A program made the translations under genes and the position numbers. DNA of 56,066 nt, the filler included, from Bipalium vagum (taxonomy: Eukaryota), in the NCBI GenBank assembly GCA_037834085.1. It is 3 parts of 3 records of this genome, joined end to end, with 100 filler letters (N's around TTAATTAATTAA, not from the genome) between each part and the next. Parts side by side here need not be neighbours in the genome. Positions count along the whole stretch, not along the records: positions 1 to 18,210 come from JBBMKC010036231.1; 2 more parts are not named here. One strand, 5' to 3'. Below the pieces are notes generated by a model. The model worked only from the letters and a program-made list of their open reading frames with translations. It made no database searches and was not told the DNA's origin. Positions 1 through 56,066 of the stretch are shown here, piece after piece (position 1 is the stretch's first letter; each line of letters opens with the position of its first letter).

Positions 1-71
<71 letters not shown>
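1..71. repeat. (TAA)n microsatellite
   Basis: Directly visible. Confidence 0.98.
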
Positions 72-1197
72 GTAACTGACAATTGATTATAACGCGAATA
101 CTAGTAAAGTATCTGGTATTCAAGTATATAAAGAGATTCACTTCAATAAAACGCAGTGTCACACCACATCTTTGAACAATTTTTTTCAGTGATCGAAAAT
201 AAAATTAAAAAATAATGTCCTAAAACTGAAAATTATAACGAAAATGTGTCAATCAATAAATATTTTTTCTGCTTAATCGATAATTCATAATTCATAAGAA
301 AGTGGGTGTGACTTGAAAACATTGTCAAAACATAAATAAAGCATTAAAACGTACAAATGAAGCATGACTACGACTTGATCTTTCATGAAACACTCAGAGA
401 TCGTTTGACAAAACGATCACAAGTAATAATGATCCAGTAACGATCAATGAAGGGGGAATAAAAAAATCCAATAACGGGAAGATCGTCAAACAATGTGCTG
501 AGAAAGCAAAGCCAACGTTAAATCAATCTCACATTTACATGTACTCTCATTTGGGCAACAAAACAAACATTTTTTCTTCCCCTTCTTATTTTTATGGCAC
601 TTGTAATAAAATTCAAAAGCTCAATTAAAACAAAAAAATATAAAAAATTCAGCGACACACGTACACAGCAAAAAAGATCAAAACAGAAAAAAGAAAATCG
701 ATTTTTTGGAAAATGACCTTGCCAAACAAGAATGGAGGTAACAGTCATTTTATTATTGATCTGTCACGAAATTCCACATTTCAATCAATATCTCTCCTTC
801 ATATGAAGAAGCGAAAAAAGAGCTTGTTCGATAACCATGACACACCATCTTCAACACTTGGGTCATCAAATCGATCTCCATGATGATGACCAACAAAACA
901 TAGAAATCGTTCATTTTCAGCATCCATCAATCACACAATGCCTTTAAAACGTTATCATTGATCTGTTCAAACATGAAACCGGAGCATCAAGCACTAACAA
1001 CAGACTCTGTATTGCTCGGATCTACTACCACTACCACTACTCATCTGTAACTAATACCTCTTTCTTTTCTTCTTTCATAATCTCATTTTTCTCATTACTC
1101 GGCTTACATTTTTATTTCATTGATTAAAATATTTTGGTTCCGATATCACCGTAACCATTGGCAGTCATATTATGTTACAATACTGAAACCGGCTTAC

Positions 1198-1695
1198 CAA
1201 CGTCCTCTTCTTTATAGTACTGGATCAACATGGCGATGTTTTTATTATCACTGAGCAACGCTTGTTGATAGGCCGTATGACCCGCTCGATTCTTTATGGA
1301 ACGATTTGCACCTCGAAACAGAAGCAACCGTGCGCAATCCTCCTGGTTCAAATAGGCACATATATGCAAAGGCGTATTGCCGTTCTTTGAAGTTTGGCAG
1401 TTGATGTCGGCCTTGTACTGAAGCAAGCATTCTAAATGCTGAGTCTTTCCAAATCTGCAAGCCTGTAAATTCAAAGAACCGATATTTAAGGAGCTTTTTC
1501 TTTTTTTCCCAATACTAAAAACCCGACCTGGTGTATCTCTTGAAGACCATTTTCGTCTTCGACCCCAATAATGGAATAATCGTAGAGTAGTCTTTCGACA
1601 CACAATACTGTCGAATCGCTGATTATGGAATGGTAAAGAGGAGTGAGACCTTCCAGATCCAAAGTATTCGGAGACTGACCAAGATCCAGAAGGAT
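1198..1695 (-). CDS. SHANK: SHANK exons 6-7 (1695-1528, 1462-1198); ankyrin repeats
   Basis: ILLDLGQSPN..GLTPLYHS..DENGLQEIHQ | 65-bp intron | ACRFGKTQHLE..GNTPLHICA..CARLLLFRGAN; ends at gtaagc donor (phase 1). Confidence 0.93.
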
Positions 1696-2310
1696 CTACA
1701 ATGAGAGAATGTAATCCAAAGCAACAATTCACAATAATTGATAAAAAAAATTTTAAAACGAAATTTTATGTAAAAATAGGAAAAATTATGTAAATGATTC
1801 ATATAATATTATGTATAAAAATTTTATTTAAAATGGAACTTAATTGATTTTTCTGGAATATTATTTCCATAATTTATTATTTTACATTGATTTATTATTA
1901 TATTTTTTATTATAATTATTTATTTAAAATAATTATTGGTGTCATGAGCTTCAAAGAGAGAGATTATTTAAAATCTAATACAAAATTATTTACCTGTTTA
2001 AAATTTATTGATTTATTTTACTATTAATTTTATTTATTGGCATATGGTATTGATCGAACTCAATAAGTCAAAATTGAACGTAATATTTATTTCGCGAAGA
2101 TAATTGAATAGTTTAAAAAGTGCCTCTCATTTACTGAATATTTAAAGATATTAATTTTATTAATTATTTTATTTTAATTAATTATTTTTCTTAAGAATTT
2201 ATCTAACCTTAAAAATTTTTAATTTTAATTTACGAACATGGTTAATAAATTACTCTAAATATATTTTTAAAAATTTTAATTTAAATTTTATCTTTATAAA
2301 TTAATAATTT

Positions 2311-2382
<72 letters not shown>

Positions 2383-5300
2383 TCAAATGTAGTGTCGTTT
2401 TTTTTAGTTCATTACAGACGGGATTCTTATCATTGATTATAGTTTTACATGGCTTGTAATAATTCAGACCTTTCTAAACACGAAGCCCTTTGTAAAGACA
2501 CATAAAAAAGGAACTCCTGGAAATCTATTTTTATAAAATGGTCATAGACACATATATTATTAATAGATCGCCATTTTTGTCGCTATGGTAATAAAAAAGC
2601 TTATGAAAACGACGAGGGACTTTTGAGAATTCCAACTGCCGACATGAAAAGAATAATAAATAAATAAAATCTGAATCCGATGAAAATAACGACAAAATTA
2701 AATCCATTATTTGTCAGTTTCTCTTTCCAGTGGGATGTGAGAACTAATTGCGTTTGGGATAATTATCCAAATAAAAAATGTCCGTGATTATTTCCATGCA
2801 TGTCGAACTAAGAGGGAAGCTTTGTTAAAAATAAATGTTCTCCGAAAAGGGACAGACAAATCGACTTTTCTAAATCCAATTAAGCACCAAAGCTTTGTTG
2901 TACAATACTGGCCTTGTCCTTTTAAAAGTTTATGGTGAACATAACAGTAGAAAAGAGAACAAGGTTTATTTTAATCGGGGATAAAAAACGGCTTCAATCA
3001 CCAATCTAATCAGAACAAGACCATAAAAAATAATATATATAAACATGAATAATAATATTATTATTATTTATATTATAAATACAGAGTGTCCCTGTGAGAT
3101 ATATTGAAAATTAGTTGGGGGATGTAGCTCAGTGGTCAGAGCAGTGCATGCGCATGTGAAGGTCCCGGGTTTGAATCCCGGTATCTCCGATTAATTTTCA
3201 ACTAATAGTCCCAAAAGAAGATTTACCAATTAGAACATTTTATAAATATAAAGCATTTTTGTTTAAATAAAGTAATGTTAAACCTTTTTTTAGCTCAATA
3301 TTTGAAAATTCATTATGCACGCTTCAAGGTGCCACAACGGGCAGAAATCGAAATGTTTTTTACCTAAAAGTATCAATGTATGTTTCATGACCTACAAAAT
3401 GACCTATGTTGGGTTTTTGACCTACATAGAAACCAAAGTCCATAATAACAGGAAAGATAAAATTGGCAACCAACGATTATATTTTTATTAACAAATTCAT
3501 CGTTTCTTCAAAGCTCTTATGGTATAGTGTAACCACACGACCTCTTGGAAAAAATCACCTCTGAGCTGATTATGTGCTCCGTGCACAGCTTTCAGCCTTT
3601 CTTTGATCTTGTCGTTGCAGCTTTCGAAGTTCTGTGTGCGGACATTGCGCTCATAATCAACAAATTGATATTTATGACAAACAGACTCATGTACATACAC
3701 GTTTTGTGTAAGTCGCGATTACCCCCACCTCCTCCAGTGTTCATTTGGACCACCTAACAAGACAGGACTTTTATCAAAATATTTTTTATTATTATCCCAA
3801 TTTCTAAAGAATTTCTTGGATCTGTTATTTTGGAATCTCCAAGCCTCGCCGTCGATAGTTCTGTTAGTTCGATTCATAATGTCATCGTACTGGTTGCACA
3901 TATTGATTTACTGTAGAAAATAATCTTAATTTAAGTTTGATTTATATGATGAACTTATCCAATGAGGCAATGTGCCAAAAATGACCTATTATTTTCCCTT
4001 GTGTCAAATATGACCTGCTCATTACCCAATGTGTGTAATTTGGCCTACAATGTTGCAATAAGTCGAAGAAAAAAATTGTCCAAAATGTTTATCGAAGAGG
4101 TAGCTCAAATTCAGTTACCGTAAGATAACTAAATGCAAAATTTCAGAAAAACAACAGAGTCCATCTAGGCCAACAATGTTCAGCCTGGCCAAGGCATATG
4201 AAACATTTGGGTCCGTAGCAGACAGAAATTTCTCCATCTCTCGTTTCATTGATTTTGATTGGTCTCCCAGATGTATCGATTTGACTGTTCTTGACCATTT
4301 CTTATGGCGATATCTTTAAGATAAAGTTCATACAAATTACCAAACAACAATTACACAACTGAAGCATAACATTTCTCCACAATCACTTTGATTTCAACGC
4401 ACTTAGGCGCCATGCTATAAAAAGATCCGAAAGTTTTGAGGCTGTCAGGGGCGGTCATTTTTGTGAAATCATATTTAAATTGTGCATTTTTGCAATGTCG
4501 GTATTTACATAGACCTAAAAAAATTGCTTCCCAGATGATCAAAGAGAATTATTCTGGACACCGTTGCTAGCTTCGACACAGTCGATCTTCGGTATTATCA
4601 CAGAAAGACGAGAAATGCAGAGAAAGATTAATTGCGTACGAGTCACATGCATGTCTAGTCACGAGAAAGGATATTGTATTACCCGGAAAGAACTACTACA
4701 CATCTACAATTTTTGCAAGCATTTCAATCATCACTTGTTAGGGAAAAGGTTTACACTACGTACCGATCACAATGTTATATTAAACCACTACACATTGATG
4801 GTTTTGGGTACTTTCAGATCTTCATGTTCTATAGCTCTTTCTATTACGTACTTGAAGACTATAAACCCTGTTGAAATGGTATTTTTGGTACCCTCGTGTA
4901 CTACCCTTTTTGATTTTTCTTCTTCCTTTACATCTTTCTCAGTTATTGAGTTTCTAATCTTTTTTTGCATTTATGATTTTTTCTGTCTGGATAGATGTAT
5001 TCTTTGCTAATCTCTCCTTAATAATATCCGGCTCTTTATCAATCTCTTTTAGTCTCATGTTAGTGACCTATGAATTAATCCTTTTATCAAGATACTTTTA
5101 TATTTTTCTTTACAGAAACATTTGTTTGGAGTATATAGTTCTGTATCCGTCTCCGTTCTCTATATACTGGTCTCTAATTGATTCTTCCCTTTCTCTTTTT
5201 TAATAAGATATAAAATGGCAGTTTTTCATCTTTTTCTTTCTCCATCGTTAATTTTATATTTTCATGTAGACTATTTATGAATGTAAGAAATGGATCGATA

Positions 5301-8300
5301 TGATTATCAATCTTCAATATTAATATTGATATTAATATTCAATATTTCCTCGATACTTATCGATTTTCATTTCTAAGTGATCCATGAGCAGTGTTAAAAG
5401 TCTTGGTCGATTTATTTTCAAAAATTTTCTCGATGTTGTGATTTGCGGTTTTTTATGCATCAATCGAGATTCATAATAGATATGGCGGCGAAAAACGTGC
5501 ATATCAATGGGATTCGATTTAAACAACAAAGTTTTAACAGTGGTTATAATTTTTTTGGCTCTCAAAAAGCGAACCATTTCAATGAGTAATATGTGAAGTC
5601 TGGTTTCAAAAAAAGGAATTCATCTTTCGTTGTCTTAGACCTACAATGAAGATTATTCATCAAATAAAACATTCATTTCTCATTCTCTCAAGTTTGACCT
5701 TTGACAAAACGATGAAGTAATAATATATTTCAACAATTCTATTGTCTTTCTTTAATTCGCTTGAACTTGTGAAGTTTATCTCTATGGATTTCTGACATCA
5801 TTATAATCAATAATAACGTAAACAACACGTGAATAAAATGAAAAATCAATATTTTATTAAAATTGATAATATTTTATTAATATTCATCAATATTAAAAAT
5901 AATAGATATTAATAATAAATTATTATTATTTATTATTATTATTATTGTTTTTTTTATTATTATTGTTTTTTTTATTATTATTGTTTTTATTATTATTATT
6001 TATTGTTATTATTATTTATTATTAATATTATTAATATTATTAATATTTTAAAATGATGTATTTTTGGAGTGGTAATTTTTTTCATGTTTTATTAAAAAAA
6101 ATTCAAATTTAATAGAAAAATGTAAAATATTTAATTAAACCCATCTTTCCCCATTTTTTAACAATGGCCATTAAACGAGCAAGGACGTGGTGCGACATTA
6201 TAGTGCTGGAACATGATATTCTTATCAAATTTGGCCTGGAATATTCAATCGTTTTCTTTAATCCAACAGTAGGACAACATAATTTTTTTTCATGCCAATC
6301 ACTGTTTTGAGACGGTCGTGTGGCATCAAAACGTCAAAATTCCTTTTCAATCCAAAGTTATCCATTTTTTTCAATCGTAATCAATATCAAAAGAGAATAT
6401 TTAAATAAATATTTTATTTTTATATATTAACAAAATAATATATAATTAAAATATATATAATTAATTCTTGATTATATATAATCAATTTTTAATTAAATAT
6501 TAGGTGTACAAACAAGTTTTAAAACGTTTTTATTAAGCATATTTCTTCAATTTAATCTTGAATATTATTTATTGTAAACATTCTATATTTGTAGCATTTT
6601 ATCGATTTTATTTAATAATCTAATAATAATAATCGAAGTTTAAACGTAATATTTTAGATTAAGAAACTATGACTGATAAATTATTTATTTGTCACTGCAT
6701 TCGCTATGAATTTCATCATGGAAAATCGGCTGCAGCTGCCTATGCATCTAAATGTCCCATACGTGGAGATGGTATTGTTTCCAAAAGTACTTAGAAATTT
6801 TTGTTTCGCAGATTTTGAGCAGCAAATTTCAGCGTGAACGTTCATGAAAGTAACGGGGCTTAAATTTAAATTCATTAAAAACACAAGAGGAATTTGCTGA
6901 AAACCTTGGAGTAACTCAACAAACGATTTCCAATCAATTGCGTGTCATGGAAAAAATTCAAATGTATTGAAAGTGGATACCAGGCACATTGAGTCAGAAA
7001 AATAAAGATGGCCGTATCATCATGTGCTCCAATCTCCTTACTAAACAGTTTAGAAAATCTTTCTTGTAGAAATTAGTCACTGGTGACGAGAAATAGATCT
7101 ATTTCGACAATCCTAAAAGAATAAAACGCTTAGAAGATCCAGGCCAATCAACAGAATGCAAATCAAAACGTCCAGTGCATTGCAATAGACTAAAATATTT
7201 ATTTGGTTGGATATCAAGGGCATGCTGTATCATGAATTTCTTCAACCGAATGAAACTGTTAATGGTGATCTCTATAAACAAAAGTTGCAGCGATTGAATG
7301 AACAAATCTAAAACGTTTATTAACAGGCAGATTGGCGTCCAATAAAATTGCTTCATGATAACGTTATGTTATTACAAGATCAGTTAAGTATGGGTTAGTA
7401 ACACCGGTTTATAGTCCCAATTTCGAGCCAACAGACTATTATCTGATTCTCTCAATGAAAAATTCCTTGCCTGGTGTGTACGCTTGCGAAGGCTTGAGGA
7501 AATCCGAAGAAATGGGTTGATGACTTCCTCAAATCAAAGAACGTAAAGCTTCTTTCAAACCGCAATTCATTCCGTATCTGAGAAATGTTGTAAGGCGATA
7601 GACAGCAATGGTGAATATTTTGAAGACCAATTGTGTCATTCTTCTTTATAATAAATGTGGAAACATTTGAAAAAATCGATTTCAAATGTATTTGTGCACA
7701 TAATATATTTTTAAATATAATTAATTTTTAATTAAATATTATTTCCATTTTTATACAATACGAAATGGCTGCCCCTCACCCATTATTATTTATTATATTA
7801 TCTTTCTGGTGACAACGGACAAAACTTGACACTTTCAATCAATAGACCTGGTGCAGGTTCGAAATATAAATATTGATTTAAAAATTTTCTCATTACGTTT
7901 TACATTGTCAATGGTAATCTTTTCCAGAAATAATATTGTATACATTCATTATTGACAAAACGTAATTAACACCCATGATAAAAGTCTTTGCCCACCTTGA
8001 CAGCTTCAAGATTGCCAAGTATCGCAGCCGCGTGCAACGGAGTGTGACCATTGGTGTGTCTGAAATCGAGATGAGCGCCTCCTTCGACGAGAATCTTTAT
8101 GATTTCGACCGGTTGACTGAGGCTGCAAGCTTTGATGAGAGGAGTCTCTGAAAAACGAAAAGGAAACCCGCTAAAATGTCAAGTCACACACCATCTCAAC
8201 AAGTTACCTCCAGTTTCTTTATTTTGAAAGTTTGGATCCAGGCCCTTGTTCAAAAGTTTCGCAATTTTGGCAGTGTCACCGGCTCCGATGTACTCCATGA

Positions 8301-10759
8301 ACAGCTTCAAGTTTGCCTGAAAGACATTCCATGCAGACCGGTACCGTGAATCAATAATAAATAATTACCTTGGAGTGCAACTTCTTCAGCTTGGTGACGT
8401 TGATGTTTGTGCATCTATAGAGGCGACGTTTGTAGCGAAGCTGAAAAAATGGCGAACATCAGAACATCACCCGGTGCAGGACAAAAGGAGATCAGATGAC
8501 TAATCAGAGTTAACAACAACAAATGAAAACCGTGTGATTGTGACTGCGTGTGTGCGTGTCAGTGAATGTGGTGATTGTAAAATGGTACCCATAAAGATGT
8601 TTTGTTGGTCTCAAGTGGACCAGATGACTGGACACGATGACTCATGCCCACGTCGTTCACAACACAAACACACACACACACACAACCAGTGATCAAAGCG
8701 CACGACGCACAGCCTATTGTTTGCGAGACCGGCCGAGTGGTCCGACAACGGCCATTTTGACAACCATGTTGGATCTTGTTTCAGTTGGCCGTGAGCGATC
8801 AATTCGCATCGCTCAACGTCTCAAAACAGAGACAACCAAAACAACAAGAGCAAAAATGAAAAAGAACGAGACGAGTTCGGAGAAAGGTCAATGTGGGAAA
8901 ACAAAATTGGAAATCGATTGGAGTTTTCTGACAGACGGTTCACAACAGACGACAATCGTCAGCGGGACGGAAGAAATTTGTGGAAGCTCATTTCCCGGCT
9001 CTTTAACGGGGATCACGACCACTGAGTCGTATCCGGTCGACTCAGTCAAGCAGAGAAACGTTATTAACTTTCAGCTGCCAAGTCTCGCTCGAGTTTAATT
9101 AGGAAAACTGTGACATGTTCCAGCTGGCTTATTAAAGTATTTTATTATTATCATTATTATTATTATCATTATAGTTCAGTGAAAGGGTGAAAATATATTA
9201 CTTCCACGATCTGGTTGCTGTTCTGGAAGCCGTACTCCTTCAAGGGCCGTTCTTCCAAAAGAAATTTCCCCGCTTTACCGTCGGTTGGAGGAATGAAAAG
9301 TCCATAGTTCAGTGAATCTTTGAGATTTGTAGACAAATTGTTCATCACTTTGCTTTTCAGAACAGCGACGGTCTCGGAGGGAATGACAGTAACAAGATTC
9401 TGAAATGAAACCGTTTTCATTGGACATGTTAAATTTTCCAAGTGAAAATCGATATAACGATTTTAAAGTTTAAAAATAGAGAGTTACTTAACGTCGACTT
9501 TTGAAATGGAAAAGGTGGATGGTCGAAATTGGAGAAATGAGTGACCCTGTTCTCCATAATAATGTTGTATAAGGCACTCGGAGAACATTGGAGAGAGTTA
9601 ACGTTTCCCAGGAGATATTTTATCGTTGAATGGAAAGGGACAGGTTTAATATGAGACTCTCCATTTAAGGTAACCTATAAACCGAGGATAACGTCGAGAA
9701 AAGAACCCGAAAACCAATAAGAATCGTGAGATAACAGTGACCATACAAGAAAGAGGAGAACAGTGAAATTAAATTGGACAAAAAACGTTGAGCACGTAAA
9801 ATATTGATTTGTCTTAAACTCTATTTCTCTTGGGTAAGTGTCTCATAATCTCTATAAAGTGGTGGTACCAAAATTGTGTATACGATCAATTGTATTGACA
9901 GTGAGAAAAAAATCGATCGGTCCAGCTCAAGAAAAACTATAATTTTTCGTTATGCGCTTAGGAAGCTTTGGCAAAGATGAAATAATCAATAATGTATCGC
10001 TTCAGAAAAATAACAAAGTGAAAAATAATATATATAAATAAAATCACGGAAAATATAAAATATAATTAATAATTATAACTGACGAGAGAGGATAATATTT
10101 TTGTTAAGTTGGACAAAATTGTTGGGTAACCGTTACGCTATGTCTGTCAGTCGATTAAGACAACTACAAAAGATGCTGGACACAGAAAACAGAGCCCAGA
10201 GCGAGTTTGTTGTGTTCTTGAAAGCCTTGGTTGAAAATTACAGACAACTTGTGGCTTTGAAATCGAGAATGTTCCCTGTGAATGCAGTCACTCCTGCACG
10301 ACGAACCTCATTTTTCCACTGCTCTGGGAAAGATCTACACAGACCAAACTAGTTTTATTTCTCAAGCAATTCCTTTTCCAATGAACATAACGAAGCTTTG
10401 AATGTTTCTTAGTTACAAAATCGATCCATTTTGTTTCTAAAGATAATCGATATCACTTGTCCACAATAGTTTTCAAGGTCTCTCTTTCTCTCTTAATGTT
10501 ACTGTTCTAAAGAGTGACTGGTATTGATTGAAACTCGTTAAAATCGAAATAAATTTTGAATGACAAGAGAGTTCATAATTTTATAAATATAAATAAATAA
10601 TAATGAAAACGAAAACGAAACGAATACCTTTAGATTGAGATCTGGAACTTTTATTTCGACTTTAAAACAAGCAAGTCCATTTGAAGCTACTAGTGAACTT
10701 CCATAATGACTGCCGTCAAGACTGATAGACAAGCCAGAGTCACTATCACATATACTCAT
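1198..10759 (-). CDS. SHANK: SHANK-family (SH3 and multiple ankyrin repeat domains) scaffold protein, 5' part; 7 exons, continues beyond the left window edge
   Basis: Hand-spliced exons 10759-10628, 9399-9202, 8440-8369, 8316-8208, 8147-7996, 1695-1528 and 1462-1198 all have GT..AG boundaries and compatible phases (1096 nt, open throughout). The translation follows the SHANK N-terminus co-linearly: KVPDLNLK / DSLNYGLFIPPTDGKAGKFLLEERPLKEY / LRYKRRLY..KLHSKANLKLFMEY / KGLDPNF / GGAHLDFR / GLTPLYHS / DENGLQEIHQACRFGKTQHLE / GNTPLHICAYLNQEDCARLLLFRGANR. Confidence 0.93.
2315..2380. repeat. (TAA)n microsatellite
   Basis: Directly visible. Confidence 0.97.
3093..3207 (+). mobile_element. Solo LTR-like unit (115 bp) containing a tRNA-Ala-derived sequence; 5-bp TSD GTCCC
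   Basis: Starts TGTGAG and ends CTAATA (CTAACA in copy 2). GTCCC lies immediately on both sides (3088-3092, 3208-3212). About 88% identical over its full length (hand alignment) to 30006-30119 on the minus strand. Confidence 0.8.
3118..3189 (+). tRNA. tRNA-Ala(CGC)-derived sequence, probably non-functional (embedded in LTR)
   Basis: GGGGATG/TATCTCC acceptor stem with G3:U70 Ala determinant, A-box TAGCTCAGTGG, B-box-like GGTTTGAATCC. The anticodon stem (GTGCA/GTGAA) does not pair and the discriminator is G. Confidence 0.7.
3497..3901 (-). mobile_element. Merlin/IS1595(ISXO2)-like DNA transposase remnant, internally deleted
   Basis: LLGGPN and HESVCHKYQFVDY..NVRTQNFES..KIK..FFQEVVW match the Merlin LGGP and H.tV.H...FV....v.Tq.iES motifs; short ATGACCTA-type repeats flank it (~3385-3425, ~3970-4050). 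Confidence 0.65.
4541..4772 (+). mobile_element. Ty3/Gypsy pol RNase H fragment (frameshifted)
   Basis: ILDTVASFDTV ... SHEKGYCITRKELLHIY.FCKHFNHHLLGKRFTLRTDH matches the Gypsy RNase H D-A-S / Y..T..ELL / F.LRTDH motifs. Confidence 0.85.
6500..7703 (+). mobile_element. Near-full-length degenerate mariner (DD34D) element in SHANK intron 5
   Basis: TA-flanked imperfect TIRs (ttaggtgtacaaacaag.. / ..gtatttgtgcacataa); motifs KWIPGTL, VTGDEK*IYFDN, HDN, YSPNFEPTDYYL with stops and frameshifts. Confidence 0.85.
7996..8440 (-). CDS. SHANK: SHANK exons 3-5 (8440-8369, 8316-8208, 8147-7996); linker and first ankyrin repeats
   Basis: Introns of 52 and 60 bp with canonical ends; LRYKRRLY..., KGLDPNFQNKETGETPL..., GGAHLDFRHTNGHTPLHAAA. 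Missed by the ORF track. Confidence 0.92.
9202..9399 (-). CDS. SHANK: SHANK exon 2 (SPN domain)
   Basis: tttcag|NLVTV...LNYGLFIPPTDGKAGKFLLEER...IVE|gtaata, 198 nt. Confidence 0.93.
10479..10610. repeat. Left arm of 132-bp inverted repeat (partner 13076-13207)
   Basis: Reverse complement of 13076-13207 matches with ~6 mismatches and no gaps (hand count). Confidence 0.92.
10628..10759 (-). CDS. SHANK: SHANK exon 1 (ATG; start of SPN/ubiquitin-like domain)
   Basis: MSICD...FKVEIKVPDLNLK|gtattc, phase 0; aligns to the SHANK 'VRVGIPDLQQTK' segment. Confidence 0.8.
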
Positions 10760-11964
10760 TTATAAAATATGTAATGTACTTTTATGTTTGCCTGTGTGCC
10801 CCTAGTTTCCTCTACAATATTGGGTCAGTTTATGCATCGAAATTAAATGGTAATAATAACTTCTAATGAACGAAAACCTTTTTAAATCGCGTGCAGTATA
10901 AATATGATGAAAGTAGTCATTTTAAACAAAACTCGTCTTATTAACAATTCGCTGGTGCATTTTAAATAATCTTTCTCGTACAAAATCAAAGACTCAGCAA
11001 CGATACGGAAACATTTCGTAAATATTATTATTAATAATATTTTTATAAATAATAGTAATATTTACGAAAAATTTTCTTTTTTTGTTATATATTTTAAATA
11101 CTATTTTAGGAACATAATGAGATCTCGCGTCATTTTATGATTGAAAATCATTATTTTGACAAGAAGTTGAGATTTCAAAATATTTACTTAATACTCCAAA
11201 ATCGATTCTCACACGGATCGTTGACTCGAAATTGTCTCGTTGTGACAAAACCTTCAGAACTATTAATAATAATTAATCAAACCTGCTATATGGGACTCTT
11301 TCACTAATTGTGGTTAGGTTCTCTAATAACTTTATCGATACAAGCTATCACGATAAGACAATAAACTTAATTTTTTTCTAATACAATACTTACACAATAA
11401 ATGTCAATAATTCTCCCAACTGTTTTATCGTGAATAAGCAAACATTCAGCAATATTCCACTTCTTATCACAATTGATTTGTAGCAAATAAAATGTATATA
11501 ACATCAATAATTCTTTTGTCGTGACCTGATTTACTCTTTCTGCACATTAGCCCTTTATTCTGAAATGGTTTTATTTATTTAGAGTTTGATAATATTAAGA
11601 AGAACATTAACCAATTTCTATCTTCATCCCTGGTTCTCTAACTATCTATTCTTGCTCTTCGACTCTAACAATTCTCTTTTAGTGCGTTCTCTATTCAGGA
11701 ATAAATAAAAAGGAACAAATATTGACAAACTTTTACCAAATTTATTCAATAAACACTGAAGGAAAATAAAAGTAACACATCACAAATAATCACATTCGAT
11801 CTGACCAATTCTTCTTTCTAGTTTGCTCAATTCACCTCCGAATTCGATTCTATCTTTTCTTTAATTTCACTGCAATTTCAATTTCGAATTTCGACTAACC
11901 ATCGCATGCATTTTGGAGAATCTGCTACTCATTATATAGGAACCACCAGCCAATGAATATTTCC

Positions 11965-12149
11965 TTTTTCCATTAGTTAACCGGGAACTTTTAATTATTC
12001 AGCTGAGCCCAAACGTATTCGCCTAAACTGAATATCCAATTCTACGACTTTCAGGTCCGCCATCTCCCCTTTTCCATTAATCAATGGTGAAACCAAGAGT
12101 TTAATTATTCAGATCATCCCGAACGTATTCATCTGAGCTGAATAATTAA
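11965..12149. repeat. Two imperfect tandem ~110-bp units, each with a hairpin core; third inverted copy near 17355-17395
   Basis: ttttccatta...ttaattattcag..cc.aacgtattc..ct.a.ctgaata occurs at 110-bp spacing (cores 11993-12033 and 12101-12149). Confidence 0.75.
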
Positions 12150-13075
12150 TTATCCTTTAAGTCTCAAAAATGAAAACCTAAAACAATTAATTCTTTATTT
12201 TTAATATAGAAAAAGGTTAATTAAAGGTTTTAGAAACTGTTATATATTATCAATTATTATTATCAATTGCTGATATTATTATTGTCAATCATTAATGTTA
12301 GAACGAAAAAGAGAATCCCTACTAAAATAGATCAACAATAAATGAATTAAAAAGTAAAAGGTATTTTGAAGGATTGGATATTATAACTGCATATAATGAA
12401 TGACACGTGTTCAATATAATGCCAGGATTCATATTACTCACTAGCTTTGATGAAGATTTCAGAGACTGGCTATCAAATTTCTATTCCAAGTCTGTCGCAA
12501 ACACTATTGAATGAATACTCAGGTCACAGGTAGACTGTCTCTCGATAGGCTAAGCGATAAAATTCAGTGTTCATGTAACTTAGTAGACAAAAGTTTCTAC
12601 ATTAATCAGAACCTTGAAACAGAAAATTACGATTTGCCAGTTCTTGATCTTCCAAAATCAAATATCACTGAAAATTCAAGCTCTGATTAACACAGAAGGC
12701 CGTCACAATTATAATGATAATTTCCTAAACATTCAAGGGGCAACAATGACTCTTCATCAGTCAATAGCAATTCGCTATTTCCATCAGTGAAAATAGCATA
12801 TTGACCTAGAGAAAACCCTGCAGGCAAATATGATCCTTCAAATGAATCTCATCCCAACAATACTTTTTTCTCATCAAAGCATGGAACAATAGACTAGGTC
12901 GGAGATGTAAAATTTTAAAATGGAACATTTTTTATTTGGAACAAGATAAAAATTCATATGCTGTCAATGCGGAATGTCTATCCCACGTCTTGAATCACTA
13001 CCCTTCAAGATCATTTCATCCAACTGCAAAAAATTAACCATGTTCTCGCATTGATATCTGGACTGTGAATATGAT

Positions 13076-13207
13076 GTTTTCATTATTATTTATTTATATT
13101 TATAAAATTATGAACTCTCTTGTCATTCAAAATTTATTTCGATTTTAAATGGCTTCAATCAATACCAGTCACTCTTTAGACCAGTAACATTAAGAGAAAA
13201 AGAGAGA
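13076..13207. repeat. Right arm of 132-bp inverted repeat (partner 10479-10610)
   Basis: See left arm. Confidence 0.92.
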
Positions 13208-14618
13208 AATCAATTATACTAACTTTATTATTAACTTTTTTTACTAAAAATTTTAATCGTATTTTAACTTTATAAATCACGATAGAGGGACCTTCGGTAA
13301 TCGAAAATGGTATACATGTGCTTTGTTGGTCAAGAGAACCTATAGGACAAATTTTATATAGGACTTTTACTTGTCCTAGTTTCCATGAATAGAATGCTTA
13401 CTCGAATAATGACTCGGAATGAATTGTCAAAAGAAATAACGAAAACGGACCTTGTGTTACAAAATAAATGTTGATTTTTAAGACATGATTTTTCGATATT
13501 TAAAAATGAAATTCCGTCCCTTTTAAGTAATCATTCATCTCATTTTCCTCAGAAATATACAAAATGCTAGAGGATCTCCGCTTCCGAATATATTCCACAA
13601 TTCCTGGTCGTCTGTCAACATATACTTCGATATGTTTTCTTCCTGAATCACTCTTTCTTTCCAGGGTACCTGGTTCAAAAAATCCCAGACTTTCAAATTT
13701 TTCGTGCTGTGGCTGCCCTTTGCCAATTTTCACGAGAATCATCTCATAGTGAATTAACATTAATATTTTCTTATCATCAGGTAATAATCAATATTACATC
13801 AATTAAACAAACTAGACTTACAAACTCCTTTCTAAAAATAAATTAATCTGGTTTTTATGGTATGGAGTAAGTATTTCTTTAAATTCGTGCATAGAACTGA
13901 ATTTTACTCCCTTCAGAATTCTGCAGACATCTAAATGAATGATAATCTAGTGGTGTAATGCGGATGTGACCGAATCTTTGTCCGAACTTCAAATGCCTAT
14001 CACGGTTGTCCAGATCCCAATGGTCGTCAAGTTAATCAAATTTTGTCTGATCCTTTCAATCGCTTGCTCATTGATTAAACACACAGATCTGAATCAATCG
14101 TCTTAAGGTATGGCAGGAGTTCATAAATGATTCCTTACAAATTCAGTCAGGCACAAAATACATTTTAAATGAATTATATTTAACATTTAATTAAATACCA
14201 TATTCAGTTTCAATATTTAAGTGTTACATACAACCGATAGCACTCGAAAAGATCAATTTAATCTGTATAAATAGCCGCTCAGTTTAACATTAAAGTAAAA
14301 ATCAATAAATCCTGATCAAATAATCTCAGTACACAGAATAAGGTTAAATGACAGACAATGACATTGAACATTGACAGAAGACATTTTGGTGCCATAAGAT
14401 TTAGAAAAAAACCTTAGGAAGCCTTCTCAAGACTGTTTTCCGCACCCGTTATATTTTCCTATGATAATTTAGAGCTGCATAAACGATACAACACGCCTGG
14501 CACAGTCAACAAAAGCAGGTCGATATCTCGACAAAAGTCGAACCGATAAATACAATGAAAAGATAAGACGATATTGATTATTTACATTAAATACAACACT
14601 CAAGCTTCGCTTTCATTG

Positions 14619-15756
14619 TTAGGATGTGTCGATGTCCCGAATCTCGGCCAAGATGGTTTGTCGGTGTTGTTCCAGTGTGTCGATTCCATCGTTGAGGTGC
14701 AAATGGCTAAGAGGGAAACTGAGAGTAGATTTCATCGATCCACTTTGTAACGCTTTCGAAAAGACCTCCATCGAATGCTCCTCTCTCATCGCAATCATGC
14801 CCAACTCCTGCCAGTGATCCTCTTCGGGGTCATAGTTGATCAGCGTGTTGAATCCCGGATACTCGATCAGCTCGTCTGTGCGATACTCGACTACAAGAAT
14901 CACGGTTAAATTACAAAGGTATCACTAGTTCGTTGTCTTCCTCTTTCTTTCCATCCATCTTTATTCTCTCTCGCTCCCTCCAACGCACGTATATCAAAAT
15001 TTACTTACCAGAGTTTTCCCTTCGAATTTTGCTATCGTCGCCGATGAACTTCAGTTCCGAGGGTTTCGTTTCGATTTGCCGCAGCCAGCCAGGAGGATAA
15101 CCGAGATAGCGCATCCGATAAATGTGCAGCGGCAGACCGTACGTCGACAAACCCAACGCCCGCCTAAGCTTATCACTGGAATAGCCGAACAAAGGTCCAA
15201 ATTAAAATATTTTATATTAATTCAAAATTTAATCGATCGATCGATAGTCGAAAATTATTATTAATATTAAAATTAATATCTATCGATTGATCGTTTGAAT
15301 TTAAAAATTAATAATTTAGATCGATCGATCGATTCATTCATTCATTTTGTTTACCTCAACTTGCCCGGCCTGATGTTGCTACTGTCGTTGGCCGCCTCGT
15401 GGAGTCGCTTGTTGCTGAAAATATAAGACGTTTCAAGACGCAAATCATAATGCAATCCATCCTACCAATGTTTTGGGATATGAGACCTTTGTCTGTGAAG
15501 CTTTTCGTCGGCGGACTTCAGCTCCAGTAAATCGGAATTGCATTTGTACAAGATAGCCCTGAACAATGTTCAACTAGTTAAGAGTGGACGAGAAACAAAA
15601 GTGGATTTACTTTTTATCTTCCAATTTAGATTTTGGTACTCGGTCGCACCTTTTGGTAGAAGGTTAAAATTAGTGACAATGATAGATTAACTGATTAGTT
15701 TACTTGTCTTCGTTTCCGCACCGATCTATGGTAAATAGGGAGTCGAGTTCATCCAT
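14619..15756 (-). CDS. ZCCHC8: ZCCHC8-like PSP-domain protein (NEXT complex scaffold), ~227 aa, 6 exons
   Basis: Exons 15756-15704, 15649-15611, 15558-15466, 15414-15355, 15175-15009 and 14890-14619 (684 nt) have GT-AG boundaries and consistent phases. PSP motif RPGKLSDKLRRALGL..LPLHIYRMRYLGYPPGWL followed by LIEYPGFN..DHWQELG is ZCCHC8-type rather than SF3B2-type. Confidence 0.85.
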
Positions 15757-17792
15757 ATGTCAGACTGAATATCAAGAACAAATATTCGTTCAAAAAGACC
15801 ATTCAAAAAGTGCACATTGAGATTGATTTTTAAAACAAAATATTTTACCTCAGATATTGATTGATATTTGATAAAAGTGGTAACTGATTTAATAAAATTC
15901 TATTTATAAACTTATCTATTTTTTATGAATCATTAAAGATTTATTTTAAAAAACTTTATTCCTTTTTGGCTAAATGTTACATTTTTCTCAACATTTCAAA
16001 AGATTAACGAATCTCCACTGAAATTTCTCAACATTTCATTAAATTGAAAATAAATTTCATTTCAGTTAATTTATTAATCATCCGTAAAACCAAGGCAAAG
16101 CTCCCAAAATTGGTAAGTAAAGATTTATTCTTCATTATTATTAATTATTATTATAGATTTATTATTTTATTATTAGTGAGATCTCTTCAGGAACAAGCTC
16201 GAAACAACCAATTAGCATTTGTATTAGAATTTTCAACCAGATTGTTTGACATTCGTGAACCAAATTATAACAACTTTTGTTTACATTTAATAATTAATAT
16301 TTATTCTTAATTGGTTGGTTGGCATATGTTATCTTGTGTTCAGGGAAAATAACACAAGTATAAGCAACAGAAAGTAACATAAAGCGTAATTAACTGGGTT
16401 CTGTTATTTGAATAAACAATATGAATAATTCTATCTTAAGGTTTTCATAATTAATTTAATAAAAGAAAAAAGTTTAAATAAAAAATTTAAATGTAAAGGT
16501 ATTACTCCGATGATTCACTGACGCACAGGGTTGTTACTGAACCTATGCTGGTTGGTGAATTCGGAATATTGGAACTCCTCTTCAGAGCAGGTGGTCACTT
16601 TGGAATGTGTTCAGGGAAAATCATTCATTGGAAAGGATCCGATAGTCAGAATTTTTCGGCATTTCAGTGTTGTTTGTCCTTGCATATCAGAATGTTATGG
16701 ATTAGTGTTGGGACCAATCTAGATTGTAGCGGTCAAGTAAATAGATAACTGGAAATCTATTTTTACTTTCATCGAAAATGATGTCCGATAAAATCAAACA
16801 CGGTAAGAGATGCATTTGTTGGGACTATACAATGACAAAGTTTGTTTACTGTTTACTAAAAAGTTTTTATTAAGGATCATCATCTCCAGATAAATGGAAG
16901 TATATATCATAGGAGATTACAAGTAACTAAAAAATCAATTGGATTTCAAATAATAATAATAATAATCTGTTAGTGAAGTTTATAATTAATAATATTATTT
17001 AATAAATTAGTACCCCCTTGATTAGGGAAAACCGAAGAGATTCTGTATTGAATAAAAATCGTACCAGATGTTAGTAGAGTAGTATTCCGGAAAAATAATC
17101 AAAACAGAAATTGGAAAAAAATCTATAATGTAAATCAAATGCTTTAATTTTCGAAAAAAATTAATTTAAATTATTTATCTTCTCTTATGCGCTTTAATTC
17201 GTTTTTTGGAATAAAAGTTTTAGATTTGTTTACCTTTTCCCGGTAACATTGTAGGAGTATCTATTTCTGTTTACCTAGAATTTTTTTGTGCTATTTTTGT
17301 GACTGAAAACATTGAGATTGGGGGCTTGTCACTGAAGCAGCTGCAGAATCAATCATTCAACTAAGGCGACCAAGGTCGGGTTGAGCTGAATAATTGAAAG
17401 CTACGGGTTTCTGCTTATGAAACGAGAAAATGAGGAAGATATAAATTGGTCAACGACTGAGTAGTCCATCGGCCAATAAAAAAAGAAAAGTGGACAGCAT
17501 AATTTCGAAGAATCAGAACGATAATTGATTTACTTAGAAGAATATTTACTTGGTTTATGGAGGTGTCAGAAGACTGTCAATTATTGGAAGATTTTTAGGA
17601 AAAGATTTTTCTTTAATTTTCAACTAGTTTCCAATGTTTTTATTATTTTTCTTTTATGAGATAGGATTCAATAGCTCATCAAACGACCCAAGGGCGCATC
17701 GCTACCAGCGGTGAGACATTGGTGATTAAACCTGAATTATTGGAAAAGATTTCTTAACTTACCTGCAATTATCAACATCCGATTAAGATATA

Positions 17793-18210
17793 CAGTACCT
17801 GCAAAAAGTATTCGTAAGATCACTTAATTCCTAAAATAGTTGGATTTATGAAGCACTATGGCAAAAAAGTATTGAAAAATAATTTTAATATAATGGACAG
17901 CAATCAATCTAGAAGTATGATGTAGCCGAAAGATCAAACTAAATATTTTCAAAGATCTATGAACTTATTTTTGGAAAACTGAGGAAGTGAAGACCAAAAG
18001 AATTATATTTACGATTATATTTATGACATATAAACAAAAAAGTATTAAATGCATGTGGAATGTCTAATATTTTATTGGACCTCTTTTGTTATTAAGCACC
18101 ATTTGACATCTATTATCCATTGATTGCACCAGTTTTTTTGCAAAAATCAGAAGGAATTTTCTGCCATTCTTCTATAAGACATGCTTTTAACATTTCTTTT
18201 CCAGTTATCT
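17793..18210 (-). mobile_element. Tc1-like element 3' end, truncated by assembly gap
   Basis: TA|CAGTACCTGCAAAAAGTATTCG terminus; minus strand reads VQSMDNRCQMVLNNKRGPIKY* (Tc1 C-terminal SM..R...V....G..TKY motif). Confidence 0.75.
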
Positions 18211-18310
18211 NNNNNNNNNNNNNNNNNNNNNNNNNNNNNNNNNNNNNNNNNNNNTTAATTAATTAANNNNNNNNNNNNNNNNNNNNNNNNNNNNNNNNNN
18301 NNNNNNNNNN
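18211..18310. other. Assembly gap with artificial linker (44 N + TTAATTAATTAA + 44 N)
   Basis: Exactly 100 bp; identical construction at 36728-36827; the 12-mer gives stops in all six frames. Confidence 0.97.
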
Positions 18311-18804
18311 CGAAACATGTTTCTTGATAATAAATGTTTGGAAAAATTTTGTTCAAAACTATTGAAATGCGTCTATTTAAAAAATAATATAATATAATAT
18401 AATATAAATAATTCTTTGTTTCTTCACTCTACCTTTACAATATTTTTATCATTAGAATTTAATTTTTCCATTTATTAATGTTTATTTATTAAGTTGAACT
18501 GAAAATCGTTCAGTTTTATCGAAGAAAATTAATAGAAATCTTTTGAGATTTAAACAAAATATGTTCCATTATGTTCGATGCTCCTCTCCATTGTTTGGGG
18601 ACTTTTGTGAAACTATGAGTAAAGATTTCTGTTAAATACTTCCTGAAATACTTTTCCATGTTTTTAACATCAGATATCAGGTCCATCATTTTTTATAACA
18701 TTTACTAATTATAATTATTTTCAAAAAATTATTATTTATATTTAAAAATAGATTGTTTTAATTTATAAATAGTAAATTAATTTAATTAATTTTAAAAGTA
18801 GAAA

Positions 18805-19160
18805 GTAATCGTAGAAATCGATGAATCAAAATTAGAAAAATTAAAGCACAATAGCGGTCATCATGTGAATGGAATCTGGGTCATTGGTGAAATTGAAAAA
18901 ATAGTTTTACTCTGTAATTAAAGATCGTATTGGTGAAGCCTTGCTGGATGTTATAAGAAAACATACTCCCAGGATCTATTATCTATACAGATAAATGGAA
19001 AATATATTCTTGCTTAACTGAAAATGGGATACTTGTTCATGATACAGTAAACCATTCTAAATGGTCTAAAGACCCAATAAAACATGTTCATACGAACACA
19101 AAATGGGGAACCTGGGCAGTTGCCCATAAGCAACAAATTCCTGTCCGAAATAGGGTCTGA
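18805..19160 (+). mobile_element. Merlin/IS1595(ISXO2)-like DDE transposase remnant
   Basis: VEIDESK..KHNSGHHVNGIWVIG ... KDR.GE.LLDVIRKH-PGSIIYTDKWKIY.. HDTVNHSKW.KDP...VHTNT..GTW...KQQIPVRNR covers the Merlin catalytic core, with frameshifts. Confidence 0.88.
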
Positions 19161-19164
19161 CCAG

Positions 19165-19488
19165 AAAAAAAACATTCCTGTTGTTCCTCCCCCTATTCTG
19201 CTGACTTGTATCCTTGTTACTTTTTCCTGTTCCCTTAGCTAAAATTTTATTTCAAAGGACATCATTTTTGAACAATAGAAAACGTAAAAGAAAATGTTAC
19301 CGGTCAGCTGAAGGATATTTCAATTTCGGACTTCCAACACTGCTACGAGGAGTGGGAAAACTAAATGAAACATTTTGTTGCTACTACTTTGAAACTACTT
19401 TGAAGGAGATAGAGATCATATATATAAATATTGTAAATAAAAGATGGTATCGAACCAGTTTCATTACATAATTTACAGACCTTGCATA
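19165..19488 (+). mobile_element. Mariner 3' fragment
   Basis: PPYSADLYPCYFFLFP (YSPDLAP.DF motif) and a TIR-like end cagtttcattacataatttacagacc. Confidence 0.7.
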
Positions 19489-21071
19489 TTAGTATTGAAT
19501 TAAACTAATTAATTGAATTAATATAAATACTACTACTAACAATATAATCTTTCACCAGGAGTCGCTTCATGGTAGTTTCAAAGGTCTGCACCAAGCTTGA
19601 CGGCGACTGCCTAGAATAAATTTTTGTTTTTCATATTTGTAAGTATGTTAAATAAATCTAAATATCTTCTAATATCATGATAATAATAATTTTAAACAAA
19701 CTCAGTAAATCCTTCATTACACAGGGTTAGGTTTAGGAATCCTAAACATCATTTCAGAACAAATCGTGCTACATTTTAATTTTACAAATTTAATTAAAGA
19801 TATAATAATAACGAAGTCAGTAAAAATATAAATCCAAAGTGTTAATTTAAACAAATCTTCAAAGTTAATAATTAAACAAAGATTCTGGATCCGTCAAATG
19901 ATCAACCTCAATATCAAACTAAAATTTGTATTTAAATGAAATAAAAATTAATCTGAACTGGTACTTAATGACATTAAAAATAAATTATAATTTTTTTCCA
20001 TATATTTTTATTTATTTATATTCTGATAAGTAAGATTAAAAGTATTGTCTTGAATATAACCTAATCGATTCTAAATATTGTCACTTGACACTAAAACTGA
20101 TAAAAATTAATTATCAATAATAAATTGTTTTTTTTGTTAGATTACCTCAATGCGTGACAAGACAGTATTGCACATTCCTTGTTAAGACATGTGCCATATA
20201 TCGTTCAGTAGACACTTTAATTTACGAAGGAATTGGCATACATTTCTACTTTTCCGGGATTAGTTGAAATGCTTTTAAAAAGAATTCCATTTGTAATATA
20301 AGACATTTATGTTTTTTGGATTTACCTAAGTGGTTACTTAAATCGATATCACTGATCTCATAATACTTTTCTGGAGAATAAGCAGCAGAAAATTACCTGA
20401 GAGAATTTACTCTACTTCAATGGTCCTAAGTCGGACCAATTAAGTTGATCGGTTCTATTCATTGATAAACCCTGGTCGATTATATGTTTGATTCACTATT
20501 AAAGGATTAATTCATTAGTTAATTTTTATTGAATTGACAACTGGACCTGCAAAAGAGTTCACATTATGGACTATGGTAAAAGAGTTTCTTTAAAAATTTA
20601 CATTTTAAAGTTCTAAAAGAGTTTTTCTTTGACATATCTGTAGAAGTCCTCTGATTAAAACAAAAAAATATAAACGTACATTTTTTGGAACTGAAATTTA
20701 AATTTGTGATTTGCAAATATTGGCTTAATATTTTGTTTTTATTTAATCTTTTCTGTACATTTTCCCATTATAATTTCCCATCATAAGTTTAATTAATTAA
20801 TTACTAATTTATGTGATATATAACAAAATAGGTGGTATAATTATAGTTTTATGAATACATATTGTTTCAGGTAAAGCATTTAAATATTTAAAATTAATTT
20901 TTAAGACACTAGTAATGTTTAACAATGATATTCTTAGGAAAAATGTTATTTTTCTCGATTTATGAAGCTAATGGAACATGTAAGTCTTCTCGGACATCAA
21001 TGTCAAAGAAGATTGTTAGTTCTTTAACCAAAAGTTATTAGTCGTTTAATTTTGATTTATGAATAGATAAA

Positions 21072-21098
21072 ACACACACACACACACACACACACACA
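21072..21098. repeat. (AC)n microsatellite
   Basis: Directly visible. Confidence 0.95.
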
Positions 21099-22128
21099 AA
21101 GACATGCATTTTCAATAAAAGCTCACCACTAAAAATATTAAATTAAAATCCAATCAAATAAAGTTATCACATATATTCAATCAAATTGAATGAAATAAAG
21201 AACTTTACAAGGACAACATGCAGAAATGTCAAAAGCAGTCAATTATCAAATAAGATTGATTAAACAGCAGATGCAATAATTCTTATGCAATTCGTTAAAA
21301 TAATAAGTGGGGTGTTTTTATTGAAAATGAAGATAATTAAATATTCCAAGTAAAATGCATAATTGACTCTCTCAAACTTATTTCATATATATTCATAATT
21401 TAGAACTGAACCAATTATACTGAAAGTTCATGAAATTTGGTAAATCTTCACTCGTTCTCATTTCCCGAAACTATAATGAAATTAAATAACCTGATAATAA
21501 ATCAATGAATTTAGGACTTAAAACTTTAAAAAGTTAAACTGATTTAAGAATAATATAATTGTTTATGAATAAAAATTATTATTATTGATTTTTCCGGTTT
21601 TATTTTTTGCTGAATTTAAACTATGTACCCGGCAATTAATATCCATAGGTAAAGGTAAAAGGTATTTTAATAGGTTATTTTCTGAATGAAAACCAAAAAA
21701 ATTTGTGACGTATATATCGCACTTAAGTCGACTAGAATTTTTTACATGATTCTGGTGTGACATTTAATAATTCTTCACAAACAGTACTTGTCTAAAAAGA
21801 ATTTTGTTGTTATCCATTAATTATTTAAATCCGTTATTCACATTGGACCAGTTTATTTATTTAGAAAATATTTTTATTTTGATATAAAGTTAAAAATCTA
21901 TTTTAAACAAATTTACATGTTTAATGAATTAAAAATGTTGTTTTAAAGAACATCGCCTGTTATAATAGAGAATCTTAAATTAAAAAAAATAATATTTATT
22001 ATCAAGTGTTTGGGTTATCCATTGATTTATTTATCGTATTATAATGATAATATAATATTTTCACATTAAAATTTTTAAATAAATATTACAAAATTTAATT
22101 ATTGGTTAATCTAAGCTGATAATAATTA

Positions 22129-23560
22129 TTAGATCAACCAAATATAAAAGCCGTTTTTTATCAGAAACAAAATTTTTATATTTCAGAAACAACAATGGAT
22201 ACCACTCTTAGAAAAGTCTTCTTACTGATATTCAAAGAACTGTGACACCAATATTTTGACTTCCTCTTTTTTTTGAAATGTTTTATTGTCCAAAGAATGT
22301 TGCATCTATCTGAATAGATGAAAATCCGATGGAACTATAGGGACGATGGCACGAAATTGGCCAGCCAAGTTCTTTGAATTTTTGTTGGTGATCTTTTCAA
22401 TGTGCGGATGAGCGTTATCACGGAGAAATTTTTTTAGGTATTTTTTGCTTGACAGCACAAAGCTTGGTCCAACCGATTGAGTTGTTATACGCATAGTTCC
22501 ACATTAATCGCTCTGATTTATTAAGAACTTTTGAAACCACCAGTAAGGATGACTGGTGAACATTATCAATTCTAATTAATTCGTTTGAAGGGAGATCTGA
22601 AAGAGAAAAGTTCAAAATTGGCAAACAGAAATAATAAGATAATTTTACCATACTATAACTTCAGACTGCATGTTTATTCTATTGTTAACAATTTCTTAGA
22701 AGGTAAAAACTTGAAAAACTCACATAATCAGATTTTGCTTCTTCGGATTTCCATTTGTTTCGCTCGATGCAATCAGAACTTTCTAGGAAACGTTCAGCTC
22801 CGATGAAGATCTTGAAAAATGTAATAATAGCTGGATTTCTTCAAAAGAACCAGAAATTTTTTGTGGAATCCATTTGTTTACTCAAAGCGCAATATATAGC
22901 CCAATGTTATCGTCTTGCAAAACAATTTTATTCTGTCTGTGACCATATTTCGGTCTCTAGAAATTTATAACTTGGCTGAAGTCTGGTAATACTTGTCGAT
23001 ATCGTTCAGTTACAGTTTCGGATGGTTTCAGTAGATCATAGCAAAGATTTCCCATTTGGGCCAACAAGATACATATAAATACTTTATTTATATTCGTTCA
23101 AATTTGTACTGTCGGTTAGAATTCGATATAAAAGTCAGTGTCATGTAAGAGTGATTTCGCAAGAATTTTAAAACCCATTTCTTGTTTCTTTTCTGTCAAT
23201 TCATGCATTAACTACTTACCTTGGTTTTGTATCATTCACCTTGGGTTCAGATATTTAGTTAGCGATAGATTTGTCAGCTTTAAAATGTTTGTGACATATT
23301 TCAAGGATCTTCTTGGATTAGGTCTTCAAACTTCTTTGGATGGCCTAAATGTTCTTTGTCTTTTGCACTGTAGTCACCAGTCTTAAATCGACAAAACCAT
23401 TTCCTGCATATAATTTTTGATAGGATATCTTGTGTAAGCTTGTGTGGAAATCATCAAAAAGAAAAAAAAATAATAAAACGTCTTGTTATTAAATAAAACC
23501 AACCAAAATTATCAACCTTATCTTCAAAGCTTATTTTCAAAACCTCAATCTCAAGTAGAT
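22129..23560 (-). mobile_element. Cluster of fragmented mariner copies (mostly minus; short plus fragment ~22730-22830)
   Basis: LRDNAHPH, PSDFHLFR, CRKWFCRFKTGD, K*LMHELT and VLQDDN on the minus strand; LASSDFHLFRSMQ on the plus strand. Confidence 0.75.
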
Positions 23561-23581
23561 TAATGTGACAAAATTTAAGAA

Positions 23582-24765
23582 TTAGGTTGTTCAAAAAATA
23601 ATGTCGCTTTTTAATATAGAACTTCGAAAGCATATATTTTAATAAAAAAATACACATAGTTAATCAAAATAAGATCTATTTGAATCAATACAGTTTGGCT
23701 TCGTTTTGATTTCTGAAAAATTTATCCTTCAGAAAATTCTGCAGATGTTTAAAAAAGTGATAATCTATGGGCGAAAGGTCTCGTGAGTAAGCTGGATGAG
23801 GCAGGGTTTTGCATTTCAACTGGTTTAATTTTTGTGAGGATGAACGTGCGGTCAAGCGTTGTCATGCGAAAGAATCACTCCCTTTCTATTGACTAAAACA
23901 GGCTGTTTTTTCTGGAGTTTCAAGTGCATCTCGTCGATTTGTTGAAAATATTTATTTGCCGTAATGGTTTCACCCGGGTTTAAGAAACTGTGATGGATGA
24001 GACCGGCTGCTGACCACCAAACAGTCACCATAACCTTCTTTTAATGAAATTTTGGTTTATAAAAGTGTTGTGGAGGTTGATTATGATCAAACCATTGACT
24101 AGAACGATGCATGCATAATCCACTTCTCATTTCATGTCTAGATACGGTCGAGAAAGGGATCAATATTGTTTCGCAAAAGTAGCAAAGATGCCACTTCAAA
24201 TCGATGATTTTTCTGTTTTTCATTGAGTTCATATAGAACTCATTTGTCAAGCTTTTTCGATTTGCCAATTTACCGCAAGTGATTCCAAATAATTCCAAAA
24301 GAAACACTCATTTCTTGAACAAGTTTAAGAACTGTTGTACAAAGATTTGTCTCCACCAAAGTCTTCAATTTGTCGTTTTCAATCACTGTCTTTCGCCCAC
24401 GACTCTCATCATCTTCAAGCGAGTCGTCACCATCAAAAAAGTTTTTGAATCAGCGTTGAAGCTTCCGTTCGTTAGCTGTTAATTCGCCGAATGCATTGTT
24501 AATATTACGACTGGCTTCTGCTGCATTATGGCCAGTTTATATTCATATATATAAAAATTTGTCATAATTGTTTCTTTTCCATTTTACGTTCTATGTTAAT
24601 TATATATATTATTTTAACTTTATATAAAAAATTAATACTACCAGAATGTAGATTGAAATCTGCGCTTTAAACTGATATACAAGTTAAGTAGTAAAACAAA
24701 ATTGTTAAATTAACGTTAAATAAATGGTTTCTTAGAAAACCGACATTATTTTTTGAACAACCTAA
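23582..24765 (-). mobile_element. Near-full-length mariner element with well-preserved 30-bp TIRs
   Basis: ttaggttgttcaaaaaataatgtcg(c/g)tttt at both ends (29/30); HDNA and HPAYSRDL motifs on the minus strand; ORF broken. Confidence 0.9.
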
Positions 24766-24961
24766 TATAATCGAACTTAATTTTATTTTTGTGAAGAAGT
24801 TTTACTTTATTTTAGTAGAATCTTTAGTGGAATTGTTATTTAGTGTAATTAAATTTCAGTGCGATCGAATGAAATAAAGTTTTATAATAACAAATATTTT
24901 TATTAAATTACAATTTAATAAAAAGAATAATAATAATTTAATAATGAGTCACTTGAGGGTG

Positions 24962-25344
24962 CTAGGACAGTTGGAATATGCATCGGGACATGAGGACAAC
25001 TGAAACATATATAAAATATAATAAATAAACAATTAATAAAAAAATTACTTATAATAAACAGTACAGTGAACCTCGAAACCTAAAATATAATAAAAATAAT
25101 AAATTAACAATCTTTAATCTTTCCAATAAACGGATCTTTGAGAATCTTGGGCCTAAAATAAATATGAACAAAAATGAAAATAAAAAGGTAACCTTAGAAA
25201 TTTTTAAAATGATAAAATATTAATAAATATATATAACAATTCATATACTATATTAATAAGAAAATATAAAATAAATGACGTCATGACAGAGGCATAGGAA
25301 TAAATAGATATACAAAACAATATAAATATGTAGGTAAAAATCAT
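24962..25344 (-). CDS. Candidate small multi-micro-exon gene (unknown product)
   Basis: GC-richer blocks 25152-25109, 25079-25049 and 24999-24962 are separated by T-rich GT..AG introns of 29 and 49 bp, with two frames open across them. Upstream ATG (25344) opens a signal-peptide-like MIFTYIFILFCISIYSYAS. AATAAA lies downstream near 24900. Exact splicing is unresolved. Confidence 0.35.
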
Positions 25345-28300
25345 AATTTCGTCTTTCAAAAACTTAGAATTAGTTTATTACAACTAATAATCAAGTTGCG
25401 AAAAAATTATTAAAATCTTGGTTTATCAAAACTAAAGATACTATAAAAAGAATTGAGTTTATCATAACTCTTGTTAATACAATAAATTCTAAGTGAATTA
25501 TCATATTCACAATTTTTAAATAATTTGATTATGCAAAACGTGAATATTATTTCTCATTTCTGTTTTATAAATAAAGTTCCAGATTTTTCTTTGTTTTCGA
25601 AATATACGATCTGGTGAACTACTCATCAGATTTGGTATTTTCACTTCAGGGCGTCTTCATTCTTCCTAATGCATATTGAATTATTCTTTAATTTAAAAAG
25701 TTGTCATTTCGATTGCAAGCATTTTATTTGTTTTGTAAAAATCCAAAAGATTGTAAATTTTCATTATAAAAGTACTTAATTTTTGTTTAAATTCTATTAA
25801 AACCTTTTTTGAAAAAAATACTTGTAATTGGTACACAACCTTCAGTAACACTTCGTAATCAGATCAAACAATAAATCAATTTTATACAAAAACCCAAGAT
25901 TTATGATAATCATCTATATGTTTCTACTTTTGTTGGTGTATAATTTTGCAGTTCCAACTAAAATAATAGTTAAGTTAATCAAATTAAACAAATAATCGAT
26001 ATAAATTTTAACAGATATCCTCAAATATTATATATATAAATAATATAAATATATTAGTTTTATTTTCCTTGACAAACGCACAAACTTAAACTGTTACAAA
26101 ACTATGGAAATTATTTCTCAAACCTTATACATTCATTTGAATAAATTTCTGTTCCAAATTTATATGTACTTTCATATTTTCTAAAAATCGAGGTAATAAT
26201 TCAATTGGTGACATAAAAATACCTAATATACAAATGAATTTTGGACTGAAAGTGGACACATCTTTGAATTTTCACTCAATATTTAACTCAATGATAGTTG
26301 ATAAGGACAATTCAAAAAACCAAATTTTTGCTGAAACGAAATTGCTAGAAGTAAAATGATTATTACCAACAAATAAGGTTGAACTTCGATATCAGTCCAG
26401 GTCCTTTGTCAATGTTAATTTAATATTTCTTATGTTTTATATTTTTTGGAATCAAATCTTACAGTGATATTTTTCATTATTTTATGAGAGCACAGCGACC
26501 TTAATAGCGATCCACTTTCTTTAAATTTAATTAAGATACTATATAATTACAAAAGTAAAGCTAAAAATAATATTATTTTGAGATTAAATTAATCATTTAA
26601 AACAAAAACAAAATGCCGCATATTGAATGAGATCTACAAATAATATCTTATCAGTCATGAGGATGACCTCGTGATTAAATAAATAAATTTTGTTTTCACC
26701 CAATCTTTGTAAGAAGTATATGCACTGGAAAATGATTTTATATACAGTGACAATCTGAATAAGCGATCACTGTTTTTGAGAGCTTAGATCTAATTTTTAT
26801 AAGAAATAATAAAGTAAATAAATATCAATATTATTAATAAAATATTACAAATCGGCGTTTCAGAGCATTGAAGTTAATGATTTAGGATTTTATTTACTTG
26901 ATAATCAAATAAGTAAATATAAATTTAATGAAAATATTATTATTGAAATGAGATAAATGGAAATCGTACAACTTGTAGTTACCCAACTCATTTTCATTTC
27001 TGTTTCACTCAATTATTTAAAGTCATTTCTACTAATATCTAAAATCATTTTTACTGATTAATTGTATATAAAAATTAGTGAATTTTATTGATCATAAAAA
27101 ACTAAATCGAAATTAAACAAAAAAAATCATTATTGTATTAGTATTATGAGCTGAGATTTCGTTGAAACTAATAAATTTCATTAAATCATTTTCTCAATAA
27201 ATAATTGAATATTTGATGCCTCGTTGAGTTCCCAATCACAGATCTTTTAGTGTGTCTTTGGATATATTATTAATAATTATTATATATAATATCTAATTAA
27301 CTATTGATAAATTTCCTCATTATTTGTATTGTAAAAATTTCTGTTATAAGATTTTTTCACATTTTATACAGTTTTATGGGTTTAAATATCATTATTTATT
27401 TTTTGTGATATTATTATTTTGTTATAATATTACACCAGTTTCAAATATTTTAATTTTTTTTATTTCTTCCTTAATCTTTTATAAAAATTTTTGTTGATCT
27501 CCAACATGACTTTCGATTAACTTGCTCCAGAAGTTATAATATTCTAGATATTAATGCACCTTATAAGAAAATATCTGTTTTATAACCCACCATGATGGTC
27601 TAGCAATTTTTGTAATGATAACTATAATATTATATAGAATAGAATTCTGGTTCTACAAGATGAATAAATTATATAAATAGTGAAATCGAATATGCATGGA
27701 CCGATTTTAGTCATTTTACATAACCTAAATTATGTAAAATTAAACTGAAAAATAGAACAAGCGAATATCTCATTTTTGGACTGAAACCAGAATTTAATTA
27801 GATTACAATTTTTTTCATGTTGTTTATTTGGAACAGGAAGAAGTCAAAACCGAACAGGATATTCATCTGTGACCAGAATAGAGAATAACTTATATTGTCT
27901 GAAAGGATAACCCACTGTTAATTTTCAAGATATTTCCAAAATTCAAATTTACAGTGAAAAATATGTTTACAGTTTGATGGTTACAAGCAAAATTAATTCA
28001 CAATGAATCTTTTACGAATCAATTATTAGATTTTGTGATATGAAATGTCCGATTTCAATAGTTAATTTTTATAAATGTTTATCAATCTTTTATTCTAAAT
28101 GTACCGAAATAAATTAAATAGTATTTTGAAATCTTCATATTAAAATACGGTATTTTCGTATTTCTTTAAACAATCCAACAATTTCTTACATAATATCATG
28201 TATGGAGCCAAAAATTTCTTTCTTAAAAAATTGATCTATAAATAAAATGTTGATTGGACAATACAGATATTTTATTATCATCTACTTTAAATTTATTAAC

Positions 28301-28679
28301 AGAAATTATTATTTGGTCCCTTTTGATCCAACACCTACTGCCATTTGACTAGTAATATTAGGATTCCATCCGCATAAAACGTTTTTTCCTATTTGCAAAG
28401 AACTGAGTAAAATGCGCATGGACAACTTCACTTGAATCGAAGATTTTTCCAGCCAAAGAATGTTACATGCAGCGAAATAAATGGAAATCAGAAGGAGCTA
28501 GATCTGTTGAATATGATGAATGTGGTAGAACATCCCATCCAAGATCAAATAGCTTCTGCCGAGTCACCAAATTTGTATGAGGTATGGGATTGTCTTATTG
28601 ATAAACTATTCCTTTTCTGTTGGTCAATGATGGCCTCTCTAGCTTGATACACTCATGTAATTTATCCAATTGACTGCAG

Positions 28680-29245
28680 TAAACTTCGGAATTAATGGTC
28701 CTGTTGCTCGGTAGCCACGATGGAGGAAATTTGTTCTGCGGAAGGTGAGCAAGTCAACAGTAGAATTTTTGTTTCTACTTTTCAAACAAGGGAATACCAG
28801 TCTTGAAGATGATCCTAGGTCCAAAAGACTATCTATTGTAGAATTTGAAACCATGCGACAAGCTTTCGAAGCATCACCGCAAGCGAGTACTCGTAGATTG
28901 TTGGAAGAGCTTTGCTGTTCTTTAAAATCATCACACTGAAAACTGGTCAAACTCTGGAAGATCCCACGAGTTGATCCATCAACAAGTACAGAGGTGGTGG
29001 AGGCCTGCAAAAACAGCTACTGGATATGGGTTCGGGTGAGTGGATAATCATACTGATTGTGACCTGTGATAAAAAGAGATCTGCAATCTAGACGTCAGAA
29101 ATAAGTGGTTGGATCCCGGCGAACTTCCACAACCCGTTGGTAAACATGTACGCTTTGAACACAAGATCATGTTGTTTGTTTAGTAAAATTTCGAGGGTCA
29201 CTTTATTTTGAATTTGTTTCTGATGGATGTGCTATTAATTCCCAC
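28680..29245 (+). mobile_element. Mariner transposase remnant (5' two-thirds)
   Basis: FKQGNTSLEDDPRS.R, ASTRRL and IVTCDKK motifs. Confidence 0.75.
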
Positions 29246-30005
29246 CTCACCATAATAATATGTTGAAATTTAATTGGTAATTATGTATATGATGGTTCTA
29301 CTAGACTTTGATACTTAAATAAATGTAATAAATTTAAAATTCCAACCTGATTATGTTTTTTTCTGTTACTTCTATTTAATTAGTATTCAGTTACATGTTG
29401 GTTTAATGTTCCTTCTATCTGTTCTGCTTTGGAAAGTTTTTCTGTTTGAGAATAAAATTAATAAGTTATTATTACCTTTTTTCTTCATTTCTCTTAAATT
29501 TGTGAATACATAACCATCTAATATGAACTTAATAACCAAATTTATCTTTAAAAATTTTTAAATAATGTTTAATTATATTCCTTAATGCAGACATAACGAT
29601 AAACGTTTTTTTCTTTTGTTTTCTTAATTCATTTTTCTCTTCAACATTAGTTCTTTGATATCAATATTTTTCATATCCTTTAACCGATTTTATTTCATTT
29701 TTATAAATTGCTTCGTTTCTAAGAAGTTATTTAAATAACTTAGTATTTATATGATCTCAATTCTGTAAATGTTTTATTGATCTTAACTGGCACAATAAAA
29801 TGGCAGTCTCTGAAATTCCATGTCACATATTTCACAATTAAATATTTCACGAATTCTAATTTGATTATATAAAATTTAAAGTGACTTTGTCATTTCAAAT
29901 ATTTATTAAAGCTACTTTTCCTTGAAAATATATATATCACAAACCTCTCAATAAAAATTAATAATCATCCTATTTTTCCAAAGATATAAAAACTTATTAC
30001 CTCAT

Positions 30006-30251
30006 TGTTAGTTGAAAATTAATCGAAGATACCCGGATTTGATCCCGGGACCTTCACACGCGCATGGACTGCTCTGACCGCTGAGCTACATCCCCAAATT
30101 AATTTCAAATTATCTCACATACCCCTCCTTTAAAGCTCATATCCATACCCTTTACCACCCCGAGTCTCTAACTTTAATTTCCTTTCCTTTTGCTTATTCA
30201 ACTTTCAAGACCTTGTCCGCTGGTTGGGCTTCTAGTGTGGTCGCCATGTTA
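30006..30251 (-). mobile_element. TRIM-like element: TAACA + PBS + 127-bp interior + PPT + tRNA-containing 3' LTR (5' LTR mostly missing)
   Basis: Minus strand reads TAACA|TGGCGACCAC (PBS 30246-30237) ... AAAGGAGGGGTA (PPT 30131-30120)|TGTGAG...CTAACA (LTR 30119-30006). Confidence 0.75.
30024..30095 (-). tRNA. tRNA-Ala-derived sequence, second copy, probably non-functional (embedded in LTR)
   Basis: GGGGATGTAGCTCAGCGGTCAGAGC...GGTCCCGGGATCAAATCCGGGTATCTTCG; same disrupted anticodon arm as the 3118 copy. Confidence 0.65.
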
Positions 30252-30699
30252 ACAGCTATTTCAATAAATTCAGACATGATTTCAAAAATTTTATTATTCT
30301 AATAAAAATAAAAATACTTAAACAAATTTCCTTAAATTAATAAATTTAAATAAAGTGTCTCTTTTTTATTTATTATTTTAAAAAGATATTTTAAAATTAA
30401 CTAATACATTAAATTAATGAATATTCATATCGGATTTTAAAAAGGACACTTTATAAAAATTTAAAAATTCAAAAATATGTTCAAATACTCACACTCATGA
30501 AATCAAGTTTTAACTAATTCTTATCACATATGTATAAGAAATATACGTAATGTGTAAAATGATAAAATTACAGAGTTTTCAGATTTTCTGTCGAACTAAT
30601 TGTTTTACATACGACTTATATTTACCTAATATCAGCTTTAAATAGTTTTTAAAGAACTTTTAAATAAGCACCATTAGAAGACGCATAAAAATTGTTAAT

Positions 30700-31560
30700 A
30701 ACACATTTAAGATGTGGAACATATGTTATATTTCATATGGAGAAAATCACTAGATCAGGTGCATAAAACGTTTTCAAAACTTTATGATAAATCAATCTCG
30801 TCCTCAAAATGTTTTTCAATTTCAGTGATGATGACGTAGACTTTAATGACAAGGAAAAAAGGTCAACCGAAATAGTTGGAAGGTAGTAGGGAGAAACAAT
30901 ACTGAAATGGAAATGTCGTTGTCTAAAGAACTGAACACTCATAACTCATCAATTTTCAGATTGCAGGTGGGAAGATTATTTGTGAGTTGAATTAAATTTC
31001 AAAAACCGATGATCTGAATATTTTCATACTTTTTCTTATTCGAGAGAAAAAATTGTTTGTTGATAATTGTTTCCGGACAATAAAAATGGATTTATTCCAA
31101 TTAGTCAAAAAACAGAAAGGTTTTAATTAGATAGAAATACAGAAATCATAAGTTACTATTTTTAATCAGTTAGATATGCAATTTATTGTGTACCATCAGC
31201 TACTGAAAAAGAATAAAAATGTAACAATTATCAAGAAAAGATTTAAGTAAAATATAAAATTTGAATAATGAAATGATCCAATAGGTTATGATCCAAATGA
31301 TACAATAGAGGCAATCGACCCAATTATTCTCTTGCATAGCAAAGGCCCACTACATCGTCGTATTCCGTAATTGAAAAGCTTTTCACACACAATAGACGGT
31401 CCAGTGTAGCCCGTTTTGATTTTCATTTATTTAGATTATTCTTTTTAAAAAATTCTAAAATTAATCAAGAGAGATTTTTATCCAAAAGTTTTTCATACCT
31501 TCCGAAAAGTTAAAAATTTTATTCGAAATTATACCGTAAATATTAATAATTCTTTTCAGA
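30700..31560 (+). mobile_element. Highly degenerate mariner remnant
   Basis: Residual F.....DFNDKEKR, KWIYSN, LLHSKGP and ARFDFHLFR-like motifs in mariner order. Confidence 0.5.
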
Positions 31561-33182
31561 GTAGGTATGAATTATCTTCGCAGATTTTCATTTGTTATTA
31601 TATGAGGTTTTCAATTGTTGGGATAAAAGCGTTGCTGTCTGAATTTAAATTAACGGAAATAAGTGAAGCTCTACAAAATGGATTAATTAATGAGAATTAA
31701 TTAAAATCTTGGTCTTAATAAAAAAAACATTTATTTGTTATTTTTAGTAATTATTTTAACTAAAAATGAATGAGGTTTGATATTTCTTAAATATTTGAAG
31801 TAATATAATAAAATATAAAATCAACAATATATAAATAAAATGAAAAATGGTTTTATTGATCAAAATTTCTTTAAATAGGTAATATTATTTTATATTAGAA
31901 AATATGAGATAATTCATTTGTATAATCAATAAATATTTTCTTTTTTTATTTAGATATATTTTCCTTGCCTCATTTGCATCTGTACCTTTTCGGAAATAAA
32001 AAAGTAATAAATGTCTGAAATGGGTCTTTTCTGCATTCATTTCAAATTTTTAACGTAGAAAAATATGATATTTGTAAAAAATTAAAAATGTATCATACTA
32101 TATATATATATGTCTATCGATTATTAAAATCTATAATGCGATAATGATTAAAAAATATTTTTATTACCTTAAAATATGAAGAAAATATAATTTCAAAACA
32201 CGAAATTACTTTCCGAACAACTTAATAAATAAATTAAGAAAAACTCAACATTATATTTAGTCGAGATTGATAAATTCATCTTTTTTTCAATTTTTTTAAC
32301 TCTAATGAAATTTATTTTTATCTAAAGAATTTTAATAAAATTTAAATTATTTCTAAAATTGAAAAATAAATTTTGATCAATAATATATAATATAAATAAA
32401 AATAATAAATAATATTTTCTTAATTTGGTTAATTTAATATTATAAAAAACAAGTTTTGGTTAAAGTATATAATATTGAAAAAGATAATAAAAATAACAGG
32501 ATAATTTCATTTAATATTTTATTAATTAATAAATGTAATATTATGAGCGGAAACTTTTAGTAAATGGAATATCTATGTATCTGACATTATAGTTTGATGA
32601 AATTCATAATGGAATCCGGTTATTGATCCGATTAAATTCCGTTGAAAATAATTAATAAAAAAGGAAAATTTATGCCAAAAGAAAAAGTAATTGGATCAGA
32701 ATATTAAAGAATATATATTTTATTATATTTTAGTCTTAGCAAATTTTGATAGTTAAAATTTTTGCAAAAATTATACATTTCGTGTTATGAAAATTACATT
32801 TTCCTTAAAATATTAATTATTGCTTACGGATCCCAAAATATGCAAATTTGTTAATTTTAATTAGAAATAACTAAGATTAAAATAATTAATTATTTAATTA
32901 ATATTAATTAATTCTAAAAAAAAGTGGCTCATGGGATGATACACAATCCAGGTTATTCTGGTCCTTACTGTAATGCTTGACAACGCATATCTAAGAAATA
33001 AAATAAGCCAAGAACTTCAGTATTTGTTGAGAAATTCATTCGAAAAAGAAAAATATTATGAGTAATTAATTAAATGTTAAAAAGCCAAAATATATCATAA
33101 AGTAAATTATTATAAAATTATAAGTAAAATAAGATGGAAATAAAAGTAAATATGTAATTTAAATAAAAATATTAATTAAGTA

Positions 33183-33640
33183 CAGTACTCTCCAAAAGCT
33201 TGTTCACACCCTATCAAAATAAATAAGAACGAATTTAAGTCAAGATATATTTATCAAATATTTACCACAATTACATTCTAATACTTAGTTGGATGTCCTT
33301 TCATATTGAGAACAGATTTGACTCGCATCTCCACTGATTCCACGAGATTTTGACATTATTTTCTATCCAAAGAATACCAATGTTGTCGAACTGCTTTCCA
33401 CAATTGTTTTTTTGGAATGGCATGGAACATGTTGCATTGCATGCTTAAGGTATCCAAAATTATTTTCAATTTAGTTGACATCAGGAGAATTTCCTGGCAA
33501 ATCTAGCACATAAATATTTTTAATTTTAAAGTACATATACGTGCTCAAAGCTCTGTGTGGAGGTTCAAATAAAATCAAAATCTCAAATAATTTCATTTTA
33601 TGTCTAAAGTGCATTTACAGGATGTCTCCAAAGTATTATT
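33183..33640 (-). mobile_element. Tc1 (DD34E) 3' fragment
   Basis: TA|CAGTACTCTCCAAAAG terminus; minus strand reads LPGNSPDVN*IEN and RVKSVLNMKGHPTKY*. Confidence 0.78.
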
Positions 33641-36600
33641 CTAGAGCTTTTTTTCTTTACCTTCGAAACCTGTAACAAAGAAATTGTCTAAGGTTTCTGA
33701 AAAGATAAAAGTCAAATTTAGAGAATATTGTGAATGTTTAATCGATTCGTAATTTCTATTGGGCATTTGATTAATGACTGATGAATATGTTATTTAATTA
33801 TGAGACGTTTACAAATTAATGACTCCTAAATTGGTGTTATATTAATCATTCTAATAGATGAAAAGAGGCTTTTACAACGAACTAATGTTCTCAGCAAATA
33901 ATTAAAGTGACTAAATGAACAAAATAATAATCCTTTTCATAGAAGAACTCAATCTACATTAGGAAAATTTAAGACTTATTCGAAGAAAACTAATCAATAA
34001 TAGTTCACTGGACGTGAATGCTATAAATAGCACAAAAAGAAAATATGGGTAACTAATTATTTACAAAGGAAAAAATGAGGAATATTATTTTTGCTCTACA
34101 AATTACTTAATTGTGAATATATATTCACCTACTTTACCTTAATTCTTGAATTTCTTATAAAATTCAATTGTTGAAATTATGATAAAATTCACTAATAGAA
34201 TGAAATCTTTTTTAATTTGAATTTATAATAAAATTATATTATTATTATTAAGTATTTATAATAAAAACTTTTCTTTATATTTTAGTTTTTATTAAATAAA
34301 ATCTTGGCTACATGTAATGAAAATTCTTTGAAATTCTCACTCTTTGATTTGTTAATTTAATACTAAATTTATGCAGCGTGTGCCTTTGTGTGAGTGTGCG
34401 TCTACCCGCACCTATGGATTTCAAAAGATATTTTTTAAATATTATACTGTTCATTTTAATTTTATTCGACATTATTCGAATATTATGAACTATTGATTAA
34501 TTTTTATTTTATATTAATTTAAAGTATATTAATTAATATTAAGTTTTTCATATACAAAATAAGATAAATATTGATTATAAAATGAATGCTAATTATGCAT
34601 GCTTCAATTTTTTTTACTGATAACGATTTTCTGATTTCATTTGGATTTACTGATGGGTTTGAATTCGGGTTTTTAAAATTTATTTTAGACTTCCACATCT
34701 CGTTTTTTTGCCAATGTTAGCACACTTTTGGGAGCTGGTACGTCATATTGATGAAAAAAGATTTCTTTCTTCGTTAGGTTAAGAAAATCATTGTAGTTGA
34801 TTGTCTTATCTTTCACTCATCAAATTTACTATATCTTTATGAGTTTCTTTTCTGCTAATCAATTTTAAATAGATGTTCAATAACTGCTCAAAAATTTTGC
34901 CTTCTTTAAGTGCAAACAAATACACATGCATTTAAACAAGTACTCAATTTATAGAATTATGTGAAATGTTACAGATATACAAGGTAGACTATTTTTTCAG
35001 ATAGTAATAAGTTTTTTCAATTGTAATATATTACATTTAGCACTTTGTATATTTTATGTCAAGTTCAAATTTCGATCAGAAGAAAGTTTGCCAGTGTTTG
35101 GTTGATATGGACAACTTAAGGAAAAACTAATATAAAATTAGTTAGTTAAATTATAAGATTTTTTTCTTGAAAATTTTGTTACAACTTCATAACTTTCAAA
35201 ATTTATTAACACATGAATTTTTTTTAAAAAACTCAGAAATTCAAAGAATAAACCCATCGGAACTAAAAATAATAATTAATCCCAGGACTAAATTATTACC
35301 TTTATTATTATGATCTAAGTTTCTGTACTATCTTTTCCTTGTTCATTCATTGTACTTGAGATTTGGCAAGGTTTTATTCGATATTTTCGATATATTCATA
35401 GTACAATCCATTGATTCGTATATAATCAAATATATCCCGGAAAAGTTTAGAATAGTTTTTATGGAGATCATTCTTTAACCATCGAAGTAATCTGGCTTTA
35501 TAATTTCTATTTTAACTAGCACTCTCTCATAATGTAATAAAGGTAATTTTCTCTCCGTATGTATTCACTTAGAAGTTCAATTTTTTACTCAAATTACACA
35601 AAATTGATAATTAATGCTAAATCCAATCCACATTAATAAATCAATTTTTTGGGATGGGCGCAGTAATTAATCGTTAAACCGAAAATTGACATTTTTAATG
35701 TACAGCCCTCACTAAAGTTGAATGTAATTAGAATTTCAGCCCCTGACATTCCACGCTGAAACACGTACGATTTCGAAAAAAGATATAAAATATAAAGATA
35801 TTTCAGGTATTTTATGTACCATACATAAAATATGAATGCCAAGGGGAATGAAATTGGTAATATAATAATATTAAAATAAATTTGTAAAAGGTTCGTAAAA
35901 TTTTATAAATCAGCTTTTGTTCATTGTTATAGGTTTGTTTGAAAGGAAATGATCATTAAAACAATTATTATAAAAGTGAATATCAAACATATTAAATATT
36001 TCCCAAATTTATAATGTGACTTCATTGGATATTTTTGTTTTAATATCATGAAATAATATAAATAAAATCTATGTGTTCTTCTGTGGATATGACATATTTT
36101 TACAAAAAACACCCAATTATTTTACAAACATTATTTCAAAAATTATAACATAAAAAGAAATAATAAATAATAAATATAATATATTGCAAAATATATAATT
36201 GTCGTATAAATTCGGTAGAATAGATTTCAATAAAATTGGAGATGAGTGATAATATTTATGGACAAAATTCAAGCCAGAATTTGTACTTCGTTCAGTTTGT
36301 ACTGTTAATGTTTATTTTAGAATTTTGTGGCATTTAACTAAATGTAAATTAAATATAATCAATTAACAGTTCTATTTTGTGAAATGTCTTGACTGAAAGT
36401 TTGAGTTTTGAGGAAATAAAACTTGAACTACAATTCATAATTAATCCTATCACCAGAAAATCTGTTTTCAAAGAATTCTAAATTCTGAAAAATGAAGAAT
36501 TAGATTTTATGAAAATTGTAATTATTAAAACAAAATTGGTATTTTTTAATAATTATTTTAATTAAGACATTGGAAAATCAGATTCTAAATTATCAATCCA

Positions 36601-36654
36601 ATTCTTCATTGGTATGATATTAATTTTATAAAAATTATGCCAACTGTATTAGTA

Positions 36655-36659
<5 letters not shown>

Positions 36660-36727
<68 letters not shown>
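36660..36727. repeat. (ATT)n microsatellite abutting assembly gap
   Basis: Directly visible. Confidence 0.97.
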
Positions 36728-36827
36728 NNNNNNNNNNNNNNNNNNNNNNNNNNNNNNNNNNNNNNNNNNNNTTAATTAATTAANNNNNNNNNNNNNNNNN
36801 NNNNNNNNNNNNNNNNNNNNNNNNNNN
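36728..36827. other. Assembly gap with artificial linker
   Basis: 44 N + TTAATTAATTAA + 44 N. Confidence 0.97.
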
Positions 36828-37619
36828 ATTTAAATTGTCACCAGATTATTAATCAAACTGATTAAGTAAAACAAACAGCGAGAATTAATGCAACTACCCA
36901 ATATAATATTTCAGGATAAATAATATATTAATTGACTTGGTTTTTTTATATGGTCAAATGATTTTGGCATTTTGTATTAAACATGAGCATCTTAGTGTTC
37001 CCCGATTAATTTGGTTGTATAATATTAGAAATAAAGGGTATGATTATATTGCCCGAATCTCATAAATTATTACGGAAACATTTCCATTTAGTCCTTGTTT
37101 TGAGAGTTTGTTATTTTTGTTTCAGGAACACATTATAACTGCTGAAAAGATTTATATTATTTTTGAAGTGTCGACGACAGTAAAATATTTTTTTTCAATA
37201 CAAACAGAAAAAGTTCTTATTATTACAAATGGGAATCTGTGAAATGAACGCAGTTAATGTTCGTGGAGTGAATGAACTTCAAAAGGATTAGAATTTTGAT
37301 TTTCAGAGAAGTCTATGACAAAATGAACACAACGCCACCATTAATCTTAGGGAGCAGATAGTTTCGTCAAAAGTCATTCTGACAGAAAGAAGATGCTTTT
37401 GCCAAAATATTACGTATTTGGCATGATGCAAAGTCATGTTTTACAAGATTATTAGATTTCAAGGCTACAAAAAGATCTAAGTTTTCTAAACTTGTCAATT
37501 CTAAATTAAAGGAAAGAAAATAAAAAAAATTAATATTCTTTTGCTTGTAGCAGGTTTTCAAATATGAAATAAAAACTTTTAAAAACTCTAAACACAAGGA
37601 TTTTTTATTCAGCAAAGTA

Positions 37620-38300
37620 TGCACCCATATTGTCTGAACACTTTTGCCATTTAAGCGACAGTTTGTTCAGAGATTCAATGAACTCGTAGAAGACCAGTTT
37701 TACATAATTGTCGGAATTGAATTTTTTTTTTTAATAAAAAGTTGATTAAATTGTTGAAGAAATGGTTGTCAGTGAGGTCCTTGTTTGGTAAGTATGTAGG
37801 ATGATGAAGAAGTTCCAATTTCAACTCCAGTAGTTTTACTAGTCATTTGTGTAGTGTACAGTCTAGCATTATTATGCAATAGAATAGGAGTTGATCTAAT
37901 GACTAATATAGGTTATTATTTTTTAGTTTTTGACATTATTTTGTTCAGTTAGTTACAACTTATGTCTGTTGGGATCGATAAATAGGTTTCATGAATTCAT
38001 AATGAATCACAAATACCTATACAACTAAACTTTCATTAACATCTTCTTTTGATGAATGTTAGGCTTGGAGTGAGTTTTGGTAATTCATGTTTGTCCAAAC
38101 ATTATGCTATGTTTTCGATAGTCACGTCTGATCTATTTTTTGTCAAAGTGAAAATCTGACTTAAAAATGGATCCGACTTGTGACGGAAATGCAACACCAA
38201 ACAAGATTGTAAACCGTTTTATTTCTGATTCTCATGGAGTTCAAGTAAAACTCATTTATCAATTTTTCTTATCTTTTCCATTTTGGCTAAATTATGTAAT
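37620..38300 (-). mobile_element. Degenerate mariner remnant
   Basis: Minus strand shows LHNNARLY, LLHHPTY.P..DL..NHFF and LLKWQKC-type motifs. Confidence 0.6.
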
Positions 38301-41300
38301 ATTGAATTTTGTAACTTTATAAATAATTATGAGCAAACTTCATAGTATCATTTGATGTGTGTAGCTTATTTATGAATTCGCCATTTTTTGAAAAATTGAT
38401 CTGTGCTTCTCTTTAAAAAGATAGAGATGACAAAGATATCAAGGACAAATTTAGTATGAAGCAAGTAATGGAATTTAGTACTAAATATATATCCACTTCT
38501 TTTGTCACAATAAGCTTTATAATTTCATGCCAAATGGGATAGTGAGCTTTCATTATTTCAAACAGGATGACTGGCTGTAGTAATCCTGCCTGAAAGATTT
38601 TTTTGTTCAGCAGCTGATGCTGTCTAAATTAATTTAGTGTAAGAAAGAGAAAGCAGGTAGCTGATGGTGTATAAATGAATGACCTTTCACCTTCCAATAG
38701 CACTTAATATCGCCTTTTTGTAGTTTCCTATTGCGATATGAAAACTTGTTGAAAATATTGCTACATGTTCATTGGAAAATTATCACAACATTTTAACAAT
38801 TGATCAGAAGAATTTGTTGGAAGAAGTGTTTAAGTTAAAAAATTGCTGACCCAAAAAGGACAAAAAGTTACAGAAGTATGATTTTCAAATTCTTATTGTC
38901 AACCGAACTCCACTTAACCTCGAAAGACCAGAAAGAGAGCTCGTGGTTGATAGTCAGCATGGTTTTAGTCATCAAGTTTGTTGAACCTTGTCTTTGTTTT
39001 TTTTTACTTTGGTTTTCTTATCGCATTATGTTTGTTCTACTGGAGTTAATTATTACTTAACTATATTACTTTATTAGTTTAATATTGAAGTCGACTTATC
39101 CTATATTTATTACTTGCGTTTGAATTGAATCATTGTCATTTTCTTTCTACATTATCTTATAAGAAGTGTATTGTCGGGAGTGGCTAAATGTACAGGGAGG
39201 GAGCAGTTGCTATACCAGAAAAGAGTAAACGTGTCATATGTACAATTTGCGAAGAGATATTAACTAACGCGTATCTGATTGTTGGGTGTATAATGCTTAA
39301 TATTGACGTTTTTGTAAGATAATAAATATTAGTGTTGCGAGATATTATTTGATTTCCCATGGGGCTATAGTAGAACTTAACCATACAAAAGATATTGAAT
39401 CAGATAAGAGTAGCTGATTAATACTAAAATATTAGCAATAGTTTTGTTTTTGATTTGTTGATAACCACTGTTTGTTTATTATTTGTTGATTTTCATTAAT
39501 TAAAATATATTCCAACCAATTTCAAAGTAATTTCCATAAACTTCAATATTAGAAAATAGGTTGAAGGAAAATGTTTAGAACATCATGGAGCTAATTGAGT
39601 TCGCATAGGAACTTCTCGATTCCAAGCCAAAATACTTTCTGCGAAAAAGACGCTTAGAACTGATGATCTATTGCCACAAGCAAAACAATGTTTTTTTTAG
39701 TTTTTACATTATAAATTAGATTCACATAGACCGTTTACTTCTCACAGTCAGGATATCCTCTTTTTTCTTTTAAAATTCAAGTATTAACTGATATTATCCA
39801 ATAAATAATAAAAAACTATATGAAATATATTTCAACCTGATATTTATTTTATTATAAATCAAAACTTTATGTCCTTCTCTTCACTATAATATTCGTCTTA
39901 TGAAAATGACACCATCTAGGAATCGTTTTAATACCTCAATTCTCATTTTTTTTACTTTTATTATATTCAAAAACGGTAGAAAATATTTTATAAAAATTAT
40001 TTTCGAAAAGTTACGGTTGAGGGTCGTCGCCTCGTTAATGAAACGATACACATTAACAGAAATGTCAAATAAAAATATAAAATATAATTATGTCTAACAT
40101 GCATCATTGCGATAAATATTAATTTATTTTCGAAGATTTTTATTATTGAAGTTATATTTTTTTTATAAATAATTAATTATTAATTCAATTTTAGCAAGAA
40201 TCACACTCAGCTCAACTATTGAATATTATTTTTATCTTTTCCATGATTATTAAACTTTGTCAGACAGTTTTCGCAATTAGACTTCAAAGAAGTCAGTAAA
40301 GTTAGAAAACTATCCTGTATTACTGTGGATCTTGTATAGGTGAGATTTAGACTGGAAATTCATCATAGAAATATAATTATTTATATTAATGTGGATTTTA
40401 ATATTTAATTAAAGTTTCCACTTGAATTAACAATTGAAATGTTTCTCGCTTATTTTTGATAGAAAGAACAACTTTTAAAATGATAATTATAAATTAATGA
40501 TAATTTTAACATTGGATTTTATTTTCTCCAATAATTTATTAATTAAAGGAGAATATTTTTGAAGAAAATCTGACTTATTTATCGAAAAAACCATTATTTA
40601 CATTTGATGGAACACCCTCTTAATTTAGGCATGGTTTAGAAAGCAAATTTATTGTCTAACAAATATTATCTAACGATTATTCAGATTTCAAATTTTAAAT
40701 TGATATATAAATAAATTTCATATTATAATTATTACTCGAAATATATTATGATTTAAATAAAGATTTCCAAATTCGGACATGTCATATGTGACAACCTGAT
40801 ATATAAGAACTTCCTTAGGTCTAGATTCTTAGAAGTGATATAAATTATTATTAATAAATCTTATTTAGTTGTTAATGCACAAGAATTCAGAATAATTATG
40901 AGTAATTTTGTTAAGTTCCTAAAAAATATGAGGTTAATGAAGTTAAGAAAATTGATCTAGGTTCTTTTAGGTAATTCAACAAAATAAATATGACCAGAAA
41001 GGCTTACGAGTGAACGCTCAAAGCACAATAACTGAATTTTACTATTACAAAATAAAACTGAAATGAACGAAATATTAATTGAGAGAACATTTTTGTTTAA
41101 AATTTTTATTTTTAAATTTCTTACAATAAAAATCTTGTACAAATATTATTTAATTAAAACTGTCGAAGATTCAGATATCATTAGGTACAAATTTAGTTTA
41201 GTACGCTAAAGCCCTTGGTAGTTTAAATATTATTATCATAGCATAAAGTTGAACATTACTGTAAAAAGAAAAAGAAAGAACAACAAGAAAAAATAGTTTA

Positions 41301-44090
41301 ATTCTCGACTAAGATCGAGCACTTATTTAGAAGTTGAAATTTAGTTAACACAACTTAATCGGTTAAGATTTCTTGATATAAATGAATAGTTATTTTTTTT
41401 ATTTATAATTATAAATCAAACTTCTGTGTCGAAATTCGAGAAGAGTTTTTTAATAATTATATAAAGATAATAACACAATAAAAATTACTTAAAACTATTA
41501 ATGATCTCCACGCTCAAATATAAATCATTTTCTATTGATACACAATTTTCGTGTTCGAAAGCTAAATAGATGATCTTTGTTGTTCTTGCCTTGATTAAAC
41601 TTTTATATATTCTCTATAAAAAGCAAGTGTTGGTATCGATGTTACGTCTGGTTACGACAAATGATAAATTCTTTGGTGTTATTTTGGATCTTGACCTTTT
41701 GCTTGTTCTCAGATATTTCGTTCGAACTTTCTGACTCTTGATCTCGTTTATATATAAAATTTTTTTTCTGATTTTTAATTTTTTAAACTTATATTTTCAA
41801 TTTATAAAATTCATTTCATCAAATTTCTATTTTTAGAAATTTTTATTATTTTATTTTATTATTTTCTATAAATAGTATTTCATAATATCTATTTTTAATA
41901 ATTCTTTATTTTTTTATATTTTGCTTGTTTTTCCATATTACTATAATAATAACTACTACTACTAATAAATAATAAAATGCTAGAATGCTATTAAAATTTT
42001 AAAATATTTTTTTGGATAGTTTTAATTTCACAAATCCCAATAAATAAAAAAATGTTCAAGCGTTTTTTATCGGATCACTAAAAAATAAATGTTTATTGTG
42101 GGAGGCTTCACAATTTTGATAATAAATATGAATGAAAAATAAGTGAATCATTAAAAGATTAATATTCAAATCTGAGAAAGTAAAAATCAATGGATTATCA
42201 GAGTGTTCTCTGATTAATTAACAATATTACTAAATTTTTTTTAATTATAATTGACTGAATAAGAACTGATAAAGAGTTAGAAACATGTTCATAATAATAA
42301 ATTTTGTTGTTAATTGATTAGAAATAATATAAAATATAATATATAGTATAATATTTTCAAAATATATTTGGTTTCAAGAAGATGTATATTAGTTTTAATA
42401 CTAAATAACCAGCATGTCAGACCTAGATGATTAAAGTGACCAATTAATCCGTATCGGGTTTTTAGAAACACGATAATATAGTAACAAGATCTCTTCTTTC
42501 ACAATGATTAATATTTTCAGTGAGGTTTCATCATAACGTCTGGATATCTTTTTATATTTCAAAGAGATATTTTTTAAAAAAAATTTGAGACATTTTAATT
42601 TGAAGTTCTCTTTGACTTTTTTTCTTTCCTAAAACCAACATGAGAAAATTGAATTATTTTATTATTAATTATATATTATTTTATTATTATTTATTTGTTT
42701 TAATCTAATTGAAATTTTAATTTTCCTTTATTGAGTTAAAAATCTATACCTAAAAATTAAAATTTAAGTAAACAAATATAATATTTCATTTACTCAATTA
42801 ACTTTGCAAGAGACTCAGACACTTGTTTTAAATAAGACGTCTTCGTATTTTATGAGGTAAATAAAATCAATTTTTGAGAAAAATTACAAAATTAATAAAA
42901 TATAATAAACAAAAGGAAATCTAAATAATAATGATGTATACATTGAGCCAAATAAAAAGGAAAATGTTTAATTTAAGACAGAATATATAAAAGTATCCAG
43001 TAAAACAAATAGTGTTGATTGATTAATAATATTATTTAGTTAACAGAAATAATTATATTTTTCCATTTTCAGATGATTATATTAACATTGGTAAAAAAAG
43101 AAAATCAAAATAATTGCTTTTGCTGGTTTCCATAAAAATCACAAATATTTTATAAATGGCTGATGAGACCAAAAAATCTATAATTTATTATCGAATTGTT
43201 CATAATAATTTTATTAAATATTAATATCGTTTAATTATGGTTTAACAGTATTTATAGGAAAATTATAAAAATAGAATAATTTACCGGATGACATAAAAAA
43301 AAAGAAAAGGTTTATTATTTTTTATTTTCTTTAAAATATTGGCTGATTAGAAAAAAATTATAAATAATGCAAATTAAATTTCAAATAATAATAATAATAA
43401 TAATAATAATTCCAAATTTCAAGATAATACGATTTAATGAAAAAATATTCGTGTTTTATTTACTTATTTTGCCTTGCTCAAATTTGTTTCACCAGGCTTG
43501 TGTCAATATGCCCATCAAGAAAATATTTTCTATAATAATTTATTTATTTCTCCGTTCAAGAAATGTCTAATACTTTAACTTTTTCCTGGCATTAAACGGG
43601 AATTTTGCTGCAATCCCTTTTGGCCTTAGGGTTTTCCTTGAGCCTAAGAGAATATCCATTTTATTTAAAATTAGAAATAATAATCACTTAAACGAGTTTC
43701 CTTAATAATAATATACAAAAATAAATAAATAAATAAATATTAAGACTAAGAATTAAATAATATTAAAACTTGTAGACGACCCTCAGTTAAACAGTTTTTT
43801 TCTAGTAAAAATATACATTAATTATTTAATTTAACTTTTTTTCTTGATAACTCTTTAAATTTATTTAAAGCAGCATGGAAGCTGAAAGAGCATAATCGAA
43901 ATGAATTAAATTAATAATTTAATAATGAAAATAATTATATATTTATTTCATTGGATGTGTTAAATTTCTCGTCATCAGTGTTTTAATTTCTATCGCTAAA
44001 GTTTAATTATTCATTTTGATTTCATACATTCTTTTAAATTCATATATTCTTGCCAATGTTAAGTAGGTTGTCTTTTAAGTTCTGCATATA

Positions 44091-45151
44091 TAAGGTTGAT
44101 GCAAAAATAATGTCTTTTAGTAATTCGATTAATTAATTGATTTTAAGCATAACTTGTTTTAATATTCCACATATATTAATACGATTCGAAAGTTAATATT
44201 TCTTATCATGAATTAATATTATTATTATTAATATTTTTTCTAGAAGACTTAACCAAACATGGAAAAATATCAAATGAGAACAATTTTTTTGTATGAATAC
44301 AAATTAGGCACACAAGCGAGTGAAACTGTTCGGAAAATATAATACATTTGGCCCTGGAACTGTTAATAAAAGTATGACAAATCGTCTGTTTGAACGGTTT
44401 CGGGTGCGGATGACCCTTGAAAAACAAGATGGTCGGGTTCGTGCATTAAAGATTGATAATGACCAATTGATAAAGATAATTGAGAGGGATGAACTTCACG
44501 TCGATCAATCCACCAATGATGAATAAATAGGTGCCACTACAGCTGAATGAAAATCAAGGAACCTGTCGCTTCGAAGTGGCATCTTCACTGATTCTGCGCA
44601 ACAACGTCGACTCATTTCTTCATAAAATCGTGACTAGCAATGAGAAATTAATCTTATGGGATAATCGATGACGTTCTGGCTGGACCATGATGAGGCTCCC
44701 AAACATTTCCCAAAGCCGAATTTACACCAAAAAAGATAATGGTGATTGTTTGGTGGTCTATGGCTGGCTTAATTCATCACAGTTTTCTAAATTCGGGAGA
44801 AACTATTACCGCCCAAATGTGCTGTGCTCAGATCCAAGAAATGCATGAAAACTGCAACGCTTCTGCCTGGCAATGAGCAACAGAAAGGGTGTCGACCAAA
44901 TAACGCTGCAAAAACTGAACGAGTTAAGCTTCGACATGTTGCCTCATCCACCATATTCACCAGAATCACTTGCCAACAGATTATCATTCTTTTAAGCATT
45001 TGGACAACCTCTTGCACGAGAGGTGTTTCAAAGACTGAGCACAAACGCGAAAAGGCATTTGATTTCTATTTTGATTAAGTTTATTTTAAGCGGAGTTATA
45101 ATTTTTTTAAATTTATATTTTGAAAAAAACATTATTTTTGCATTAATCTAA
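44091..45151 (+). mobile_element. Mariner element with TIRs, internally deleted
   Basis: TA-flanked imperfect TIRs (taaggttgatgcaaaaataatgt / acattatttttgcattaatctaa); IVTSNEKLILWDN, MVIVWW and HPPYSPE motifs. Confidence 0.85.
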
Positions 45152-45597
45152 TAGTAAAAAAATCTAAAAATTCAATGGTTTTTCGACCAGTTTGTGAATT
45201 ACCATTATCATGGTAAAGGATAATTTTTCGGAGTACTAATGTAATTTTGGCCAAGAGTTTTGTACAAATGAGCAGTTTTTTTCTTGTATATGGTCACACG
45301 GATCATATTTATAATTTATATTTTTTTATAAATAAGAATGTAATGTTATACTGTGAGAGTTTAGTTTAATGTTTTATTTAGAATTAGTAATTTTAGTATA
45401 AAGTTGGGAAGAAATTCTACGGAATTTTGGTATATAATAAATTCATTGTGTTAAAATGGGTGATTTTTAAAATTTGTTTATGTACTTTTTATAATATTAT
45501 TTAATGGATACTTTAATTATCTCGTTAAAATTTTTGCTGTTTTATTCTAGTATTTGTTAGATTTTTTAAGTTAAGTGTTGTACCTTACTTTTTAATA

Positions 45598-46600
45598 TTA
45601 GGTCTAGTAATAAATCTAAATTTTTAAACAAATGTCAAAGTTTATTAAAAAAAAATATGACAAATTTTTCAAAGTATTTACCATTTTTATTTATCATTTG
45701 AAGCCATTTAAAAGACAGTTGATGAATTTCGATTCGAAAAAATACTGGCTGCTTGAATGTGATTAAATTGTCAAAATGATTTTCGGATATCATCCAATGA
45801 TTTAAAGTCTCTATTACACAAGGTGTTCTGCATTAAAAAGAACTTCTTCCTTTACCAGTATACAAACGTTTCAACCCCAAATTTTGGCTCAGTTTGAATA
45901 ATTGATCTTGATAGTACTGAGTAGTAACTGTTTCAGCAGGTTGCAAAAGCTCATAATATATAACTCCATTTATATACCACCAGATGACGAGCATTAAGTG
46001 TCCAAAACGATTGATCTTTACGACTGGTTTTGATGGTTCTCCAGGTTTACCCATGACTTCCTACATTACAAATTTTGATATTTGATCCATTTTCGTCTCT
46101 AGTAAGAATTTTCCACAAAACATCTTTTTACAGTGTCTATTGAGAAGTAAAAGGTACAATACCAAAAGTTGATTTTTGTTGGATTATCTAAGATTATGTA
46201 GGGTCTCTTTTCATTCTTTTTGGCTCTTGCCAATCTCAAGAAAGTGATAGGAAACAATTTTCTGAGAAACTCCTAACTGGTTTGTAAGCTTCATCTGCGT
46301 TTGTGCCACATTAGCGGTTGCACCAGATCTCCATTGACGAATGTTCTAGAAGCACCAAGACGTTTGAACCAAAAATCACGCACATTATACATTGTTGCTT
46401 CTTTACCAAAGACAGAAAAAATCGATTCATATATTATTATTACATTTTATTACATTTTAGCATTGTTGAATTCATATAAAATGCAACTAATATATCTTTC
46501 TGTTCACTTGTTGGAAATTGTGGAAAAGAAATTTGTTGAGTTTTTGCTTTATTTTTTTCGAAACTATTTGAATATTTCATCTGGAAATCAAATTTAAATT
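45598..46600 (-). mobile_element. Degenerate mariner element
   Basis: KPGEP..RFGHLMLVIWWYINGVIYYELLQPAETVT (ORF 45833-46054) is the mariner catalytic-domain segment; TA|ttaggtctag TIR-like end. Confidence 0.85.
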
Positions 46601-46629
46601 GATATGTTGAAACTATTGAAATATTTACA

Positions 46630-47267
46630 TTGTTGGTGCAAAAGTAATACCATATTAAAGTCAACATAATTTATTATTAAAATAACAAATATAACTGTTC
46701 ATTCTAAAGTATAGTTTTCACTATCATTTATGACAGCTGGTCATTTTCTACGAAGCTCACGGATTCCTTTGTCAGAGAACTCAGACTTCTTTTATGCAAA
46801 ATAGTCGATCATCCATTTGTCTACCTCAACTTGATTTTTAAAATTTTCTCCAATGCTATATGCTTTATCGAACGAAAAATAATAATCGGGTGGGGCAAGG
46901 TCAGGGCTGTAAGGTCGATAAGAAAGTAGTTACCATCTCAAACCCTCAATTTTTTCATGAACGATTTACGCGACATGAAGAAATTATAAAAAAAATCGTA
47001 TGGTAGTTGGATCACTTTGTTTCATAGAGCGTGAAAGAAAGACATGCGTGAAATTCGTCTGGTTTGTAGGTTTTGTATTATGTGAACCTTTGAACATTTT
47101 ATCAATGAGCCTTGTTGAACATTGTTAGAGTCGATCGGAAAATTTTTTAATTTGATAAGCGAAACAGTAAAATAATTGCCTTTCATGAAACGATGAATAA
47201 ATAAATAAATATTTTATCAAATTAATCTGTCTACTTTAATCTACTTTAAGCAAAAAAGTGCAACCAA
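46630..47267 (-). mobile_element. Mariner 3' portion / deletion derivative
   Basis: PYSPDLAPPDYY on the minus strand (~46885-46915); TIR-like ttgttggtgcaaaagtaat end. Confidence 0.8.
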
Positions 47268-47565
47268 TTTTTAATATAATAAAATTTAATATTCATAAAT
47301 TAATAAAGCGAATCAAACCCGATCAAATAAAAAAGCAGTCAAATCACAAAGCGTGAAGAGATCAGAATTTTGATCTACATACTATTTTATTTTTATTAAT
47401 AAAACGAATGTTAAAATATTATTAAAATAAGACTAAGAGAAAAAATTCATCGTTTCATTTTGGTAATTTTCCTTATAATTTTTCAATTGACAAAAAAACC
47501 AAAACCCGTTTGATGTACCAAATTTTTTACTTTTGTATAAAGAGTAAATTAAAATAGAATAAAAT

Positions 47566-48300
47566 ACGAGGGTGTCATAAGAAAAATAAAATAAACTTTA
47601 TTATTCAGAAGTACATTCAGCAAATTTAATAATGTAAAAATGTTATATTGATTCATGCGTTAGACCTTTGTTTAAATAGTTTGAAATAAGCAACTTTTTA
47701 ATTCTATGAAAAAATTAAGAAAAAAAAAGAATTCCATGTAGTGATTAAACATTACTTTATAAAAGGGAAAATGACCGAAAAACATCAGGAAAGCTCAAGA
47801 AACTTTACAGTGAATGCGCTCTATCAGATTTTATTGTGAAATATTTGTTGTCACAATTAAAACAAGCACAATTGACGAATAAGAATCAGGTCATCCGAAA
47901 GACTGACAAAAGAAATCGTAATCACAAGGCGGAATATCTGGGGAATTTGGTGGCTGTGAAAAATCCCAGAACAATGTTTGATTTTGTGCACGATTTGATT
48001 AACAAAGACGGTACCAAGTGACACTTTCGGAATCCATTGGTTTGAGACATAACATAACATCTAAGTGCTTGTTGCCGAGTTTCTGTCAAAATCTGTTTGA
48101 CTTGCTCTTTTTCTGAACACTTTCTGTGGTGTTTTTTTCTATCACCAGCTCGCTTATTCCTTGTGAAAAATCGACCTTTCCTGAAGCTTGTGAAATATTT
48201 TTCGATAGTTTTCCTTGGAATGTAACTATTTGGAAGCAATTAAATTTTAAAGCAATTTAAATCTCTTTCTGCAGCATCCACATTCTACCTTTTTAATCTG
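47566..48300. mobile_element. Two convergent mariner-like 5' fragments
   Basis: TA|CGAGGGTGTC terminus with an HTH-like remnant on the plus strand; KYFTSFRKGRF HTH-like remnant on the minus strand. Confidence 0.5.
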
Positions 48301-51152
48301 CTATGTTTTAATCTTTGTTAAAGCTAATTCTGCTAATAAATGAAATCATTTTCAAATTTATTATTATTATTATAGATAAATAAGTAAAAGTAAATAAGTA
48401 AAATGATAAATAAATAATAAAATATAAAATGTAAATCAGAGAAATAAATATATAACATAATAAGAAAATCTAGATTATATATAATTTATTTCAGGACTAC
48501 TGTTGACTGAATATTAAATTTTTTTTTATTATTATTTTATTGTCATTTGTTTCTTATAATTAGTAATTTTTGATTATTGGTCCACTAAAATTGTCCAAAT
48601 CTTTCAGCTTGTTTCTAATTCACTCCTATTTTGTCAAGTCTATTTCTTTTTAATGTATTTTTCAAGTATTTTTCATAGCATCAATTTTTCAAAGACCTTT
48701 CGAGCAGTTCTCTGCAGCAATTCTTTAGTGGCAGTCAATGTGTCAATTACTTGATATAAAATGTACTCGAGACTGATGTCTCAGGAGATTTATTATTCAG
48801 TATCATTGTTGAAATAAAGGAAAAAAAAATTTGTCAATATAAAAATAAATTTAAACAAATACGTAAAAGGGTTTGATAAATTAATATAAAACTGCAAACT
48901 TTTCTTTTTCTTCAATGAAATTAAAAAAAATATAAATTATTTTTATTTTTTTGTTTTTTTGTTTAAAATGAATGCATAATTTATTTATTTTAACATTCAT
49001 AAAAAAAATGTTTAAATTATTTTTGAAATATTTTTTTCTCGAAAAATGGTATTTATTATTAATTATTATGGAATTACCAGAAAAATAATCTTATTAAAAG
49101 TAGGATTGAAATCTTAAATAGAGTATTAACTTTTTTTTTCCCAGTTGGACCTGGTTTCATCTTCTTGAAATGTTACGGAAAAAGTACGCGCATGGAATAT
49201 TTTTTAATAATTAATTAAAAGATACAAGAGGAAAATATTTCTTCAAATATTCATTAATAATAATGCCATTGGATGATTGATTGAGAAATCATTCGTGCTC
49301 ATGTTGGGATTTTAAATAAAAAAAAATATTGTGAAAGAGCAGAAAAGAAATAAAATATTTCCCACAAAATCCGTTAAATTTTTCAAAGGAAATGGTTAGT
49401 GAACTATTTATCAAGCTTTAATTAATATTCAGAATATTAATGTCATTTAATATTGTTTAATAAAAATGGTTTTTGCTTTTAGAATAAATCAATAGATAAA
49501 TTTGTGTTAAGTCAAGATCAGAAAAGCGGTGAGAGATGAATATTTTTTTTATTATATCGGATAATTATTTTTAATTAAACTGTAATAATAAAAAAATATA
49601 ATATTTAATATTTTGATAATTATTAAATTTTCTTATTATATAATTTTTGATATAAACCAATCGTATAAATTAAAAATAATTAATTCTAATATTCAAAACT
49701 AATCGTAGAAATAAAAAATAATTAATTCTAATTTTCCAAACATACTTTAATTTAATCAGAATTTTAAGTTCAGTTTTTATTTACTAAAATTAATTAATTT
49801 TAGAATATTTTTTTAAAAAAAAACTTCCTTTTTTAATATATTGACAGTGTCTGTAATAAATTAGAAGTGGAAAAAAAACAGACTTGGAGTTTTAAATATT
49901 TTATTATTTTATTTAAATAAACCATATTGATGGAAATGAAATGAAAAATTATTCAGATAGAAAATTATATTAATAATTGAAATATTTAATAATTCAATTT
50001 GTTTAAATTGATTTGTATTATCTAACCCAATATTTGTTGATTACAGATAAAAGATGGAATAATTTTAAATATCTCTTTTCCCAAAAAAAAACTGAAAAAA
50101 ATTATTATGAATTTTGGAAAGTATATTTTATCAATTTTAATTTATTACCGTTTCGATTTTAATTTGGTCTGATTTAATAATTAAAATAATTTATAACCCA
50201 TTATTTTGATTATTGATAAAATATTTCCAATAATATATATTTCCACGATTTTTCTTGATAATTAATTTCAATAAAATATGACAATTTTAATAATAATGTC
50301 CATTTTAATTAAATAATTAATATTCTTTTTTTATATAATTTGAGCTTGCAGAAAGAAAGTTCTACTTAAAATTAATTAGATTAATTAGAATTTAATTTAT
50401 ATTGTTTAAGAATATTTTTTTAAAATCATTACATTTTGAGAATGAAAGACTTTTTCTTTCAAAGTATAAAAAGATACGGAAAAAATCACGAACCTGAATC
50501 TAGATTGAGGAAAGAGAAAATTTTCTTTTTATTTAGATCGAAAATAAATAAATGTTCAATTCCAGGAGTCACTTTTGCTAACGAAATTTTACAAGTTTTG
50601 AAACGTTGCTCAGTCAAAAGAAATTTGATATTAGCAAAACTTTCTTACAGCATCATCTTTCGTCTACGACCTCTGAACTAATTTCGAAGCGTAATATTTT
50701 TTTCTATTAATTATTACTATGTGATCATTGTAAACGGTGATCCACAATGACTTAATATCGATACGATAGGGTTTTCAATATAGAATAATAAAAAGTAATG
50801 ATAATTATTATAATAGTCATTATAATTATAATAATAATAATAATCAGTCTGACCATGGTTCTAGTCAGTTTACGTCTCCAAAATGTAATTAGTTTTTCAG
50901 TAATTGAGGAATATTAATCCAAATAATTGAGACAAAAGGCAAAATTTAGAATATTGACTTTTCCAGACTGATGTTTAGACGCGATTAACATCTTAAATAT
51001 ACGTTTAAGACTTTTAATGTGTCTTAAAATTAAAATCGTACAGAGTGTTATATTCAGATTCTCTATAAGGATGATTGTGATATTGATAGAAATCGAATGT
51101 TCATAATTCAGTGTTTAACATCTTCTTGATCACGTCTTTGTTATTTATAATA

Positions 51153-51523
51153 TTAGATTGGGACATAAGTTCTGCAGCACATACAGAAACATTAAAAATA
51201 ACAAATTTATATTAAACAAAACAAAAACAAAGGAATCTAATTTGCAAAGTAAAGTCCGCCGTTCCGTACAATGTTCACCCAATAATGGCGAATAAGAATT
51301 CGCAATTCATTTCTATTCAAAGTCATCGAAAATTGTTTATTTATTAATATTATTTCATTAAATGGTTTACTTTTATCATATGGATTTTTAAAAATTGCGA
51401 TAAGGAATATAATGATTTAAAAATATTTGAACAAACAGTGCTCAAATATTATTATTGATTAGATATAATATTACTAATATTCTAATATATTTTAAGTGCT
51501 GCAGAACATATGTACAAACCTAA
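51153..51523. mobile_element. Mariner-derived MITE (371 bp)
   Basis: 28-bp TIRs ttagattgggacataagttctgcagcac / gtgctgcagaacatatgtacaaacctaa, TA on both sides, non-coding interior. Confidence 0.85.
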
Positions 51524-51719
51524 TATTAGAAGCAACTGTAAATAAGCTTATGAATAACAAAAATTTTAATTTAAAGAAAAATAAGGGAAAATATTAATGT
51601 AAGGACATATTAAAATAGTTTTTAATATATGAAAATTCAAAATAACATATTTAAAACTTTGTTTGAATCAATCACTTCATTATTGTTTACGTGTTTGGAT
51701 TTGATTTATTATTATTATT

Positions 51720-52560
51720 ATTAGCACGGAAAAAATTGAGTATAGCTCGTCATCAATTTTTTGTTCTGAAACGATTTACTGCATCGGAAATTTATATTAA
51801 ATTGGTTAAGAATTAAAGGGTCTGACGAACTTTGGAACTCAAACGTTGTCAAACAACAAATCGAGGATTATGCACGCAGTTGACATCCTAAAAGTACCTC
51901 AATATCGTAAGCCGTTGAACAAATTCATGAAATTGTACTTAAAGAAGCGAGTGTGACTACGCCTGAAATTGTTGAAACCTTGGTAATCCTAAGTGAACGA
52001 GTTCGTCATTTTTTAAAATAAGATTTACATGTGGAAAAATGGTGCAACATTCTTCAATGACTCTGCAAAAGCTTTTTTGGAAGAGCTTTGTGAACACCAT
52101 TTGGATCATTTTAATGCAAATAAAAAGAAATTATGCGTCGTTGCTTAATTAGAAACAAAACTTAGATTTACCACCATGATCCTAATTTGAAACAAGAATG
52201 TCTATATTGAATTGAAGCAGAATGTTCATTCAAAAATAGATAAAGAAGGAACAAACGACATAAAAGGTGATGGTAACAGATTTTTGGACTCTAAGGGTGA
52301 TAGATTACATTGAAAAACAATACTTGCTCTATTGCGTGAAAATGATTCTTAAAAGACTTTTGGTCTACTGTAGGAAAAAAACCATTTTTAATCAAGTGTT
52401 TTATCAAAGGCCAAAATTAAAGAATTAAATTATCTTTTGTTTGAACAATCTTCTTATTCGTTAACTTTGACTCAAAATGATTTCTACCTTTATATTAAAA
52501 TGTACACTTGATAAAAATATTATTTTTTAGGAAGATTGACAGAAATAAGATAAAATGATA
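51720..52560 (+). mobile_element. Highly degenerate mariner remnant
   Basis: IYHHDP.LKQE, KVMVT.F.DSKG and SSYSLTLTQNDFYL motifs in mariner order. Confidence 0.6.
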
Positions 52561-52849
52561 TTCTCATCGGTATTGCTTTATTAATCAATATAATCCCCTA
52601 AAATTCTATACATTCAAGCTGATACTTTTCCTCTACTTTAATATTTTATGAAATACATTCTGTTAGAAAAGTAACAGGAATTTCTTATTCTATAGCACTA
52701 TATAGATGTTTATCTTTTAGCAATATACACCTAAATGACACTATTCTCAATTACAGAGCCAAATTTAAGCATGATCTGTCAAGGGGTGTGTTTACGGCAG
52801 TTGTTTTAATCATTCAATATCCTTGTTATTGAAGGATTTTCAAAAATGA

Positions 52850-53745
52850 ATATATTTATGGAACAAGGTGTCTGTTTTCTAATTTCGTGTTGGAAATAAT
52901 ATTTCTTATTCCGAATCCCTGAAAATGTTACACAAAACATATAGAAATTAATGTATGTCTAATATTCCAGTTTAAGACTGGTTTCAGAATCTCAAAAACG
53001 GTTGACAAGCAATCGCCAAATTGGATTGTTCTGGAAGACCATGGTCATAAACAGCAGAAAAAACTTACATTATGTCAATCAAATAAATGTAAGTGTTTTC
53101 TCGACTCATCAATTTTTGACTCTTGTTCTGGACACGAGCAGGACTGTTGCTCCACTTGTTCCAAATGAGCTCAATGTTTTACAAAATATGTATAAGACAG
53201 AAATTACGGAAGACATGATTTCAGCAGCTACTATTGATCCCACCTTCACGAAACTAATCGTAATTGGTGATGGGACATGTGTTTACTAATTTGATATGCA
53301 GACTACCCAACAATACCGGAATGGTATATTGAAAATGATCCCAAATCAAAAAAACCACACATAATAAGTCGATAAAAATTAAGTTTTTGCTCATAGTTTT
53401 CTTTATCTATCGTGGTGTTGTTCAAGCTGAATTCCTTCCGAAGAATCAGACAGTCAATAAGGTTTATTAAATGAAAATTGTGAAGCGTTTATATGAAACT
53501 ATTCGTCGTAAGAAGAAAGATTTATAGAAAAGAAATTTGGCACCTTGATAATGCGCAATAGTTTTTTGTTAGTTTTTGGCCAAAAATAAAGCAAATATCA
53601 TTCAAAAGGAGTTTTCCTGACATGGCTCCATGTGATTTATTTGTCTTTCCACAAATAAAATTGTTAGTGCGATCAAAATGTTTCCAGTCGACTGACGATG
53701 TGAAGAGAAATTCGGTTCGTTGCATTGTTTTAGCTCTACAAATCA
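52850..53745 (+). mobile_element. Degenerate mariner remnant
   Basis: LVPNEL, VIGDGTCVY*FD, VVQAEFLP..QTVNK, HLDNA and PDMAPCDLFVFP motifs. Confidence 0.8.
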
Positions 53746-55564
53746 ATCTACCAAAAGTATACTTTTAACTTAAATATTAGGTGCAAATATAAGTTTTGAG
53801 GGAGTTTTGTAAATTAGAAGCATAAAATTTGAGAGGCGGAACAATATATTTCATTCAAAGTATTGTCCATCGCTAAGTAACACTTTCTCCCATCTCTTTC
53901 GTATCATATGAATTTCACGATCAAAGAACTCTATCTTTGGAGACAAGCCAAGAATCTATCGATTTCTCGCAATAATAATAAGATACACAAACGTATGGAA
54001 CAAATCTTTCCTGTTGAAATAATTCATAATAAAAGGTATAAATCAATATATGGATTTTTAAAGTTTAAACTAATGACCCCACACAACATTCTACAATAAA
54101 GAAGGACTCTAAATATATATAATCGGAAAATTACGATTGTAAATAGATAATTAAAATAAATAATATAAATTTTTAAATATTCTACAAGACGGAAACAATT
54201 ATTTCAATTAATTTACAAATTAAAACGGAGAATATTTTCTTTTTCTCATTGCCCTTTTCCCAGGCAAAGTAAAAGTCATTTTAATGCCACAATCTTCTAG
54301 AAGTCTTCAAATAGTTTTAGATGTGGAAATCAATTTTAAAAATATAAAATAAAATTAAATAAAAAGTGAAATATTATTTTTTTGAATTATGAATATGATG
54401 TATGGAAATTATTAACAAAAAAAGAAAGACGCTATCACAAAAAATCATCAAAAATGAAAATCTTTAATAAGTGAAAATAAAATCGAAAAAGTAAAAATCG
54501 GAAATAAAGAAATAATGATATAATGTAAAAAATATATATACCATAAATTTGAGGATTATTAATTAAATTTGGGAAGGGCACTTCAAAGAAATAAAAAAAA
54601 GAATTTTAAAGATATTTAATAAAAATTTAATAGAAAAAAATTAATTTCCGTTAATATTTATAATATTATATTGTACTTTTGTGCATTTATTTATTATTTT
54701 CACTTTAAAGATTTTGTGAAAATTATATCAATAATAATTATTAATTAAGGAAGAAAGACTTTAATTTTAATTACTTTTTTTCAAATGAAAAAACGAAATT
54801 TAATAATCTCAAAAATTATGCCTGAAGAATAAATTTTTAAAGACAATCTTATTGATTGATTTCAAATCCACGGGGATATTTATAAATTTAGATCATTTAA
54901 AAGTTTCTAATTTATAATTTTAAATATGTTAATAAATTAAAACAAAAATTAAAACGAAACCTATCTTAAATATTTCATAATTTTTATATTTCTTAACTCG
55001 TTAACGTTATAAAATACAAATTCAAATTTTGTCACTGATCGATTGAAGTGGATGTAGAAAAATCAATTGTCACGACGAAATAATAATATATTCATAAATA
55101 TTTTCGTTTTTTATGAAATAATGAAGAACGAAGTAAAGTAAGATAACTTTTTTATTATTCCTCAAAGTAATTGAACTCAATGGTCTTAACCCATCTTTCT
55201 GTCACCTGTTCCATCCAGTGATGATAAAATTCTTGGCATCAATTTTCATTTTTTTCAAATCATTAAATGTATGCCATTTGAAGAAATGCCCCATTGCTCA
55301 GAAAAGATTATAGTCCGATGAAACAAGGTTTTTCCTGGATGTGGGAAAAAAACAGATTCCAACTCCTTGATCTTTTCAAGTGCTTTTCTGCGTTGTGTGG
55401 TCTAGCATTATCTTGGTTTAGAAGTACCATATTTCTTTTGATTAATGAGGGGTATTTCTGCTATATCTTATATATAGCCAAAAGAAATAATTGAATGGTT
55501 TGGCTACAACAAGACTCAAGTTTATGACTTGGCAAAGTTCCAACCTCTATGCATTCTATGTTTC

Positions 55565-55930
55565 CAGCTTCAGTTATGGTGTGAGGTGTAGTTAGTAGTG
55601 AAGGCCATGTAATTCTATCTCACTTTTTCCCACGTAGTCTTAAAGTGGATGATGACACCTATATCGGAGTATTAGACGCGATGTTCAAACCGTGGGTGAA
55701 TGAAATAGCCGGTGAGAGATTGTATGTTGTCCAACAAGACTTGGCTTCTGTTCATAATGGTAGAAAAACGCAAGCATGGCTTTACGAAAAGCTGCCCTAT
55801 CATTAGTCACCTGATTAAAGGCATCCCATTAGTCCGGATTTCAATCCTCTCAATTATTATCTATGGGCGTGGCTGAGTCACGAGTTAACTCCAAATCACA
55901 TAACACAATCAAGTCCTTACAGGAGAGACA
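55565..55930 (+). mobile_element. maT/DD37D-like Tc1-mariner transposase fragment
   Basis: VMV*GVVSSEG, QQDLASVH and PISPDFNPLNYY (WPPnSPDLNPLDY type) motifs. Confidence 0.7.
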
Positions 55931-56066
55931 TTATACAAGTACTGTAAAATCTCGAGTATAAGCTGTAGCGGGTATTAGTTGCAGATGACATTTTATAAAA
56001 ATGTATTTTTTAGTCGTATAAACTGCAGCACGTATTAGCTGCACCATTTACGTTGAAAACACATGA

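What the first reader, a model, noticed from the sequence alone, without database searches (positions are those of the whole stretch)
3088..3212. Solo tRNA-LTR with clean 5-bp target-site duplication, inserted into a DNA-transposon terminus inside SHANK intron 5
Seen: GTCCC|TGTGAG...CTAATA|GTCCC. Removing the insert restores TA-CAGAGTGTCCCAAAAG, which resembles a Tc1/mariner TIR start. Similarity with copy 2 begins ~25 bp upstream of the tRNA and stops exactly at the TG and CA/TA termini. Established: SINE retroposition does not copy sequence upstream of the Pol III start, whereas LTR integrases make fixed 4-6 bp TSDs and LTR-LTR recombination leaves solo LTRs. Inference: independent evidence of integrase-mediated mobility. 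From memory, animal tRNA-LTR TRIMs were reported with 4-bp TSDs, so a 5-bp TSD would point to a different partner integrase.
Basis: partly seen in the sequence, partly recalled or inferred. Interest (0 to 1): 0.7.

Follow-up and report, generated by a model that had tools for sequence, protein, structure and literature searches.

The report
tRNA-bearing mini-retrotransposon targeted by a LINE
This 115-base insert in an intron of a likely flatworm gene is likely the leftover end of a tiny tRNA-bearing retrotransposon that duplicates five target bases and is likely moved by Gypsy elements, and many of its copies elsewhere in the genome are interrupted at one exact base by a second, LINE-type retrotransposon.

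Summary
Confirmed. 3093-3207 is a solo LTR of a Helenus-type TRIM (tRNA-Ala-derived core), flanked by GTCCC, inside a Tc1/mariner terminal repeat in SHANK coding intron 5. SHANK's best hits are flatworm. The 5-bp duplication is family-wide: 22 of 27 solo copies exact, none 4 or 6 bp. Every animal Helenus with a stated length in Kojima 2024 has 4 bp, and none is from a flatworm. Two-LTR copies carry a tRNA-Arg primer site and a purine tract. A Gypsy family with the identical 18-nt primer site also makes 5-bp duplications (16 of 24). Window copy 2 is a chimera of another family's LTR and the TRIM under one 5-bp duplication. New beyond the finding: a NeSL-type LINE inserts at one base of this LTR's B-box (34 of 36 unbiased 3' ends; about 1 in 6 exact sites occupied) and at the same base of a true tRNA-Ala gene. 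The scan had already found this TRIM family on other pieces of the genome; those listings do not mention the LINE. Verdict: new variant of known kinds.

The parts
3088..3092 (+). Left copy of the 5-bp target-site duplication (bases 7-11 of the host terminal repeat)
   Evidence: family table
3093..3207 (+). Solo LTR of the Helenus-type TRIM, 115 bp, TG...TA (family TG...CA)
3118..3189 (+). tRNA-Ala-derived core with A and B boxes; anticodon arm disrupted; 59 of 73 columns identical to tRNA-Ala(TGC) gene L315 (my count on the alignment)
3165..3169 (+). Target site of the NeSL-type LINE, empty in this copy: the LINE 3' end joins at 3169, and 3165-3168 are usually lost
   Evidence: loose ends at 3169
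3195..3198 (+). T4 run just behind the tRNA core, a possible weak Pol III stop (inferred)
   Evidence: sequence
3208..3212 (+). Right copy of the 5-bp target-site duplication
3080..3081 (+). TA target dinucleotide of the host DNA transposon
3082..4532 (+). Decayed Tc1/mariner-like host element: matches family copies at 3211-3359, 4073-4226 and 4236-4532, split by another insert at about 3360-4072; right end uncertain
1696..7995 (-). SHANK intron after coding exon 5 (GT...AG), 6.3 kb, holding the insert
30001..30498 (-). Copy 2: complete chimeric element between two identical 5-bp repeats (30498-30494 and 30005-30001)
30247..30493 (-). 5' LTR of copy 2: 247 bp, TG...CA, belongs to a different repeat family (1,720 candidates, 40 scored, most matching end to end)
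30120..30246 (-). TRIM internal part of copy 2: primer-binding site, 127 bp, polypurine tract
30006..30119 (-). 3' tRNA-bearing LTR of copy 2, 114 bp, TG...CA

Best explanation
The insert is a lone LTR of a roughly 360-bp non-coding LTR retrotransposon with a tRNA-Ala-derived core and fixed 5-bp target duplications, likely left by recombination between its two LTRs, likely transcribed from the tRNA promoter and likely copied and integrated by Gypsy elements that use the same tRNA-Arg primer. Shown: two-LTR copies with primer site and purine tract; 5-bp duplications; Gypsy-like elements with the same primer site and duplication length; chimeras joined at the primer site. Inferred: Pol III starts at the tRNA core, reads through the T4 run of the 5' LTR and stops at that of the 3' LTR; the RNA is packaged in Gypsy particles, primed by tRNA-Arg and integrated with a 5-bp stagger; strand transfer between co-packaged molecules gives chimeras such as window copy 2. 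Because the LTR still looks like tRNA-Ala, a NeSL-type LINE inserts into it at one base of the B-box (shown as junctions; cleavage and target-primed reverse transcription inferred), so the TRIM's many copies serve as that LINE's main landing sites in this assembly.
For: Duplication: 22 of 27 solo LTRs exact 5 bp, 3 with one mismatch, 2 none; 0 exact at 4 or 6 bp; control 0 of 870. Two-LTR form: 55 exact LTR-primer-site junctions; L032 is 362 bp with an exact 5-bp repeat. Primer site is 17 of 18 complementary to tRNA-Arg(ACG) gene L125 plus CCA. Partner: family G1 has the identical 18-nt primer site followed by gag, protease and RT-like frames (L095, read by eye); family G2 has RT_RNaseH_2 at E 2.6e-31 behind it; G1 solo LTRs 16 of 24 exact 5 bp, 0 at 4 or 6; G3 8 of 17. 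Chimeras: copy 2; L138, where a TRIM LTR end precedes a gag that carries its own LTR in most of the 29 other fetched copies and a TRIM end in none; L218; L319 has a G2-type LTR end before a TRIM internal part. LINE: RVT_1 E 3e-17, Ulp1 protease E 4e-7, weak match to the R2 zinc knuckle and endonuclease E 0.0027. 34 of 36 matches to a LINE-only 3' pattern continue into the LTR at the same base. 18 of 26 5' junctions fall at LTR bases 70-73, each with a different truncation point. L330 holds a 4.48-kb LINE in the 5' LTR of a two-LTR TRIM whose own 5-bp repeat is intact. L339 is the same junction in a true tRNA-Ala gene.
Against: No transcript or start site was seen, so Pol III use is untested; this copy has a B-box substitution at 3172. 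5 of 27 solos, 8 of 24 G1 solos and 9 of 17 G3 solos lack an exact repeat. G1 LTRs end TA...CT, unlike the TRIM's TG...CA, so G1 may supply primer and RT but not be the best integrase partner; several families share the primer, and no single partner is singled out. No intact Gypsy or LINE copy was seen in this fragmented assembly. The primer site has one mismatch to the tRNA-Arg genes found. The 40 scored copies are the closest to the window copy out of 2,406 candidates, so older subfamilies are under-sampled. Whether the 247-bp LTR of copy 2 belongs to a coding Gypsy was not determined. The LINE also hits a real tRNA-Ala gene and only 2 intact tRNA-Ala genes were found, so preference for the TRIM per target is not shown.
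Confidence: 0.88

Rival explanations
1. The lone LTR was integrated as such, from a single-LTR DNA product of reverse transcription, rather than left by recombination.
For: Solo copies are the majority of the closest copies (27 of 38 scorable). Gypsy LTRs followed only by an 18-nt primer-site copy exist in this genome, showing that aberrant products get integrated.
Against: Two-LTR copies with the same 5-bp duplication exist, and solo formation by recombination is the accepted route for Helenus (PMC10886601 section 3.2). The two routes leave the same sequence.
Confidence: 0.12
2. The mobilising partner is a Copia or Bel/Pao element, the groups usually linked to 5-bp duplications, as for fungal Helenus.
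For: Kojima links 5 bp to Copia. Most of the 30 non-TRIM-type primer-site matches have no reading frame behind them and cannot be classed.
Against: Those with frames show gag-protease-RT order or RT_RNaseH_2 and make 5-bp duplications themselves. The chimeras L138 and L218 join the TRIM LTR to gag frames of the same type. Copia and Bel/Pao were not searched for directly.
Confidence: 0.07
3. The LINE-LTR junctions come from one ancestral fusion, or from a LINE that carries the LTR end as its own 3' tail, not from site-specific insertion.
For: 44 of 73 LINE loci showed no LTR 5' half within the stretch held; both chimeras L138 and L218 carry the LINE end, which would be a coincidence under independent insertion.
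Against: 29 of 73 loci have the LTR 5' half directly upstream, and 5 more of 16 after longer fetches; inserts range from 66 bp to 4.48 kb with different truncation points; the TRIM's own 5-bp repeat surrounds the composite exactly in L161, L167, L170, L173 and L330; one copy continues into a tRNA-Ala gene's unique flank instead.
Confidence: 0.05
4. It is a tRNA-derived SINE, or a hairpin MITE moved by a DNA transposase.
For: The core is 81% like tRNA-Ala, and the insert folds into a long stem (z -2.9).
Against: 25 bp precede the tRNA start, there is no tail, the duplication is fixed at 5 bp, the ends are TG...CA without long terminal inverted repeats, and two-LTR forms carry a primer site and purine tract.
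Confidence: 0.03

Closest known systems
Helenus (tRNA-containing TRIMs, 'TRIMp3'; Kojima 2024, PMC10886601)
   Same: Short non-coding two-LTR element (about 360 bp; Helenus 311-1263 bp), tRNA-derived A/B-box core, primer site unrelated to that core, purine tract, many solo LTRs, Gypsy-type primer site using a tRNA 3' end.
   Different: 5-bp duplication where all animal rows of Table S1 give 4 or n.d.; likely flatworm host, a phylum absent from Table 1; tRNA-Arg(ACG) primer; partner link supported by chimeras and matching duplication length, not only by primer similarity. Sequence kinship to named families not tested.
LIN/R5 lineage and NeSL-1_TV of the NeSL clade (Kojima and Jurka 2015, PMC4640811)
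   Same: Endonuclease-at-C-terminus LINE with Ulp1-like protease, precise 3' and variable 5' junctions. Planarian LIN15_SM and LIN25_SM target tRNA-Arg and tRNA-Glu genes; NeSL-1_TV enters tRNA-Pro at nearly the same T-arm position with a small deletion; some LIN25_SM copies sit in SINEL_SM and Polinton-4_SM (S6 Fig).
   Different: Target is tRNA-Ala; nearly all sampled copies sit in a TRIM LTR rather than in tRNA genes (95 exact TRIM-type junctions against 1 gene-type). No RT tree was made, so membership of LIN/R5 is not shown.
ta-TRIM of taeniid tapeworms and its candidate partner lennie (PMC4558846)
   Same: Flatworm TRIM, partner argued from primer site, LTR end and duplication length; 4 bp in Echinococcus, 5 bp in Taenia.
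   Different: LTR about 198 bp, tRNA-Leu primer, no tRNA-derived LTR in the passages read.
Tx1L of Xenopus (LINE targeting another transposon)
   Same: A LINE whose specific target is another mobile element (seen as a reference title; target Tx1D from earlier scan notes and recall).
   Different: Tx1L has an apurinic-type endonuclease and a DNA-transposon target (recalled).

Membership tests
Helenus / TRIM | Shorter than about 1 kb, non-coding, two LTRs | tested here: met
   L032 362 bp, L041 337 bp, L197 343 bp; L010
Helenus / TRIM | Primer-binding site behind the 5' LTR, complementary to a tRNA 3' end | tested here: met
   55 exact junctions; 17 of 18 to tRNA-Arg(ACG) plus CCA
Helenus / TRIM | Polypurine tract before the 3' LTR | tested here: met
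Helenus / TRIM | tRNA-derived sequence with A and B boxes inside the LTR, not a working tRNA | tested here: met
   Rfam 45.7 bits; aligned to tRNA-Ala(TGC) with the anticodon arm disrupted; ARAGORN calls vary between copies
Helenus / TRIM | Fixed 4-6 bp target duplication and TG...CA ends | tested here: met
   22 of 27 solos exact 5 bp
Animal Helenus as described | 4-bp target duplication | tested here: not met
   0 of 30 script-scored copies exact at 4 bp against Table S1
Helenus / TRIMp3 | Transcription by RNA polymerase III from the tRNA core | not testable with these tools
   no RNA run listed; also unvalidated for Helenus itself
Helenus / TRIM | Common descent with named Helenus families | not tested
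   Kojima argues multiple origins; no alignment to his sequences made
tRNA-derived SINE | 5' end at the tRNA start, 3' tail, variable-length duplication | tested here: not met
NeSL-clade LINE (the element inserting into the LTR) | Reverse transcriptase | tested here: met
   RVT_1 E 3e-17, L331
NeSL-clade LINE (the element inserting into the LTR) | C-terminal zinc knuckle and restriction-like endonuclease | tested here: met
   only PDB hit is an R2 protein's C-terminal part, E 0.0027, weak; motifs by eye
NeSL-clade LINE (the element inserting into the LTR) | N-terminal Ulp1-like protease (NeSL subset) | tested here: met
   Peptidase_C48 E 4e-7, above cut-off, L330
NeSL-clade LINE (the element inserting into the LTR) | Precise 3' and variable 5' junction at a repeated target | tested here: met
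NeSL-clade LINE (the element inserting into the LTR) | RT phylogeny groups with R5/LIN | not tested
   no named reference came back: best hit unnamed, 47%
Ty3/Gypsy (partner families G1, G2) | gag-protease-RT-RNase H order, integrase last | tested here: inconclusive
   gag, protease, RT start by eye in L095; RT_RNaseH_2 in L092; integrase not seen
Tc1/mariner (host element) | TA target, terminal inverted repeats, DD(E/D) transposase | tested here: inconclusive
   TA and inverted ends about 1.3 kb apart in L067, L081; transposase motifs by eye; Pfam only DUF4817 E 0.005; subfamily not fixed

The most novel reading that the evidence does not exclude
A three-tier parasite chain: Gypsy elements carry a tRNA-mimicking TRIM, and the TRIM's thousands of tRNA-Ala look-alikes have become the main habitat of a site-specific LINE that originally targeted tRNA-Ala genes. 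The TRIM works as a decoy that spares the host's tRNA genes, while each LINE insertion cuts the TRIM's promoter, so the LINE limits the TRIM and has adapted to it.
Probability: 0.5. Interest if true: 0.72.

Novelty: new variant of a known kind. Interest (0 to 1): 0.57.

Why it matters
Kojima 2024 leaves open which autonomous elements move animal Helenus and uses 4 versus 5 bp to separate Gypsy- from Copia-dependent groups. This family breaks that split and offers physical links to partners (same primer site, same duplication length, chimeras), so the question becomes testable. The LINE shows how a sequence-specific retrotransposon can survive on a low-copy target by spilling into a mobile mimic of it, which bears on how target specificity persists and shifts. 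Practically, thousands of these LTRs will be mis-annotated as tRNA genes. For SHANK itself the insert is probably inert.

Tried and rejected
First read the sequence joined to the LTR's B-box as a longer Gypsy LTR; translation showed it is a LINE 3' end. First took copy 2 for a TRIM that had lost its 5' LTR; it is a complete chimera. Took an internal stretch of the G3 LTR for its 5' end because it resembles the TRIM start; wrong, the LTR begins about 90 bp further up. Tested whether L138 marks an autonomous Gypsy with tRNA LTRs: rejected, none of the 29 other fetched gag copies has one. (LINE ends) was biased because the query held 37 TRIM bases, so it was repeated with a LINE-only pattern. The script mislabelled L010, L013 and L028 as solo; they have the purine tract and were dropped from the solo count by eye, though they remain in the 870-pair control; L011 and L193 lacked a flank. 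First tRNA-Ala pattern found nothing, the second found 3 places. Exact empty-site pattern: 0. Public runs: one holder, X1, which may be the source of the assembly; no RNA holder listed; no joint that removes the insert, but contigs drop rare variants. Depth on the LTR was about 2.3-2.6e5 against 11-16 on the flanks; the tool warns this is no copy number. tblastn did not link the repeat found in tRNA-Arg genes to the LINE. Homologue search with the LINE RT gave no named relative. Not done: the flank and reading-frame table for the 247-bp LTR family (L349-L378) and a closer look at L319, L043, L124, L023, so its class and duplication length stay open. Literature: 8 searches showed no flatworm Helenus and no LINE targeting a TRIM; Repbase and most subscription journals are not covered.

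Full report
Observation. The 115-bp insert 3093-3207 lies between two GTCCC repeats and holds an Rfam tRNA match at 3118-3189. It sits at bases 7-11 of a Tc1/mariner-like terminal repeat that follows TA at 3080-3081. A search with the right flank gave 218 candidates, 40 scored; in the 29 other loci fetched the repeat runs through the site in register. These belong to a sister family about 77% alike. A relaxed pattern found 9 ends, 4 with one uninterrupted GTCCC; the exact empty site was not found. tblastn with a trematode SHANK places five coding exons upstream and two downstream on the minus strand, so this is coding intron 5, 1696-7995. Of 29 hits to one SHANK exon, the named ones at 61-67% identity are all flatworm, so the host is likely a flatworm; earlier scan notes call it a planarian, which I did not test further.

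The family. The insert has 2,406 first-look candidates in the genome, of which the 40 closest were scored. Two lacked a flank; 11 are ends of longer elements (three of these reassigned by eye); 27 are solo. Of the 27, which include the window copy, 22 have an exact 5-bp repeat, 3 one mismatch, 2 none; none of the 30 script-scored copies is exact at 4 or 6 bp; 0 of 870 mismatched flank pairs match at 5 bp. All five positions vary. An exact LTR-primer-site pattern has 55 matches. In 52 of these loci the script found both ends in 10: 5 exact, 2 with one mismatch, 3 none, two of which were wrong end calls. By eye L010, L048, L208, L213, L216 and L330 are also exact. The two-LTR element is LTR, primer site, about 130 bp, purine tract, LTR. 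The core derives from tRNA-Ala(TGC): 59 of 73 columns match gene L315, with half of the differences in the anticodon arm. The primer site matches tRNA-Arg(ACG) at 17 of 18.

The partner. Thirty places carry the full 18-nt primer site followed by a base other than the TRIM's. Most follow other LTR families. In G1 it is followed by a gag-like frame (L094, L095, L111, L115, L117), then protease- and RT-like frames in L095 (by eye); in G2 by RT_RNaseH_2. Of 30 G1 loci 24 are solo: 16 exact at 5 bp, 3 with one mismatch, none at 4 or 6. Of 30 G3 loci 17 could be scored: 8 exact, 5 with one mismatch; G3 shares the TRIM's last 8 bases but its coding status was not tested. Chimeras join the two systems at the primer site. 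Window copy 2 is a 247-bp LTR of another family, the TRIM internal part and a tRNA LTR, between identical 5-bp repeats; that LTR has 1,720 candidates and most of the 40 scored match end to end, but what it encodes was not determined. L138 and L218 are the reverse: a TRIM LTR end before a gag frame; none of the 29 other fetched copies of the L138 gag has a TRIM end. Plus-strand transfer between co-packaged molecules is the simplest account (inference from the standard LTR cycle as described in PMC10886601). Against a single partner: G1 ends differ from the TRIM's, and several families are involved.

The LINE. Many LTR copies are cut at the B-box by a non-LTR retrotransposon with Ulp1 protease, RT and an R2-like C-terminus (weak). 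A pattern from the LINE end alone has 36 matches; all 36 were read; 34 continue into the LTR at the base equal to window 3169 or have the LTR 5' half upstream, 2 are too short to tell, none is a tRNA gene. Of 73 LINE loci, some overlapping, 29 show the LTR 5' half upstream within the stretch held, and 5 more of 16 after longer fetches. In 26 junctions read, 18 end at LTR bases 70-73, so about four target bases are lost, and truncation points differ. The TRIM's own 5-bp repeat encloses the composite exactly in four solos and in L330, a 4.48-kb copy. Exact patterns count 95 occupied and 476 intact sites, about 1 in 6; the patterns differ in length, so this is rough. A tRNA-Ala-type junction pattern has 2 matches: L338 is a TRIM variant, L339 a true tRNA-Ala gene with the flank of L317. 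Run X1 shows 22 contigs with a LINE-like loose end at 3169, but may be the assembly's source. The window copy's site is empty.

Mechanism. Shown: structure, duplication length, shared primer site, chimeras, LINE junctions. Inferred: Pol III transcription from the core through the first T4 run, packaging and integration by Gypsy machinery, solo formation by recombination, LINE cleavage and target-primed reverse transcription. Whether the LINE prefers the TRIM or only meets it more often is open, since only two intact tRNA-Ala genes were found in this fragmented assembly.

Comparison. It meets every structural feature of Helenus that could be tested, but not the 4-bp rule for animals. PMC10886601: I read parts 1-4 of 6 of the text, the figure and table section, a supplement search and part 11 of 11 of the supplement with all animal rows of Table S1. 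PMC4640811: passages, and of S6 Fig passages of part 1 and all of part 2; it gives tRNA-targeting planarian LINs, a T-arm site for NeSL-1_TV, and LIN25_SM copies in other repeats, so the LINE's behaviour has partial precedent. PMC4558846, PMC12859917, PMC8869645: passages only. Other papers: search listings only. Eight searches showed no flatworm Helenus and no LINE targeting a TRIM; Repbase entries could not be checked and may already hold these families. Earlier scan notes report the same TRIM family on other pieces of this genome and Tx1-like LINEs in tRNA-derived SINEs in other genomes; these are unchecked leads, not support.

Verdict. Observation confirmed, interpretation supported. New variant of known kinds: a 5-bp, Gypsy-linked Helenus-type TRIM in a likely new phylum, serving as the main landing site of a site-specific LINE. 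Interest 0.57.

Noticed in passing
L120, L121, L126 (and a different repeat in L122); L029, L057, L012: A second repeat's end interrupts tRNA-Arg(ACG) genes at the anticodon in 3 loci and is also joined to TRIM copies at three different positions. Looks like another tRNA-targeting LINE, but no coding match was found.
   Followed up: partly
L285-L314: G1 Gypsy LTRs have non-canonical TA...CT ends yet clean 5-bp duplications.
   Followed up: partly
L091-L119: LTRs of at least three families are followed by exactly 18 nt of primer-site sequence and then unrelated DNA, as expected of integrated plus-strand strong-stop products.
   Followed up: no
L123, L124, L125: Primer-site copies read past 18 nt into the tRNA-Arg body. 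The common primer site differs at one base from all 7 gene-type matches, pointing to an unassembled isodecoder or editing.
   Followed up: partly
L103:1500 region: A TRIM with the same internal part but two identical 27-bp LTRs without tRNA core and an exact 5-bp duplication.
   Followed up: no
L138, L218, L225-L254: In these Gypsy families the gag-like frame appears to begin at the LTR/primer-site boundary, so the primer site would be protein-coding (read by eye).
   Followed up: no
L043, L211, L009; window 3093-3205 in run X1: Tandem TRIM arrays (a purine tract before the 5' LTR) and head-to-tail LTR joints.
   Followed up: no
window 3360-4072: A repeated, unclassified 710-bp insert splits the Tc1/mariner host; no Pfam match in two frames tested.
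   Followed up: partly
window 4570-4780 (+) and 6670-7600 (+): The same SHANK intron holds a Gypsy RNase H-like fragment resembling L092 and a mariner-like remnant (by eye).
   Followed up: no
window 14900-15300 (-): Exon-like frames resembling a PSP-domain protein such as ZCCHC8 (label recalled, untested).
   Followed up: no
window 3104-3201: LTR sequence on both sides of the tRNA core extends its acceptor stem by about 14 pairs (z -2.9, 2 of 200 shuffles as good).
   Followed up: partly
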